From a virus (taxonomy: Duplodnaviria > Caudoviricetes): a stretch of 64,000 nucleotides of DNA. A model generated the notes under the pieces. That model had not been told where the DNA came from, made no database searches, and worked only from the letters and a program-made list of their open reading frames with translations. Shown here in pieces: positions 1 to 64,000 of this stretch (position 1 is the first letter of the stretch; every line of letters begins with the position of its first letter). The DNA is taken from positions 1 through 64,000 of IMG/VR virus record IMGVR_UViG_2974655483_000001; one strand, written 5' to 3'. A program made the translations under genes and the position numbers.

Positions 1-576
1 ATGTATCTTGCATTAAAAATGCACTTCACCAAAGACTCATATGATTTTGTAAAGTATAAAGGCAGAGTTTCTGCCTCTGAAAAATCATTTGAAGAACGTC
101 GTGACCGCTATTTCTTTAAAAAATTAGCGACAAAGTATGAAGGGAGTAAAATCCTAGACTACCTTGTCGCTAATTTTATGGATAATCCTAAGGGATATAT
201 CAAATCATTCAGCGACGGTAACTACGAAAGGTGGAGAATTAATCAGGAGTCGTTCTCATATAAATTTAAACAGGATGTACATCTTCTATTAACTTATTTT
301 GAATCCCCGTATCAAGATAAGTTTGATAAGATCTTTGAACTAAAAGAAGGTAGTCATCCTCCACTCCTTAAACATTATCTTTCGGGGGAGATAACACTAG
401 AAACACTCGTCGTATTTGAAACTTGCTTAGGATATGTCAAATCATTTGACAAGAAATTAACAGATCCTATTTGGAAAGAGACTCGTAGAAGAGTACTGAA
501 GTATCAACCATTTATAAAAGTTGATTGTAGCAAATACAGACAAGAAATATTGTCAGTCATAAGAACGAAACTATGA
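1..576 (+). CDS. gp59: T4-like helicase loader (true start may lie just upstream of the window)
   Basis: YLALKMHF...YDFVKYKG...F..RRDRYFF.KL N-terminus typical of gp59; lies upstream of gp32. Confidence 0.85.
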   Translation: MYLALKMHFTKDSYDFVKYKGRVSASEKSFEERRDRYFFKKLATKYEGSKILDYLVANFMDNPKGYIKSFSDGNYERWRINQESFSYKFKQDVHLLLTYFESPYQDKFDKIFELKEGSHPPLLKHYLSGEITLETLVVFETCLGYVKSFDKKLTDPIWKETRRRVLKYQPFIKVDCSKYRQEILSVIRTKL

Positions 577-902
577 GTTTTTTTAAATCGGAACAAGTAC
601 AAACAAATTTGCAAGACATCTTTGAAACTTACCAAGAAGTTGCATCAATGACTTCTCAACTAGGAAAGATGGATAGAGAAGAACGATTGGATCATATTGA
701 AGACTGTAAAGTCCTCATTGATAAGCAGAAGACTTTCTATGGTCGATTGTGTCTTGCTTCAGCAGAAGATCCTGAAGCATCAGACATGAAGACCAGGATT
801 AATGCACTATCTCAAGCGTTTGGGTATCGTGACCTTGGAGAATGCATGGATGCTATGTTCGAGACACTTGAACAAGCGGCACAGAGGGAACTTGACACCT
901 AA
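573..902 (+). CDS. DUF1825-family cyanobacterial/cyanophage protein
   Basis: MSFFKSEQVQ...LIDKQKTFYGRL.L...DPEA..M pattern resembles DUF1825. Confidence 0.7.
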   Translation: MSFFKSEQVQTNLQDIFETYQEVASMTSQLGKMDREERLDHIEDCKVLIDKQKTFYGRLCLASAEDPEASDMKTRINALSQAFGYRDLGECMDAMFETLEQAAQRELDT

Positions 903-920
903 TAAATAGTATGCTACGAT
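892..920 (+). promoter_or_regulatory. sigma70-type promoter for gp32 with an embedded late-promoter-like ATAAATA
   Basis: TTGACA (892-897), 17 bp spacer, TG-n-TACGAT (915-920); ATAAATA at 903-909 inside the spacer. Confidence 0.7.
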
Positions 921-971
921 AACCCAGTAGCAAACAATACAACTACACACATTCAATACGGAGAATACTAA

Positions 972-1901
972 ATGTCTTTCGCGAGTCTCAAAAAAGCGTC
1001 CAGCAAGGGTGATACCTTTGCTAAACTGACACGAGAGATTGAAAAACTGAATCAGCCTGCTGCTGGTTCTTCTGCCGACGAACGTTTCTGGAAACCAGAA
1101 ATGGATAAGTCTGGCAATGGTTATGCTGTTATCCGATTCCTGCCTGCTCCTGATGGAGAAGATATGCCTTGGGCAAAGGTCTGGAGTCATGCATTCAAAG
1201 GTCCTGGTGGACAATGGTACATTGAAAACTCTCTTACCACCATTGGTAAGGATGATCCTGTTGGTGAAATGAATCGCCAACTCTGGAACAGTGGTAATGA
1301 TAGCGATAAAGAGATCGCTCGTGCTCAGAAACGTAAACTCTCTTACTACTCCAACATCTATGTTGTGAGTGATCCTGCTCATCCCGAGAACGAAGGTCGT
1401 GTCTTCCTTTATAAGTTTGGTAAGAAAATCTTTGACAAACTGACTGAAGCAATGCAACCTGCATTCGTTGATGAATCTCCTATCGATCCTTTCAACTTCT
1501 GGAAAGGTGCTGACTTCAAACTGAAGATCCGTAAGGTCGAAGGTTACTGGAACTATGACAAGTCTGAGTTTGCTTCACCTAGCACTCTTGGTAACTTTGA
1601 TGATGACAAACTGGAAAGTATCTGGAATGAAGGATACTCCCTTGCAGAGTTTGAAGACACTAAGAACTTCAAGTCCTACGAGCAACTACAAGCACGCTTG
1701 AGTCTGGTTCTCGGCAAGACTTCGACTGCATCTGCTCCTGTCATTCGTGAGGATGAAGAGGAAGTGTTTGCCAAACCTGAACCAGTAGAAAACTGGGGTA
1801 AAGAAGTTTCTGACTTCCGTCAAAAAGCAGTCGCATCATCTCCTGTTGCTGATGAAGATGACACTCTGTCATATTTCGCCAAACTTGCTGAGGATGATTG
1901 A
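972..1901 (+). CDS. gp32: single-stranded DNA-binding protein
   Basis: DERFWKP..DKSGNGYAVIRFLP, WYIENSLTT, YKFGKKIFDK, NYDKSEF and acidic C-tail LSYFAKLAEDD. Confidence 0.97.
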   Translation: MSFASLKKASSKGDTFAKLTREIEKLNQPAAGSSADERFWKPEMDKSGNGYAVIRFLPAPDGEDMPWAKVWSHAFKGPGGQWYIENSLTTIGKDDPVGEMNRQLWNSGNDSDKEIARAQKRKLSYYSNIYVVSDPAHPENEGRVFLYKFGKKIFDKLTEAMQPAFVDESPIDPFNFWKGADFKLKIRKVEGYWNYDKSEFASPSTLGNFDDDKLESIWNEGYSLAEFEDTKNFKSYEQLQARLSLVLGKTSTASAPVIREDEEEVFAKPEPVENWGKEVSDFRQKAVASSPVADEDDTLSYFAKLAEDD

Positions 1902-2185
1902 TGAGAGTTGCTATACTTTCTACTCTAATGCTCATCGCTAGTGCCTCACCTGCACTAGCGCATCATGAAAGCATTGGTGATAGGTCAAATCGAAGAGCAT
2001 ATCGTGATGTGTATATTGAAAAGCATTACCATCATGCTCCAAGACATCGCCACTATCATTGGCATGGAGATGGTTCATATCATTCCCATCCCCATAGAAA
2101 ATATAGTAATCATCACAGGGAACATCATGAGCATAGGTATTACCGATACCCAAGTGTTCCCTTCTTAAACATTGAAATACATTGA
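1898..2185 (+). CDS. secreted His/Arg/Tyr-rich small protein
   Basis: Signal-peptide-like N-terminus (ASPALA|H) followed by a His-rich region; ATGA overlap with gp32 stop. Confidence 0.6.
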   Translation: MMRVAILSTLMLIASASPALAHHESIGDRSNRRAYRDVYIEKHYHHAPRHRHYHWHGDGSYHSHPHRKYSNHHREHHEHRYYRYPSVPFLNIEIH

Positions 2186-2219
2186 CCAAAACGAAAACCG
2201 ACCTTTGATTCCCTGAAAC

Positions 2220-2245
2220 GGCGGAAAAAATCCCCGCCAATTTTT
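2220..2245 (+). terminator. possible terminator hairpin between convergent transcription units
   Basis: GGCGG-N9-CCGCC followed by AATTTTT. Confidence 0.35.
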
Positions 2246-2251
2246 GGGTTT

Positions 2252-2452
2252 CTAAGGTTTTTTGAATTGTTGTTCTAATACAATCCTGAGAAGACTATCT
2301 TTTAGTGACATTAATGCTTGTTGCTCGAAAGAATCACCACCAGGCCATTTTTCCAAATAAAAACAGACGGATTTGTACACTAGTACGAGTCCGTCTTTTG
2401 ATATATCTATGTTTATGTAATCCTCAGGATTAATATCCTCCATACCCTCCAC
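2252..2452 (-). CDS. hypothetical cyanophage protein
   Basis: 66 aa ORF overlapping the gp53 stop; YLEKWPGG...EQ..L motif. Confidence 0.6.
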   Translation of the reverse strand: MEGMEDINPEDYINIDISKDGLVLVYKSVCFYLEKWPGGDSFEQQALMSLKDSLLRIVLEQQFKKP

Positions 2453-3323
2453 CGCTAGAACCAGAACTACCAGAAGAACCTGAACTACTAGAACTGCTAG
2501 AAGAAGATGTTGCTGCTGTAGTAGTTGCTGTTGCAGTCGTAGTAGTTGCTGCTGTTGTAGAAGTAGATACTCCTGCTAACATAGTACCTGACGCACTAGG
2601 ACCATTATCAAATGAGGTCACAGCATCATTAATAATAGATGTGCGACTTCCGCTACCAGTGACACTAGTGTCATTAGTAATAAATCTAGATGCCATACTC
2701 ATAGGTGTTTTCTTATTTCCAAACTTATCTACTTCAGGATTTGATTCATACTCAAGGAGTGACTGCATCTCTTCTTGCATGAGATCAACCATAACTCCAT
2801 TAGGAATTCCAATTAATCTTTTTTGTTCGTTAAGATAATGTTCATACTCATAGTTTGATACAGGATATCTAGATTCTTCCGCAGTTTTAACTGAACCATC
2901 TGGCATAACAACCCTAAAACCATCAGTTACTGAACTGCCCTCTTTAATATAAACGATATCTTCGTATAGAATTTCGTTTGTTTCATAATGATGGATAGCA
3001 TCAGGATCTGTATATGCATCTCTTACAAATGCTTGTAAATTTTCTTCAGATTTTGGCCATTGAGTATAGAAATCTGTAATATTATTAGAGAGAAGAATAA
3101 TCCAATCTAGGAATGGATCCCCAAATATCGCATTTGCGAGAAATGACGGACTTTCTCCATCTTGAATGGAATATGCTTCAAAAGATGTAACATATTGATC
3201 TAAGTCATCTCTTACTTTAACTCTACGAGAGATGTTTTTTGTAAGACGATATTTGAATCCCTCATTAGAGGTTATGCCTTCACCAACATATACATTAGGG
3301 AAATTTGAAAAATAAGATGCCAT
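2430..3323 (-). CDS. gp53: baseplate wedge subunit
   Basis: MASYFSNFPNV; LysM-like Y.I.DGESP..LA....GD...DWIILL.N; IHHYET. Start moved to ATG at 3323. Confidence 0.88.
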   Translation of the reverse strand: MASYFSNFPNVYVGEGITSNEGFKYRLTKNISRRVKVRDDLDQYVTSFEAYSIQDGESPSFLANAIFGDPFLDWIILLSNNITDFYTQWPKSEENLQAFVRDAYTDPDAIHHYETNEILYEDIVYIKEGSSVTDGFRVVMPDGSVKTAEESRYPVSNYEYEHYLNEQKRLIGIPNGVMVDLMQEEMQSLLEYESNPEVDKFGNKKTPMSMASRFITNDTSVTGSGSRTSIINDAVTSFDNGPSASGTMLAGVSTSTTAATTTTATATTTAATSSSSSSSSSGSSGSSGSSGGGYGGY

Positions 3324-3324
3324 G

Positions 3325-4287
3325 TTAGAATCCTTTGGTGATATCGCCAGAAGTAACAAGTTTAGTTTCTGTAAACGATAATGTCAGATTTAATGCTGGA
3401 ACTTGCACTGAGTCACCCCCAACAGATTTGAATGACGTGTATTGACCATCTGGAGTATAATTGACTGTAATACCAGTGCAAACTGAAGGATGGATTTTGA
3501 AGTGCATAAAATCCTCGTTATTGGTACTTGACGATCCGTCTGGTTTTAGTCGTATAAATTTAATATTGAAACTATCTGGTACTGTGAAAAATCTACTACC
3601 TGCAGCACCTGCATTAACTAAATCATTTAACCTGCTTACTTCCTCACCCTCACCACCTGAAGCTTTTTCGCCAGTGATTTCAGGTACAGAACCCTGTTTA
3701 AAATAATCAAGAATATTTTTCATTTCCCTTGCTTCTTGAGCACTTCTAGCAAGGAGTTTGAAATTAAAGGTATGCTCTCTAAAATTCATACCAGTGAAGA
3801 TATTTTCTTTAAATGGATTAAAGACTCTACCTCGTGTTAACGCTTGAAGTGAATTTGAATCAAGACCTCCTTGTAGTCCTCCCGCTTGAGCAAGACCGCT
3901 GGCAGTCTGCGCCAACGCCGATGATATAACCTCTGGCATTGCTGCGTTTGCTCCCTGTTGAATAATTTTGGAAATGCTTTCGGTATCTTGGCCAGCATTG
4001 AGTGCTTGAACTGCAGAAGCACCGACAACACCAAGATCAATTTGACGATATGATGGTCGATATGAAGTTTGTAGTCCTTTTGGCATAGCAAGATAGACCC
4101 TATCAGGATCTAATCTCCTTTTCGCAGAATTAGAACTAGGTAGACTATATCCTCTAAATCCCTTATCATCATATTTGATACTCGTTCGTTGAAAACAAGC
4201 ATAGTCAATTGCTTCCGTAGCACCGTCTGCCGTGCTAGCAGAACCGCGTTCTTCTGGTGCTTGTAATGGGTATCGATATATTGCCAA
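3325..4287 (-). CDS. gp48: baseplate tail-tube cap
   Basis: VYLAMP; NPFKENIFTGMNFREHTFNFKL.ARS..EA; C..ITVNYTPDGQY; L.LSFTETK. Confidence 0.88.
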   Translation of the reverse strand: MAIYRYPLQAPEERGSASTADGATEAIDYACFQRTSIKYDDKGFRGYSLPSSNSAKRRLDPDRVYLAMPKGLQTSYRPSYRQIDLGVVGASAVQALNAGQDTESISKIIQQGANAAMPEVISSALAQTASGLAQAGGLQGGLDSNSLQALTRGRVFNPFKENIFTGMNFREHTFNFKLLARSAQEAREMKNILDYFKQGSVPEITGEKASGGEGEEVSRLNDLVNAGAAGSRFFTVPDSFNIKFIRLKPDGSSSTNNEDFMHFKIHPSVCTGITVNYTPDGQYTSFKSVGGDSVQVPALNLTLSFTETKLVTSGDITKGF

Positions 4288-4324
4288 CAGTCGGACCTAA
4301 ATATAGTGTGACCTCTATGTATTT

Positions 4325-4744
4325 ATGCGATATCAAGGTAAATACCGTCCTTCCTTTCCGAGGAAGTATAAAGGCGATCCTAGTAATGTGATTTATCGCT
4401 CCTCTTGGGAGTATAAATTTATGAAATGGTGTGACAATACACCATCTGTTGAAGAGTGGGGTAGTGAAGAAATTATCATTCCTTATGTTTCTCCAGTTGA
4501 TGGTAGAAAGCATAGATATTTCCCAGATTTTTATGTTAAAGTTGGTAGGAAAAAATATCTGGTTGAAGTAAAACCCTACAAACAGACTAAAGAACCCAAA
4601 ACTCAAAAAAGGCACACAAAACGATATATTAATGAAGTTGTGACATATGCTGTCAATCAAGCAAAGTGGAAAGCAGCAACAGAATTTTGTAATGATAATA
4701 ATTGGGAGTTTATGTTAATCACAGAAAAGGAACTTAAGGTATAA
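4325..4744 (+). CDS. gp4: head completion nuclease (TnsA-like)
   Basis: KYKGDPSNVIYRSSWE..FM.WCD, WGSEE..IPY.SP.D...HRYFPDF, VEVKP, NQAKW.AA. Confidence 0.93.
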   Translation: MRYQGKYRPSFPRKYKGDPSNVIYRSSWEYKFMKWCDNTPSVEEWGSEEIIIPYVSPVDGRKHRYFPDFYVKVGRKKYLVEVKPYKQTKEPKTQKRHTKRYINEVVTYAVNQAKWKAATEFCNDNNWEFMLITEKELKV

Positions 4745-4745
4745 A

Positions 4746-5510
4746 ATGGGTATTCCAAAGCAAGAATCTGCAAGATATAGCTCTCTTCAGGAGTTTATTG
4801 GATTTTCTAAAACGAATGATAATGCTCCTAGTTTTACTAACTTATTTTCGGTGCATTTTTCTACTCCTCCGATGATTGCGGAGCAAACTGCAGGCAATAG
4901 ATTTAGACCCGAAGTTGGAGATATGTCATTGCTTTTGGATTACTACGCAAAAAATGTAAATCTTCCTAGCAAACAAATCACAACAGGTCAAGTTACTAAT
5001 GTTGGTGCTGGATATAAGTTTGCAACTGGAACAGCATTTAGTCAAATCAGTATGACGTTTACTATGCCTCGTTCTCAGCAGACAAGGAATTTCTTTGAAC
5101 GATGGACAAGTTTGATGGCGAATGATGCTAATCAATATACAGATTACTATGATACTTACTGTGCTCCTGAGGTAATAATCTATAAGTGGGAGAGAGGTGG
5201 TGGAGACTATGCATATTCAGATCCAAGGTCTATTAGAGCACTTAGAGATTCTGGAGATGATTTTTTACTTGCAAAAAAGAATAAACTGACTGCTGCTTGG
5301 GTATTAAAAAAGGTATTTCCATATAACATCGGTTCTGTTCAGTTAGATAATAGTCAGGCAAAGACAATGGATCTTAGTGTTCAGTTCTATTATGAGAGAT
5401 ATAGATTCTTTACTGAAGACCAATTTGATGCTCCTGGAGTGCGTAATATCATTACCATTCCATCTGGTGATAATGTATATACCGCTGGAGAAACTGATTC
5501 TCAGCGATAA
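4746..5510 (+). CDS. gp19/gp54-family tail tube-like protein (probable tube initiator)
   Basis: VNLPSK, F..SMTF, R.FFERW, L..VFP..IGSVQLD, L.VQFYYE: tail-tube fold motifs. Confidence 0.65.
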   Translation: MGIPKQESARYSSLQEFIGFSKTNDNAPSFTNLFSVHFSTPPMIAEQTAGNRFRPEVGDMSLLLDYYAKNVNLPSKQITTGQVTNVGAGYKFATGTAFSQISMTFTMPRSQQTRNFFERWTSLMANDANQYTDYYDTYCAPEVIIYKWERGGGDYAYSDPRSIRALRDSGDDFLLAKKNKLTAAWVLKKVFPYNIGSVQLDNSQAKTMDLSVQFYYERYRFFTEDQFDAPGVRNIITIPSGDNVYTAGETDSQR

Positions 5511-5512
5511 CC

Positions 5513-5520
5513 TATAAATA
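5513..5520 (+). promoter_or_regulatory. T4-type late promoter
   Basis: Exact TATAAATA about 20 bp upstream of the gp26 ATG. Confidence 0.75.
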
Positions 5521-5541
5521 AAATTACTGAATTGAATATCT

Positions 5542-6252
5542 ATGGCATTACCTAAATTAAATGTACCTAAGTACAAATTGAAACTACCATCTGATGGTAG
5601 GACTGTGAACTATAGACCATTTCTTGTTAAAGAAGAGAAGTTACTTCTCCTCGCTACTGAAACGGGAGAGCAAGAAGAGATTATTGGTGCAATCAAAAAC
5701 ATCATTACACAATGTACTGATATTACTTCAGTTGATAAACTAGCAACATTTGATATTGAATATTTGTTCTTACAAATTCGTACAAAATCTGTTGGTGAAA
5801 ATGTTGATGTGACAGTAACTTGTCCCGATGATGGGGAAACTGAAGTTGAGATTTCGATTCCTTTAGATGATATTAAAGTCGTAAAGACTAGAGGTCATAA
5901 AAAAGAACTGAAACTTGATGATGAGATTGCAGTTACTATGGGATATCCCAATCTCGAATCTTTTGTAGAGTCGAATTTTGGGGAGGATACCAACCAAATT
6001 GAGCAGATTTTTGAAATGTCAGCAGGTTGTATTGAAACTATTGCTGATACCAATCAAATCTATGAATGTAAAGATTTGCCAAAATCAGAAATCTTAGAAT
6101 TTCTTGATCAACTGAGCAGCAAACAGTTTGGGGAACTTCAAAAATTCTTTGAAACTATGCCTAAACTGTCACATAAAGTACAGGTAACCAATCCTAATAC
6201 TGGTGTCGAAAGTGAAGTTGTTCTTGAGGGATTAGCGAGTTTTTTCGCATAG
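5542..6252 (+). CDS. gp26: baseplate hub assembly chaperone
   Basis: MALPK...P.Y.L.LPS....YRPFLVKEEKLLL, FDIEYLFLQIR.KSVGE, FFETMPKL, LEGLASFF. Confidence 0.92.
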   Translation: MALPKLNVPKYKLKLPSDGRTVNYRPFLVKEEKLLLLATETGEQEEIIGAIKNIITQCTDITSVDKLATFDIEYLFLQIRTKSVGENVDVTVTCPDDGETEVEISIPLDDIKVVKTRGHKKELKLDDEIAVTMGYPNLESFVESNFGEDTNQIEQIFEMSAGCIETIADTNQIYECKDLPKSEILEFLDQLSSKQFGELQKFFETMPKLSHKVQVTNPNTGVESEVVLEGLASFFA

Positions 6253-6302
6253 CACTCCTTCACACCAATCTTCGTTCATATTATGAAGGCAACTTTTCCT
6301 TA

Positions 6303-6440
6303 ATGCATCATCATAAATGGAATATCGAACATATTGATAATCTGATGCCCTGGGAAAAGGAAATCTATGTGAATTTGTTAGTACAATTCTTAAAAGAAGA
6401 AGAACGTAGAATGAAGGAGCAGCAAGCAGCAGGTGGCTAA
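6303..6440 (+). CDS. gp51: baseplate hub assembly catalyst (45 aa from its ATG; frame is open back through the gp26 slippery site)
   Basis: Not in ORF track; translated by hand: MHHHKWNIEHIDNLMPWEKEIYVNLLVQFLKEEERRMKEQQAAGG*, with the gp51 MPWE.EIYV.LL motif. Confidence 0.85.
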   Translation: MHHHKWNIEHIDNLMPWEKEIYVNLLVQFLKEEERRMKEQQAAGG

Positions 6441-9201
6441 AATACAACCCTATAAGCTAGTTAATCCTGGAGTATCGTCGGTTACTACTCCAGCAATTTC
6501 TGCTGCAAAAGTACAAACATTAGCACTTAATCGTCTTGGCACTGCTGTTGGATCATTATCAAGTGTAGTTGGCGATTTAGGGAAAATATCTACTCTAACA
6601 ATTAAGAGTAAGGAAGAGAATGAAAAGGCAAAAAGAAGAAGTGAGCGTAGAGAGAAAGATTCTTCTTCTGAAACTAAGCAAGAGTCAGCAGCGTTAAAAA
6701 AAGAGGGAGCTAATAAAAATTCACTTTTAGGTAGAAAGATAAAAAAAGGTACGAAGGGTATTTTTGGAACGATTGAAAAATTCCTTAGTCCTCTTGGCGG
6801 GTTATTAGTAAAACTTTCTACATTTACTCTTGGTATAAAACTTTTAGAATATCTAGGTGATCCTAAGAATATTGAGAAGATTAAATTATTCTTAGATAAA
6901 TCACTCTTTGTCTTCAATAAGTTAAAAGACTTTGCGATGAGCATTTATAATGCTTTTACTTCTGGTCTAGATTTTATTTTTGGTAAAGAGACGACCATTG
7001 GTGAGCGTCTTGATGCGTTTGGTAAAATTGCTCTTGCAATCGGTGGTATTTCTGGAATAATTGCAGCAGCAGGTGGTATTCGAGACCTTCTTGATGCGCG
7101 AGATCTTCTTGATGGTCCTGATAAACCAACAAAACCAGGGAAACCGCAAAAACCAGGTGTAGTAAAACCAGGTCCCAAATTATCACCTTTCCAATTAGAG
7201 CAAGCACGAAAGATTGCCATCAAAGAAGCTGTTGAAACAACTGGTGAACAGGCTGGTAAAAGAGCTACTGGACAGGTTTTTAAATATGGTGGTAAAAATA
7301 TATCTAAGGCAACGCATCGTTTCTTCCTGAAAGTTATCGGAAGAGGTGGTGTATCAGGATTAAAGAAATTAATTGGTGCATTTAAGTTACCACTTATAAG
7401 TGGTTTACTGACTGCTGCATTCAATTGGATTATGGGTGAGTCTATCGCCAAATCGCTCCTGATGGGTGTTGGTGATGGTATTGGTACATTCTTAGGTGGT
7501 TGGGCAGGTGGCGCTATAGGTGCTCTCGGTGGTCCTGCAGCACCGATTACAGTACCTTTAGGTGCATTTGTTGGTGCAATGCTTGGTGGTATTGCAGGTG
7601 AGGCAATCGGCGGATACTTATATGACATGATGCTAGGGAAGGCAAACTTAGGTGCTGACCTTGGTGCTATGGGCAAGAAACTTGTCAATGGTATGAAGAC
7701 TCTTTGGAATGACTATATTATGAATGGAGATTTCTGGGCAGGTGCCTGGGAAACGTTCCTAAACATCGGTCAAGATGTTATGAGTAGTGCCTGGGGATCT
7801 ATGATGAATATGTGGAATCTTGCTAGCGGTTCTGCAGCAGATTTCTTTACTCATATGATGGAAGTCTCAAAACCCTGGCGTGAAGCAATGTGGGATGCCT
7901 TCCAAAAATATGTTATTAATGGTCCTCAAGAATTAGCAAAAGTTATCCTTGAAACTATTCTATCTGGTGCTAAAGGAGTTGGTAAACTCTTTACTGAGGG
8001 TGGACCTATTCTGATGTCCATTATTAAAACTTCTGCTGAATCTGCGATTTCGTGGGCATTTAATAAAGTCAGAGGTTTAGTTGAAGGAATCAGAGATGCT
8101 GTATTAGGATTCAGACCAAGAGAAGCACTTAGCAAGTTGGGTTCGTTGTTAGTGATGCTTGGAGCACCGCTGACACAAGTTCCTGAGATGTTGCAATCTG
8201 TTGGTAAGGCAACTAGCAAAAAGATTAGTGAAGCATTAGCAAAAACAAAAGAAATTGGTCAGGCGATTATTGAACCCATCCTGGGATATATTGAACCTGC
8301 TTTTAAGGCAATTGATGAAACCTGGAAAATTGTTAGTAACCTTCCAGGTTATATTTACGATAACACTATCAAACCAATTTTTGATTCTATTGGTGCTGTA
8401 TGGAACTCTGGTCCTGCAATCTGGGACTTTTTACATAGACCAAATACATTCCAAGAAATTACAGGACAAGAAGTTCCCCAACAAGAAATGTTCCTTGGTG
8501 GTGTAGTTAAAGGTGTTAAGAATGCATTTAGTAGTGTAGGTAACGCAGTTAGTAATGTTATGCAAAGTCCTGTTGGTCAGGTGCTTGGAACTGCTGCATC
8601 GTTTATTCCTGGTGCTGCACCTATCATGGCAGGTATCAACACACTTGCTACGGGCAATCCTATGTCAATGTTAGGAATGATTCCTGGCGTAAGTGGGATT
8701 ATGAGTCAAGTTGGTAATTTTATGAATGGTCCCATTGGCAATATTGCATCTAATGTATTAAGTGGAAACTTTGGAGGTGCTTTGAGTACTGGACTTGGGA
8801 TGCTTAACCCTTCTATAGGACAGTTTGCTGGTTCTATATTGAGAGGTGGATTGAATCCTATGAACATGATTCAAGGTGCTGCAAGTCACTTTGGACTTGG
8901 CGGCATTTATAATGCAGTTAGTGGTATGGCGGGTGGAGATATGACATCTGGTATAGCAGAGATAGCAGGACAACTAGGAATTGATCCTAAAGTTATTGGC
9001 GGAGTACAGAATGTAGCATCTCAAGCATTATCTGAAGGTGGCATGTCTTCTGAGTATGCTATGAATCAGGCATTAGAATTCATTCCCATTCCTGTTATTC
9101 TTGAGAAGTTGGTGCCTATTCCTACTGCTGTTCCCATAAATACTGGTGGCAGTGAAGTAGTTAATGCGACTCCTTCTAGCATAACGACGAGATCACAATA
9201 A
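6433..9201 (+). CDS. tape-measure-like protein A
   Basis: 922 aa, Gly/Ala-rich amphipathic helical, W/F-spaced repeats, GxxxG segments; directly after the tail chaperones. Confidence 0.6.
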   Translation: MAKIQPYKLVNPGVSSVTTPAISAAKVQTLALNRLGTAVGSLSSVVGDLGKISTLTIKSKEENEKAKRRSERREKDSSSETKQESAALKKEGANKNSLLGRKIKKGTKGIFGTIEKFLSPLGGLLVKLSTFTLGIKLLEYLGDPKNIEKIKLFLDKSLFVFNKLKDFAMSIYNAFTSGLDFIFGKETTIGERLDAFGKIALAIGGISGIIAAAGGIRDLLDARDLLDGPDKPTKPGKPQKPGVVKPGPKLSPFQLEQARKIAIKEAVETTGEQAGKRATGQVFKYGGKNISKATHRFFLKVIGRGGVSGLKKLIGAFKLPLISGLLTAAFNWIMGESIAKSLLMGVGDGIGTFLGGWAGGAIGALGGPAAPITVPLGAFVGAMLGGIAGEAIGGYLYDMMLGKANLGADLGAMGKKLVNGMKTLWNDYIMNGDFWAGAWETFLNIGQDVMSSAWGSMMNMWNLASGSAADFFTHMMEVSKPWREAMWDAFQKYVINGPQELAKVILETILSGAKGVGKLFTEGGPILMSIIKTSAESAISWAFNKVRGLVEGIRDAVLGFRPREALSKLGSLLVMLGAPLTQVPEMLQSVGKATSKKISEALAKTKEIGQAIIEPILGYIEPAFKAIDETWKIVSNLPGYIYDNTIKPIFDSIGAVWNSGPAIWDFLHRPNTFQEITGQEVPQQEMFLGGVVKGVKNAFSSVGNAVSNVMQSPVGQVLGTAASFIPGAAPIMAGINTLATGNPMSMLGMIPGVSGIMSQVGNFMNGPIGNIASNVLSGNFGGALSTGLGMLNPSIGQFAGSILRGGLNPMNMIQGAASHFGLGGIYNAVSGMAGGDMTSGIAEIAGQLGIDPKVIGGVQNVASQALSEGGMSSEYAMNQALEFIPIPVILEKLVPIPTAVPINTGGSEVVNATPSSITTRSQ

Positions 9202-11954
9202 TGGCAACTGTACAAAAAAGTTCAAAAATTAATTTTTATAAGTTCGTACAGGTAAAAGATCCTTCGGGCAGTGCTAATCCTGCTGTAAAGGACTCTGATA
9301 TTGCTTTAGCGAAGTCAATAAATACGAGCACTCGTGCAATCAACAACTTAGGAGAGACTGTAAATTCTCTTGCTAAAGTTCTTGTAGATCTTAAAAAAAT
9401 TAATCTTGGTAACTTAGAAGCACAAAGGGCTCAGAAAACTAAATTCAAAGCAGAATATACCAAACCCCAAAAGCAGAAGCAAGGTGGTCTTGTATCTGGT
9501 CTTTTATCAAAAAGTGGAAGTTTTCTAGAGGGACTTCTTAATTTATTTGGAGGTTTATTTAAGTTAGCAGTTATCATCCCAGTTCTTAAATGGTTGGGTG
9601 ATGAAAAAAATCAAAAAGCACTTGTTGCAGGTTTAGAAGTTATTAAGACGGTTGTCAAGTTTATCGCAGATTGGGCAAAATTTAGTATTACAACTACTAT
9701 TGATGGTCTCTATGATTTATTCAAAGATGATGCAAGTTGGCAAGAAAGACTTTTAGGATTTGGTAAAGCAGTTGTTGGTATTGGTTCAATTGTATTGGGT
9801 CTTAGATACTTAAGAAATCCGACTAAGATTATTACTGATATTGCAAAGGGTGTTGGATCTCTGATTTCTCTTATTCGCGGCCGCCGTGGTGGTCGTCTTG
9901 GTAGAAGGGGAGGTGGTCTTGCAAAGATAGCGGTTGGAGCTACTGTAGCAACAACCGCAGTCATGGGCATCAATGCATTAAATAATAAAGATGGGGATGA
10001 AGAGTTTGCACAAGGAGGTTCGGTAAAGAATCTTCCAAGTAGAGCACAAGGAGGATTTATTAATGGACCGCAATCAGGATATCCCGTATCACTGGATGGG
10101 GGGAGATCAACCTCGTTCATTGGACACGGACGTGAATATGTTGCTAGAAAGAGCAATGGGGGAGCTTTCGTCGTTCCTCTTAATACTCCTGGAACAAAAA
10201 CGCAACCCCATCTAACTTCTAAAAGGATGGGTGAAGCACAGAGTCAAGGATTTGACATCGGTGGAATGGTGAATGCATTCCAAGGTGGATTTAATCCAGG
10301 AAAGGGTTTTAATGATCCCATGTCTCAGAATGTTATGCCTAGTTTTGCACCTGAGTCTAAATTTATGTCTCAAGGTGGTGGACTTCCTAGTTTTGCAAAT
10401 GGAGGTGGATTAAATAAGCAAATTTATATGCATTGGACAGCAGGCGGATACAACTGGAAAAATGGTCCATATCATACTACTGTTCAGGGCAATGGTGATC
10501 TATATAAGCATAAACCTTATGACCAACATACTGCACACACATATTATAGAAACACAGGAAATGTAGGTCTTTCGGTCGCTGCAATGAAAGACTACAACTG
10601 GAATTCTTTTGCCCCCAAACCAAAGCAACTTGAGGCAATGACTGCTGAAGCAGCGGTAATTGCTAAAGGTTGGGGTTGGAAACCAGGTGATGTAAGTATT
10701 AGAAATGTTATGACGCACGCAGAAGCAGCGTCGAATAAAGATGGTAGGTCACCTCATGATAACTATGGTCCTACTTGGTGGGGTGGTACGGGTGAAAGGT
10801 CTGACTTACATAAGTTAAAGGGATCTGATAAAGATGGTACAGGTGGCGATAAACTTCGTCAAATGATGAAAAAGTATATGGGTATGAAAAACCCTCCTAT
10901 ATTAAATGAATCTGGACCTGGTGCTGGTGGTGCTGGTGGTCCTAATGGACAACTTAATAGTGGTGAATATAATTTACTACAACGTTTAGTTCTTGCTGAG
11001 GCAGGTGGTGAGGGTAAATTAGGTATGGCATTGGTAGCACGCAGTGTATTGAATCGTGCAGGACTTATTCAATCTAATAAGGTTGGACCTGGAATGTTCA
11101 TGGCAAAAGATAAAAGTGTTACTGGCGTCATTATGGGTAGACGTCAATATCAACCTGTAGAAGATGGATCAATTAATGACGCAAGAAGTAGTACACAGAT
11201 GGCACAAGCTAGAGACGCAATTGAGATGGCAAGAAATACTACAAGTCTTAGGGGCAATCTTGAGGCAGAGGGTATGCGTGCAGAGAATATTAATTATTTG
11301 ATGGGATCAACTGGATTTAGAACTGGTTCTGCGTTCAATGATGAGTCTCAAAATGTTAATGTTGTTAAGTATAAGAATCACTTCTTCAATACTGCAGGAA
11401 ATGCCAGTGTAAAAACTCATATTGCTGAGATTGAAAATGGTGGTACTGGTGGCGGCATTGGTGCTGGTGATTATGGTTCTTCTTATGCAGCAAATTCTGG
11501 TTTTGATATGGACGGCGGTCGTACTGTTTCTAGTGGTGGTAAGACTATTCTTGGGAATTTTTCAGCACCAGTGGCAGGACAACGAAGAAGTGACCAAAAG
11601 TATACATATGGTAATCGCGAAGCAGAGATTAGAGCACAGGGCAGACGAGGCAGTCTTTCACAATCCACTCAACAGCGTAATGATGCAAGATCTCAAATAA
11701 CTGAAAGGACACGCGAGATGGTAGGTGCTGTTATAGAACAAGTTGGACAAGCAAATAATATGAACGCTGAGATGGTTGCAGCAGCATCATCAGCAGTCCA
11801 GAACGCAATGGCAGCAAGTAGACCTGGACCTCCTGTAGTTGTTGGCGGAGGAGGAGGAGGTTCTTCAGGTGGTGGTCTTGGTGGCGCTCTCGTCGGAACT
11901 GCTGCTGCTCTTCTCGGTTCTACTAATAATCCTCTTAAAGGTATCTTCAAATGA
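9201..11954 (+). CDS. tape-measure-like protein B with N-acetylmuramoyl-L-alanine amidase and SleB/Hydrolase_2 domains
   Basis: IYMHWTAG...YH...AHT..RN...GLS...VMTHAE (Zn amidase); LQRLVLAEAGGEG..GM..VA..VLNR...QYQP (SleB-type). Confidence 0.7.
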   Translation: MATVQKSSKINFYKFVQVKDPSGSANPAVKDSDIALAKSINTSTRAINNLGETVNSLAKVLVDLKKINLGNLEAQRAQKTKFKAEYTKPQKQKQGGLVSGLLSKSGSFLEGLLNLFGGLFKLAVIIPVLKWLGDEKNQKALVAGLEVIKTVVKFIADWAKFSITTTIDGLYDLFKDDASWQERLLGFGKAVVGIGSIVLGLRYLRNPTKIITDIAKGVGSLISLIRGRRGGRLGRRGGGLAKIAVGATVATTAVMGINALNNKDGDEEFAQGGSVKNLPSRAQGGFINGPQSGYPVSLDGGRSTSFIGHGREYVARKSNGGAFVVPLNTPGTKTQPHLTSKRMGEAQSQGFDIGGMVNAFQGGFNPGKGFNDPMSQNVMPSFAPESKFMSQGGGLPSFANGGGLNKQIYMHWTAGGYNWKNGPYHTTVQGNGDLYKHKPYDQHTAHTYYRNTGNVGLSVAAMKDYNWNSFAPKPKQLEAMTAEAAVIAKGWGWKPGDVSIRNVMTHAEAASNKDGRSPHDNYGPTWWGGTGERSDLHKLKGSDKDGTGGDKLRQMMKKYMGMKNPPILNESGPGAGGAGGPNGQLNSGEYNLLQRLVLAEAGGEGKLGMALVARSVLNRAGLIQSNKVGPGMFMAKDKSVTGVIMGRRQYQPVEDGSINDARSSTQMAQARDAIEMARNTTSLRGNLEAEGMRAENINYLMGSTGFRTGSAFNDESQNVNVVKYKNHFFNTAGNASVKTHIAEIENGGTGGGIGAGDYGSSYAANSGFDMDGGRTVSSGGKTILGNFSAPVAGQRRSDQKYTYGNREAEIRAQGRRGSLSQSTQQRNDARSQITERTREMVGAVIEQVGQANNMNAEMVAAASSAVQNAMAASRPGPPVVVGGGGGGSSGGGLGGALVGTAAALLGSTNNPLKGIFK

Positions 11955-13324
11955 CAATTTTTAGGGAAAATCCTGGTGATGTAGATATCTCCGTAACTGT
12001 CTTTCGTGACGGTGAAAAATTAAAGTCTCCTACAGGTCAATACGAACTTAAGGATTTTGTTAGGGGATTCCAGGTATATGAATCTATTACTTCTGCTACA
12101 ATGGAAGCAAAGATTGTCATTGAAGATTCTGCTGGCATGATTAATGCCTTCACAGGGTCTGAACTTTTTCGGGTGAAAATTGTAGGAAGTATTATTGATC
12201 GAACATTTTTTATGCGTTCATATACTATCCTATCCCGTTCTAGAACAAATCAAGATACTGATGTTTATATTATTAACTTAGCATCAGATGAGTTTATTAA
12301 AAATGAAGCAGTAAATATGTTCGGCATGACCGAGGTCATTTTTAATAATAAAACTGAAACTTCTCAGATTGTTGAAACTATATTAAAGAATACCAAATAT
12401 ATTGGCAGTAAAAAAAGACTATATCTGGAAGAAACATTGAATGATCATAAGTTCATCATTCCTAATTGGAGACCATTTGATGCAATTTACTGGATGACTG
12501 AGCGATCCATTCGTAAATCAGCAGGCACTGCATTACAAAATGGATTTGCATTTTTTGAAAATGCATTGGGGTATCATTATAAGTCTATCGATAAGATGAT
12601 TGAAGATGCTAATGATATGGATTCTAGTAAATCTACTAATGTTAATACTGGACAACCAAGATTGTACAGGTATACTCAATCACCAAAGAATTTAGAAGGT
12701 GATGGTGCTGCAGATCAATATAAAATTACTTCTGTAGTTTTTCCTGAGGAGAAGAACTTTTTGATGGGATTACGACATGGTGCATGGTCTGGTTATAGTA
12801 TCGGATTTGATCCAACTACCATCACACAATCTAAAATGGGTATTAGTACAGACATCTCTGTAGATGCTCATTATTATAATATCAACACATACTGGAATAG
12901 TATGTCGCACTTAAAAGATGGAGGTAATAAGAATATTATCACCGCTATGGATAAGGGAGTTCAGCAATTAATTGAGTATCCGAAGAGAGTTAGATACTCA
13001 ATCCTTCCGAATCAAATTTTTGATCCGAAGTATCAAAATAATCCTCAAAAAAATTACGAGTCACTCGTAGAACTCCAGGCATACCAATGGATGAGGATTG
13101 AAAGTCTAAAAACTATTAAACTACAAATAATTATTCCAGGAAATATGGATTTGTATGTTGGTTCGGGAATTGATATCGTTATTCCTACTACATCAAGATC
13201 GGGAAGTACTCCTAAAAGAGACCCTAGATACAGTGGTAGGTATCTAATTGCTAGCTTGACTCATGATACTAATGGCACTAGTATGACTACAGAATTACTT
13301 CTAATGAAGGATTCTACCATATAA
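11951..13324 (+). CDS. gp27-like baseplate hub protein
   Basis: YESI...M.A...IEDS, IPNWRPFDAI.W, FFEN..G.HYKSID, IPGN..L..G..I.I, SGRYLI..L.H. Confidence 0.7.
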   Translation: MTIFRENPGDVDISVTVFRDGEKLKSPTGQYELKDFVRGFQVYESITSATMEAKIVIEDSAGMINAFTGSELFRVKIVGSIIDRTFFMRSYTILSRSRTNQDTDVYIINLASDEFIKNEAVNMFGMTEVIFNNKTETSQIVETILKNTKYIGSKKRLYLEETLNDHKFIIPNWRPFDAIYWMTERSIRKSAGTALQNGFAFFENALGYHYKSIDKMIEDANDMDSSKSTNVNTGQPRLYRYTQSPKNLEGDGAADQYKITSVVFPEEKNFLMGLRHGAWSGYSIGFDPTTITQSKMGISTDISVDAHYYNINTYWNSMSHLKDGGNKNIITAMDKGVQQLIEYPKRVRYSILPNQIFDPKYQNNPQKNYESLVELQAYQWMRIESLKTIKLQIIIPGNMDLYVGSGIDIVIPTTSRSGSTPKRDPRYSGRYLIASLTHDTNGTSMTTELLLMKDSTI

Positions 13325-13356
13325 ATCAAATAAATATTATTACAAAAGGAGGATAC

Positions 13357-13584
13357 ATGGAAAGTATCGAGAAGCATATTGCTGTTGACAAAGAGATCCT
13401 AGACAGTCCGTCTACATCTCCACAACAACGCCGTCACATTGAAGGCGAGTTGCATGAGTTAGAAGAGTATGTAGAGCATCACAAGAAAGAAATCGAAGCA
13501 GGAGATCATCACGATCCCACTTATCTAGAATTATTTTGTGATTCTAATCCATCAGAACCAGAATGTTTGGTTTACGAGGATTGA
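13357..13584 (+). CDS. cp12: CP12 Calvin-cycle inhibitor (auxiliary metabolic gene)
   Basis: C-terminal LELFCDSNPSEPECLVYED; AGGAGG RBS and AATAAATA late-type motif upstream. Confidence 0.92.
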   Translation: MESIEKHIAVDKEILDSPSTSPQQRRHIEGELHELEEYVEHHKKEIEAGDHHDPTYLELFCDSNPSEPECLVYED

Positions 13585-13585
13585 C

Positions 13586-13614
13586 TTGACAAGATAGTAC
13601 ATTTCTTTTAGAAT
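13586..13614 (+). promoter_or_regulatory. sigma70-type promoter for cpeT
   Basis: TTGACA-17bp-TAGAAT. Confidence 0.7.
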
Positions 13615-13640
13615 AACCATGTAAGGGTTCAGAGATTGGT

Positions 13641-14099
13641 ATGGCTAAATTTGAAGACTATATTCTAGGTCACTGGGAAAACCGTCATCAGGCACAATCT
13701 GATCCCTGCAATTGGGTTTCTGTAGAAATTATTTGGAAACATCATGATGATGGATTCCAATCTATAAATTTTAAGAGACGAGAAGGTCCCGATTCTCCTT
13801 ATCGTCAGAAAAATCACAAGATTATTGAACTGTCTGATACAGAAGTGATAGTAGAGAACTATCACTTGGACTGGACAAGACACGAAGATTGTGATATGAT
13901 ATTTAAGTTCGATGGACATGCTTGGCATGGCGAACTTGCTGGAGACAAATGTAGAGGTTATAAGGGAGACCGTGTAATCTCTGAAATACATGTCTATAAA
14001 GACAAACTACATACTTGTGACCAAGGAAGAAACTTGGAAACAGATGAACTTATGTGGGGTAGTACAGAACTGTATCGCTTCACTAGGAAGCCCGAATAG
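13641..14099 (+). CDS. cpeT: CpcT/CpeT-type phycobilin lyase
   Basis: G.W.N..QAQ..P, PYRQ, CD..F, DQG......WGS....Y.F. Confidence 0.88.
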   Translation: MAKFEDYILGHWENRHQAQSDPCNWVSVEIIWKHHDDGFQSINFKRREGPDSPYRQKNHKIIELSDTEVIVENYHLDWTRHEDCDMIFKFDGHAWHGELAGDKCRGYKGDRVISEIHVYKDKLHTCDQGRNLETDELMWGSTELYRFTRKPE

Positions 14100-14161
14100 C
14101 TCAGCGGTAGAGCACCTCCTTTACACGGAGATTGTCGGGGGTTCGATCCCCTCTTCGGGCA
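14090..14161 (+). tRNA. trnV: tRNA-Val (TAC)
   Basis: GCCCGAA/TTCGGGC acceptor, TAGCTCAG D-arm, loop TTTACAC, GGTTCGATCCC T-arm; no encoded CCA. Confidence 0.93.
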
Positions 14162-14174
14162 TTGTCAATTTACT

Positions 14175-14861
14175 ATGACACTTATGAAACTTCGTAATGT
14201 AATCCTTGCTGCACTTGCTGCATCTGCCTTGGTTATTCCTGTACAAGCAGAACCAATTAAAGAAAGTGAATACAAGACTATGCATTCTATGGGATGTATG
14301 CTCTTGAGAGATTGTACTGATGATGTGATGAAGGTAACTTCTATGCTTGATATCTCATCACAATATGATAACACTGAAGAATTTACTGGTGTCACTGGTG
14401 AGTTTCATAATATGTTGCACTCACTTAATCTAATTGGTGTGAATGTATTCCTTGCTGATGAGAAGTATTTTCCTGCAGGACATCGTGGTGTCTATCACAC
14501 TGTCTCCAATAACTTCTTTCTAAACAAGAACTTTATGGGTAGTCCAGGTACTCTGATGATGGTCATGAGACATGAAGGATGGCACGCTGCACAAGATTGT
14601 ATGGCAGGAACTATTGATAATAGTTTGATTGCTATCATCAAACCAGAGGATGAAGTTCCTATGATCTGGCGTGTTATGGCAGAGCGTACATATCCAGCAA
14701 ATGCTGTACCTTGGGAAGCAGAAGCAGGTTGGGCAGGTCGTACTGAAAACATGACAATGAATGCCTTAGCAGCATGTGCTGGTGGTAAGATGTGGGAAGT
14801 TTACGAACCAACTCCTTTGACTCGTAAATATCTTGAGGACAATGGATACCTTAATAAATAA
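14175..14861 (+). CDS. secreted HExxH zinc-metallopeptidase-like cyanophage protein
   Basis: Signal peptide; RHEGWHAAQDC and downstream WEAEA. Confidence 0.65.
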   Translation: MTLMKLRNVILAALAASALVIPVQAEPIKESEYKTMHSMGCMLLRDCTDDVMKVTSMLDISSQYDNTEEFTGVTGEFHNMLHSLNLIGVNVFLADEKYFPAGHRGVYHTVSNNFFLNKNFMGSPGTLMMVMRHEGWHAAQDCMAGTIDNSLIAIIKPEDEVPMIWRVMAERTYPANAVPWEAEAGWAGRTENMTMNALAACAGGKMWEVYEPTPLTRKYLEDNGYLNK

Positions 14862-14885
14862 TTGATGTAAGGATAGAATGTACCC

Positions 14886-17465
14886 ATGCCAATTGACGGT
14901 ATTATTAATGAACCTACAATTAATTTCGTCGGTAAAGATGGATTTTACTGGTGGGTTGGTGAAGTAGAGGATAATGAAGATCCTATGGAACTTGGGCGAG
15001 TAAAAGTCCGAGTTCTTGGATATTATACTAATGTAAGAGGTGGAACAACTGCAGATCTTCCTACAGAAGCATTACCATGGGCAACTGTACTACAGCATAC
15101 CTCTCAACCAGGTAATGATGGACAGGGCGAAAGTTCTGGACAGTTGCAACCAGGTGCAATTGTTATGGGATTCTTCATGGATGGAGAAAATGCTCAAATG
15201 CCCATTGTTATGGGTGTCATGCGTGTTAATAAATCTTTGGAGACTAGTGATAAGAATGTCTTTGCCTTTACAGGTGAAACTATGGAACCAGGTAGTACTG
15301 GTCATGTAAATCCAGTCTTATATAATCCTGCAGATCCAACTTATAGTGTAGTTAACGAGAGAGGTAGTCAAGGTAATAAGGCAAGAGGTGGTGAAAATAA
15401 TAGTGTTCCTATACCTGGCAATACAAAAACAACTCCTGTTGCTGGATTAGGAGCTCCAGGTACAGGTGTCGGTAATAGAGTTTCGGGTAGTTCTGGAAAT
15501 CCCTCAAAACCAAAGACGGTAACGAACCCTATTCCTGCTGCAAATGGTGTTGGTGGACCATGGAAAACGTTAGAGTATCAACTATCTTATCTTGTAGAAG
15601 ACCTTGCATCTCATGCAGGTAACTTAGTTAAAGCAGAAGATGGTGATTTTTTAAATATTGTTACAGGTAAACTTGTTAGTGCAAAAGCACTAATGGCAAA
15701 GATTCAAAACTTTTTAGGTGCTGTATTTGCTCAAATTGTTGCTGCAATCAGACAACAGATTAGTGCTCTTGCTGAACAACTAGAGTTAGTGAATCTTTTA
15801 GGTTCGATTGGTGCAGGAATTCCTCTTGCTCTCACAACAGCAATTCAGGCAGCAGTCGTTGCTATCTTAAAAGCATTGTGTGTGGTCGATAATCAGTTGA
15901 TTGGCATGGTTCAAGACCCTATTGGAGCAATAACAAATCAGTTAAATTCATTTTTGGATGGTCTGATTGATAAGGCAGCACTGGTTGTTCAAGGTGTTCA
16001 GGAAATCATTGATAGTGTTGTTTGCAGTGTGCAGTCAGTTCTTTCTACCATGCTGTCTGTAGTTGATACTGTAAAGACTATCGTGCAAGGATTTGACCAA
16101 GCAACTGCTATTATTGATGCATGGCAACAAGGTTCTGAAATCTTTGCTGAAGGATTTGATGGTCTTGTAAACGGTATTACAAGTCTCACAGGTCTTATTC
16201 AGTTATTCATTAAATTTATTCCTACTGGTTGTGGTAGAAGTGCTGATGGTGGTAAAGATACTGTTGGTTGGTATCCTTTATATGGTGTAACTCATTGTAC
16301 TCCAGAAGAATTGGAGTCAATCAACAAGATCATGGGTATTGATAGGGGAAGAAAATCTTGTGGAGATGCTTTTGGTGCTGGTTCTCTTGTAGATTCTATT
16401 ATAGAAAAAGCAGATCCTTATCTAGTTTCTGCAAAAACATTTTTAGATGGTGCCTATGAATTGCATGTTGGTACTCCTGGTCGTCAAGCAAGTGTTACAA
16501 AAGCTGCTAGTGGCACTACACATACCTCTACAAATATTAATCAGTCAGCAGCAGGTGAATATGAGGCAAGGAAACAAGCAAGAGAAAAAAATCCCGATAT
16601 TTCTGCAGAAGACCTTGAAGCAGCAGTATCTAAGTATAAAAAAGATACAAACTCTGGTAAAGGAAATGATGGTTCATTAGTTGCCGATGATGTCAGTTAC
16701 GCAGGTAACTTAACTGCATCAGTTGCTGGTGATGACTGTAAAGTTGTTGATAATGATTATGTCAGAACTATTAATGGAGATTATTTCTTAAAAGTTACTG
16801 GTAACTGTCACCTTGAAGTTGGTGGTGGATTCTTTTTGTCTGCTGAAGGTGCTCCTAGACTGGTAGATAAGAACGGGGAAAAAAATTCATCAGGGCAAAA
16901 AATTCAGAAACACACCATGAGATTTGGTTCTGATGTTGATTTGAATGTTTCTGGTGCTAGATTGAATATGCAATCAGCAGAAATGGATATTCATGCAAAT
17001 AAGCATCAAGTTTCTGGTGCATCCATGGATAATAGTTGTTCTAAGCAAACTTATGCTGCTGGTGAACTTATCCTCGCGGGGGATAGTACAATTAATATGT
17101 CCACAACACACTTAACTCAACTGATTAATACTCCACCTAATCCATTGGCGGCAAAAGTTGGTATTACTACAGTGTGTGCAGGATCTATTATCACAACACA
17201 AATTCCTGGAGCATTGAATGGTGTTGATACTGTTCCTACCAACTCGATTATCATTGCAGCAGGAACTATTACTCGACAGTGTGGAGCAGGGGGATATAAC
17301 TTAAACGTTGCTGCTGGCGCATATGTTTGTAATGTTGCAGCAGGTGCATGGACAACAAACGTTGCTTCTGGTGCCGTAACCCTCACTGCTGGTGCTGGTG
17401 CCATGGCATTAACTGCTGCTGCTGGCATTATGCAACTGACTGCTCTGACAATTAAACTGAACTGA
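14886..17465 (+). CDS. gp5: baseplate hub / central spike
   Basis: WWVGEVED..DP..LGRVKVRV.G, LPWA, V.GFF.DG..AQ.P..MG OB-fold; C-terminal beta-helix repeats; AATAAATA upstream. Confidence 0.9.
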   Translation: MPIDGIINEPTINFVGKDGFYWWVGEVEDNEDPMELGRVKVRVLGYYTNVRGGTTADLPTEALPWATVLQHTSQPGNDGQGESSGQLQPGAIVMGFFMDGENAQMPIVMGVMRVNKSLETSDKNVFAFTGETMEPGSTGHVNPVLYNPADPTYSVVNERGSQGNKARGGENNSVPIPGNTKTTPVAGLGAPGTGVGNRVSGSSGNPSKPKTVTNPIPAANGVGGPWKTLEYQLSYLVEDLASHAGNLVKAEDGDFLNIVTGKLVSAKALMAKIQNFLGAVFAQIVAAIRQQISALAEQLELVNLLGSIGAGIPLALTTAIQAAVVAILKALCVVDNQLIGMVQDPIGAITNQLNSFLDGLIDKAALVVQGVQEIIDSVVCSVQSVLSTMLSVVDTVKTIVQGFDQATAIIDAWQQGSEIFAEGFDGLVNGITSLTGLIQLFIKFIPTGCGRSADGGKDTVGWYPLYGVTHCTPEELESINKIMGIDRGRKSCGDAFGAGSLVDSIIEKADPYLVSAKTFLDGAYELHVGTPGRQASVTKAASGTTHTSTNINQSAAGEYEARKQAREKNPDISAEDLEAAVSKYKKDTNSGKGNDGSLVADDVSYAGNLTASVAGDDCKVVDNDYVRTINGDYFLKVTGNCHLEVGGGFFLSAEGAPRLVDKNGEKNSSGQKIQKHTMRFGSDVDLNVSGARLNMQSAEMDIHANKHQVSGASMDNSCSKQTYAAGELILAGDSTINMSTTHLTQLINTPPNPLAAKVGITTVCAGSIITTQIPGALNGVDTVPTNSIIIAAGTITRQCGAGGYNLNVAAGAYVCNVAAGAWTTNVASGAVTLTAGAGAMALTAAAGIMQLTALTIKLN

Positions 17466-17468
17466 CCC

Positions 17469-17497
17469 TTGACACCCTACCTCAGACCTGCTATACT
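17469..17497 (+). promoter_or_regulatory. sigma70-type promoter
   Basis: TTGACA-17bp-TATACT with extended TG. Confidence 0.8.
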
Positions 17498-17520
17498 ACA
17501 TAGGTACTGAAGAGACCAGC

Positions 17521-17712
17521 ATGGATTCCCTCTCACACATCTTCGTAAACTTCTCCAAACGCAAAATGACTCTGGTTGATGACGAAGGATATGAGAAGGA
17601 TGTTCAATGGAAGTTCGATGACGAAGGTTCCGAAGGATTTGCTGAAACAATCTCTGAAGTTCAAGAGATTATTGATAATGATTTGATTACCTATTGCTTT
17701 GCTGTACGATGA
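17521..17712 (+). CDS. hypothetical acidic protein
   Basis: 63 aa ORF directly downstream of the promoter. Confidence 0.65.
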   Translation: MDSLSHIFVNFSKRKMTLVDDEGYEKDVQWKFDDEGSEGFAETISEVQEIIDNDLITYCFAVR

Positions 17713-17927
17713 TTGGACCAATTGGAGTTACATTAGAACAAGCAGAAGATAACTTTGAGTTTCTCTTAGATCTGACTGATAATCAAAGAGTTGTTTGGAA
17801 GATTACTCGTCCTGATGGTAAATCTGTAATGATGGTTCCTGTAAACGAAGTCTCTCCTATTCCTGATGAGATTCAAACTCAGGTAGATGAATTCCAAAAA
17901 CAATTTCTGGAGACTAATGAGACCTGA
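17709..17927 (+). CDS. Phd/YefM-like small protein
   Basis: VTLEQAEDNFEFLLDL...VWKITRPDGKSVMMVP matches the Phd beta-alpha-alpha-beta-beta pattern; ATGA-coupled start at 17709. Confidence 0.5.
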   Translation: MIGPIGVTLEQAEDNFEFLLDLTDNQRVVWKITRPDGKSVMMVPVNEVSPIPDEIQTQVDEFQKQFLETNET

Positions 17928-18156
17928 AACTCGTGAATCAATGGAAAATCTTTGGTCTGCCAAATGGAACTTGCCAAAAGCAGCAAAGAATGCTAACCTA
18001 ACTCATAAGGAGATGAAAATCATCTTTAACGAGTATTGTGCTTTTCATCCTCCTACCTGGGAAATTGGTAACACCAAACAAATTGGGGTGCTCCACATTG
18101 ATGGGAGTGTGGCGGAATCGGTAGACGCACCAGACTTAAAATCTGTTGAGAATTAA
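17917..18156 (+). CDS. hypothetical cyanophage protein (3' end runs into tRNA-Leu)
   Basis: MRPETRESMENLWSAKWNLPKAA...LT..EMK..F..YC. Confidence 0.65.
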   Translation: MRPETRESMENLWSAKWNLPKAAKNANLTHKEMKIIFNEYCAFHPPTWEIGNTKQIGVLHIDGSVAESVDAPDLKSVEN

Positions 18157-18187
18157 TCTCGTGGGGGTTCAAGTCCCCCCACTCCTA
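18103..18187 (+). tRNA. trnL: tRNA-Leu (TAA)
   Basis: GGGAGTG/CACTCCT acceptor, GGCGGAATCGGTAGACGC D-arm, CTTAAAA loop, long variable arm, GGTTCAAGTCC. Confidence 0.93.
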
Positions 18188-18256
18188 TATACCTGGGGGA
18201 GTACAAAAGATCTGCATGTAGAAGCAGCGCCCCCCTTTACATAATGAGAAAGTAGT

Positions 18257-18805
18257 ATGATTAAAGTAATTGATAATTTCCTAGATCAATATTATATTGA
18301 TTATTTGGAAGATTGTGTAACTAATCAATCTTTTGAATGGAAATATCAAAAAAATGTTTCTACTTTTACTGAGGACGAATCAGGTTGGTTACATGGATTT
18401 AGTCATGGATTATATGATCCTAACTATGGACTCCGATTTGATGATTCTAAAGGACAAATATGGATTCCTGCTATACTAAAAATGGAACAGGAACTCATTA
18501 AAGAGAAAGCATCTTTAATCAGAACAAGACTAGACATGACGGTGAAGTCACCCGAAAATACTTTACATACACCTCATGTAGATCTTAAACAACCTCATTG
18601 GACTACTATCCTTTATCTAAAAGATTCGGATGGGGATACTGTAATCTATAACGAAAGAGTACAATCCGAAACATATACAGTCCAACAAACTGTAGAACCT
18701 AAAAAGAATAGAATTATATTCTTTGATGGTAGTTTCTATCATACGGGACATTCACCAAGTAAACGTATGAATCGCATCTTATTGAACAGTAATTTTGTTA
18801 AATAA
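18257..18805 (+). CDS. 2OG-Fe(II) oxygenase
   Basis: IDNFL, PHVD, LY..DSDGDT, PK.NR...FDG..YH.G..P....R. Confidence 0.85.
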   Translation: MIKVIDNFLDQYYIDYLEDCVTNQSFEWKYQKNVSTFTEDESGWLHGFSHGLYDPNYGLRFDDSKGQIWIPAILKMEQELIKEKASLIRTRLDMTVKSPENTLHTPHVDLKQPHWTTILYLKDSDGDTVIYNERVQSETYTVQQTVEPKKNRIIFFDGSFYHTGHSPSKRMNRILLNSNFVK

Positions 18806-18819
18806 GATGCCTTATTATC

Positions 18820-18891
18820 GCCTCCGTAGCTCAGTGGTAGAGCAGGGCTTTTGTAAAGCTCAGGTCGCAAGTTCAAATCTTGTCAGAGGCT
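18820..18891 (+). tRNA. trnT: tRNA-Thr (TGT)
   Basis: GCCTCCG/CAGAGGC acceptor with one C-A mismatch, loop TTTGTAA, GTTCAAAT. Confidence 0.9.
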
Positions 18892-18896
18892 CTCAA

Positions 18897-18970
18897 TCCC
18901 CTGTAGCTCAATCAGGCAGAGCACGGAACTGTTAATTCTGGGGTTACTGGTTCGATTCCAGTCGGGGGAG
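18897..18970 (+). tRNA. trnN: tRNA-Asn (GTT)
   Basis: TCCCCTG/CGGGGGA acceptor, loop CTGTTAA, GGTTCGATTCC. Confidence 0.92.
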
Positions 18971-18987
18971 TTAGTAACAAATATATT

Positions 18988-19344
18988 ATGAATTACAATT
19001 ATCCTTTGTACGCACCATATTGGAAGGTTGACCTCTTTCATAAATCATGGTATAGTACACTCAGTTCTCTTTTTAAGATGATCAATGTCAAAGACAACGA
19101 AGACGGTTCGTTCGTCATCGAATGGGATGAAAACGACGAAGCAGAAAGTATCTTCAACGACTGGACCAAAGAGGACTTCACAAACTTCCTCCGTTGGGCA
19201 GCAGAAGAAGAACTTAGTAAAGACTCAGACAAATCTGGAGAAAAATCTGGAGAAGATGGAGACATCTCCAAAGAAACGACCGAGAAAGACTGGGAAGACT
19301 TCTGGGAAGGTCCAGAAGCAAATAAAAGTAGTAAACTCCCGTAA
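18988..19344 (+). CDS. hypothetical acidic protein
   Basis: INVKDNEDGSFVIEWDEND...FNDWTKEDF; start may be at 19078. Confidence 0.6.
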   Translation: MNYNYPLYAPYWKVDLFHKSWYSTLSSLFKMINVKDNEDGSFVIEWDENDEAESIFNDWTKEDFTNFLRWAAEEELSKDSDKSGEKSGEDGDISKETTEKDWEDFWEGPEANKSSKLP

Positions 19345-19498
19345 AAAAGAATTGTTTCCTTGGGTCGAAACTTTTCCATACTTCATGCAAGATATGAGTG
19401 AAGGTAAAAAGTGTTGGTTTACCTGTGAAGAACATGCTGAAAAGTATGTAAATAGATACAATTGTAATTACAAACTTTATTTTTATACTGGCAAATGA
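19085..19498 (+). CDS. hypothetical protein; basic N-terminus overlaps the previous gene, start uncertain
   Basis: C-terminal FPY......KKCWF.CEEHA.KY..RY looks globular. Confidence 0.5.
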   Translation: MSKTTKTVRSSSNGMKTTKQKVSSTTGPKRTSQTSSVGQQKKNLVKTQTNLEKNLEKMETSPKKRPRKTGKTSGKVQKQIKVVNSRKKELFPWVETFPYFMQDMSEGKKCWFTCEEHAEKYVNRYNCNYKLYFYTGK

Positions 19499-19653
19499 CT
19501 AAGAAAACATTTAAGAGCAAAAAAGATGCTCAGTGGGAGTATGAAGAAACTCCCGAAGTCCGTGCAGCAGTTGCTCGTCTCCACAATGACATTCGCAAAC
19601 GCAATCTAAAAGAACAAGATGATGCACTAGGTTATGACACAGGATCTAAGTAA
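19495..19653 (+). CDS. hypothetical 52 aa protein
   Basis: Below track cutoff; MTKKTFKSKKDAQWEYEETPEVRAAVARLH...; ATGA-coupled. Confidence 0.55.
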   Translation: MTKKTFKSKKDAQWEYEETPEVRAAVARLHNDIRKRNLKEQDDALGYDTGSK

Positions 19654-19837
19654 ATATGACTTCAATGGTCTTGAACGTCTCCCTGCTAACATACTCAGAT
19701 TAATTAGTGAGTTAGAAGGATCTTATCAACTCTGTAAATATATGGGGTTTGAAGAGGATATGAACACGCTCAACGAAATGAAAAAGCCTTATTACAAACT
19801 TTACTTTAAAACTTTAAAGGAGCAAAAAAATGCCTGA
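19634..19837 (+). CDS. hypothetical cyanophage protein
   Basis: GLER.PANILRLISELEGSYQL.KYMGF.ED...KPYYKLYF. Confidence 0.65.
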   Translation: MTQDLSKYDFNGLERLPANILRLISELEGSYQLCKYMGFEEDMNTLNEMKKPYYKLYFKTLKEQKNA

Positions 19838-20126
19838 TTTGATTAATGAGTATTGGACACAAACTCGTCAAGATGAAGAGACTTTTGAAGTTGATTGGCG
19901 TGCAGAATATGTTATACAACGAAAAGATCGTATGCATGATGCGATTGAAGATTATCTAAATGATGATAAAGTTGATGCACGAAGAGCATACGAAGAGATG
20001 TTATCTTGTATAGATAACACAATTCAATATCACAAATCAAGTCAGGAAAAAGCAGTTGAACTCAAAGAACTCATGCTCGGACATAGACCAATCGAATCTC
20101 TCCATTCCTTCTCACTTGGAAGTTGA
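19830..20126 (+). CDS. hypothetical protein
   Basis: AAGGAG RBS, overlapping operon context. Confidence 0.65.
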   Translation: MPDLINEYWTQTRQDEETFEVDWRAEYVIQRKDRMHDAIEDYLNDDKVDARRAYEEMLSCIDNTIQYHKSSQEKAVELKELMLGHRPIESLHSFSLGS

Positions 20127-20211
20127 ATGGGAATCATACCTTGATGTATGTGCATCTTTTGGTATAGAACCCAACAAACGCAGATTTCTTAGATACAACG
20201 AATTGTTTCCG

Positions 20212-20219
20212 TATAAATA
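20212..20219 (+). promoter_or_regulatory. T4-type late promoter
   Basis: Exact TATAAATA upstream of the structural cluster. Confidence 0.75.
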
Positions 20220-20246
20220 ACCTTGTAGCAAATCGTGTGATTATTC

Positions 20247-21572
20247 GTGGGAACCAGAAAAATTTCTCAGTTGGATACAATCTCAGATGCAAATGTATCG
20301 GGAGAAGCAATTCTGCCCATTGTAGTATCTGACCCTTTGATTCCCAACCGAAAAGCAACCGTCAAACAACTTTTTAGAGGAGTCTCACAAGGAACAAAGG
20401 CAGAACCTGGTTTAGCTTTTGACTTGGACCGAGATACTGGATTATATCAAGATGCATATGATCAAATTGGTCTAGGTTTCGGTGATGGTGGATTCTATAT
20501 GTCTAGAATCGACAATGGTGGTGGTAGCACATCTCTTTATATTACAGCAACTGATGAAACTGCTAGTAACACAAATATTGTATTAGCACCAAAAGGAACT
20601 GGTGCTGTTCAAGTGACAGGTCAGTTTTTGATTGATGACCAATCTTTTGTTCTTTCTGATTCACAAGGTCCCAGGGCACGATTTGAAGTTAGTAATGTAG
20701 GTACTGGTACTAATACTAGAGTATTCACATTTCCTGCTATTACTTCTGGTAATGGTACAACCATTGTTGGTGACGATACTAATCAAACTTTAAGAAACAA
20801 ATCTATTATTATTAATGAAGATAACTTAAGTATTGTTGATGGGGATGATGTTGCAAAATTTCAACTAGCATATTCTGATTCTATTGGTCAGACTCGTAGA
20901 TATTTTCTACCAGATGCTGGTATTAGTTCTGTTACGGTTGCAAATCCTGTAGGTTTAGATTCTACACTTCTTGACACTAAAACTACACAAGTCTCATTTA
21001 ACAAAACATTTGTTGATGTTAAGTTTGTTCCTGATGATGCAGTAGATACAAAATATGCACAGATTAATACGTCGGCATTAACTGAAAATAGAACTATTAC
21101 TCTTCCTGACCAGAGTTTGACTCTCGTAGGAACAGTTGCAAACCAAATCATTAAGAATAAAAACTTTGAAGTTCTTGTTCTTCAAGATCCTGCAGATAAC
21201 ACTAAAAAGATTACATTTCAAGTTAGTAATCAAACTACTCTTACTAATTCCGTAGTAGTTTTTCCACCAACAAACACTCTAAATAGTGGAAGTGGAGATA
21301 ATGTTCTCGTTACAGAACTTGCAAGTCAAGATCTTTCAAACAAAACTTTATTCACCCCTGTTATAAAAAATAGCGGTAATACTGACGGTCAAGTAACATT
21401 TACTACTGATAATATTACTGGTCCTAGAGTAATTAGATTCCCCGATTCTAATGCAACTCTGTTATCTACCGATAACGTAACACTTGAGGATGTTAACTTT
21501 GGTGCTGGTATTGGCGCAAACAACCTCACAGGACAAACAAGACAACAACAATTCTTCTACTCTGGATTCTAA
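20247..21572 (+). CDS. virion structural / tail-fibre-associated protein
   Basis: RKISQL N-terminus, PGLAFD.D.DTGLY, repeated R..T(L/F)PD...TL....NQ.L.NK units. Confidence 0.7.
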   Translation: MGTRKISQLDTISDANVSGEAILPIVVSDPLIPNRKATVKQLFRGVSQGTKAEPGLAFDLDRDTGLYQDAYDQIGLGFGDGGFYMSRIDNGGGSTSLYITATDETASNTNIVLAPKGTGAVQVTGQFLIDDQSFVLSDSQGPRARFEVSNVGTGTNTRVFTFPAITSGNGTTIVGDDTNQTLRNKSIIINEDNLSIVDGDDVAKFQLAYSDSIGQTRRYFLPDAGISSVTVANPVGLDSTLLDTKTTQVSFNKTFVDVKFVPDDAVDTKYAQINTSALTENRTITLPDQSLTLVGTVANQIIKNKNFEVLVLQDPADNTKKITFQVSNQTTLTNSVVVFPPTNTLNSGSGDNVLVTELASQDLSNKTLFTPVIKNSGNTDGQVTFTTDNITGPRVIRFPDSNATLLSTDNVTLEDVNFGAGIGANNLTGQTRQQQFFYSGF

Positions 21573-21577
21573 TAACA

Positions 21578-23065
21578 ATGGCTAAACAAGGACTTCTTGG
21601 ACAAGTAAAACCAGCAGCGGGAACTAATACTGTATTATATTCTGCACCTATTGCTTCTTCGGCAAGTACGGTACTGAGTGTTGCTGCTCAAGGTTCTGCG
21701 GATTCATACGACATTGCTATTAAAGACCACGATCAAAATCTTACTCTTGATGCAAGCACATATAAGTTGCACAAGGGTGATGTTATTACTGGATATCGCT
21801 TTAATCTAGCAACAAATATTCCAGTAACTTCTTCTCTACAACCAGGTAATGCTCTTACATCTGAGGACGGTGAGAAGAGTGCAATCTTTGAATCTTACTA
21901 TCTCGAACCTTTTACTACAATTAATGTAAAAGAAATTGCTATCCGCTCACTTACAGTCACTAGTGTTGTAGGAACATTTTCTGTTGGTGAAACTATCAGT
22001 AAAGGTACTAGTCCTAATGATACAGTAGCAACTATTTACGCTGCGGCACAAGGTTCTGGATCTACTATTCTTTACATTGGACCTTCTACAATTAATGGTA
22101 GTGGTAGTGAGTTTACTGATGCTGATGCTCTAACTGCATCTGGTGGTGCTACGGCAGCAGTTGAAACGGGTGGTGTTGGTACTGGTGTTGATGAATATGT
22201 TTTCTCTACTGATGCTGGTGTTACATATGATATGTTCTTAGGGTCATTACTCACAGTATTTTCAGATAGGGTGTATCGTTTCGATACTTCTGACAGTAGT
22301 ATGAGTGGTACAGATTTCAAACTCTCTATTACTGTTAATGGTGAGTGGGGTCCTGATAATACTGCTGGAACTTCTGATGATGGTGTAGAGTTTACGACTG
22401 GAAAAACTACAAATGGTACTGCTGGTTCTGGTGGTGCATATATTCAGTATGATTTCTCGCAAGCAACTTTAACAGGTAATCTATATTTTTATGATGGTGA
22501 TACAGGAACAGCAGGAAAGTCTGCTTACGGTGGTAGTGATAGACTTCTGAATGTTAGTACTGACTTTGCATATAGTGCTGTCTATGTTTATGACATTGAC
22601 GGAACATGGGTAGACGCTACTGATAGTTTCTTAGCAAACGGTGTTTCATACACAGTTCAAACCAAAACTGCTGGTGCTTATGGTTATGTAAGAGATTTCA
22701 CAGGAACTGCTTGTAAAGTTGTTAAGGGTCTTAATTCCGCAGACTTTACAACTTCTGATGTCTTCCAAGATTCACCTCTGTTGAGTACTGCTTCTCGTAG
22801 TTCTGTTGCTATTAGTGCAATTGCATTAGCAACAACAGCAGCAAGTGTTGAAATGTTTGTTAAAAAAGACAACGCGATTGCTTCGGATGTAAGCGAAGAA
22901 ACTAAGTCATTAGTTCTTGGTCCAGGTGAAAGGGTTATCGTTGAAAGTAATGGTGGACACTGCTCTTTCAATCTCGTTGGATTTGAAGATGCTTCTACCG
23001 CATTCACTACAAGGAACTTTGGTAGTGCTGGTGCTGGCGATGCTGCCAGTGGCGGTGGTAGCTAA
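21578..23065 (+). CDS. virion structural protein
   Basis: G/T/S-rich beta protein with YRFD.SD.S and G..GAY motifs; in late cluster. Confidence 0.7.
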   Translation: MAKQGLLGQVKPAAGTNTVLYSAPIASSASTVLSVAAQGSADSYDIAIKDHDQNLTLDASTYKLHKGDVITGYRFNLATNIPVTSSLQPGNALTSEDGEKSAIFESYYLEPFTTINVKEIAIRSLTVTSVVGTFSVGETISKGTSPNDTVATIYAAAQGSGSTILYIGPSTINGSGSEFTDADALTASGGATAAVETGGVGTGVDEYVFSTDAGVTYDMFLGSLLTVFSDRVYRFDTSDSSMSGTDFKLSITVNGEWGPDNTAGTSDDGVEFTTGKTTNGTAGSGGAYIQYDFSQATLTGNLYFYDGDTGTAGKSAYGGSDRLLNVSTDFAYSAVYVYDIDGTWVDATDSFLANGVSYTVQTKTAGAYGYVRDFTGTACKVVKGLNSADFTTSDVFQDSPLLSTASRSSVAISAIALATTAASVEMFVKKDNAIASDVSEETKSLVLGPGERVIVESNGGHCSFNLVGFEDASTAFTTRNFGSAGAGDAASGGGS

Positions 23066-23104
23066 TAATAACCTCTAATAAATACTAATAAAGAAGAGTA
23101 AGAA

Positions 23105-26100
23105 ATGTCTCTAACTAGACTTAAGAATATTATTACTTCGAGGACAGGGCGTATTATTTACGTCAACCCCGATGATTTTGATGCTTCTGATGCTATCGAT
23201 AACAGGGGTAACTCTGCATTGAGACCCTTCAAGTCTATTCAGAGAGCATTTCTAGAGGTTGCTAGATTTTCGTATCGAGTAGGTTTGTCGAACGACGAAT
23301 TTGACGCCTTCTCGATCATGCTGTATCCAGCAGAATATATCATTGACAATCGTCCAGGTGAAGTATTATATACGAATGTTCCTCCTATTGATGAGAACTC
23401 CAATCTTGATTTAACATCACCTAACAATGTGTTGCATAAGTACAACTCTGTTGAAGGTGGAGTTATCGTTCCTAGAGGTTGTTCTCTTGTAGGTACTGAC
23501 CTTCGTCGTACAAAAATTATTCCTAAGTATATTCCATATCCTACAGTGTATGCTGCAAAGGGTATTAATACAGAAGATCAAGTACCTTCTAGAACAGCAA
23601 TCTTTAAGGTGACTGGTGGTACATATTTCTGGCAGTTCTCATTCTTTGATGGTGCTGAAGAAGGTGTATACTTCAAACCTGATAGTACAGAAACGCTTTC
23701 TCCAAAGTTCTCTCATCATAGAATTACTTGTTTCGAGTTTGCAGATGGTCTGAATAATCTATCTACATTAATTACTAATGGTACAGTTCCTAACGCAGAT
23801 TATACTGCCGTACCTAATATTCTTGAGAGAACTGACTTAGATATCTACTATCAGAAAGTATCTAAAGCATTTGCTACTATTCCTGATACATCTGGAGATC
23901 CTGCTAATGACCAAATTCAGGCAAGGGTAGAAGAAAATAGAATCGTTGGTCCTATTTCTGATGAATATAGAGTTCTTCAGATTACAAGAAACGGTCAGAC
24001 AGCAACAGCAGTAACGGTTGATGAGTTTGATAACCCTAGAGACCATGGATTCTCTGTTGGTGTTAACATTAATGTTAGTGGTGTTACTGGATCAACAGGA
24101 CCTTCATCTGAGGTTGATGCTTCAACATTCAATGGTTCTTTCATTGTTACATCAACACCAACAGGTAGTACATTCACATATCAGTTATCGTCAGTCCCAA
24201 CGGGTAATGCTGTAGGTTCTAATATTACAGTTAAGACTGAGATTGATACTGTTGACTCTGCATCTCCTTATGCGTTTAACTTGTCACTGAGAAGTGTCTG
24301 GGGCATGAATGGTATGCACGCAGATGGCAGTAAGGCAACTGGTTTCAAATCGATGGTTGTTGCACAGTTTACAGGTCTATCTCTTCAGAAAGATGATAGA
24401 GCATTCGTAAGATATAATGCTTCTACTGGTAACTATGATGCTGCAATATCTGGTGATGGTGCTCACTTAGATGGTTTTGCTGAGTATCGTAAGGGTTGGG
24501 CACACGAGCATATTAAGTGTAGTAATGACGCATTCATTCAGGCAGTTTCTGTGTTTGCTGTTGGATACGGCACACACTTTACAGCACTTAGTGGTGCTGA
24601 CATGTCGATTACCAACTCTAACAGTAACTTTGGAAACACTGCTTTAAGATCTGCTGGATTTAAGGCAAAATCATTCTCTAAAGATAAAGCAGGAGCAGTT
24701 ACACATATTATTCCCCCTAAGGCATTGAATGTTATTTCGACAACTGCTACGGGTACAAGTGGTGCTTCTACTATCACTCTTGCTAATGATGGTTCTATCA
24801 ATGGTGTCATTCAAGGTATGACCGTAAACGGAAGTAATATTGCACCAGGTGCAACTGTTATTTCTTTCAATGTAAATACCAGAGTTATAACTCTATCTGC
24901 GACTAATACAGGTGCAGTTAATAACAATGTTATCTTTGGTGAAGAAACTTCAGTTAACTGGGTAAACGTTGATATTCAACGCACAAAGGTTGTTAATGCT
25001 GCTCTCGCAGGTTCTGGTGGAACTCCTGGTAGTAGATTATATCTTTATGGTTACACGACTGAAGCATCACCGCCAACAACAAAGGTTCAGGGTTATGCTG
25101 TAGGTGCTCGCCAAGATGGTACGGGTGTTAATGCAGTTCCTGATAAGTTAAATATTCTTTTGGTTGCTAATGGAGCAAATAGTGCTACTGTTCAAACTGC
25201 AAAAATTTCACCATATGGTCCTGCAGTCTCTAGTATTGCTGCTGGTGTAGCAGGTTCGCCTATTCAATATGATAGTTCTACATATACAATTAATGGTGTT
25301 GCTGGATCAGTTGGTGGATGGTATTTGAATGTTGATGCAACTGATAATGAAATCTACACAACATTATCTACAAATACACAGTACAATAATGTTAACTTTA
25401 CTCCTAGTGCATTCTTAAAGAGAATTCCTGACCCTCGTGATTTACAAGATAGAACCTATCGTGTTCGTCTTGTAATTGATAAGGATAAGACTAATCCTCT
25501 TCCTCGCGATCCCCTTAGCGGTTATGTTATGCAACCGTTGAACAGTGATACAACTAACTACAATCTCCAGAGAGCATTTTATATCTATGATATCGAGATT
25601 GTCCAAGCATTTGAACGAGGCGTTTCTGATGGAATCTTCTACCTTACCCTGCTTTGTGCATCTATTTCACCTTCAACTTCTAACTTTAACGACAGGAAGT
25701 TCTCTCAAAACGTCAACGAAGTCTATCCTACGTTTGACAGAGACAACCCTCTTGCTGACCCTGATGCTGCGATATCCGTCGCTGACAATGAAACTATCGG
25801 TCTAGTAAATTCAACCGATGGTGCATCACCTACACCTAACAAAGACCCTAAGCGTTCTATTACAAAAGAAGGGGTTGAATTCTTATTGACTGATACTGGT
25901 TGGACACAACCAGGAACAACACCTAACTATGATAGTGTTAATAAGCGCCTTAGCAATGTAGAACTTACTGCTCGTGCTGGCGATGAAGAAACCAGGAAGA
26001 TTAATATCCGACAGAATAATGATGGCACTGTTGCTCCTATTCCTGTTGAGTTTAGACGCCACTCTATTATGAGATCTGGTAACCATACCTTTGAGTATCT

Positions 26101-27070
26101 TGGTTTCGGTCCTGGTAACTATTCAACTGCATTCCCTCAGACTCAAGTAGAGACGCTATCTGCTGACCAGATTAAGTTCTCTCAGTCTATTAAAGAGGAA
26201 GCAGGTGTTGCATTCTATTCAGGTCTAAACTCTAATGGTGACTTGTTCATTGGTAACCAGATTATTAACCCTGTTACTGGTCAGATTACGAACGAAGATA
26301 TCGCACAGTTGAATGTTATCGGTGAAGAGAATACAACGATTGAAACATTCTCTGAGTTGGTTCTTACTGATAAACTCACCGTTATTGGTGGTGCATCTAA
26401 CCAGTTAGAATCAATCTTTGCTGGTCCTGTTACATTCCAAGGACTTACAACATTCACAAATAATATTCAAGCGAAGAAGATTTCTTATTACAACCAAGAT
26501 GGTACTGTAATTAAGCAGACTCTTCTCGCACCTGAGGATGCTAATGGTCAACCTAGTTTTGCTAATATCACGGGTTATACTACACCTGCCGATGGTGACC
26601 TTGTTTATAATATTAACTGGTCACCTGGTAAATCTTTAGGTTGGATCTACTATGGTGGTGTTTGGAAAGAGTTTGGTCTCACAGATACTGGAGATATCGA
26701 TATTGCCACATTTAATAATGAGCAGCATATGGGTATTGGTACTGCTGCTGTTACTGGATTTAGAGTTGGTATCTTAGGTAATGCTAAAGTTGATGGAGAC
26801 TTAGTTGTTACTGGTAGAGGTGGTGTTGGTGCTGATAAGTATATTACCAAAACATATACTGGAGACGGCACAACTCTTACATTTGCAGTTACTACCTATG
26901 GCGGTGGTATTCAGCACTCTGATGATTCCCTCTTAGTATCACTGAATGGTGTTGTGCAGATTGCAGGTACAAACTACACAGTTGACGCTAACGGTGCTAA
27001 TGTTGTATTCAGTGCTGGTGATGCTCCATTATCTACTGATACTATTCACATTTTAGAACTGCCTATCTAA
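23105..27070 (+). CDS. large tail-fibre-like structural protein
   Basis: SL.RL.N......GRIIYVNP.DFDA.D...N.GNS..RPFKSIQRA..E, pectin-lyase-like SITNSNSNFG, RASGHTFEY-like RSGNHTFEYLG.GPGNYSTA.P; C-terminal GDG.T.TF...V.LNGV.Q domain. Confidence 0.8.
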   Translation: MSLTRLKNIITSRTGRIIYVNPDDFDASDAIDNRGNSALRPFKSIQRAFLEVARFSYRVGLSNDEFDAFSIMLYPAEYIIDNRPGEVLYTNVPPIDENSNLDLTSPNNVLHKYNSVEGGVIVPRGCSLVGTDLRRTKIIPKYIPYPTVYAAKGINTEDQVPSRTAIFKVTGGTYFWQFSFFDGAEEGVYFKPDSTETLSPKFSHHRITCFEFADGLNNLSTLITNGTVPNADYTAVPNILERTDLDIYYQKVSKAFATIPDTSGDPANDQIQARVEENRIVGPISDEYRVLQITRNGQTATAVTVDEFDNPRDHGFSVGVNINVSGVTGSTGPSSEVDASTFNGSFIVTSTPTGSTFTYQLSSVPTGNAVGSNITVKTEIDTVDSASPYAFNLSLRSVWGMNGMHADGSKATGFKSMVVAQFTGLSLQKDDRAFVRYNASTGNYDAAISGDGAHLDGFAEYRKGWAHEHIKCSNDAFIQAVSVFAVGYGTHFTALSGADMSITNSNSNFGNTALRSAGFKAKSFSKDKAGAVTHIIPPKALNVISTTATGTSGASTITLANDGSINGVIQGMTVNGSNIAPGATVISFNVNTRVITLSATNTGAVNNNVIFGEETSVNWVNVDIQRTKVVNAALAGSGGTPGSRLYLYGYTTEASPPTTKVQGYAVGARQDGTGVNAVPDKLNILLVANGANSATVQTAKISPYGPAVSSIAAGVAGSPIQYDSSTYTINGVAGSVGGWYLNVDATDNEIYTTLSTNTQYNNVNFTPSAFLKRIPDPRDLQDRTYRVRLVIDKDKTNPLPRDPLSGYVMQPLNSDTTNYNLQRAFYIYDIEIVQAFERGVSDGIFYLTLLCASISPSTSNFNDRKFSQNVNEVYPTFDRDNPLADPDAAISVADNETIGLVNSTDGASPTPNKDPKRSITKEGVEFLLTDTGWTQPGTTPNYDSVNKRLSNVELTARAGDEETRKINIRQNNDGTVAPIPVEFRRHSIMRSGNHTFEYLGFGPGNYSTAFPQTQVETLSADQIKFSQSIKEEAGVAFYSGLNSNGDLFIGNQIINPVTGQITNEDIAQLNVIGEENTTIETFSELVLTDKLTVIGGASNQLESIFAGPVTFQGLTTFTNNIQAKKISYYNQDGTVIKQTLLAPEDANGQPSFANITGYTTPADGDLVYNINWSPGKSLGWIYYGGVWKEFGLTDTGDIDIATFNNEQHMGIGTAAVTGFRVGILGNAKVDGDLVVTGRGGVGADKYITKTYTGDGTTLTFAVTTYGGGIQHSDDSLLVSLNGVVQIAGTNYTVDANGANVVFSAGDAPLSTDTIHILELPI

Positions 27071-27096
27071 ATAACTAAGGAGAAACTAGCACTGCC

Positions 27097-27513
27097 ATGG
27101 CACTTTCAAAAATTAGTGGGAATCAGATTTCCACAACAACACAAGCAATTATCAGTACTCTATCGTTTATTAATACTGATAGTGTCTTTAGATTGCCTTC
27201 AGGAACAACTGCACAACAACCAACAGGCGTCTCTGTTGGTACTTTACGATTCAATACTGATTTAGATTCGGCGGAGATTTATAAAGCAGATGCTGGCACT
27301 GGTAGTGCAGGATGGGCACCTGTTGCAGGTGGTGGTCCTTCATTAGGTGAAAATAGTATTGTTAGGACGAATGCTAATACAATCTCAGAAAACTTAACTG
27401 TTGGTCCTACAGCAGGTGGTGAGTTTGCAAATGGAATGTCGGCAGGTCCAATTACTATTGCAAACGGTTTTACAGTTACTATTGAAAATGGCGGAGCATG
27501 GAGTGTTAGATAA
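27097..27513 (+). CDS. short fibre/adaptor protein
   Basis: LPSGTTAQQP...GTLRFN motif; C-terminal GMSAGPITI..G.TVTI..G..W. Confidence 0.7.
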   Translation: MALSKISGNQISTTTQAIISTLSFINTDSVFRLPSGTTAQQPTGVSVGTLRFNTDLDSAEIYKADAGTGSAGWAPVAGGGPSLGENSIVRTNANTISENLTVGPTAGGEFANGMSAGPITIANGFTVTIENGGAWSVR

Positions 27514-27773
27514 TGGGAGTATTAAACGTTGGTAGTCTCCAAGGCAATTTTCCAAACTATCGAATTACATTAAGTAATGATAGTGAATTAGATATTGCTA
27601 GTCAGTTATTGCTGACTAATCAAACATATATGCCTCTTCCTGCAAATACTACTAATGGATTTGCATCAACTGCTGGTGGACCTAGAGGATATGTTAAAGG
27701 TCAATTGAGATATAATACTACTACTCAAAAACCAGAATTATATGATGGTGTTAACTGGGTTGAGAAGGCATAG
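27513..27773 (+). CDS. minimal fibre adaptor protein
   Basis: LPANTT...GQLRYNTT..K.E.YDG..W. Confidence 0.65.
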   Translation: MGVLNVGSLQGNFPNYRITLSNDSELDIASQLLLTNQTYMPLPANTTNGFASTAGGPRGYVKGQLRYNTTTQKPELYDGVNWVEKA

Positions 27774-27779
27774 TAAATT

Positions 27780-28772
27780 ATGAGTAAATTATCCGTAAGT
27801 GGTTTAAGTGGAATAACCGAAACTCTGAATCAGATAACAATTCCTGCTGGCAACATTTTAGATGTCGAAGGTCATCTATTTAATACAAGTACTGAAGCAT
27901 TTCAGTTACCTGCTGGCACTACTGCACAGAGACCTGGTAGTGCATCTGCTGGATATATGAGGTGGAATACTTCTGATTTGAAGATTGAGATTTATAATGG
28001 ATCGAGTTGGACTCAATATACGGTTGAAGGTACTGGTGGTACAGTATCTACCTTAGGTCAAACTTCTGCAACTGCTGCAACTTCTGCTGCTGCTATTCTT
28101 GCTGCAAATCCTGGAGCACCCGATGGTGTTTATTGGATAAATCATGGTAGTGGTGCATATCAAACTTATTGTTTGATGGATGCAGGAGGATTTATGTTGG
28201 TAGGTAAAATTCCTGCATCTCCTGCTGATACCAGTAATCCTTGGTCATATAGTGGTGCTAGATGGTCACAGCAAACTACTACTAACGAGTCAGGATGTCA
28301 AAGCATTGCTGGTGGAGATGCCTTAAATAGAGGGTATTATGGTTATACTTTGACCGAAGGTTTTATCTTCGCGATGGGTGACTATCGTAACTGGTTATAT
28401 CCTAAATCAATTCCTAGAACAGGTGTTACTGCTAGAAATGCCTTTATTGGAGGACAAGTTAATATATCTTCAGTCGATAGAGAAAACTTTTTGAGTTGGA
28501 TTGGTAACACTGGTGTCACCAGAAATAACTGGGATAATCAACCTTATTGTAATAGAATTGGTTTTAATCGAACTGATTCTAGTTCTACAGGTATGAGATT
28601 TGGTATTACTATGAACAATGAAAACGAGTGTAACTCTAACGACTCTTCGATCGGGTTTGGAGTTTACACTAATAATAATAGTGGTAGTGGTGATAGAAAT
28701 GCTGCTGCTGGCGGATTCCGTTGGAATGGCACTGTTCGCTATCCAAAAAATGGTTGGATTTTTGTAAAATAA
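27780..28772 (+). CDS. fibre protein with fibrinogen-like receptor-binding domain
   Basis: LPAGTTAQRP...GYMRWN; NPGAPDGVYWI....YQTYCLM..GG.ML. Confidence 0.7.
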   Translation: MSKLSVSGLSGITETLNQITIPAGNILDVEGHLFNTSTEAFQLPAGTTAQRPGSASAGYMRWNTSDLKIEIYNGSSWTQYTVEGTGGTVSTLGQTSATAATSAAAILAANPGAPDGVYWINHGSGAYQTYCLMDAGGFMLVGKIPASPADTSNPWSYSGARWSQQTTTNESGCQSIAGGDALNRGYYGYTLTEGFIFAMGDYRNWLYPKSIPRTGVTARNAFIGGQVNISSVDRENFLSWIGNTGVTRNNWDNQPYCNRIGFNRTDSSSTGMRFGITMNNENECNSNDSSIGFGVYTNNNSGSGDRNAAAGGFRWNGTVRYPKNGWIFVK

Positions 28773-28780
28773 GGAGAACT

Positions 28781-29887
28781 ATGAGCACTATTAGAGTAGA
28801 CGAACTTAGAGCATTATCAGATAATGATTTTTCTATCAATGTAAGTCCCAATGATAACTTTGAAATTCAAGGAACTATTGAGTTTGACTCTGGTGCATCT
28901 TTTTCTGTACCTGTAGGAACAACTGCCCAAAGACCTACTTCACCTGTAGGGGGTATGTTGAGGTATAATTCTACACTCGAACGTCTTGAGTTTTATGATG
29001 GAACTGTTTGGCAAAACTTCATTGGTTCTAGTGCTGCACCAAATGGAGCAACAGAAGCAACCGCAGTTACTTCAGTGCAAGCATTATATGACGCTGGACA
29101 AGTAACAGATGGATCATATTGGATTAACTTTGATGGTACTGCTAGGCAATATTTTGTACCATTGAATAGTCATCCATATTATATTCTGATGGGTAACTGG
29201 GGTGGAGGTGCTGATAAGTTTTTTCAAAATGCTAGTGCATTAAGTGGTAATCAACTGAATGGTGTTGGTGATAACACTCCTACGGGAAACTGGGCAAATA
29301 ATGGTACTTATGGATATTATAGACAAGCGGGTGGAAGTGACTTTAAGTACGCTACAATGGATGCTAGGGGTATACAATATCGTTATGTGAAGATGAAATT
29401 CAATCTTTATAACTATCATTCAAATGATGGTGTGACTAGTAGAAACTTTTTAGGTATTACTTCTAGTGTTGGTGATGGCGTGACCATTATGAGAGATGAT
29501 AGTGCTGTAGGTGATGCTCAGCATATTTTTACATATTATAGTGCTATCTCTAATAATGATAGCAATGGTTGTCCTTCTGCAACTCCAACATTTCCCTCAC
29601 ATGTACGGGTAGGAACTAATCCTGGTGGATTTATGGGTAGTAGATTCTGCTGTTTTTCTAGGGAAGGTAGCAGTTATACTACAGAATATGTTAGAAACTT
29701 TACTCCATACGCTGGAGATAGTAGTGGTGGCACTGCACCTAACGCCTTTACTGGTGATGCTTGGTATGAAATGGACTTGAGTATAAACTATCCTCATAAT
29801 TTACATTGTGTCATTCATTCCGATCAAGATTCTGGTAATGAGGACACATATATAAAACGAGGAGTTGTACTCGTTCGTCCTGCATAA
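28781..29887 (+). CDS. fibre protein with a divergent C-terminal binding domain
   Basis: VPVGTTAQRP...GMLRYN; DGSYWINF; AAGGAG RBS places the start at 28781. Confidence 0.7.
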   Translation: MSTIRVDELRALSDNDFSINVSPNDNFEIQGTIEFDSGASFSVPVGTTAQRPTSPVGGMLRYNSTLERLEFYDGTVWQNFIGSSAAPNGATEATAVTSVQALYDAGQVTDGSYWINFDGTARQYFVPLNSHPYYILMGNWGGGADKFFQNASALSGNQLNGVGDNTPTGNWANNGTYGYYRQAGGSDFKYATMDARGIQYRYVKMKFNLYNYHSNDGVTSRNFLGITSSVGDGVTIMRDDSAVGDAQHIFTYYSAISNNDSNGCPSATPTFPSHVRVGTNPGGFMGSRFCCFSREGSSYTTEYVRNFTPYAGDSSGGTAPNAFTGDAWYEMDLSINYPHNLHCVIHSDQDSGNEDTYIKRGVVLVRPA

Positions 29888-29912
29888 ATAATACGAAGGA
29901 AACAGAACCGTA

Positions 29913-31307
29913 ATGTCTCAATTAAATGTTGACAGATTAATATCCTTAGGTGGAGGTGGTGGTACTGCCTACATTCAATTAGAGTCTAGTGGTAACTTTA
30001 ATTTTGATACTGGCACTTTGTATGTTGATAGTACCAATAATGAGGTGGGGATTGGTACTACTACGCCAAGAGCATCTTTAGATATTGCTACTACTGATGG
30101 TATTATCGTACCCGTAGGAACAACTGCTCAAAGACCATCATCACCTATTGAAGGTATATTTAGATATAACTCAACAGACCGAACGTTTGAAGGTTATTCT
30201 TTTAATGAAGGTACTAATGCTGTAGAATGGGGACCAATTGCTGGTGCTGGCGGCGGAACACCTACTCAATCTGCAAGTAGATATAGTCCTGATTATTCCA
30301 GGGGTGCTGTACTAAAATCAGACGGAACTAATGCTTATTGGGATGCTTCTGGTCAGTCAACTGAATGGAGTATGGCAAGAATTTGGACGCATGGATATGT
30401 TGGTGGGGGTTATCAAAGTGGCAGTCCCTGGAATAATGTAAACCGTACTGTTCATTCTACAGACACATCTACAAACCTTGGTAATACTTTAGATAGATCT
30501 GGTGCTTACATGGCAGGGTCATTCTCAGATAATCGTCACTGGTTCCACTCAATGGAGAACACTTATAGAGGTTCTTCTAACTATACATCTGGATTCAGTA
30601 TGACCTCTGAGTCAGGTATTACTCACCAGGCACAATGGGATATGACTGTTAGTAGAGCTTCGATGGGTTCATTCCAAGATTATGAATTCCAAGGAGGATA
30701 TTCATATTTAATTGGTGGTGGTAATGCTAGAACTGATGCATTTAATCTCAAAACTGAGGTTATGAGAACATCTGGATTTCCACCTAATCATGGTGATGGT
30801 GGCGATGACCCTACATGGGGTGGTAACGCAAGACTGAAGGGTTGGTATAAGAGAGCTGGTACTCGTCAAGCATTAATTTGGAATACTGAATCTTGGCAGA
30901 ACTGGACACAAGGACCAGGTGGTGATGGGTGGAAAAAGATTTTAGGCACAATGTTAGGTCACATGTATGTGGGAACTGGTAATAATAATCAAAATGGTAA
31001 CCAGAGAGTTGATGATTCGAGTGGTGTTCAGGTAGGAGGTTTGAACTTTGGTAATATGGGAGAGGAAAACTTCCAGATTGGTATGAGAAAAGGTTATTGT
31101 TTGGGTAACTACAATGGTGCTCAGAATAATAATACCTTCAAGGTGAACTATGCTACTGATGGTTATAATAACCTCGGGGGTTCTTCACCTCCATCGGGTC
31201 ATGGTGGCATGAGTTCTGCTCACTGTTCATCTGCATCTGCTATTTCGGGTGTTGATGACGCTGGAGCAGTTCAGTACGATTACGGCACAAATATTCCTAA
31301 CTACTAA
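29913..31307 (+). CDS. fibre protein with Kelch/beta-propeller-like repeats
   Basis: VGIGTTTP.ASLDI, VPVGTTAQRP..GIFRYN; repeats GYVGGGY, YSYLIGGG, GYCLGNY; CATAAATA upstream. Confidence 0.7.
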   Translation: MSQLNVDRLISLGGGGGTAYIQLESSGNFNFDTGTLYVDSTNNEVGIGTTTPRASLDIATTDGIIVPVGTTAQRPSSPIEGIFRYNSTDRTFEGYSFNEGTNAVEWGPIAGAGGGTPTQSASRYSPDYSRGAVLKSDGTNAYWDASGQSTEWSMARIWTHGYVGGGYQSGSPWNNVNRTVHSTDTSTNLGNTLDRSGAYMAGSFSDNRHWFHSMENTYRGSSNYTSGFSMTSESGITHQAQWDMTVSRASMGSFQDYEFQGGYSYLIGGGNARTDAFNLKTEVMRTSGFPPNHGDGGDDPTWGGNARLKGWYKRAGTRQALIWNTESWQNWTQGPGGDGWKKILGTMLGHMYVGTGNNNQNGNQRVDDSSGVQVGGLNFGNMGEENFQIGMRKGYCLGNYNGAQNNNTFKVNYATDGYNNLGGSSPPSGHGGMSSAHCSSASAISGVDDAGAVQYDYGTNIPNY

Positions 31308-32062
31308 TGAATAATCAAAACGACGTTATTGTCATCGACTTAGAAAAGTTTCCTCATCTGGATGATTGGGGAACAAAACTTGGTGGTCATCTTGGGTTAG
31401 AATATTTTTACTTAGAAGATGAATATTTTGATTATATCCCTCAGTATGTAAACTATCTGCGTTTTCCTTCAAAGGAAGGGACTTTAGGTTCAAAGTATTG
31501 GGGTGAATCTAGGACTACAAGATCCGAATATGGTGAAAATGAAGAAGGAACGACACAAAAAGATAAAGTTGGCGTTGATAATGAATTAGTCAGAACATAC
31601 ACTATTCCTTTTATGAAGAGTGTGATGCGTCTTAAAGTGCAAGAGATTTTTGAAAAAAGATATAACGAACTACGCACTAAATACAGTGTATTGGAGGATG
31701 CAACCTGGCAAGACCAGTTATCAGAATCCAAGGCGTATCTTGAAGATGAGACTACTGCTGTCGCATTAATCAATAGATTAGCAGAGATTAGAGGATTGAC
31801 AACCAAGGAGTTTGCTACTATAGTGGTAGAGAAACAAACTGATTGGAAAACTAAGTTGTATGATCTTGCTGTGCAAGAACAAACTATCCTCGCTAAAATC
31901 AAAAAGTGCTTTAATGTTGCTGATGCAAATGTTTTTCTTGAAGATTACTTCGGCATTGAAATGTCGAGTCAACAATGTTTAGAATTTAATAGATGTGAAA
32001 AAAATGATGAAACAGGACTCATTACAAGAAAAGAACCCTTCAAGTACGGACTCAGGTTCTAA
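31307..32062 (+). CDS. tail fibre assembly chaperone-like protein
   Basis: YS.LE..TW..Q..E..AY.......LI..LA..RGL...EFA..V..K resembles phage fibre-assembly proteins. Confidence 0.55.
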   Translation: MNNQNDVIVIDLEKFPHLDDWGTKLGGHLGLEYFYLEDEYFDYIPQYVNYLRFPSKEGTLGSKYWGESRTTRSEYGENEEGTTQKDKVGVDNELVRTYTIPFMKSVMRLKVQEIFEKRYNELRTKYSVLEDATWQDQLSESKAYLEDETTAVALINRLAEIRGLTTKEFATIVVEKQTDWKTKLYDLAVQEQTILAKIKKCFNVADANVFLEDYFGIEMSSQQCLEFNRCEKNDETGLITRKEPFKYGLRF

Positions 32063-32876
32063 TCAACCGAATCTTCCTATTAGTAAAACATTGGAAGATT
32101 TGAAAGATATTTCTGCTTGGGAAGTTGAAAACTCTGATGTAGCATTAATGCAGTGGGCAGATCAAATCCCATTTGGTCAAAGCGAATTTCAAAATCGTTA
32201 TTATGTAATCAATTCACAAATAACTCCATGGAGACAATTGCGTCAAGCAATTATGGAGTTACAAGCACGAACAAATAGTCTGCAAAAGATTACAGTACAG
32301 TATAGACGTAATCTTAATGATATGGCGCGTCTTGAAAGTGAGATTGCTGAAGAAGAAAACGAATTTACAAAAACTGATCTTGAGTGTCAACTCGAAATCT
32401 GTAGACTTGACACACAAGTATGGATGAATAAAATCCGTCAGTGTAAAGAAGAAACCGATGGTATTTTGACTATCATCAAAGAACGCACTGATTGTGAAGA
32501 TTTGGATGCTGTCATTGCAACATTTGAAGACCCTGCTATTATTGAAGCAGAAGAGCATAAGTATTGGATTGCTCGTATGGCAAAACAGTGTGCTATTGAT
32601 TTATTAACTACTGGTAGAGTTCAATCAGGTAACTTAGAAAGTATGTTGATGATGAAACCTGAAGACCAGGCAGCAATCACTGATCTTGCTCTTACATACT
32701 CTACTGCAATGAATCATTCTATTGGAAAGTTCAAAGAGATTGCAGAAGATAAAGTAGAAAATATGCTGTCAGGTCGTGGACCTGAAATGTTTGACACCTC
32801 TGGAATATTCACTGATTATGCTATCAACAACATCGCAAACCGCAGTCTTCAGTCTTCCGATCAACCCGAAACTTGA
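31995..32876 (+). CDS. coiled-coil hypothetical protein of the fibre cluster
   Basis: QSEFQ...VI..Q.TPWRQLRQ..MEL..R; E.KYWI.R..KQ...D....G....GNL. Confidence 0.7.
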   Translation: MKKMMKQDSLQEKNPSSTDSGSNQPNLPISKTLEDLKDISAWEVENSDVALMQWADQIPFGQSEFQNRYYVINSQITPWRQLRQAIMELQARTNSLQKITVQYRRNLNDMARLESEIAEEENEFTKTDLECQLEICRLDTQVWMNKIRQCKEETDGILTIIKERTDCEDLDAVIATFEDPAIIEAEEHKYWIARMAKQCAIDLLTTGRVQSGNLESMLMMKPEDQAAITDLALTYSTAMNHSIGKFKEIAEDKVENMLSGRGPEMFDTSGIFTDYAINNIANRSLQSSDQPET

Positions 32877-34542
32877 TCCAGAGTATATTGAGGAGAGTTT
32901 TATTCCTTTCCTCAATAAACATAAGCATTTAATTTACGACTTATATTTCACATCAAGGATGCCTCCATTCGTACAAGATGCGATGGGGGATGTTTTTCGT
33001 ACAACAAAGAATGCTCAGGGTGCTGCTAAAAACTCACTGTATATTATGCAGGAGACAGGTATTCCTCTGTCTGCTACATTCAATAACATATGGGTAAGAC
33101 CTGACCAAAAGAACTTAAATCTATGGATTGATAACTTTAAGTTTCTATATGATGCTGGTGTTAGAACTGTTACTCTTCCTCATACATCTTGGGTGATGAC
33201 AGGACAAATTCAGAAAGAATATCCTGACTTAAAGATTAAGAATACTATTCTTCGTGAGGTAGTTAAACCAAACGAGATTGTTACTCTTGCTAGTTCTGGG
33301 TTTCATTATATTAACTTGGATCGTGATATTATGAGGGACCAAGATGCCTTGGTTCGTATCATGGACGCGAAGAAGTATTGTGCAGAGAAAGGAACTCCCG
33401 TAGAGTTTTCATTGTTAGCTAATGAGCATTGTTGGGGTGGTTGCCCTATCATGCCAGAGCATTATCAATACAATAGTACACGTCAGGGCACAGAACCTCA
33501 GTATTTTAACAGCGAGATCAGTCGTATTTCATGCTCACGATGGGATGAATATGATTCGGCAACAGAACTTAAGCGTGCTAATATACCGCCCTGGAGAGAC
33601 GATTGGCAATGGTTTCTAGATAATGGCATAGATGTATTCAAACTGCACGGCAGAGAGGATGCTATGCGTCTTAGAGAGTCCATGGATATTATTGAACGGT
33701 GGGAAAATGGCGATGAGATGATGTTTCCTGACTTTGATAAGTATATGCAGGATGTTGATATGCCTGATGCGCCTATTAATATCTGGAGACAGAAGATTAA
33801 GACATGTAAGTTTGACTGTTGGGATTGCAACTATTGCGAGTCCGTGATACAATCTAAATTAAAGAAGCAAAATCGTACAATGAATCCTCTTGTAGAAAGA
33901 GTTACTCGTGCCATCGATGGTGCAGTTGATAATAACTCTAATTTTAATCCAACTGATTATGATATTGTTGGTCTGTCTTCTGACAAAGTAAGACATTTCC
34001 TTAACAACCTTCTTAGTGAGCGTGGAACAGTATATGCCGATGTTGGTTGTTATACTGGTAGCACATTATTTGCTGCTATCATGGGTAATACTGCTGTAAA
34101 AGCATATGCTATCGATGATTTTTCAGATTCTACGATGAAACCAATGCGTAAGGAACTTCAAGAAGACTTTGAGGTTGATAATCCTGCTGAAATATTTGTG
34201 CAAAACTATGAGAAGTGGCAGAATCCAAATGCTGCTGTTGGATTAGTTGTTAAACCTATCTCTCAGGTAGTATTTAATCCAGAGTATCCTCCTGAGGTTC
34301 TATTTTATGATGCTGAGAATGATCCTAAACGAATGCAACCAAATCTAGAGTATCTTCACAATCAATGTGCTGATTCTTATATTCTTGTTGTTGATGATGC
34401 AAACTTTGAAGGAGTTGTATCATGTACTGATGCGTTCTTAAGTGATAAGAATGTTATTTACAAGAGATTGATTACAACTGAGACGCCTGAAGATGCTAAC
34501 GATTGGTGGAATGGTGTGTATATTATGGTGATTGAAAAGTGA
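32818..34542 (+). CDS. U32-family (Fe-S hydroxylase-like) / class I SAM methyltransferase fusion
   Basis: INLDRDI.RD, NEHCWGGCP, ISC, FKLHGRE, CKFDCWDCNYC; then DVGCYTGST, AIDDF, FYDA, VVDD, WWNG. Confidence 0.7.
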   Translation: MLSTTSQTAVFSLPINPKLDPEYIEESFIPFLNKHKHLIYDLYFTSRMPPFVQDAMGDVFRTTKNAQGAAKNSLYIMQETGIPLSATFNNIWVRPDQKNLNLWIDNFKFLYDAGVRTVTLPHTSWVMTGQIQKEYPDLKIKNTILREVVKPNEIVTLASSGFHYINLDRDIMRDQDALVRIMDAKKYCAEKGTPVEFSLLANEHCWGGCPIMPEHYQYNSTRQGTEPQYFNSEISRISCSRWDEYDSATELKRANIPPWRDDWQWFLDNGIDVFKLHGREDAMRLRESMDIIERWENGDEMMFPDFDKYMQDVDMPDAPINIWRQKIKTCKFDCWDCNYCESVIQSKLKKQNRTMNPLVERVTRAIDGAVDNNSNFNPTDYDIVGLSSDKVRHFLNNLLSERGTVYADVGCYTGSTLFAAIMGNTAVKAYAIDDFSDSTMKPMRKELQEDFEVDNPAEIFVQNYEKWQNPNAAVGLVVKPISQVVFNPEYPPEVLFYDAENDPKRMQPNLEYLHNQCADSYILVVDDANFEGVVSCTDAFLSDKNVIYKRLITTETPEDANDWWNGVYIMVIEK

Positions 34543-35039
34543 TAGATGTTGTTGATAACTTTTTAACTAGGTTGGAGTTTGAACATATTCAAAAATCTAT
34601 GCTAGGTGATTTCTTTACTTGGAATATCTCTAAGATTGTTGACGATACTACTGATAACTATAATAGAAATGTGCAAATGGTTCATATGTTTTATGGACGA
34701 CATTCTCCAGTTGATGATAGTATTGGGTTACTATATCCTATACTCCAGAAACTACAACCATGTGCATTACTAAAAATAAAAGCAAACTTTTTGGTTGGTG
34801 TAGATAATATTGTTGAACATGGTTTGCATAATGATATTTTAGATGCTGAAGATCGTCCCTATCTAAGGACATCTATCTTTTATATGAACACCTGCAATGG
34901 TTACACATTGTTTGAAGATGGCACTAAAGTTGAATCAGTAGCAAATAGGATAGTAACATTTCCAAACAGCACAAAGCATACGGGAACAACTACAACTGAT
35001 TCAGAATACAGGATGGTAATTAACTTTAACTATGTTTAG
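34539..35039 (+). CDS. 2OG-Fe(II) oxygenase
   Basis: VDNFL, LHND, FYMNTCNGYT.F, S.ANR.V.F....H.G......R.VINFNY. Confidence 0.85.
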   Translation: MIDVVDNFLTRLEFEHIQKSMLGDFFTWNISKIVDDTTDNYNRNVQMVHMFYGRHSPVDDSIGLLYPILQKLQPCALLKIKANFLVGVDNIVEHGLHNDILDAEDRPYLRTSIFYMNTCNGYTLFEDGTKVESVANRIVTFPNSTKHTGTTTTDSEYRMVINFNYV

Positions 35040-35108
35040 TGTGCCAGTTGAAACAAGTGGCACAAGAGGGGTTGCGACCCCTCTTTTTTCATGCTATATT
35101 ACATAGGT
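35040..35108 (+). promoter_or_regulatory. palindrome + terminator hairpin + early promoter (repeat copy 1)
   Basis: TGTGCCAGTT-GAAAC-AAGTGGCACA; hairpin AAGAGGGGT-TGCG-ACCCCTCTT-TTTT; TTGCGA-17-TATATT. Confidence 0.75.
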
Positions 35109-35125
35109 AAACAAATGACAGGATC

Positions 35126-35329
35126 ATGCCTCAATTCACTCTCATCTGTACCGATGAAGATTCGACAGTAACAACTAAAGAATTTGAAGCAACTATCCTA
35201 GAAGATGTTGTAGACAAGACAGAAGACTTTTTGAAGGGTGTTGGTTATTGTTTTGAACAACTACGCACACAAGTGTACCCTCTCCCCGAAATTGATGACA
35301 TTCGTTCAATTTACAAGGATGTAGACTGA
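35126..35329 (+). CDS. hypothetical early protein
   Basis: T.EFEA..L.DVV...EDFLKG.GY; follows promoter. Confidence 0.65.
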   Translation: MPQFTLICTDEDSTVTTKEFEATILEDVVDKTEDFLKGVGYCFEQLRTQVYPLPEIDDIRSIYKDVD

Positions 35330-35368
35330 TACATATTAATGTAATTTATCATTGATCATTTCATTACA

Positions 35369-35566
35369 ATGGGTAAAACTTTTCGGCGTGGCGGAAGCGA
35401 GCGAGGGTACTATTCTCCTGGCAAATCAATCCGTGATAAGCGAGCAAAAGGCGGCACTAATCGTTCACCAAGATCAGAAGAAAACTATGACGATTTCCAA
35501 ACTAAAGGAAACAAAAAAGGAAAAAAGTTCAACTCTGAACTTGACAATGATACTGGATGGTACTGA
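35369..35566 (+). CDS. small basic protein
   Basis: MGKTFRRGG...GKSIRDKR. Confidence 0.6.
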   Translation: MGKTFRRGGSERGYYSPGKSIRDKRAKGGTNRSPRSEENYDDFQTKGNKKGKKFNSELDNDTGWY

Positions 35567-35619
35567 AACTGACTTGGAAGAATTGGAATTTGATGATTAT
35601 TCTGAGATAGATTACGATC

Positions 35620-35832
35620 TTGACTTCGCCGTACAGTATTAATTCCATGGACTTTGATAAAGAATCGCAAGACATTAAGTTCAACCGAGGACTTGATTTG
35701 TTCATGGAATCTGTCCTTAAACCAGACAGTAAGTTGCGTGAGTGTGCTCACAACCAAAAATGTTACACCGAACTGATGTATGTCCGTTCTTATGTTCTTG
35801 ATTATCTAAAAACTCTAAGAAGAGACGACTGA
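35620..35832 (+). CDS. hypothetical cyanophage protein
   Basis: FNRGLDLF.ESVLKPD.KLR.CAHNQ.CY.ELM. Confidence 0.7.
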   Translation: MTSPYSINSMDFDKESQDIKFNRGLDLFMESVLKPDSKLRECAHNQKCYTELMYVRSYVLDYLKTLRRDD

Positions 35833-36029
35833 TGCAATTTCTACACTCAGCAATCCTTAATATGGATGAGAAGGTGGTACTAAAGGATGCGTTGCTTCTG
35901 TATGTTTCCGACATACAGAAACGATACTACGCTGATGGTGCAATTCCTGAAGATGTGTATCTAAGTAAGATGGAACACATAAAAGAAATAGTTGAAACAT
36001 TACATTTAAGTGAGTTATATCGCCAATGA
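35832..36029 (+). CDS. hypothetical protein
   Basis: Translationally coupled ORF. Confidence 0.6.
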   Translation: MQFLHSAILNMDEKVVLKDALLLYVSDIQKRYYADGAIPEDVYLSKMEHIKEIVETLHLSELYRQ

Positions 36030-36652
36030 GTATTGAAATGTTCTGTCCCCAATGGTATTACATTGGGACAGTTTCTGATGAGAATCAAACGTCTATTAGA
36101 GAATTGTTTGATGAGTTCTTATCAATTGAGGATAACTTTACACAACCAGATGAATGGAAGTGTACTGTAAAAAGTTCATATAATAATCCAGGAAACAATA
36201 CTGCTCCTTGGACAGAGTTTCTGTCATTAATAGATGAGCAGATTGATGAGTTTATGAATGGTATGTCTCCAACTGTTGATGTAACATTAATACCCAAAGA
36301 AGCATGGGTTAATAAGTATCCAAAGGGTGGTTTCCAAGAATATCACGATCACTCTGTGCCTAACTGTAACTTAAGTATGGTTTATTTCTTTACAGAATTT
36401 GACGATACTGTCTTTAGGTTCTATAATAACGAGGATTCTAAATATAAATCATCAGGATTAAAGCAGGTGTTCACTATTCCTAGTGCAAATGCAATTATTC
36501 CTAAAGTACATCAAGGAGATGTTATGATCTTTCCGTCATTCTATCCCCATTATGTGTGTCCCAATGGCAATGATGAAGAAAGGATTACATTTTCTGCTAA
36601 CTTCCTTGTGACACCTCAAGAACCTGCACAGGGTTCCCCCCAAACTCCCTAA
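36026..36652 (+). CDS. 2OG-Fe(II) oxygenase (TIGR02466-like)
   Basis: W.N.Y..G.FQEYHDH, LS.VY, G...IFPS...H.V.PN....RIT.S.N. Confidence 0.85.
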   Translation: MSIEMFCPQWYYIGTVSDENQTSIRELFDEFLSIEDNFTQPDEWKCTVKSSYNNPGNNTAPWTEFLSLIDEQIDEFMNGMSPTVDVTLIPKEAWVNKYPKGGFQEYHDHSVPNCNLSMVYFFTEFDDTVFRFYNNEDSKYKSSGLKQVFTIPSANAIIPKVHQGDVMIFPSFYPHYVCPNGNDEERITFSANFLVTPQEPAQGSPQTP

Positions 36653-36668
36653 TCTATGCAATACTAAT
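36607..36668 (+). promoter_or_regulatory. degenerate palindrome + promoter (repeat copy 2)
   Basis: TGTGACAC...CTGCACA; CCCCCCAAA in place of -35; TGCAATACT. Confidence 0.5.
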
Positions 36669-36669
36669 A

Positions 36670-36846
36670 ATGTTGGAGAAAGAAATCCGCCTATTGAACA
36701 AAGTCATCAAGAAAGGCGAAAGTGGTGAAGTCAGATATTCTGACGATGAACTGCACAGACTCAAGCAAAAACGTCGCCAGTTGAAAAACTGGAAACAATC
36801 AGCAATCACCTCACAAAACAATGGATTCGGTCAGTATGTTCAGTGA
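36670..36846 (+). CDS. hypothetical 58 aa protein (possibly leaderless)
   Basis: Translated by hand: MLEKEIRLLNKVIKKG...YSDDEL...GFGQYVQ*. Confidence 0.5.
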   Translation: MLEKEIRLLNKVIKKGESGEVRYSDDELHRLKQKRRQLKNWKQSAITSQNNGFGQYVQ

Positions 36847-36963
36847 TGAAACCTTCAATGTCCAATGGGATTCAAAGGACAAAGTACAAATTGAGGAAGA
36901 CGATTGGGTCTCTTCTATTCTTGGAACTGAAGAAGATGCAATCTACGATGTGTTAGCGGAACT

Positions 36964-37155
36964 ATGATTGGACTACGAGTTAGGATTAGACCCAAGAGCA
37001 GAGATGCTATTGAAAAGTTTAGATATGACATGAAGCGTAACAATGTGATGTATGTCACTGATCGTAAACGCTTGTGGCATCTATTTAATCCTGACTCGGG
37101 TATTAACTTATGGGTACACCCCACAGACGATCCTAACTGGGAAATTATTCGATGA
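36964..37155 (+). CDS. hypothetical early protein
   Basis: V.I.PKS..A..KF...M...WV....DP.W. Confidence 0.6.
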   Translation: MIGLRVRIRPKSRDAIEKFRYDMKRNNVMYVTDRKRLWHLFNPDSGINLWVHPTDDPNWEIIR

Positions 37156-37310
37156 AAGACTATGATCGTTGGCGTATTCTCTGGAAGAAAGAGAAGAAAC
37201 CAGGATTTTATGCAACTCAAGAAGTTGTAGTTTATGGAATGCACAATGTTGAATATGTAATTGACAATGTTGTGCCAGAAAATGTAAACTGGGATGTTCT
37301 CCCAGCGTGA
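37152..37310 (+). CDS. hypothetical 52 aa protein
   Basis: MKDYDRWRILWKKEKK...NWDVLPA*; stop lies within the repeat. Confidence 0.55.
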   Translation: MKDYDRWRILWKKEKKPGFYATQEVVVYGMHNVEYVIDNVVPENVNWDVLPA

Positions 37311-37380
37311 CAGTCGCTGAACTGGTCGGGCACCCTTGACGCGGTGCCTTTTTTGTGCCATACTATAAGAGTCAAAGGAA
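37307..37380 (+). promoter_or_regulatory. palindrome + early promoter (repeat copy 3)
   Basis: GTGACAGT..AACTGGTC; TTGACG-17-CATACT; ATAAGAGTCAAAGGAA. Confidence 0.85.
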
Positions 37381-37384
37381 ACGC

Positions 37385-37564
37385 ATGATTTTTGATTTTG
37401 AAACTGAGTATCATTGGGGTGCTCTCATGGTCAAACTTGTTCCTATGTTTGCCATGGATGTTTACAAAGCATCCGATGATGAATTAGTATGGGTCTTTGA
37501 TGTGAACAATCCCAAGAATGGGTATCATGTCCCCGCTCGCAATCTCTCCACCTATTCTTATTAA
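37385..37564 (+). CDS. hypothetical early protein
   Basis: ATG after the repeat's AAGGA RBS. Confidence 0.6.
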   Translation: MIFDFETEYHWGALMVKLVPMFAMDVYKASDDELVWVFDVNNPKNGYHVPARNLSTYSY

Positions 37565-37566
37565 TT

Positions 37567-38385
37567 ATGCGTAAACCATTCCTTAAGTGGGCAGGTAACA
37601 AGTATAGAGTTCTAGAGCATTTACTGCCTCTGATTGGTACTCCAAAAACATATGTCGAACCTTTCGCTGGTAGTTGTGCAGCAGCATTAAATGTTGATGC
37701 CAAACAATATGTGATGAATGATATTAATGCTGATCTTATCAATCTTTACAAGTACCTGACTAATCCAAACGACGGCAGTTTTATTCAACACTGTGGCGAC
37801 TTCTTTCATCACCAGAAGAATGACAAGGAAGAATATATTACACTTCGTAAGTATTTCAACGACAGCACTGATACACTAGAACGTTCACGCCTGTTTGTAT
37901 ATCTCAATCGTCACTGTTTCAATGGTCTGACTCGATACAATTCGAGTGGTGGTTTTAATGTGCCATTTGGTAAGATGAAGAATCCAATGTTACCTAGCAC
38001 AGCAATGATGGACTTTCGTATGTATTTTCTCATGCGTCAGCATATCTTTGCTAACGTACACTTTGATGATGACCGTTTATATACAGGACTAGGATCTGGT
38101 GATGTAGTATACATGGACCCTCCCTATGTTCCTGCCTCTGATACTGCTAACTTTGCAAGTTATGCCAAGGAAGGGTTCGCATATGATGAGCAAGTTGCAC
38201 TGGTAAAGAGAGCAGAATCTCTTGCTAGTCAGGGTGCTAAAGTTATCGTTAGCAACCATGATACTGACGTTAGTAGAGAACTATACAAAAATGCAGAAAT
38301 CTATCCGTTGCAGGTGTCCCGTAGCATCTCTGCCAAGGGCAGCAGCAGAAAAAAAGCAAATGAACTTATTGCAGTCTATTCATGA
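37567..38385 (+). CDS. dam: DNA adenine methyltransferase (Dam/D12 class)
   Basis: LKWAG.K, VEPFAGS, NDIN..LIN, YLNR.CFNGL.RYN..G.FNVPFG, DPPY. Confidence 0.95.
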   Translation: MRKPFLKWAGNKYRVLEHLLPLIGTPKTYVEPFAGSCAAALNVDAKQYVMNDINADLINLYKYLTNPNDGSFIQHCGDFFHHQKNDKEEYITLRKYFNDSTDTLERSRLFVYLNRHCFNGLTRYNSSGGFNVPFGKMKNPMLPSTAMMDFRMYFLMRQHIFANVHFDDDRLYTGLGSGDVVYMDPPYVPASDTANFASYAKEGFAYDEQVALVKRAESLASQGAKVIVSNHDTDVSRELYKNAEIYPLQVSRSISAKGSSRKKANELIAVYS

Positions 38386-38639
38386 TTACTAATCTAAAAC
38401 GAAAGACCATCAAACAGCACTTAGTGATGTGTGCAACTATGGGAATCTGTAGTAATGTGCAAACACCGAAAGAATGGGCACAACTTATGGGTTATAAGGT
38501 CCATTCTGTTCGTCATGCTAACCTCGCTACTCTAAATGTGGCAGCAGCAGGTAAAGAATTGAATAGAGAAATGGGTTACGATTACATTTATGAGCATTTT
38601 CCTCTATGGTCGCATAATAAGAAGTATAGTCCCATGTGA
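38382..38639 (+). CDS. hypothetical protein
   Basis: ATGA-coupled to dam. Confidence 0.55.
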   Translation: MITNLKRKTIKQHLVMCATMGICSNVQTPKEWAQLMGYKVHSVRHANLATLNVAAAGKELNREMGYDYIYEHFPLWSHNKKYSPM

Positions 38640-38710
38640 CAGTTGATTGAACTGTCCACTATCACTTGCAAAGCACCTCAAAAGGTGCAATACTATAAGA
38701 GTCAAAGGAA
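38635..38710 (+). promoter_or_regulatory. palindrome + early promoter (repeat copy 4)
   Basis: TGTGACAGTT-GATTG-AACTGTCCAC; TTGCAA-17-AATACT; ATAAGAGTCAAAGGAA. Confidence 0.85.
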
Positions 38711-38722
38711 CCGATCAACCCC

Positions 38723-39157
38723 ATGGCAACACACGCTCCCCGCCGCACTGACAAGACTGGCAAATGCTTTGAATATTTTTGTGAGCATCTCTTGTGCCTC
38801 TCTGGTTCTAATGTAGAGGAGCAAGAAAACATCGGTTTGCGTCCTACAGGTGGTGCTCACAATACAGACCTAATCGTTGATGAGGAGGTTATTATTTCTC
38901 TGAAATATCAGGACGTTGCTGGTACTGCTGAGGAGAAGATTCCATACGAGCAGATGTGTTTACAGCACGCATGTGAGACCTATGGATATAAAAAAGCAGT
39001 CGTAGTCCTTGCTGGTCCTGGTTGGTCACACGATGATTCTTATCGTGAAAATGTGTTTGGGCAGTGGATGAATACTCCTGACGTTTCTATCATCAACTTC
39101 GATGAGTTTCTTGATGAGTTTCAACTATGGGAAACCTTCCTGTCTGAGGTCATGTGA
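38723..39157 (+). CDS. PD-(D/E)XK-family nuclease
   Basis: G..FE helix, TDLIV, ISLKYQ.V.GTAEEK.PYE, VV.L.G.GW. Confidence 0.7.
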   Translation: MATHAPRRTDKTGKCFEYFCEHLLCLSGSNVEEQENIGLRPTGGAHNTDLIVDEEVIISLKYQDVAGTAEEKIPYEQMCLQHACETYGYKKAVVVLAGPGWSHDDSYRENVFGQWMNTPDVSIINFDEFLDEFQLWETFLSEVM

Positions 39158-39226
39158 CAGTTGGTTAAACTGTCCACCAAACCCCCCAAAGCACCCTGGA
39201 AGGTGCCATACTATAAAAGTCAAAAC
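39153..39226 (+). promoter_or_regulatory. palindrome + promoter lacking -35 (repeat copy 5)
   Basis: TGTGACAGTT-GGTTA-AACTGTCCAC; TGCCATACTATAAAAGTCAAA. Confidence 0.8.
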
Positions 39227-39234
39227 AAACATCC

Positions 39235-40146
39235 ATGACAAACCTCACCAAACTGGTAAAAGATATCGAGACGGGCAATCGTCCTTCCAATGATATTGAC
39301 ATCACCCAATTCTTCAAGAAAACAATTAGTGGTGAATATGTTCCTGATATGAGTACACGTATTCAGGTGCGTAATCGAGATCGTGATGTAGATTTTGTTG
39401 AGCGAACTGTTAATAAGATTAACAAAACTGGTGACAGAAGTAAACTTTCTACCCTGACTACTGTATTCTTTCCTAAGACAAATGCAGTAAAACTTCTCAA
39501 CGGAAACCATACTGCTGAGATCGAGTTGCAGTTGGGACTGCGAAAGGCAGTTGCTAACTCTATCAATTTTGATACAGAGTTGGGTGGTAAAATGTCACTG
39601 GCACGGCGTCTTGGTAATCTACTCAACCGTGAGGAAGTAGAACGCAATTCTACTTCTGCTGATGACGTAAGAGGAGAACTCTATGCAATCATGGACGAAC
39701 GTATTGCTGAAGGAAAAGATGCAAAACCTTCAGAAAGTGAAATTCAAGAACTGATTGAGTTGTATCCTTTTGTCAGTCGCTTAACAATCGGGCAATGGAT
39801 TTCTTATCACGCCCAGGGTGGAAGCAGACGTGCTCCTTTGAAATCTTACTCGGGAGAAGAACTTAAGCAACAGAAAGAATTTTACACTAAGCAGAGAAAG
39901 TATCGTGATTATGTAATCCTGGCACCTCGTACACTTGGCGCATGGGAGAGTACAGGAGTTGCACAATCATTCATTCAATGTAAGAATGAAAATAAGACTA
40001 AGGTTCTTGTTCCATTCTATTGTGCATCTGTTGCAGAGTCTGAAAAACTTGAGAAAGGCGAAGATGTAAGAATTGAAACATTTTATAGGGAACTTGGTGC
40101 ATACTATGGTCTCACTTTTGAAGTTGATTTTCTGAGTTGTGAGTGA
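39235..40146 (+). CDS. ParB/sulfiredoxin-like N-terminal domain protein
   Basis: QVR...LLNGNHT resembles the ParB/Srx QPR...DGxHR motif. Confidence 0.45.
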   Translation: MTNLTKLVKDIETGNRPSNDIDITQFFKKTISGEYVPDMSTRIQVRNRDRDVDFVERTVNKINKTGDRSKLSTLTTVFFPKTNAVKLLNGNHTAEIELQLGLRKAVANSINFDTELGGKMSLARRLGNLLNREEVERNSTSADDVRGELYAIMDERIAEGKDAKPSESEIQELIELYPFVSRLTIGQWISYHAQGGSRRAPLKSYSGEELKQQKEFYTKQRKYRDYVILAPRTLGAWESTGVAQSFIQCKNENKTKVLVPFYCASVAESEKLEKGEDVRIETFYRELGAYYGLTFEVDFLSCE

Positions 40147-40148
40147 CG

Positions 40149-40223
40149 TGTGACAATCGCTGAACTGGTCTGGACCCCTTGACGGGGGTCTATTTTTATG
40201 CCATACTATAAGAGTCAAAGGAA
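40149..40223 (+). promoter_or_regulatory. palindrome + early promoter (repeat copy 6)
   Basis: TGTGACAAT..AACTGGTC; TTGACG-17-CATACT; ATAAGAGTCAAAGGAA. Confidence 0.85.
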
Positions 40224-40232
40224 CGCCATTCA

Positions 40233-41471
40233 ATGCAACTCCGTCCCCACCAGCAACGCGCATTCGATGCCATGCAGGCAAACGACTGTGGGCAGGTGAT
40301 CATCCCTACGGGTGGTGGCAAGACTTACATCATGATCGCAGATGCTCTGCATCGTGCTGCACAGGGTCAAACGATTGTTGTTGTTGCTCCACGCATCTTG
40401 CTCGCTAATCAACTCTGTGAGGAGTTTATGGAGCACATCAGTGGCACTTGGACGCATGTCTGTCATGCACATAGCGGAGAGACTCACTACTTCAGCAGCA
40501 CAAAACCTGAGAAGATTGCACTCTTCAATGATACTGCACGGGCAGCGGGTGAGAGTTGCATTATATTCACCACCTATCATTCTCTGCACCGCGTTGTAGA
40601 TAGTGGCATCAATATTGACACTATCTATTTCGATGAAGCACACAATGGTTGTGGTCGTCACTTCCACAAAGCAGTATTTGCCACGGCACAGTATGCCAAG
40701 CGTCGTTACTATTTCACTGCTACCCCTAAGAATGGTCGTGGTGTGAGTCTTTCGCGTGGCATGAATAACACCTCTGTTTATGGTCGCACTCTGTGCAATG
40801 TGCCTGCTGCTGAGTTGATCGCTGCTGGTGCAATCGTGCCCCCTAAAGTTGTTGCTTTTGAGACGAGTCGTACTCGTAACAAGTACAACGCACACGAGGT
40901 TGATGGTGACAACCTGAAGGATATGTTCGAGCAACTCGATGTATTCCAGAACCCTAAAGTCTTGGTGGCAGCACCATCTAGCAAGGTTCTGGGTAACATG
41001 CTCGGACAGACTGACATCCTTGAGTATTTCTATCGCAAGGGATATGACGTGATGCACATCACCTCTAAGTTTGGTGCTATCATCAACGACAAGAAAGTAG
41101 GACGCGAGGAGTTCTTCAACACGCTGCAATCGTGGGGTGCTGATGACTCTAAGAAGTTTGTTATCTTTCACTATTCCATTCTGTCTGAGGGTATCAATGT
41201 GCCAGGTCTGACGCATACAATCTTGCTGCGTAATCTGCCCATCGTAGAGATGGCACAGACAATCGGTCGTGTTATCCGTGTCCACCAAGATGACCGCGCT
41301 GCTGTTGCTGAGGGTCGCATTCCTGCTGGTGCGTTTCATCTTTACAAGAAGTCTGAAGGTATTGTTACCATGCCAACAGGTTACAAGATGGGTAACGCTA
41401 TCGCTCAAAGATTGCAGAATGTTGTTAACGCTATCTTCATCGAAGGTATTCCTCCCGTCGCATTCTGCTAA
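40233..41471 (+). CDS. superfamily II (ResIII/DEAH-like) helicase
   Basis: LRPHQ, PTGGGKT, TTY.S, DEAH, TATP, LSEGIN, QTIGRVIR. Confidence 0.92.
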   Translation: MQLRPHQQRAFDAMQANDCGQVIIPTGGGKTYIMIADALHRAAQGQTIVVVAPRILLANQLCEEFMEHISGTWTHVCHAHSGETHYFSSTKPEKIALFNDTARAAGESCIIFTTYHSLHRVVDSGINIDTIYFDEAHNGCGRHFHKAVFATAQYAKRRYYFTATPKNGRGVSLSRGMNNTSVYGRTLCNVPAAELIAAGAIVPPKVVAFETSRTRNKYNAHEVDGDNLKDMFEQLDVFQNPKVLVAAPSSKVLGNMLGQTDILEYFYRKGYDVMHITSKFGAIINDKKVGREEFFNTLQSWGADDSKKFVIFHYSILSEGINVPGLTHTILLRNLPIVEMAQTIGRVIRVHQDDRAAVAEGRIPAGAFHLYKKSEGIVTMPTGYKMGNAIAQRLQNVVNAIFIEGIPPVAFC

Positions 41472-41886
41472 TGTCTGATTATGTTTTTGACCGAGATGAT
41501 TGGGAAATGGTTTTTGAAGCAATATGTTTCTATGACATGCACAAGGAGGAAGATTCATTTAATGATAAACAAGACTTAGCATGGAGAACACTTTACGATG
41601 AATGTCAGTATCAACTATATGGAGAACCTGATATCGTTTTTGCTGCCGCGCTGGCAAAAAGGGCACAATCAAAACTTAAACCTTCGCAGTGGGCATAATG
41701 ACACCAACAACTGACTCCACTTGGTTTACACACACATCCGACAAATTGTATGATCGGCACTATTACACAATCGACAAAAAACGATTCGATGACTATGACC
41801 AACTCAGAGCATATTGGTTCCAAATTCCTATCACTAATCAAACTGTGATTGTTCATGACTATAAAAAGAAGAAGGGGTTTAGTTAG
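41471..41886 (+). CDS. two small hypothetical proteins (41471-41698 and ~41698-41886)
   Basis: Coupled ORFs; the second has WF..TSD..YDRH.Y. Confidence 0.55.
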
Positions 41887-42042
41887 TATCACTTAGTCTT
41901 TTTTCCATAACGAGAGCGGGAGGCATGACCAAACACACCTGACGGACAGAATTATGCAAAAAACAGGTCTTTGCTCTAGTGGTGGCAAGGGTTCTCAAGG
42001 CATGACAGCGACAGGATGACAGCATACCACCAACCAACCCAA

Positions 42043-42114
42043 ACCAGTTGGCGAACTGGTCAAAACCCCTTGCCAAATGCCTCAAAATCTGCAATACTAT
42101 AAGAGTCAAAGGAA
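42043..42114 (+). promoter_or_regulatory. palindrome + early promoter (repeat copy 7)
   Basis: ACCAGTT-GGCG-AACTGGT; TTGCCA-17-AATACT; ATAAGAGTCAAAGGAA. Confidence 0.85.
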
Positions 42115-42121
42115 CAGCACC

Positions 42122-42295
42122 ATGCGAACCGTCACCAAAGTCCAAGCACTAGAGCAATTCCGTTACAACTGGATGGCAACCAAATCAACAGATAATGTCG
42201 CAAAGCGTGAGGCATGGGGTATCTTCACTGATGAACTTTGCCGTGAGGGTTATATCACCATGAAAAAGTACGAGTCCTGGAGCAACCCTTTTTGA
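42122..42295 (+). CDS. hypothetical early protein
   Basis: TK.QA..QFR..W.....D..AKREAW..FTD.LC.EGYIT...Y..W.NPF. Confidence 0.7.
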   Translation: MRTVTKVQALEQFRYNWMATKSTDNVAKREAWGIFTDELCREGYITMKKYESWSNPF

Positions 42296-42510
42296 TGAAG
42301 ATTGACACGGTTGGTAGAGTCATAGGATCATTTCTTGTGGTCACTGCATATTTCATCATCCTACATGTTAACATATCATTAGGGGTGATTATGCAGTTTG
42401 TTGGTGATGCTATCTCCGTGCCATTCTTCATCCGAACTAAATCTTGGGATGTTGTAATCATGCTCGCGTTCCTGTTAATCATCTCATCTACTAAATTGCT
42501 ACCGAACTAA
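42292..42510 (+). CDS. small membrane protein (about 3 TM segments)
   Basis: Hydrophobic segments, PFFIR.K.WD. Confidence 0.65.
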   Translation: MMKIDTVGRVIGSFLVVTAYFIILHVNISLGVIMQFVGDAISVPFFIRTKSWDVVIMLAFLLIISSTKLLPN

Positions 42511-43248
42511 TGTCTTGGGGTCTCATTCCATGGTCACGTCTTAAACACAGAAAAATGACTTATCTTCAACTTCTAGAACAACTTCAGTGCTGCTCAAAAG
42601 AAACTCTACAGCAAACTGTGACGCTGTATAGTATCAAAAATGACGAGTTTACTCCCGCTTATATGACAGATTACACTGACAGTGAGGAACAAGTTCTCGA
42701 CCCTAATCATTTTGTAATTACTTTCTGATGACCGAATTTACTCCTCCTGATAATGCTGAACTCATTGATGATGTATTTTATGTTTGGAAGTCTCGGTATG
42801 GACTATACTCAACAGCAACAAAAGAAGGTCGCCAGATGATGACTGGTGCCACTAAAGATGGTGTTACTCTCATGACAAGATGGCATCTTAAGTGTGAACA
42901 AGATGGCACACTTGAACAATACACAAGAGTTGTAGGATCCTCCGTTGTGAGTGGTAAACTATGACCGAACTTCCTGTCGATTTTGTTCATGATGCTCCAA
43001 AGGGTTACTCTTATGAGGTTGAAGATTTCAAGCGAAATGTCGTTTCTATTTGGTTACTTCATCATCAAATCTTTTCTTATACTAGTGATCCTGTTCGTAC
43101 AATCTGGGGTTTCTACAACACAAAGAAACGGGAGTATTTTGCACCCATCAACTCAAAGAAGTGTGGAAGCAAAGTAATCATAACTGACACGACTCCGTAT
43201 ACATCCATGAAGGTCAATCGTAGGGGGTTAGAGATACTTTGGATGTGA
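42510..43248 (+). CDS. three small coupled hypothetical proteins (42510-42728, 42728-42964, 42961-43248)
   Basis: Overlapping start/stop codons; the third has H.AP.GY.Y...TIWGF...API. Confidence 0.6.
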
Positions 43249-43251
43249 TGG

Positions 43252-43329
43252 GTGTGCCAGTCCCCTAAAGTGGCACACAGGCGCTTGTAAAGGGGTCTCA
43301 AAGGTGCAATACTATAAGAGTCAAAGGAA
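43252..43329 (+). promoter_or_regulatory. palindrome + early promoter (repeat copy 8)
   Basis: GTGTGCCAGT..AAGTGGCACAC; TTGTAA-17-AATACT; ATAAGAGTCAAAGGAA. Confidence 0.85.
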
Positions 43330-43339
43330 ACGAACTCAA

Positions 43340-43824
43340 ATGCTTTTCAAAGGTCCAAACGGTTCAACCTGCTCCACTCTCAGCGGTCCCCAAATCATCG
43401 CACTATCTAACACCGATGAATTCATTGAAAACACCAAAATCGTTGCTGAAAAAACTGGGTCAATGGATCTCTGGCGTGAAATGTTCGGTGATGATGATGG
43501 CATCGGACAGGACTCTGCCTTTATGGATGACAACTTCGGAGGGTAACTTCGACAACTAAGTAAAACACACTCACTTCACTAACTAACATGTTTGACACCA
43601 CTCTTGACCTCTTCGCATTCAACGAGACTGACGATCGTGATGACATGATTGATACTATGGCAGAGACTTATTTCAAAGCAATGACAACATTGGCAGCAGA
43701 TAACCGCAACTTTGATGCAATCGCCTGCTATGAGGAGTGGGTTGTTGATGGTGTAGACCCTCAAGATGGTGGTGTAGAGATATTCTTCGCACCTGATCTT
43801 ACACGCGAAAGAGAAGAGAATTAA
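43340..43824 (+). CDS. two small acidic early proteins (43340-43546, 43588-43824)
   Basis: ORFs downstream of repeat copy 8. Confidence 0.55.
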
Positions 43825-43831
43825 AGTCCGC

Positions 43832-43903
43832 GTGTGCCAGTTCCCAAAGAGCACACCATCGCTTGATTTCCGCACCGATTGGTGCAATACTATAAGAGTC
43901 AAA
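43832..43903 (+). promoter_or_regulatory. palindrome + early promoter (repeat copy 9)
   Basis: GTGTGCCAGTT..GAGCACAC; TTGATT-17-AATACT; ATAAGAGTCAAA. Confidence 0.8.
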
Positions 43904-43915
43904 CAAACACACCTC

Positions 43916-45055
43916 ATGCAACTCTCAAACTCCGTCTGTATCGTTGATTTCTTCCCTGAGGCATTCATTGCTGAGTCAGATGATATCAAAGGCATGAAAG
44001 TTACAGTTCGTCGTTTTAACAAGCGTGTGACATTCATTGATAACGGTGCTAAGTCTTATAGCACTGTGACAGCACTCACAGCACGTAATGAGTGGATGGA
44101 GCGTATTGCTAGCGGTGCAACAGTTACTGACTACCACACCGACAAAATGCCTCGCTCTGAGTATGCTCCCATGGCATGTGTGGGGTGATTCCCCTCACTC
44201 ACTGCAAACCCTTATCTAACATCATGCTCAAAACACAACTACTCAAAGTCGTCGGTGAAACTGCAAACAGCGTTGATACTAAAATGACACGATTGGAAAA
44301 GTTTGAAGTATTCTGTCGCGTGTGTGATGGGTTACTTGAAGATGGTCGAATCAGTTCTGCTAAACATTACGCATGGACCAACGTATTCTAACTCCTAACT
44401 AACTCCAAATCTCATCCAAATTAGGACTAAATCATGAATTACACTCTCAAGCAACTTCAAGACCGTGTTAATAGTATGATCAAAGAACAGGGAGAAGATG
44501 CAGAATGTGCAGCATGGATTTATACCAAGCATGATTGTCATCTAAAGGATGAAGATGGTGAGACTGATTATGACAATAATGTAGAAGATCCTGAAGTTCT
44601 TGCACGCATCTTCTATCAAGTTGGTGATTCTGATTACATCTATCAGTGCATTCAAGATGAAGTGGATGAAGCAACAGAGGAGCAACTTGTGCAGTATCAG
44701 CAAGAGTTAGTGGAGGTAAAATGAGAATTACGCAATACTTACTCAGTGGCATCTTTGTCGTTGTTGGTATCACTTGTTATCTGATATTCTTAGCAGAACG
44801 TGATACTAAGATGATGAACTACTACGATTCAACTACTATTCAGGGGGCACGATGAACTACACTAAAGAACAACTGATTGAGGCACTCTGTCGTGAATATG
44901 ATTACCTCTGTCATGATGATTATGATCCTGAGGTTGATGATACTCCAGAAGAATATCGTCTCAGACTTGAATGCTACTCTCTTGAAGAGTTAGTAGAAGA
45001 TACATGCACGGGCGAAGGTTACACACTTGACGAATTCATGGAGAACTGGAACTAA
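43916..45055 (+). CDS. series of small early proteins (43916-44188, ~44224-44391, 44434-44724, 44852-45055)
   Basis: Co-oriented short ORFs after repeat copy 9, several acidic. Confidence 0.55.
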
Positions 45056-45244
45056 TGGACAAGATTGATACACAGGGCATGAGTCTTCCTGGTGATGGTA
45101 ATACTAACTCACAGCGTGAGTATCCTCCAATGCCAGTAAGAAAGCGCACTATCTTCACAGCAGAAGAGAGAATAGAACTCAAAGAGATAATTAACGAAGC
45201 ACTCGATGAGCGTAACGACGCCAGACGATAACCGCAAGATCCCT

Positions 45245-45306
45245 TGTGCCAGTTGGTCAAAGTGTCCACTATCGCTTGCAATTCGCCCGATTCTCTGCCA
45301 TACTAA
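45245..45306 (+). promoter_or_regulatory. palindrome + early promoter (repeat copy 10)
   Basis: TGTGCCAGTT-GGTCA-AAGTGTCCAC; TTGCAA-17-CATACT. Confidence 0.8.
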
Positions 45307-45331
45307 CAGTATGGAAATCAAGGAAACCAAC

Positions 45332-45954
45332 ATGACTGCCAACAAAATGCTTCTCAACAATCCTTCTTTCGTCAACGCCCTTCGTGGTCTGCAATCTTTC
45401 GTGATGGAAACAGGTGCCGACGTTGATATGGCGTTTGATTGGGTATGCGACCAGGCAGAAATCAACTCCTTTGCAGGTGATTTAGATGCCTTCTCTTGCT
45501 TCTATGATGTATACTGCGATGCCGCAAATGATTGATATCTTTCACAACTCCTTACAACAACTTACAGATCTTTCTATCTACAAACCTATGACTACTGGCA
45601 ACCCTTACACTGATACCCTGCTCGAAATGGGTTATGACAGACAAGACATCGAAGTTGCAGGCGCTATGTTTCAAAAGCATACGTTCCCATGTGTTATCCA
45701 TGGTCGTCAATTTGACACTGAAGAGCAATACTTTGCTGAACTACATGAGTATATGAATGGCATGTAATTGAAGCGTTTATCTGATACTAATCGCTTCACA
45801 TTCTTTACTAAATCTTTTCCTCATGCGTATTGCTCTTGCTGCTATCATCGTCCTTTGTGGTGCTAACTTACTCATTGAGTTGCTAGATTCATCCATGGTT
45901 GATGTTATTAAAGAAAGGAACGAAACGATCCAACGCCAAATCGACGCCATGTGA
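45332..45954 (+). CDS. small early proteins (45332-45535, ~45588-45767, 45823-45954)
   Basis: AAGGA RBS before 45332; the last ORF is a 43 aa protein with a hydrophobic N-terminus. Confidence 0.5.
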
Positions 45955-46018
45955 CAATCAGGGAACTGTACCCAATATCGGGTTTTACCGTTGCGCCACC
46001 CTCCAAAACTGCTACAAT
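45950..46018 (+). promoter_or_regulatory. palindrome + early promoter (repeat copy 11, longer spacing)
   Basis: TGTGACAAT..AACTGTAC; TTGCGC-16-TACAAT with extended TG. Confidence 0.65.
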
Positions 46019-46072
46019 ACAGACAAGCGGGAAACGAAACGAAACCGCCTCTCAACCTTTTCTCTTCTCATC

Positions 46073-46420
46073 ATGCGTAAGATTGAATCCCAAATGTGTG
46101 CCGCTGTCCAGTCCTCCTCCAACTGGACTAGCAGCAATACGGCAGTTTATTTTGATGAGACGACTAGCACCTCTGTCGTTCGCCTGCATGGCAATAAGAT
46201 TGCTGAGATCACAGACGACACCATGACCATTTTCGATGGCGGTTGGCAGTCAACTACAACCAAATCCAGATTAAATGCACTATGTGATGAATTCTGTGTT
46301 GCTGGTGAAGGTGTATTCCAAAAGAATTACAAGTGGTTTGTAAGAAAGTTCACTGCACAACTAGGCACTGAAAAAGTATTCACTACAGAAGAATTCACCA
46401 ACGGTTACATCTTCGCATGA
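46073..46420 (+). CDS. conserved-looking cyanophage early protein
   Basis: MRKIE.QM..A......W...NT.V...V.LHGN.IA.....FDGGWQS.TTKSRLNAL. Confidence 0.75.
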   Translation: MRKIESQMCAAVQSSSNWTSSNTAVYFDETTSTSVVRLHGNKIAEITDDTMTIFDGGWQSTTTKSRLNALCDEFCVAGEGVFQKNYKWFVRKFTAQLGTEKVFTTEEFTNGYIFA

Positions 46421-46490
46421 TTAAAACTAAGAAAGAGTGGGCAAAGACCTACGCTAACTTCTATTCAATCGTTCTAATCCTCATCCTCTT

Positions 46491-46997
46491 ATGATCATTA
46501 AAGTTTCTCGCTCTACACGTAAGAAGAACACAATCGAGACCTTTGTATCATTCCCATCTAATACTTCCTTTCAAACTGCATATCGCCTCCTAGGTAATCG
46601 TTCTAATGGTATTAACATTAAACGTGCCACTATCTCTCAAGTAACACAAAATCAAGTCACCAAACATATCAAATACTATGATTTCGCAACGCATCAAGTA
46701 GTACGCTAACTATCTCTACAATCTATTACTTTTCCACAGATGAAAGACTTTACTAAGGGACAACAAGTTACTTACAATCAGTTCCAAGGTAAAGTAAACT
46801 TTATAGGTGATCACTATGTAACCCTTACTATAAGGGAATGGGATAAAACCCCGCAGGAACAAAGAAACGCTAAACATAACACTCACCAAGTCAACTTATG
46901 TGTATACAGAGAACATTGGAAAGATATACATTTAGTCCCTCCACAGGTTAATAATACTTTTTCCACAGATAATGCGGAAATTGTGGAAAACTATTAA
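46491..46997 (+). CDS. two hypothetical proteins (46491-46709, 46740-46997)
   Basis: Second is SH3-like: F..GQ.V.Y....G.V.FI...Y.TL. Confidence 0.5.
46730..46990. promoter_or_regulatory. DnaA-box-like cluster
   Basis: TTTTCCACA at 46730-46738 and 46959-46967; TGTGGAAAA at 46982-46990. Confidence 0.55.
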
Positions 46998-47149
46998 TAA
47001 ATCTATTTGTGTTACTTATATGCCTTAAAGGTGCTCTGGAGATGTAGTCTTAGCACGCTCCCTAACAGTTGTCAACCCCTCTGAAATACTCGGAGAATAC
47101 TCTCATCACCATTGCTAATCATTCCCCTCTGAGGGTCATACAGAGGCAC

Positions 47150-47178
47150 TTGACAAACTATCAAATAGATGGTACAAT
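47150..47178 (+). promoter_or_regulatory. sigma70-type promoter
   Basis: TTGACA-17-TACAAT with extended TG. Confidence 0.8.
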
Positions 47179-47222
47179 AACCTTGTAGAGGTTCAGAAAC
47201 ACTCCTTGTATCTTTGAGACTT

Positions 47223-47426
47223 ATGCATTACCTTATCTACGACAACACAGAGACACTTAGAGCAACATTCGTAAGTGTCTATGATCTCGAGAAGTTCATC
47301 GATGGTATTAGAAACTCTCGGGGAGATAGTTACCCAAATACTCCGAGAATGTCTACCTTTGATTACATCAAGACTATCGGATGGTACTGGGAGGTTGTTG
47401 ACAAATCAGCAGAGGTTAGTGTATAA
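47223..47426 (+). CDS. hypothetical protein
   Basis: ORF after the promoter. Confidence 0.6.
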   Translation: MHYLIYDNTETLRATFVSVYDLEKFIDGIRNSRGDSYPNTPRMSTFDYIKTIGWYWEVVDKSAEVSV

Positions 47427-47427
47427 T
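47398..47427 (+). promoter_or_regulatory. consensus sigma70 promoter
   Basis: TTGACA-18-TATAAT. Confidence 0.7.
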
Positions 47428-47612
47428 AGCAGAGGTAATCGGAGGTCCTTTGAGTAACACTTAGCGGCAGTACTAAATGTTACTTTGGCAGTTTATTGGG
47501 CCCCCTTAAATATAAAATAAGCCACTACCCTAACCTACAAAGGTTCCCAGACGCCTTAGATATTATTCAATAATACTTTAGTGTCAATCTAAAAAAATTT
47601 CTGAGGTAAAAA

Positions 47613-47831
47613 ATGGATGCTAAGACCCGCGTAGAGAGACAAGACACTCGTGTATGGGCACTAGAGCAACTAATAAGGTTAGAGGCATTCCTAGACCCTC
47701 GTATGTACGAGTGTGCAGACTATTACACATCATCTTATGCCTCTCAGGTTGTAGAAGATCTATATACACTATGGGTTGAGTGGAAAGAAGATAATCCCAC
47801 AGATAATCCCCAAGTAATAAATCGTATGTAA
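47613..47831 (+). CDS. hypothetical protein
   Basis: GAGG RBS; LDPRMYECAD motif. Confidence 0.65.
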   Translation: MDAKTRVERQDTRVWALEQLIRLEAFLDPRMYECADYYTSSYASQVVEDLYTLWVEWKEDNPTDNPQVINRM

Positions 47832-47838
47832 TAGAGTT

Positions 47839-48009
47839 ATGTCCCAGAGATTCACAACAATTTTAGAAGAGGATGATTTAGGAGATTTAATATTAGTAAT
47901 ACCTTATGAGGTATGTGAGGAGATGGGGTGGGATGTTGGTACAGAATTAGAGTATGAATTAGAAGACCAATCATTTATTTTAAAAAAGCATGACGAATCC
48001 GAAAATTGA
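47839..48009 (+). CDS. AbrB/MazE-like swapped-hairpin DNA-binding protein
   Basis: Below track cutoff: MSQRFTTILEEDDLGDLILVIPYEVCEEMGWDVGTELEYELEDQSFILKK... Confidence 0.6.
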   Translation: MSQRFTTILEEDDLGDLILVIPYEVCEEMGWDVGTELEYELEDQSFILKKHDESEN

Positions 48010-48229
48010 TCGCTGGGCAGATAATGCCGAAGCACACGAGATTATTAATGAATGTTTAATATCATTAGCAGAGCGATTAAAGAAACTAGAAGAGTATGTG
48101 GTACAGATTCCAACACCCGAAAAGATTTTGTATAAACCGAAGGGTGAGGAAGAGTATCTAAATTTAAAAGAAAATTATGATTTAATCTATAAAAGTATAG
48201 AGGAATTAAGGAATGGGATGCAAGACTAA
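47990..48229 (+). CDS. hypothetical coiled-coil protein
   Basis: ORF overlapping both neighbours. Confidence 0.6.
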   Translation: MTNPKIDRWADNAEAHEIINECLISLAERLKKLEEYVVQIPTPEKILYKPKGEEEYLNLKENYDLIYKSIEELRNGMQD

Positions 48230-50771
48230 TTATTCTTCAGGGGAAAGCAGTCCATGTTTTAGAACAAATCATTGTTCGGTGAATGTACCATTACCTGTAG
48301 ATCAAGCAACCACTGTAGAGTTTCGTGAGTATCCACTTTCAGAGATTCGTAATAGTAGTATCAACTATCAGATTGATAAGAGAGATAGTGTTGCGATTAT
48401 GCACCCAAGTATTGCATTACCAGCAGTATCTGGTGGCGGTTTACCTCCTGCTAGTGGTGCAACCTGTGGAAAAGTGTTTAGAGCAGCAACTTGTCTTGAT
48501 GTAAGTCAATGGGTCTATGATTATGTACCTAATGAGTTATCGTTTGACTTAGGATTTAGTGATCGATATTTTTCGTATCTATATGACACATCAGATAATG
48601 CTGGTCATGTTGGTATTGCTTGTTATTACTTAGAGACTAGAAATAGTACAAATACCACTGCTAGTACTCCTGCAAGTGGTACAGAGGGGCAACCTGATTA
48701 TGTTGCTGGCACTCCTGGTGTATCAACTACAACTTCATCGACTGTTTGTAAACCTTGTACAGCATTTACATGTGCTACAAGTAAGACTACTATATCCTAT
48801 TCTGGTACAGAAAATGTAACGGGCGACCCCGACGCGCCGCATCCCACATTATTTGCAATTGGTACAGATTCAGATAAAGTTGTAGTATCATATGATTCGT
48901 TAAGTACCACAATACCAAATGGTGTTACTGATATGGAGTTTTCATATGATGGTGTAACTTATACTGATGTATGGGATCAGACAACACAAGCAGGTCTTGT
49001 ATACGATTCACCTCAAAATCCATTTGTAACTGGTCAAAATCAATTAACTGACTTTGAAATTTATGACTTAGATGTTGGTCTTGCGACAGGATTCCGAATT
49101 AAAGTTGCTATTACATCAATTGCAGATGACACTGCAGAACCTGGACCCACCTTTTCTGGTGTTAGATGGCAGATTACAGAACTCATGGACCCTGGAGCAG
49201 ATTATGCAGTAGGTACAGTAATTCCTTTGACGTATGCATATACCAAACCAGACAATACAGTTGTTAATTTAACAATGAATTTAAAGATTACTGGAGTTGG
49301 TCCTACTACATCAGTATTATCTCAGGCAGGATTTAATATTCTAAGAGTAGGTGATACTCTTAATGGACATACAGTAACTCGTGCTTTTCATACTGATATT
49401 GATAATTTTCCATATCATGTCATTTATTTGAATGGTAGTGGTAGTAATTTTGTTAAAGATACGCAATATACATCTGATAGGAATCATGTAGTTACTGCAC
49501 ACGCAGGATTTGGCATTATAGACAGAGGAATACTAGTTGGAAAGTATGAATTTTCTGATAAATCTATACAATATAGCACTGTAGATGTTGATAAAAATGC
49601 ACCAGATGTGTTTAATACTCTTAAACAACCAGATGTTACTCTATCAGTATCAAATGGACGAGTAACAGGTGCCACAATCGTCTCTGGAGGTGCTGGATGG
49701 AAAGATGGTGCTACTCTTTCGGTAAGTTCTCCGCAAGATGCTTTTAAATTTGAGCTAGATGATGACGGTCGTGTGGAATCCGTAGTAACAAACCCCAAAA
49801 ACGAGTCTAATATTGCTAAATTAGAAGGAACTTTTACTAATGGAGTGCTAACTGCGGTAACTGTAGTCGATGGCGGTAAAGGATATAACACAGTATTGAC
49901 AAATGTGGACGAAGATGGTAATGAATATACCGAAGAAAATCTACCTACCGTGTTTGTGAGTGATATTGTAAATTATAAGACAAGTACTGCTCCAAATGCA
50001 GCATATGAACCCGAAAAAGCGGACGATTATATGGATACATTGGGTAAATTTCCTCAAGATATCTCTCCAGAACTAGAAAATCAAATTTTTAGCGGATTTG
50101 ACCAGGATCCTAAGTATATTGATAATATTCCTGCATCAAATATCAATCAAAAACGCGATCCTGAGCGATTAAAAATCGATAAACAACCGCAGAGACTATA
50201 TTCTGCGGCATCTGTCGATGAATATAGGGAAACTTATGAGTTAAAAGGTGATTTAACAGAGGATATTCTCGCTCCTGACTTTGATAGTAGTATTAAAGAT
50301 GCTGTCTTAAAGGGTTATAATGATGAAGTTAATGCAAGAAAGGAACATTCTGATGCATTGGTGCAAGAAGTAATCCCTGAGTCTACAATTGGTAATGAAG
50401 CATTGATTGAAACAGTTCAAGGTACATTTAACGATATTCCAGTTGCATCAACGTATACTAAATATTTTATGAAACAATATCGTCCAGATCCAACTTCGGA
50501 GGTTACACTGAAAGTTACTCTTGGTTGTGAAGTTGCTCAAGCAGGATGTGGACATGTTCCATGCTCTCCTGTACCATCTGTAGGGAGCACTACAAATAAT
50601 CCTGATGGTTCTACGGATGTGGTCACATTTACTCCACAAGTAGGACCTTTGGGGGGTGGTTGTAGAAACTGGAGTGCAACTGGAAACTTACCTATTTTGC
50701 ATGATATGACTTCATCTGGCAATACTTTTCGTGAAGCATGTGATGCTTTTGGAAATCCTTACGCTACTTAA
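48213..50771 (+). CDS. virion structural protein (baseplate/fibre-associated)
   Basis: 852 aa; V..G.V....I..GG.GY repeats shared with the gp7-like protein; precedes PAAR and gp25. Confidence 0.7.
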   Translation: MGCKTNYSSGESSPCFRTNHCSVNVPLPVDQATTVEFREYPLSEIRNSSINYQIDKRDSVAIMHPSIALPAVSGGGLPPASGATCGKVFRAATCLDVSQWVYDYVPNELSFDLGFSDRYFSYLYDTSDNAGHVGIACYYLETRNSTNTTASTPASGTEGQPDYVAGTPGVSTTTSSTVCKPCTAFTCATSKTTISYSGTENVTGDPDAPHPTLFAIGTDSDKVVVSYDSLSTTIPNGVTDMEFSYDGVTYTDVWDQTTQAGLVYDSPQNPFVTGQNQLTDFEIYDLDVGLATGFRIKVAITSIADDTAEPGPTFSGVRWQITELMDPGADYAVGTVIPLTYAYTKPDNTVVNLTMNLKITGVGPTTSVLSQAGFNILRVGDTLNGHTVTRAFHTDIDNFPYHVIYLNGSGSNFVKDTQYTSDRNHVVTAHAGFGIIDRGILVGKYEFSDKSIQYSTVDVDKNAPDVFNTLKQPDVTLSVSNGRVTGATIVSGGAGWKDGATLSVSSPQDAFKFELDDDGRVESVVTNPKNESNIAKLEGTFTNGVLTAVTVVDGGKGYNTVLTNVDEDGNEYTEENLPTVFVSDIVNYKTSTAPNAAYEPEKADDYMDTLGKFPQDISPELENQIFSGFDQDPKYIDNIPASNINQKRDPERLKIDKQPQRLYSAASVDEYRETYELKGDLTEDILAPDFDSSIKDAVLKGYNDEVNARKEHSDALVQEVIPESTIGNEALIETVQGTFNDIPVASTYTKYFMKQYRPDPTSEVTLKVTLGCEVAQAGCGHVPCSPVPSVGSTTNNPDGSTDVVTFTPQVGPLGGGCRNWSATGNLPILHDMTSSGNTFREACDAFGNPYAT

Positions 50772-50776
50772 CTACT

Positions 50777-51328
50777 ATGGCATTTGCAGCATTGTATATG
50801 GGGTCATGTTCTGGACATGGAGCAGGTGCGGGAGGATCTTGGATGCCTGGACCTGGAGGAGGAGCTACTACACCCTGTTCTCCTGGAAATCTACCTAGTA
50901 TTACACATTTGCCAGGTCCAGTTCATGATGCTATGGCTACTTGGTTACCAACACCTTTACTTCCATTAACCCCATTGGGAGCAGCCCGAAATGTCTTTAT
51001 TAATGGTATAATACCTATTGTAGACCAAGATCTACTGACACCCCACCCAACACTATCAGTTTATGCTGTAACTAGAACAGTTGGTAAATGCACCATTGTG
51101 GCACCTGCAAATGCCTGGTGGTGTCATACCTATACTGGAGTAGGAACAGTAGCTGGTAGAGAGCCACCTATTGGTCATGCACGCAAAGCAATTGCAACTA
51201 CCCTATCCGTTTGGATTAATGGTAGGCGTGCATGTAGAGTAGGAGATCCTTTAGGGGATTTCACAACTGCATTCCCATGTAGGTCTCTTATTTCAGCGGG
51301 GTCACCAAACGTTATTATTGGAGTTTAA
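50777..51328 (+). CDS. PAAR-domain spike tip protein (gp5.4-like)
   Basis: CSGHG, NVFING, V.INGRRACRVGD, C.S.I..GSPNV.IG. Confidence 0.8.
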   Translation: MAFAALYMGSCSGHGAGAGGSWMPGPGGGATTPCSPGNLPSITHLPGPVHDAMATWLPTPLLPLTPLGAARNVFINGIIPIVDQDLLTPHPTLSVYAVTRTVGKCTIVAPANAWWCHTYTGVGTVAGREPPIGHARKAIATTLSVWINGRRACRVGDPLGDFTTAFPCRSLISAGSPNVIIGV

Positions 51329-51329
51329 A

Positions 51330-51476
51330 ATGGCAGCACGAAGAAAGTCCCTTTCTGGGGCAAACATGATTGAGGCATCGCCTAAAAAAAGTAGGCAAGG
51401 AAGAGGAAAGCATACGAAATATGCTTCAACTTCAAGGAATAACGCCAAGAAGCGTTATCGTGGTCAGGGTAATTGA
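51330..51476 (+). CDS. small very basic protein
   Basis: Translated by hand: MAARRKSLSG...PKKSRQGRGKHTKY...KKRYRGQGN* (48 aa). Confidence 0.7.
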   Translation: MAARRKSLSGANMIEASPKKSRQGRGKHTKYASTSRNNAKKRYRGQGN

Positions 51477-51507
51477 ATAAATAGATAGGATATATCTCAT
51501 CGTGTAG

Positions 51508-51927
51508 ATGGCATTAAAGGAACTAGGGGGAAAGGACTTTAAAAAGTCGCGATCTTTCTCCGACATTTTGATTTCTATGCAGAGGAATCCTTTTACGGAT
51601 GATACCTCTGTTGTTAAAAATGATAATGCCATCAAACAAGCAGTTAAGAATTTAGTCCTTACGCAACCAGGTGAGAAACCTTTTCAACCGTTAGTCGGAT
51701 CTAAAGTTTATAATCTCCTCTTTGAACCTCTAGATGCTTTCACAGCAGATAGTATCAAGGATGAGATCATAAATACCATTAATCAGTATGAACCTAGGGT
51801 AGAACTTACAACTGTAGATGTTACTGCTATTACTGAAGGTAACAAACTAAATGTTACTATTGAGTATAGGATTGTAGGGTTACCGATTGTTGAAACAATT
51901 TCATTTGTTTTACAGAGACCTGAATAA
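51508..51927 (+). CDS. gp25: baseplate wedge subunit
   Basis: F.D......NP.T.D......AIKQAVKNLVLT..GEKPF.P..GS....LLFE...YEPRV. Confidence 0.93.
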   Translation: MALKELGGKDFKKSRSFSDILISMQRNPFTDDTSVVKNDNAIKQAVKNLVLTQPGEKPFQPLVGSKVYNLLFEPLDAFTADSIKDEIINTINQYEPRVELTTVDVTAITEGNKLNVTIEYRIVGLPIVETISFVLQRPE

Positions 51928-53957
51928 TGCAACCAAATAATTTAACAGCTTTAGATTTTGAGGATATAAAATCTTCTATTAAATCGTATCTAAGAACAAG
52001 AACAGAGTTTTCGGATTACGACTTTGATGGTTCTGCCTTGTCATATCTTATTGATATGTTGGCATACAATACTTACTATACTTCATTTAATGCAAATATG
52101 GCATTGAATGAAGTATTTTTGCAATCTTCTACAGTTAGAGATAATGTTGTTAATATATCAAAACTTTTAAATTATACCCCAAGGTCAATTTCAGCATCTA
52201 AGGCATGTTTGAAACTAAATTTAGCAACTTTACCTGTTAATGGAGTTTACCCTAGTTCTATCACATTAAAATCTGGGGCAGTTTGTACAGGGGGTAATTT
52301 TATTTGGAATATTCTTAATGATATTACTGTTGCAGTTAATACAACTACTGGTGCGGCAGAATTTGATAATGTCACAGTTTATGAGGGAAGTGTCCTTAAT
52401 TTCACTTACGTTGTAAATACATTTGCCAGACAAGTATATACAATTCCTTCTCAGAATGTAGATATTGATACGCTTACTGTTAAAATTAAATCTAACGAAT
52501 CTTCTACATCCTCAGATATTTACAGTAAAGTTGATATTGTTACTAACTTAACTGCGACTAGTAAATCATATTTTGTCTCCGAAGGCGAAGATATGAGATA
52601 TGAAGTTAAATTCGGAGATGATAGTGTTGGTAGAGCAGTAAAAGATGGCGAAGTCATTGATCTTCAATATTTGACTACTTCGGGTGCAGAAGCAAATGAA
52701 GTTAGTAGGTTCTCATTTATCGGTAGATTTGTAGATTCCTTTGATGTTGCCTATGGTGGATCTGTTGCATCAGTAACAGTCAAGGAGAGATCGCAGCAAG
52801 GGTCTGCAGCAGAGACTATTGAGTCTATTAAGTATAATGCTCCTAGATTCTATGCATCGCAGTACAGGGCGGTTACAGCGCAAGATTATGCATTGATTAC
52901 AAAAAATATATATTCTAATGCCGAAACTGTTGTTGCCTATGGTGGAGATTCTTTAAATCCTCCTATCTATGGAAAAGTATTCATTACAGTAAGAACAAAA
53001 ACAGGTTCTACACTTAATGATATTACAAAAAAACAACTTTCTTCGGATTTGAGGAAGTATGCAATGGCTGCTATTGATCCAGTTATTGTTGACCCTGATA
53101 ATATTTACATTTATACTAAAGTTTTTGCATTATATGATACTGGAAGTGGTTCAAATTCCTCTTCGATTAAAACAAATATCCAGAATGCTATAACTCAGTG
53201 GGCTAATCAGGTTAATATCAATAACTTTAACTCCACATTTAAAAGTCAGGATTATCAAAGAGCAATCGGTCTTTCAGATTCTGCAATTAGTGACGTTTCT
53301 GTTCAAACGACTCTTCTGAAGTATATTGAACCAACAACAAATCAAACAAACACATATTGCATTTCTACTGGAAGTGCTCTTTATAATAGTGCTCCTAGTC
53401 AAGATGCTGGTGATGGAACATGTAAGAAAGAACCTATTCTAATTTCAGGAACTTTCAGGACTTTTGATAGACCTGGTGTTGACCAACAGTTTGAGGATGA
53501 TGGATTTGGAAATCTTAGAACATATTACAATAGTGGTACTAAGAAAGTTTATACGAATGATAATGCAGGAACTGTAAATTATGATACTGGTAAGGTTTGT
53601 TTTGGTCCTATCAATATTATCGGGGCAGGGGTAAATATTACTGCTACAAGCAATCTTAATATTACAGATTCTGTTACTGGAGCAGGATTGGTTATCGATC
53701 TAGACCAACTTCCAAATAATCTCCAAATACCAGTACTACTCATTCCAGCAAACAGTACAACCATCCCTGCTTCCACTCCTGGAACAATTATTAACATTAT
53801 CAATCCCGAAGTTACTGTAGCACCAATTGGCACTACTCCTCCTACAACTATACCTCTAAATAGTTTGACGCCAAGTGTCTTCAATTCTACGCCAACTACG
53901 ATTGAACTTACACCATTAGACAATAGCGGCTCCGTAAACACTTCTAGTTGTTTTTAA
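51927..53957 (+). CDS. gp6: baseplate wedge subunit
   Basis: LDFEDIK..IK.YL....FSDYDFDGS.LS.LID.LAYNTYY, FGD...G, E.IESIKYNAP..YASQ.RAVT.QDY, YGKVFI. Confidence 0.95.
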   Translation: MQPNNLTALDFEDIKSSIKSYLRTRTEFSDYDFDGSALSYLIDMLAYNTYYTSFNANMALNEVFLQSSTVRDNVVNISKLLNYTPRSISASKACLKLNLATLPVNGVYPSSITLKSGAVCTGGNFIWNILNDITVAVNTTTGAAEFDNVTVYEGSVLNFTYVVNTFARQVYTIPSQNVDIDTLTVKIKSNESSTSSDIYSKVDIVTNLTATSKSYFVSEGEDMRYEVKFGDDSVGRAVKDGEVIDLQYLTTSGAEANEVSRFSFIGRFVDSFDVAYGGSVASVTVKERSQQGSAAETIESIKYNAPRFYASQYRAVTAQDYALITKNIYSNAETVVAYGGDSLNPPIYGKVFITVRTKTGSTLNDITKKQLSSDLRKYAMAAIDPVIVDPDNIYIYTKVFALYDTGSGSNSSSIKTNIQNAITQWANQVNINNFNSTFKSQDYQRAIGLSDSAISDVSVQTTLLKYIEPTTNQTNTYCISTGSALYNSAPSQDAGDGTCKKEPILISGTFRTFDRPGVDQQFEDDGFGNLRTYYNSGTKKVYTNDNAGTVNYDTGKVCFGPINIIGAGVNITATSNLNITDSVTGAGLVIDLDQLPNNLQIPVLLIPANSTTIPASTPGTIINIINPEVTVAPIGTTPPTTIPLNSLTPSVFNSTPTTIELTPLDNSGSVNTSSCF

Positions 53958-53964
53958 AAAATAG

Positions 53965-56900
53965 ATGGATATCAATAAGGTTTCACACGTCTCCTCTTAT
54001 CAAACTCCTCAGTTTATAGAGAGTGAGTATCCCCTATTCAATAAATTTATTGAATACTATTATCAGTCCCAAGAAAAGACTGGATTGGGTCAAAATATCA
54101 TTAATAATTTTCTTCAATATCTTGATATTGATAAATTGGATATTGGTATTCTTGACGGTGTTACTAAAGTTGTTGATCCTGTTAATGTAACTGATACCAC
54201 AATCACTGTTGAGACTGTAGACCCCTTTCTTGAGAAAAATGGTTCTATTCTAATTGGTGATGAAGTAATTTATTATGAAGAGACTGTATCTTCTCCAAAT
54301 ATTGCATTAACTCCTGGTATTTCTTATACTCAGGTTCAACTTAAGTGGGTTCTGCTTGCCAACAATATTAGTCTCTTTGACGGTGTACGAAGAGTCTTTC
54401 CCTTAGTTTCTCAAGATAATCCTATCGGACCTTCTTCACCACAACACATTATTGTTAAAGTTTATGGAAAAACTTTAACTCCAGTAGTAGATTACACTGT
54501 TAGTGGAACTAACATTGTTTATACAATTGCTCCTAGAACGGCGACAGCGGCTGATGATACTAGTACTACTAGTGTTACATACTTAAATGGTTTTAGTGAG
54601 AATACCATTGTACAAATTGATGATATTTCTAGTGCTTTTGGTGATAATAAAACTACTTTTGAACTGACTGTTAATAGTGAGAAGTATGAACCTATTGCAG
54701 ATGAGTTTTTACTTGCTGTTTATGATGATAGACTACTTGTTCCTAAGGTAGATTATTTTATTGACGGATCTATCTTTATATTCAATGTAGCACCATTGAA
54801 TGGTAGATCTCTGTCCTTATATTCCATTGAAGCACCTATTCCATCTTTTGGTTCTGGTGCCGTTGGATATTCCAGAGTAAATGATCTTGGAAATATTAGT
54901 TCTGTAATTCCAAGTACAAACGGTTTTGGGTATAGATTTGATTATCCTCCCAAGGTTAGTGTAAATTCTAGTGTAGGTTCTGGTGCTTCTGTAAAGACCC
55001 TAGTAGATGGAATCAAGTCAGTTTCATTACTTAGTGGTGGTGCTGGATATAGCGAAAGTAATCCCCCTACTGTAAAAGTACAATTTCCTACAAAAGAAGG
55101 ATATGTAGAACCTACTTTAAAGGCAACAGTAACTAATGGTGCAGTTAGTGCTATTGACATCATTAGTTCGGGTAGTGGATATACATTTACTCCTAGAATC
55201 ACTTTTGAACAACCTGGAGGCGCTGTGCTTGCTCCCCCAACCATTGTTGGAGGATCGGTTAGTGGTGCTATTACTATTACTAATGGTGGTCAAGGATATA
55301 CTACTCCTCCTTTGGTATACATTGATGAACCCACTGGACTTGATGGTATTAAAGCATCATTTACAACTACCTTGACAGATGGTGAAATTACTGCTGTTAA
55401 TATTTTAAATGCTGGTCAGGGTTATGAAACAGTCCCTAGAATTTCTGTTATTGATCCTGTTGGAGCACAAGTTCTTGAAACTGTAGTTGATGGAGATGGT
55501 AGAGTTATTTCTGTCGAACTTCTGTTTGGTGGCAGCGGTTACACAGACGTTCCATCTGTTTATATTGTAGATAATCGTCAGAATGATGTTGGTACTTATA
55601 TTGGAGGAACGGGTGCTACTGCAGTAGCAGCAATCTTTAATGGACAAATCACTGATATTAACATTACTAACTTTGGTACTGGTTATAGTGCAGATAATCC
55701 TCCTCAAATTGTAATCCAAAAACCTGTTGATGCTAAAGCATCTGCAACAGTTGGTTTGCAGGAAATTACAGGTTTTTCTGTTCTTAAAGCAGGAAAGGAA
55801 TATACTAAAGCACAATTCCTTGGTTGTGCCAGAGCTGCTTCGGGTATTACTGATTATACGCAAGATGGTAATGCAGTATTCTCTAACAGCACTACAGCAG
55901 CAGAGGCATCAACAGATACCTCTGTAAAGTGTCTGGATGCATTGTTTATTAAAAGACTACTCGATAAGTATACTGAGCAGTTCTTACCTGATGTTCCTAC
56001 ACTTGATTATAGTAAGATTGATGTTCGTACATCTATTAAGACTATTAAAGACTTCTATTCTGCAAAGGGTACATCTTTCAGTATTGCATATTTGTTTAAA
56101 CTTCTTTATGGAGAAACTGTTACAGTTTCATATCCTAAAGATCAAATTATCAAACCATCTGCAGCAACCTGGTCTGTTGATACGGTTTTACGTGCAACAT
56201 TAGTTAGTGGTCTTCCAGAAAATATTCAAGATGGTCTTCTTGAGCAAGTTGCTGATATTTCAGATCCAAATATTTTAGCAGCAACAGCATTGATTGAAAA
56301 CTTTATTTCAATTCAAACTGCCCAAGATACAATATATGAACTAGCACTTTCAGAAGAAACAATTGAAGGTACATTTGTAGTTCCATACAAAACAAAACTT
56401 GCTGAACCTCTTAATACTACAGAAGGTATCATCACTGTTGACTCTACTATTGGATGGCCAGAAAGAAATGGTGAATTTGTAATTTCGTCAGGTGTTGGTT
56501 CTGAAGTTGTTCAGTACAAAGAAAAATCACTAAACCAGTTTATTGAGTGTACTCGTTCTGTTAATGGTGTTGTAGAAGATTGGGATTCTGCCACTCAGGT
56601 ATCGTCTAATTTTAATGTATTCATTAATAGAGGAACTGCTCAAGAAGTAGTATTGAATATTGTTGGTATTGTTGATGCTCAACAAACAACACTCACCGAT
56701 ACAGGTTCTTATTACTTACCAGGAGATAAACTGTTAATCTCTAAACTGGGTGGTACTGGAACAGGTCCAGAACTCACAACTTGGTTGTATAATGTTAAAA
56801 AGTTGATTGAAGTTGAATCAATCGCTTTTGGTGGAATTAATAATCAATCTGCTACTGTAACTTGCAGCAATCCTCATGGTCTATTGGTCGGAGATCAAGT

Positions 56901-59900
56901 TACAATTTATGGTGCAAATCCAATCATCTACAACGGATCTTTCCTTGTAACCTCTAGAGACAGTACTACTGTATTTCAGTATCAACTTCCTCAACCTGCA
57001 AATGTAGTTCCTCAAGGAAATATCCTTGTTTCCATTGACTTGAACAAAGGTAAGTCGGATAGTTCTGCAGTTAATAATGCAATTAGTCCTTACACAACTA
57101 ATGTTCAAAATACTTTCTTCAATACTACAAACACTTATATTGCGTCTACAGGTATTCCAAACTACAATATTGGACCTTTCCCTGGATCGGCATTATTACC
57201 TGGCAACCAACGTAAATTGAATAGGTTTCCAATCACTCCTGTTACAATCTCAACTAAAAATCTGATTGTACCTGGTCCTATTGGAACATGGGTAAATGGT
57301 GTCTCTATTTGGTCCTATAAGTCTGATGTCACTAAAATCTTTGGTGCCGTAACGTCAATTGCTATCAATAATGCAGGAAATGGATATGATGCTGCACTCC
57401 CACCAGCAATTACGATTAGTGGTGGTGGGGGAACTGGAGCAGCAGCAACTGCGACTGTTAATGGTTCTATTAGTGAGGTTACAGTAACTGAAGGCGGTTC
57501 TGGGTACACTTCTTCTCCATTGGTATCTATTGTTGGTGGAGGCGGTTCTGGAGCGTCAGCAACAGCAATTATTACAAAGGGTGTAGTTTCTAGTATTCTT
57601 GTCAATTCTGGAGGAACTGGATATACTTCCCAACCATCTATCACTGTTGTTGGTGGTGGAGGATCTGGTGCTGAAGGTACTGCAGCGGTTCGAGGGCCAA
57701 TTCAATCAGTCGCCATCACTAATGGTGGGGCATCTTATACATCTAATCCTAGTATTATTCTTAGTTCTGGTGCTGGTGCTGTTGCACAGGCAATTATTAA
57801 TGATGGACGTATTATTTCAATTGCTATCATTTCGGCAGGTTCTGGATATACTACAGCACCAGAGGTAACTATCCAGGGAGATGGTTTTGGTGCTGTTGCT
57901 AGAGCAACTATTGATGTTGATGGTGAAAATGCTGGTAAAGTTACTGGAATTGAAATTGTTAATAGAGGTATTGGATATAGTCAAGGTACGACTATTATTA
58001 ACTTAAACTCTGTTGGTCAAGGTGCTTCTTTCTTAGCAAATGTATTCCAATGGACTTATAATTTGCAAGAGACAACAACCGTTGATAGTGCTAAGGGATC
58101 TGTATTTGAAGGATTTAATAATCAGTACGGTGGAGAATATGCACACCTTTCCAATCCTCAAAGACTTAGATACATTCTAGGCGACAATCTATTTGCTAAT
58201 GTAAATGATCAAATTCTTGAACAGGATGATCAATTAGGACATTCTCCTATTATTGGATGGGCATTTGATGGCAATCCAATTTATGGTCCTTATGGATATT
58301 CAGACCCTACCAATCAGTCTTCTTCAATCTCTAGATTGAGAACTTCTTATAGATTAAAGGCAAATTTAGTTTATGATGAGGTTACTAATCCAACTCCTGT
58401 TAGAACTGATGGACCTCTGCTATCAGAGGAGATTGCAGGTAAGTTTGTAGAAGATTATGAGTATTCCTTCAGTTTAGGAGATCTTGATCAATATAATGGT
58501 AGGTTCTGTAAGACTCCAGAATATCCCACTGGTAGGTATTGCTATTTTGTAACTATTGATGCTACAGAGCAAGGTAATCCAGTATTTCCATATATTCTTG
58601 GACCAAGTTTTAACTCGGTTGTTGATACCTGGAATCTTTCTACGACTGCTGTTCAACAAAATATTCCTATTGGTGTTGTTCGTTATCGCGATCCTTATGA
58701 AAATGTAGATATTGATGTTGAAAGAGCACCAAATGCATCTACTAATGGATTGACATTGGAAAATGGAGATATTCTAACTTTCGATGTAGAAGATGAAAAT
58801 AGAGATGGTGTTATTAGTGCAGAAGAAACTGCAGATCCAGATCAAATATTTGAAGAGTCTCCATTACAACTATTCGATTACTTCCCGACAGTAAAATTAG
58901 ACTCTAAGGTTGATATTGAAGTAGAAACTATCACTAAATTTGAAGATGCTTCAATTACGGGATTTGTTGTTGAAAATGCTGGTATTAACTATCAGGTAGA
59001 TGATAGACTCATCTTTGATAATACAGATACTGGTGGTGATGGTGCTTCTGCACGAATTTCTAGAATTAAGGGAGAAACAGTTTCTGCGTATACATTTGAA
59101 AATGTTAGTGGCAATAATTTTGGCGTACTAACTACCAGTGTTCCCCATAATTTACAGGTTACAGATACTGTTTTTGTAGATTATACTCCTATAATGGATA
59201 ATACAAATAAAACATTTGTAGTCCGCCAATTTAAGGGTATTGAAAATATTACAATTGCACAATCTGGTTCTGGATACAACGAAGATATCCCTCCTACTCT
59301 TGTTATTGATGGTGACGGTGTTTCTGGTAAACTTGAAGCAGTTGTTACTAGTGTTGGATCAATTGATACTGTAAATATTCTTAATTCTGGTTCTGGATAC
59401 ACTTCCAATCCTAGAGTTATTATTAGTCATCCTCAGGTATTCAAAAAAGCAGAATATATTGTTTCTAAAATAGAAAACAATGAAAATGTAAAAGTTAATG
59501 ACATATTTGTAAACAATAATAAAGAAATCTTTATCTGTGGTAAAACTTTAGATTCTAGTGGCAACAGTGTTGCATTTGTCTCTAAACTTTCTACAACAGG
59601 TGTTAAAGAATGGGAAAAAACATTAGAACTTAGTACAGGAACTAATTATGCAGAATTCCAGAAACTTTATGTTGATGGTGATGATATCTGGGTAGTTGGT
59701 GTCAACCGACCAAATATTTTGGTTCTGGATGCATATAATCCAGATATTATTTTGGTGAAATATACACAATCTGATAATGGATTGAGTGCGTCTCTTCAGT
59801 TCCAAAAAGGATATTCGGGGATCTCTGGTGCTACTAGAGCGGATAATATCACATGTATCAAAAAATATTCAGATACTCGATATGTAATTGGAGGATTTAC

Positions 59901-62900
59901 TAATACTAACTCAGGAAGTCCTTTTGATGCATTTATTGCCTTAATTGACACTGCAGGTAGTTTTGCAATTAAGAGGAAAATTGCTTCTGTAAATGATTCA
60001 GAAAAACTTACCGATATTGTTGTAGATGAAGGTAACATTTACTTTACTTTAGAAACTTCTAATACAAACACTGATAATAATGTTAATGTTGCATTTGGTA
60101 AAGCAACTGTAGGAACCAATTCTATTCAGGTTGAATATGTTAATGAGTACAGCAATGCTGGGTATTCGTTCTTAGATAGTAGTCTTGCTATTGATGAATT
60201 TAAAGAACTTTATATTAATGCTACACTTAGAGCAAAGAGTGATAATGTCACTAGAGATAGTGTTTGGGTTGGTAAAGTTGATACTACTGGTGAGTTTGTT
60301 TGGAACTATAGATACCTTGCTCCAGGTAGAGATGTTAATGCCGTTGGTAAATGTGCTATTGATATTTTTGGTGATTTAAACATTGCATTTAATAGAGTAG
60401 ATAATACTACTGGTCTTAAAACTGTAGATACTGTTAAGATTGGATATGATGGTGTACTTAAAAATCATACAACTAATGAGTTTAATGAATATAGAATTGA
60501 GGGTATTACAGCACATTCTATCGATGTAGATAATTCTGGTGATGTATATGTCTTTGGTCAAACTTCGTGGAACAGAAATGAATTCTTACTTGAGTTCACT
60601 GGTGGTGCCACTACAGATACTTTTGGTAATTACACCCCGACATTTGTTGGTGCTGATGCAACACAATCACTACATTTAGATGGTGGAGTTGCAAAAATTT
60701 ATGGTAGAGATGTTGCAACTCCTGCTAATTGGGAAAATGCATACATCGAATTCCCTAACAGCACCTTAGGAAATACACTGAATGAAAACTGGACTTTAGA
60801 GTTCATGTTGTATCAAAATTCTGCTTCGACGGATACTCATAGTCAAGATCAACAAACTTTAGTTGCTATTGGCGATGCTACTGATGCAACTGGTGGTCTC
60901 TGGTTGTATTATGATCGTACTGCAGCAGGTCCATCTGGATATTTGGAGTTGATTGTAACCAATAACACCACATCTATCAATTCTGCTGGAGGTGCTGTAC
61001 AATCTTCTCTAACTACAATGTTTGCTGATGATACTTGGCAATTTATTGGATTGAAAAAAGAAGATAATCTATTTACGGTTTATGTAAATGGTATTAGTGT
61101 TATTACTGCTACTGTTGCTGATACATCGTTTACATCTAAGAAACTTTATATTGGTAATATTGCTGGTAGAAATGGTACAACTGGAAATTGGAGATCTGAT
61201 GAGCAAGGTCAGTATTTTGTAGATAATCTTAAACTGAGAAATCGCGCTATTACTCCTACGGTTCCTTCTGACGTATCTGCTCTACCTACTAGTAGTACAT
61301 TTGGTTTAAGTTACAGTTGGACTGATACATCATGGTTCGACACATATAATAATTTGCATGATTATATTGATTATTCTGGTTGGGGTGTAAAAGTTGATAA
61401 AAATGCTGATGCTACAAGAATTGGTGATCAAGGTATTCAACTGAATACTCAACTTGGATATGTTCGTACTGCGGTTACTCCTGTAACAGGTAGTGCTTTA
61501 ACTATTGGTAGTACGGGATTTGCTCTAGGTTCTTTAGGTCTTCAATCTTTAGACTTTGATGATGCAACAACTACAATGTCTGAGGATACTGAGACACTAA
61601 CTTACACTAAAGATATTTGGAGTTCCAGAACTGCCACAATTCCTTCTCCTGGATCACAGAAACTGATTATTAATGCGGTTGTCAAGGATAGGTATTACTT
61701 CAAAGTTACTGATACTGTTAAAATTGACAATATTCAAATTTTGACTATTAATCAGGCATTTAGATTTACTGTTGGTACAAAATTAGTTTTGAATGACGAT
61801 AGTGGAAGTTTTATTAATAGCGGATATATTACAAAAGTTGATAATGCTAATAACAAAGTATATTTGGCAATTAATAACAATTCTTGGACTAATGACTTAA
61901 ATACAGGTCAACTTTCTACATCTCAGTTTGATGAGCAGTCTACATACGGCATTGTTGGACCAATTCCTCTTGATATCAATCAAATTGATTCATATACATT
62001 TGCTGAGGTAGATAATACCACTCCTGGCACCTTCACCATTGATCTTGACAAATATAACTTAGATGGTACTTATAATGCAGCGGGTGGTCAAAATCTTGAT
62101 TCCTTTGCTCAGTTTAAACCATATTCTGATGATGATTATTCAGTTAGAATTGATGAAATTTCAGGATCTTCCACATTCATTGTAGGATCTGTAGTTACTA
62201 TAAGTGGCGGAGATATTAGTTATAATGCAGCATATAGCACAGCAACTATTACTAATCTCACTGGTGTTCTTAAAATTACATTAGTTGCTAATCTGACAAA
62301 GATTCTTAGAGTTACTGCTGTATCAAATAGCGATGAAGTTTATGTCATCACTGATACTAGACATTATCTAACTCCTGGATCTATGTTGAATGTAGATGGA
62401 AATCCATCAGAAACTGTTAATACAGTTGTTTATGATGAATATGATGGTTCTTTCCCTGTAGATACTGTAATTAGTCCTTTAGAATTTACATATAAACTTC
62501 CACAGGCAGCAATTACAAGTCCTGCTACCAGTGCTTCTAATGTCAGTATCTATATTAAGTCTCCTGTCCTGAAGATGTATTATGGTCACCAGTATTTGTT
62601 TGACCTCAGTCATTCTTCAATGGTTGGTGGTAATTTATCTTTTTCAAAAGATCCTCTTTATAAACTTGAGTATTCATTCAACTCTATTGAAAGAGTTGGA
62701 ACTCCTGGAGTAACTGGCGAAGGTGCCACTACACCTACCGTTAAGTTTAAAGTTGATGAAGATGTTGTAACAAATATTTCATACTATTTCGATCCTTCGA
62801 GGGTTGGTGATAACGATTCGCCTATCATTCAAGGTAGTTATCTGGATGTTGTTTCTTCTCCATATAGAGGTACATTCCAAGTTAGTGGTGTTGCTGGTGC

Positions 62901-64000
62901 AACAATTACTAGGGGAGCAGACCAGATTAAATTCCCTCTACAGAATGAACCAGAAGGTAACGCTGATGTTTCTAGGGCGTCATATTCAACTAGTTCTAGA
63001 AGGGCAGTTGGTTCTATTGATAATATTCGTATTGTTAATCCTGGCGGATTCTACACAAGACTTCCAATTGTCGATAGTATTCAATCCACAAGACAGATTG
63101 AAAGAGTTACTATCAACGAACCTGGTACTGAATATGCTGTAGGACAGTATACTGGTGTTTCTATTGCTGGTGACGGCGAGGGTGGTTTCGTTACTATTAC
63201 AGTTGCTGATGGAACTGATGCTGAGGGTGGTGCAATTCCTGGACAAGTTCAAAGTGTCATCGTCACATCACCAGGAAAAGGATATACTACAGCAACAGTT
63301 GATATTGATTCTGTGCCAGGTATTCTTGGCGCTGGTCTGACTGGTTCTGGCGCTGAAGTTACAGTAGTTATTCCCCCATTCGGAACAGCAGCATCTATCT
63401 TTACTGTAGGTTCTAGTGTTGGTAAGATTAAAAAACTGAAGAATAATAACTTTGGTTATGATTATCCTCATGACTACACATTACGTCCTGAGATTACATT
63501 CCCAATTAATGCACAGTTAACATCTACTAGTATTTTGGATAGTGTTACAGTCACTGATCCTGGTTCTGGTTATTCTCAGGCACCTGCAGTTATTATTACT
63601 GGCGGTGGTGGTACTGGTGCTATTGCTCAATCTACTATTAAGAATGGTCGTTTGGATAGAATTGAAGTCAAGGATCCTGGTCTTGGATATTCTTCTACAC
63701 CAACTGTAGAATTGAAATCTTCGTTTAATTATGTTGTTAACCTAGATTTGGGACTTTTACAATTCTCCTTCCCACATGGTATTGCACAAGGTTCTGCAAT
63801 TACTCTCGCTGTAGTAGATACTGGTGATGGTGCTGAGTTCCCAATCGCTGCTGGCGCAGTTGGTAGATTGAACGGGGTTACTACTTATTATGCAATTTCA
63901 GGAGCAGCAAATTCTCTTGAAGATGACCAGTTAAAGTTTGCAATTACTCCAGCAAACGCAGCACTTGGAGATGCATTATCATTTACTAATGCTGGTACAG
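53965..64000 (+). CDS. gp7: giant baseplate wedge initiator (more than 3300 aa, truncated by the window end)
   Basis: Absent from the track because it has no stop in the window; MDINKVS.....Q.P.FI..EYPLF.KF..YYY, IK.IKDFY..KGT, many GGSGY...P.V repeats, follows gp6. Confidence 0.8.
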   Translation, partial: MDINKVSHVSSYQTPQFIESEYPLFNKFIEYYYQSQEKTGLGQNIINNFLQYLDIDKLDIGILDGVTKVVDPVNVTDTTITVETVDPFLEKNGSILIGDEVIYYEETVSSPNIALTPGISYTQVQLKWVLLANNISLFDGVRRVFPLVSQDNPIGPSSPQHIIVKVYGKTLTPVVDYTVSGTNIVYTIAPRTATAADDTSTTSVTYLNGFSENTIVQIDDISSAFGDNKTTFELTVNSEKYEPIADEFLLAVYDDRLLVPKVDYFIDGSIFIFNVAPLNGRSLSLYSIEAPIPSFGSGAVGYSRVNDLGNISSVIPSTNGFGYRFDYPPKVSVNSSVGSGASVKTLVDGIKSVSLLSGGAGYSESNPPTVKVQFPTKEGYVEPTLKATVTNGAVSAIDIISSGSGYTFTPRITFEQPGGAVLAPPTIVGGSVSGAITITNGGQGYTTPPLVYIDEPTGLDGIKASFTTTLTDGEITAVNILNAGQGYETVPRISVIDPVGAQVLETVVDGDGRVISVELLFGGSGYTDVPSVYIVDNRQNDVGTYIGGTGATAVAAIFNGQITDINITNFGTGYSADNPPQIVIQKPVDAKASATVGLQEITGFSVLKAGKEYTKAQFLGCARAASGITDYTQDGNAVFSNSTTAAEASTDTSVKCLDALFIKRLLDKYTEQFLPDVPTLDYSKIDVRTSIKTIKDFYSAKGTSFSIAYLFKLLYGETVTVSYPKDQIIKPSAATWSVDTVLRATLVSGLPENIQDGLLEQVADISDPNILAATALIENFISIQTAQDTIYELALSEETIEGTFVVPYKTKLAEPLNTTEGIITVDSTIGWPERNGEFVISSGVGSEVVQYKEKSLNQFIECTRSVNGVVEDWDSATQVSSNFNVFINRGTAQEVVLNIVGIVDAQQTTLTDTGSYYLPGDKLLISKLGGTGTGPELTTWLYNVKKLIEVESIAFGGINNQSATVTCSNPHGLLVGDQVTIYGANPIIYNGSFLVTSRDSTTVFQYQLPQPANVVPQGNILVSIDLNKGKSDSSAVNNAISPYTTNVQNTFFNTTNTYIASTGIPNYNIGPFPGSALLPGNQRKLNRFPITPVTISTKNLIVPGPIGTWVNGVSIWSYKSDVTKIFGAVTSIAINNAGNGYDAALPPAITISGGGGTGAAATATVNGSISEVTVTEGGSGYTSSPLVSIVGGGGSGASATAIITKGVVSSILVNSGGTGYTSQPSITVVGGGGSGAEGTAAVRGPIQSVAITNGGASYTSNPSIILSSGAGAVAQAIINDGRIISIAIISAGSGYTTAPEVTIQGDGFGAVARATIDVDGENAGKVTGIEIVNRGIGYSQGTTIINLNSVGQGASFLANVFQWTYNLQETTTVDSAKGSVFEGFNNQYGGEYAHLSNPQRLRYILGDNLFANVNDQILEQDDQLGHSPIIGWAFDGNPIYGPYGYSDPTNQSSSISRLRTSYRLKANLVYDEVTNPTPVRTDGPLLSEEIAGKFVEDYEYSFSLGDLDQYNGRFCKTPEYPTGRYCYFVTIDATEQGNPVFPYILGPSFNSVVDTWNLSTTAVQQNIPIGVVRYRDPYENVDIDVERAPNASTNGLTLENGDILTFDVEDENRDGVISAEETADPDQIFEESPLQLFDYFPTVKLDSKVDIEVETITKFEDASITGFVVENAGINYQVDDRLIFDNTDTGGDGASARISRIKGETVSAYTFENVSGNNFGVLTTSVPHNLQVTDTVFVDYTPIMDNTNKTFVVRQFKGIENITIAQSGSGYNEDIPPTLVIDGDGVSGKLEAVVTSVGSIDTVNILNSGSGYTSNPRVIISHPQVFKKAEYIVSKIENNENVKVNDIFVNNNKEIFICGKTLDSSGNSVAFVSKLSTTGVKEWEKTLELSTGTNYAEFQKLYVDGDDIWVVGVNRPNILVLDAYNPDIILVKYTQSDNGLSASLQFQKGYSGISGATRADNITCIKKYSDTRYVIGGFTNTNSGSPFDAFIALIDTAGSFAIKRKIASVNDSEKLTDIVVDEGNIYFTLETSNTNTDNNVNVAFGKATVGTNSIQVEYVNEYSNAGYSFLDSSLAIDEFKELYINATLRAKSDNVTRDSVWVGKVDTTGEFVWNYRYLAPGRDVNAVGKCAIDIFGDLNIAFNRVDNTTGLKTVDTVKIGYDGVLKNHTTNEFNEYRIEGITAHSIDVDNSGDVYVFGQTSWNRNEFLLEFTGGATTDTFGNYTPTFVGADATQSLHLDGGVAKIYGRDVATPANWENAYIEFPNSTLGNTLNENWTLEFMLYQNSASTDTHSQDQQTLVAIGDATDATGGLWLYYDRTAAGPSGYLELIVTNNTTSINSAGGAVQSSLTTMFADDTWQFIGLKKEDNLFTVYVNGISVITATVADTSFTSKKLYIGNIAGRNGTTGNWRSDEQGQYFVDNLKLRNRAITPTVPSDVSALPTSSTFGLSYSWTDTSWFDTYNNLHDYIDYSGWGVKVDKNADATRIGDQGIQLNTQLGYVRTAVTPVTGSALTIGSTGFALGSLGLQSLDFDDATTTMSEDTETLTYTKDIWSSRTATIPSPGSQKLIINAVVKDRYYFKVTDTVKIDNIQILTINQAFRFTVGTKLVLNDDSGSFINSGYITKVDNANNKVYLAINNNSWTNDLNTGQLSTSQFDEQSTYGIVGPIPLDINQIDSYTFAEVDNTTPGTFTIDLDKYNLDGTYNAAGGQNLDSFAQFKPYSDDDYSVRIDEISGSSTFIVGSVVTISGGDISYNAAYSTATITNLTGVLKITLVANLTKILRVTAVSNSDEVYVITDTRHYLTPGSMLNVDGNPSETVNTVVYDEYDGSFPVDTVISPLEFTYKLPQAAITSPATSASNVSIYIKSPVLKMYYGHQYLFDLSHSSMVGGNLSFSKDPLYKLEYSFNSIERVGTPGVTGEGATTPTVKFKVDEDVVTNISYYFDPSRVGDNDSPIIQGSYLDVVSSPYRGTFQVSGVAGATITRGADQIKFPLQNEPEGNADVSRASYSTSSRRAVGSIDNIRIVNPGGFYTRLPIVDSIQSTRQIERVTINEPGTEYAVGQYTGVSIAGDGEGGFVTITVADGTDAEGGAIPGQVQSVIVTSPGKGYTTATVDIDSVPGILGAGLTGSGAEVTVVIPPFGTAASIFTVGSSVGKIKKLKNNNFGYDYPHDYTLRPEITFPINAQLTSTSILDSVTVTDPGSGYSQAPAVIITGGGGTGAIAQSTIKNGRLDRIEVKDPGLGYSSTPTVELKSSFNYVVNLDLGLLQFSFPHGIAQGSAITLAVVDTGDGAEFPIAAGAVGRLNGVTTYYAISGAANSLEDDQLKFAITPANAALGDALSFTNAGT

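Follow-up and report, generated by a model that had tools for sequence, protein, structure and literature searches.

The window analysed here, a stretch of 64,000 nucleotides, comes from the genome of a T4-like cyanomyovirus of the S-RIM12 type that is 98.9 % identical to KX349307 over the gp26/gp51 region, and the whole record of 174,670 bp was judged complete. Around gp26 and gp51 it carries the following features:

Positions 4746–5510, plus strand: gene for a tube-like protein of the same family as T4 gp54, the tail tube initiator (phrog_45, E 1.6e-66; T4 gp54 also matches phrog_45).
Positions 5542–6252, plus strand: gp26 ORF, encoding the short zero-frame product of 236 aa that ends in LEGLASFFA (PF12322, T4_baseplate; phrog_150).
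Positions 6225–6227, plus strand: TGA that closes the −1 frame upstream, so that the gp51 frame can be entered from gp26 only within 6228–6252 (translation of the −1 frame).
Positions 6226–6229, plus strand: SD-like GAGG that precedes the heptamer by 10 nt and is a candidate stimulator (sequence).
Positions 6240–6246, plus strand: slippery heptamer T_TTT_TTC, at which the −1 shift is proposed to occur while tRNA-Phe fills the P and A sites (sequence).
Positions 6246–6302, plus strand: stretch annotated as intergenic that reads R-I-A-L-L-H-T-N-L-R-S-Y-Y-E-G-N-F-S-L in the −1 frame (phrog_634 match, pN/pS, column entropy).
Positions 6250–6252, plus strand: TAG stop codon of gp26, one codon past the heptamer (sequence).
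Positions 6257–6289, plus strand: possible 6-bp stem of 6257–6262 with 6284–6289, 10 nt past the heptamer (RNA folding), unsupported as a conserved stimulator.
Positions 6303–6440, plus strand: ORF of 45 aa usually annotated as gp51, read here as the C-terminal part of a −1 frame extension (ORF list).
Positions 6433–9201, plus strand: gene for a tape-measure-like protein of 922 aa, the presumed chaperone client (phrog_167, tail length tape measure, E 1.4e-11; glycine-zipper match).

The gp26 product matches positions 2–219 of the Pfam profile PF12322 with an E value of 2.1e-77 and 260 bits (cut-off 24.5 bits), and phrog_150 with an E value of 1.3e-90. It is the only PF12322 gene in the 174,670-bp genome. 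The gp26/gp51 pair is preceded by the tube-family gene and directly followed by the 922-aa ORF, whose start at 6433 overlaps the stop codon of the gp51 extension. We refer to this ORF as tape-measure-like on the basis of a weak similarity and its position; the gene at the equivalent position of Pelagibacter phage HTVC008M is annotated as a putative tape measure. The gene order of tube-like protein, gp26, gp51 and tape measure, as proposed from the sequence alone, fits the phrog_45 match upstream and the phrog_167 match downstream.

The 3′ end of gp26 reads AGT TTT TTC GCA TAG, and the first T of 6240–6246 occupies codon position 3, which places the heptamer in the zero-frame X_XXY_YYZ phase. 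The −1 frame is open from 6228 to a TAA at 6438–6440, contains the annotated gp51 ATG at 6303 and translates as G-I-S-E-F-F-R-I-A-L-L-H-T-N-L-R-S-Y-Y-E-G-N-F-S-L-M-H-H-H-K-W before running on into the gp51 core. The arrangement sought in a frameshift pair, a zero-frame X_XXY_YYZ near the 3′ end of the upstream gene and a −1 frame open across it, is thus present. A slip at the heptamer would join 235 residues of gp26 to 64 residues of the −1 frame; translation gives exactly 299 aa where the sequence-only reading had estimated about 299, with the end at 6440, and its heptamer, phase and remaining coordinates were likewise all found to be correct. Tryptic peptides predicted for the fusion over the junction and 6246–6302 are ...VVLEGLASFFR, IALLHTNLR and SYYEGNFSLMHHHK. 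Since the window contains 16 copies of TTTTTTC and 20 ± 4.6 would be expected, a count at chance level, any significance of the heptamer has to come from its conservation among relatives.

We compared the junction among 80 close loci from IMG/VR, whose gp26 proteins are 61–96 % identical and which represent 62–63 distinct junctions. All 80 carry TTTTTTC in the same phase followed by a stop codon one codon on, and in all 80 the −1 frame encodes FFR[IVL]ALLH...NFAL[M/I]HHHKW. The gp26 stop codon is invariably TAG within this clade, because the −1 frame reads NTA GCN (I, V or L, then Ala) across it. The −1 frame of close relatives opens just 10–34 nt ahead of the gp26 stop. A −1 frame that opens exactly at TTTTTT is seen in the loci L018, L019, L030, L094, L096, L100 and L139 and in the Synechococcus phages MC09 and B23, with a TAG in the −1 frame abutting the T run in L018, L019 and L030. 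Further afield, T_TTT_TT[C/T] and the −1 phase are found in Prochlorococcus phage P-SSM2, Pelagibacter phage HTVC008M, where the stop directly follows the T run, Sinorhizobium phage phiM7, the Aeh1-like Vibrio phage VmeM-32, Stenotrophomonas phage Mendera and Vibrio phage F86, as well as in MC09 and B23. An exception is Vibrio phage D531, in which the heptamer is missing and the gp26 stop is immediately followed by an ATG.

At the level of the whole family, which comprises 4,446 clusters at 50 % identity, we surveyed the C-termini of 150 representatives, and 115 of them end in FF plus 0–3 residues, with a subgroup ending in ...SFL plus one residue. A second clade of about 45 % identity keeps the T6 but often has A as the last base (TTTTTTA), which turns the zero-frame FF into FL and leaves F-F in the −1 frame unchanged. 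Pooling of the sets gave 123 distinct full-length junctions, which are related sequences, so that the counts do not represent independent events. The comparison of junctions had been suggested as a check on the initial reading, and an in-phase T6N together with the −1 phase is kept in 123/123, with the X base always a T at codon position 3. At Z, 93 junctions have C, 24 have A and 5 have T, and the codon holding X is AGT, TCT, GCT, GAT or AAT, encoding S, A, D or N and ending in T throughout. The middle codon of the heptamer is TTT in 122/122 junctions, compared to 75 % TTT for phenylalanine elsewhere in gp26. The T run measures 6–8 nucleotides and is exactly six in 117/122, and the amino acid changes around the constant T6 recur in several clades. 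As judged from these alignments, this is the pattern expected for selection acting on a slippery heptamer and not on the gp26 protein.

Beyond the run, the constraint follows the −1 frame. Across the 62–63 close junctions, column entropy before the run is highest at the third positions of the gp26 frame (1.04–1.32 bits vs 0.3–0.5 bits elsewhere), and from the first codon past the gp26 stop it is highest at the third positions of the −1 frame (1.22 vs 0.34–0.50 bits), so that the periodicity of variability passes from one frame to the other right at the T run. For the 17 codons that separate the gp26 stop from the annotated gp51 methionine, pN/pS is 0.20 in the −1 frame, compared to 1.41 and 2.28 in the two remaining frames and to reference values of 0.21 for the gp26 tail and 0.14 for the gp51 core. 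This is purifying selection on the peptide upstream of the methionine, whose conservation had been named as a check, and the most conserved residues of the extension are located there: when 48 extensions are aligned, F1, F2, H8, N18 and F19 are invariant and all precede the methionine at position 22. The peptide encoded by 6246–6437 matches positions 58–119 of phrog_634 (baseplate hub assembly catalyst) with its residues 2–63 at an E value of 3.8e-31, a match that includes part of the sequence upstream of the annotated start. No stop codon was found in this frame between 6246 and 6302, the stretch in which stops had been named as evidence against a fusion.

Start codons for a separate gp51 are not consistently present in the same alignments. 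While the annotated position is ATG in 46/63 close junctions, it is ATT or ATA in the other 17/63; in 42/63 the −1 frame contains no ATG, GTG or TTG from where it opens up to the annotated start, and upstream of the T run none of the three codons occurs in the −1 frame of any of the 63. The claim that ATG 6303 has no evident ribosome binding site needs to be amended, since a poorly spaced SD-like GAAGG is present at 6285–6289, 13 nt upstream. Structure prediction gives an all-helical extension (pLDDT 83), in which a helix of residues 11–24 spans the methionine at position 22, so that a start at this codon would cut it. From the constraint ahead of the methionine, the absent start codons and the opening of the frame at the run itself, we conclude that translation of the supposedly intergenic stretch 6246–6302 very probably proceeds in the −1 frame and cannot begin inside it.

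Two elements near the heptamer were considered as potential stimulators of a frameshift. The SD-like GAGG at 6226–6229 is indeed located 10 nt before the slip site as described in the sequence-only reading, and it possibly acts as a stimulator. The glutamate codon at this site is GAG in 42/67 genes, compared to 27 % GAG at other glutamate codons of gp26, and 24/63 junctions carry GAAGG at the SD-like site instead; the motif overlaps the conserved Glu-Gly of LEGL, which makes such a signal inseparable from coding. Downstream of the heptamer, the fold of 6247–6330 as a single sequence is no more stable than that of shuffled sequences (z −0.52), and an RNAalifold consensus of 50 sequences reached only −1.24 kcal/mol, so that no conserved RNA structure was found there. 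The candidate stem of 6257–6262 with 6284–6289 was rejected as a conserved stimulator, as it shows no compensatory change and its outer pairs are broken in 15/50 sequences. E. coli dnaX slips at A_AAA_AAG, aided by an SD-like stimulator ahead of the heptamer and a hairpin behind it. The gp26 junction resembles it in that an SD-like GAGG precedes the heptamer by 10 nt, and differs from it in having no conserved downstream hairpin; furthermore, the shifted frame of dnaX ends almost at once, whereas the −1 frame of gp26 would add a functional domain. The slip in lambda G-T is unassisted and of low efficiency, and the same may hold for gp26. As no conserved stimulator was found, the efficiency is probably in the range of a few per cent.

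The T4 proteins offer a view of what such a fusion could look like. In T4, gp26 (208 aa) and gp51 (249 aa) are baseplate hub assembly chaperones (Leiman et al. 2010, PMC3004832, Table 2), and gp51 is needed for hub assembly, yet absent from the particle (PMC3004832). Residues 1–201 of T4 gp51 match PF12322 (E 3.9e-52), and residues 147–246 match positions 2–103 of phrog_634. An alignment of the window fusion with T4 gp51 runs from residue 12 to residue 280 without a break at the junction, where ASFFRIALLH of the fusion lies opposite DVFKLLVNPD of T4 gp51. Judged by these matches, T4 gp51 is a gp26 paralogue that carries an extension of the same family. Like the window protein, both T4 proteins belong to PF12322, and the end of T4 gp26, ...GLKEFFELL, resembles the ...GLASFFA of the window short form. 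The T4 genes 26 and 51 have diverged and are located on opposite strands, with no overlap and no T6 at the homologous spots. This arrangement, together with the architecture of gp51, suggests that T4 makes its short and long forms from two paralogues. Unlike the two-gene set of T4, the single gene of the window genome must supply both forms, and with only one PF12322 gene present the long form would be obtainable here by recoding only. Cyanophage and marine vibriophage gp51 have been described to lack the first ~200 residues and to reach ~20 % of the T4 length, while Aeh1 was found to have no gp51, for which no explanation was offered (Sullivan et al. 2010, PMC3037559).

The similarity to tail assembly chaperones was assessed on an AlphaFold model of gp26 (pLDDT 94.5). 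Compared to 48,161 solved chains, the model gave its three top matches over residues 1–90, with the HK97 tail assembly chaperone 2ob9 ranking first (Z 7.5–7.6, 83 residues aligned, rmsd 4.0–4.3), followed by 3fgx (Z 7.3) and YqbN 3klu (Z 7.1), while the next, unrelated match has a Z of 4.8; as Z values below 8 can reflect a common arrangement, they suggest homology to tail assembly chaperones without proving it. YqbN is a prophage chaperone of the XkdN type. A re-scoring of the Foldseek candidates agrees with this ranking, and 2ob9 is the only high-probability Foldseek row; Foldseek against the PDB gave no match at E ≤ 0.001. The gp26 profile returned no match among the sequences of solved structures, the Pfam tail chaperone families (e.g. 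PF06222) did not match gp26 even at E 10, and a comparison by hhalign between the gp26 profile and that of the HK97 gp13 family reached a probability of 0.4 %. A chaperone-like fold of the gp26 N-terminal domain is suggested by the model.

Xu, Hendrix and Duda reportedly described in 2004 the lambda gpG/gpGT pair and a −1 frameshift that is conserved in the tail chaperone genes of long-tailed phages; for HK97, NC_002167 annotates gp13 with a frameshifted long form. The gp26/gp51 pair would share with lambda G/GT a short and a long product arising by a −1 slip at an X_XXY_YYZ close to the 3′ end of the first ORF, and it has in common with it a position between a tube-family gene and a tape-measure-like gene and a downstream ORF without a start codon of its own. 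The ~90 N-terminal residues of gp26 superpose on the HK97 chaperone 2ob9, which suggests a similar domain at this end. Differences to lambda and HK97 are the length of gp26, which is about twofold, and its extra domains, which carry a four-cysteine zinc ribbon in most family members. Unlike lambda gpT, the extension has only 64 residues and does not belong to PF06223, and the slippery sequence is U_UUU_UUC instead of the G_GGA_AAG of lambda. The proposal that gp26 and gp51 are the G/GT equivalents in this phage is supported by position, by the suggestive matches of the N-terminal fold and by the paralogy of gp51, but a homology at sequence level is not detectable. By analogy, the pair would work like G/GT and carry a chaperone-like N-terminal fold, but is not assignable to the lambda or HK97 families.

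From the observed layout of the junction, its conservation, the coding constraint in the −1 frame, the T4 gp51 architecture, the single gp26-family gene and the fold similarity, we consider it very probable that a programmed −1 ribosomal frameshift yields both gp26 and a gp26–gp51 fusion. The candidate frameshift raised by the sequence-only reading is thereby supported by conservation, −1 phase and the pN/pS of 0.20. Most ribosomes would read AGT TTT TTC GCA and stop at the TAG at 6250, giving the short form of 236 aa. A minority would slip back by one base with two tRNA-Phe on the T_TTT_TTC of 6240–6246 and read on through CGC ATA GCA to the TAA at 6438–6440, giving the long form of 299 aa. 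The long form would thus consist of gp26 residues 1–235 and a helical extension of 64 residues, of which the annotated 45-aa gp51 represents the tail end. The short form would be comparable to T4 gp26 and the long form to T4 gp51. In analogy to lambda G/GT and to T4 genetics, both forms would be non-virion chaperones for assembly of the hub and the tape measure. The product of the next gene, the tape-measure-like protein, would be held by the chaperone-like N-terminal domain, and the extension of the rarer long form would add a further contact that nucleates assembly; we infer these binding partners from the same analogy.

The same fusion could be obtained if RNA polymerase, not the ribosome, slipped on the T6 and added one U, so that a minority of mRNAs would encode it in a single frame. 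Conservation of a homopolymer of 6–8 T and the lack of any detected RNA stimulator would both suit such transcriptional slippage. Efficient polymerase slippage usually needs runs of 8–9 or more, for which T6 is short, and the run is not lengthened in most lineages, staying at T6 in 117/122 junctions. It is moreover always kept in the exact X_XXY_YYZ phase. We regard transcriptional slippage as quite improbable and infer that it is the ribosome that slips. Still less credence is due to the idea that the −1 pattern is accidental, in that a T-rich heptamer lies near the stop by chance or a homopolymer error hides one continuous ORF. TTTTTTC is not over-represented in the window, and one ENA contig, P0271, encodes a continuous fused ORF of 308 aa; however, independently sequenced isolates and metagenomes show the two-frame layout in over 120 distinct sequences, which leaves a chance or artefactual origin barely conceivable. 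P0271 itself was also considered as a natural hard-wired fusion and rejected, as its 96 % identical relatives show the normal two-frame layout with the ordinary heptamer followed by TAG.

The reading implied by current annotations is that of two independent genes without any fusion, in which a free gp51 of 45–69 aa starts at ATG 6303 or further upstream at a non-canonical codon, possibly by re-initiation past the gp26 stop. Every GenBank record examined presents the genes in this way, the ATG is kept in 46/63 close junctions and has a GAAGG 13 nt ahead of it in the window, and D531 shows an ATG directly behind the gp26 stop and no heptamer. Two genes, however, do not account for a stretch ahead of the methionine that is constrained like the flanking genes and holds invariant residues, nor for the 17/63 junctions in which the ATG is missing and the 42/63 that lack a canonical start ahead of this position. 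In several phages the frame does not open until the F-F codons, so that no start codon can precede them. The invariant T6 amid changing zero-frame residues and the full gp26-like domain in T4 gp51 would be left unexplained as well. We thus hold two independent genes to be very improbable, while some initiation at ATG 6303 alongside the frameshift is possible.

That gp26 and gp51 are usually annotated as two separate genes, as the initial reading had stated, was borne out by all GenBank records we examined: none of S-RIM12, P-SSM2, HTVC008M, phiM7, VmeM-32, Mendera, D531, MC09, B23 and F86 contains a joined CDS at this site. KX349307 lists the gp51 ORF as a separate hypothetical protein, and VmeM-32 carries no annotation for gp51 at all. 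Full-text searches of the literature outside subscription journals returned no report of a gp26/gp51 frameshift. To our knowledge, a −1 frameshift in the tail chaperone genes is regarded as near-universal in long-tailed phages, and T4-type phages are annotated without it. In a broader reading, gp26/gp51 would be the T4-superfamily version of this universal chaperone pair, with the one-gene −1 frameshift being ancestral and by far the commonest arrangement across T4-like phages, including cyanophages, pelagiphages, rhizobiophages, Aeh1-like phages and many uncultured ones, and the two genes of T4 being a derived duplication. We see the case for and against this joint proposal as evenly balanced.

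A programmed frameshift at gp26 would explain the oddity noted in 2010, namely the short gp51 of cyanophages and marine vibriophages and the ʻmissingʼ gp51 of Aeh1, and would correct the annotation of hundreds of genomes of cyanophages, pelagiphages and other T4-like phages, in which a gp51 or hypothetical protein of 45–60 aa is given arbitrary starts. It furthermore yields a testable function for T4 gp26 and gp51, and provides a natural comparison between two ways of setting a chaperone ratio, one gene with recoding or two genes. Given the 4,446 clusters of the gp26 family, this recoding event would rank among the most widespread in marine viruses.

At the gp26-gp51 junction, the distance from the slip site to the zero-frame stop was found to differ among relatives. 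In a subgroup comprising locus L131 (1290-1332) and the representative gp26-family proteins P0146, P0162, P0170 and P0177, the zero frame runs on for 8 codons beyond the heptamer (...DFFVLPSLTTA) rather than the usual 0-2, so that this distance is evidently variable, while the -1 frame retains FFRIALSHD.

The record of the Aeh1-like Vibrio phage vB_VmeM-32 carries no annotated gene from gp26 to the next ORF, and at this locus (2130-2402) the -1 frame yields, after a T_TTT_TTT, a match to phrog_634, the gp51 extension family (E 9.6e-8). A gp51 'missing in Aeh1' was remarked upon by Sullivan et al. 2010 (PMC3037559), which is probably accounted for by this arrangement. The gp26 relative of Vibrio phage D531 (2055-2255) lacks the slippery heptamer, its 3' end reading ...TCA CTT TTC AAG TAA, and its stop is followed at once by an ATG in the -1 phase. 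The small ORF starting there matches phrog_9633 and not phrog_634. D531 possibly represents a lineage in which the extension turned into an independent small gene. An unbroken gp26-gp51 ORF of 308 aa (P0271, junction ...SFFACFLLH) was detected on one metagenomic ENA contig of 231,914 bp; three IMG/VR relatives 96% identical to it (L172-L174) show the usual layout of heptamer, TAG and -1 frame. For P0271 there are two readings, a rare hard-wired fusion and an error in assembly.

Most gp26-family members in alignment A2 feature two CxxC pairs forming a 4-Cys zinc ribbon that is also present in T4 gp26. Compared with this alignment, the gp26 of the window (5542-6252) has kept only one of the four cysteines, the corresponding segments reading ...VTCPDDGETE... 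and ...NPNTGVESE..., and the clade of this phage has apparently lost its zinc site.

Three further products are encoded on either side of the junction:

4325-4744, gp4-like head completion protein (phrog_218, E 9e-70)
6433-9201, tape-measure-like protein of ~920 aa, N-terminal region common with its neighbour
9201-11954, ~920-aa protein, second of the adjacent pair, weak Amidase_2 and Hydrolase_2 matches

In Pfam, the gp4-like product additionally hits PF08722, the N-terminal domain of the TnsA endonuclease (E 1e-22). The two ~920-aa proteins have about 200 N-terminal residues in common (27% identity, E 5e-10), and PHROGs labels both as 'endolysin'. Despite this label, the 6433-9201 product looks like the tape measure. 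Together with the 9201-11954 product, whose Amidase_2 and cell-wall Hydrolase_2 matches are both weak, it may constitute a pair of tape-measure-like proteins, one of which carries lytic domains.
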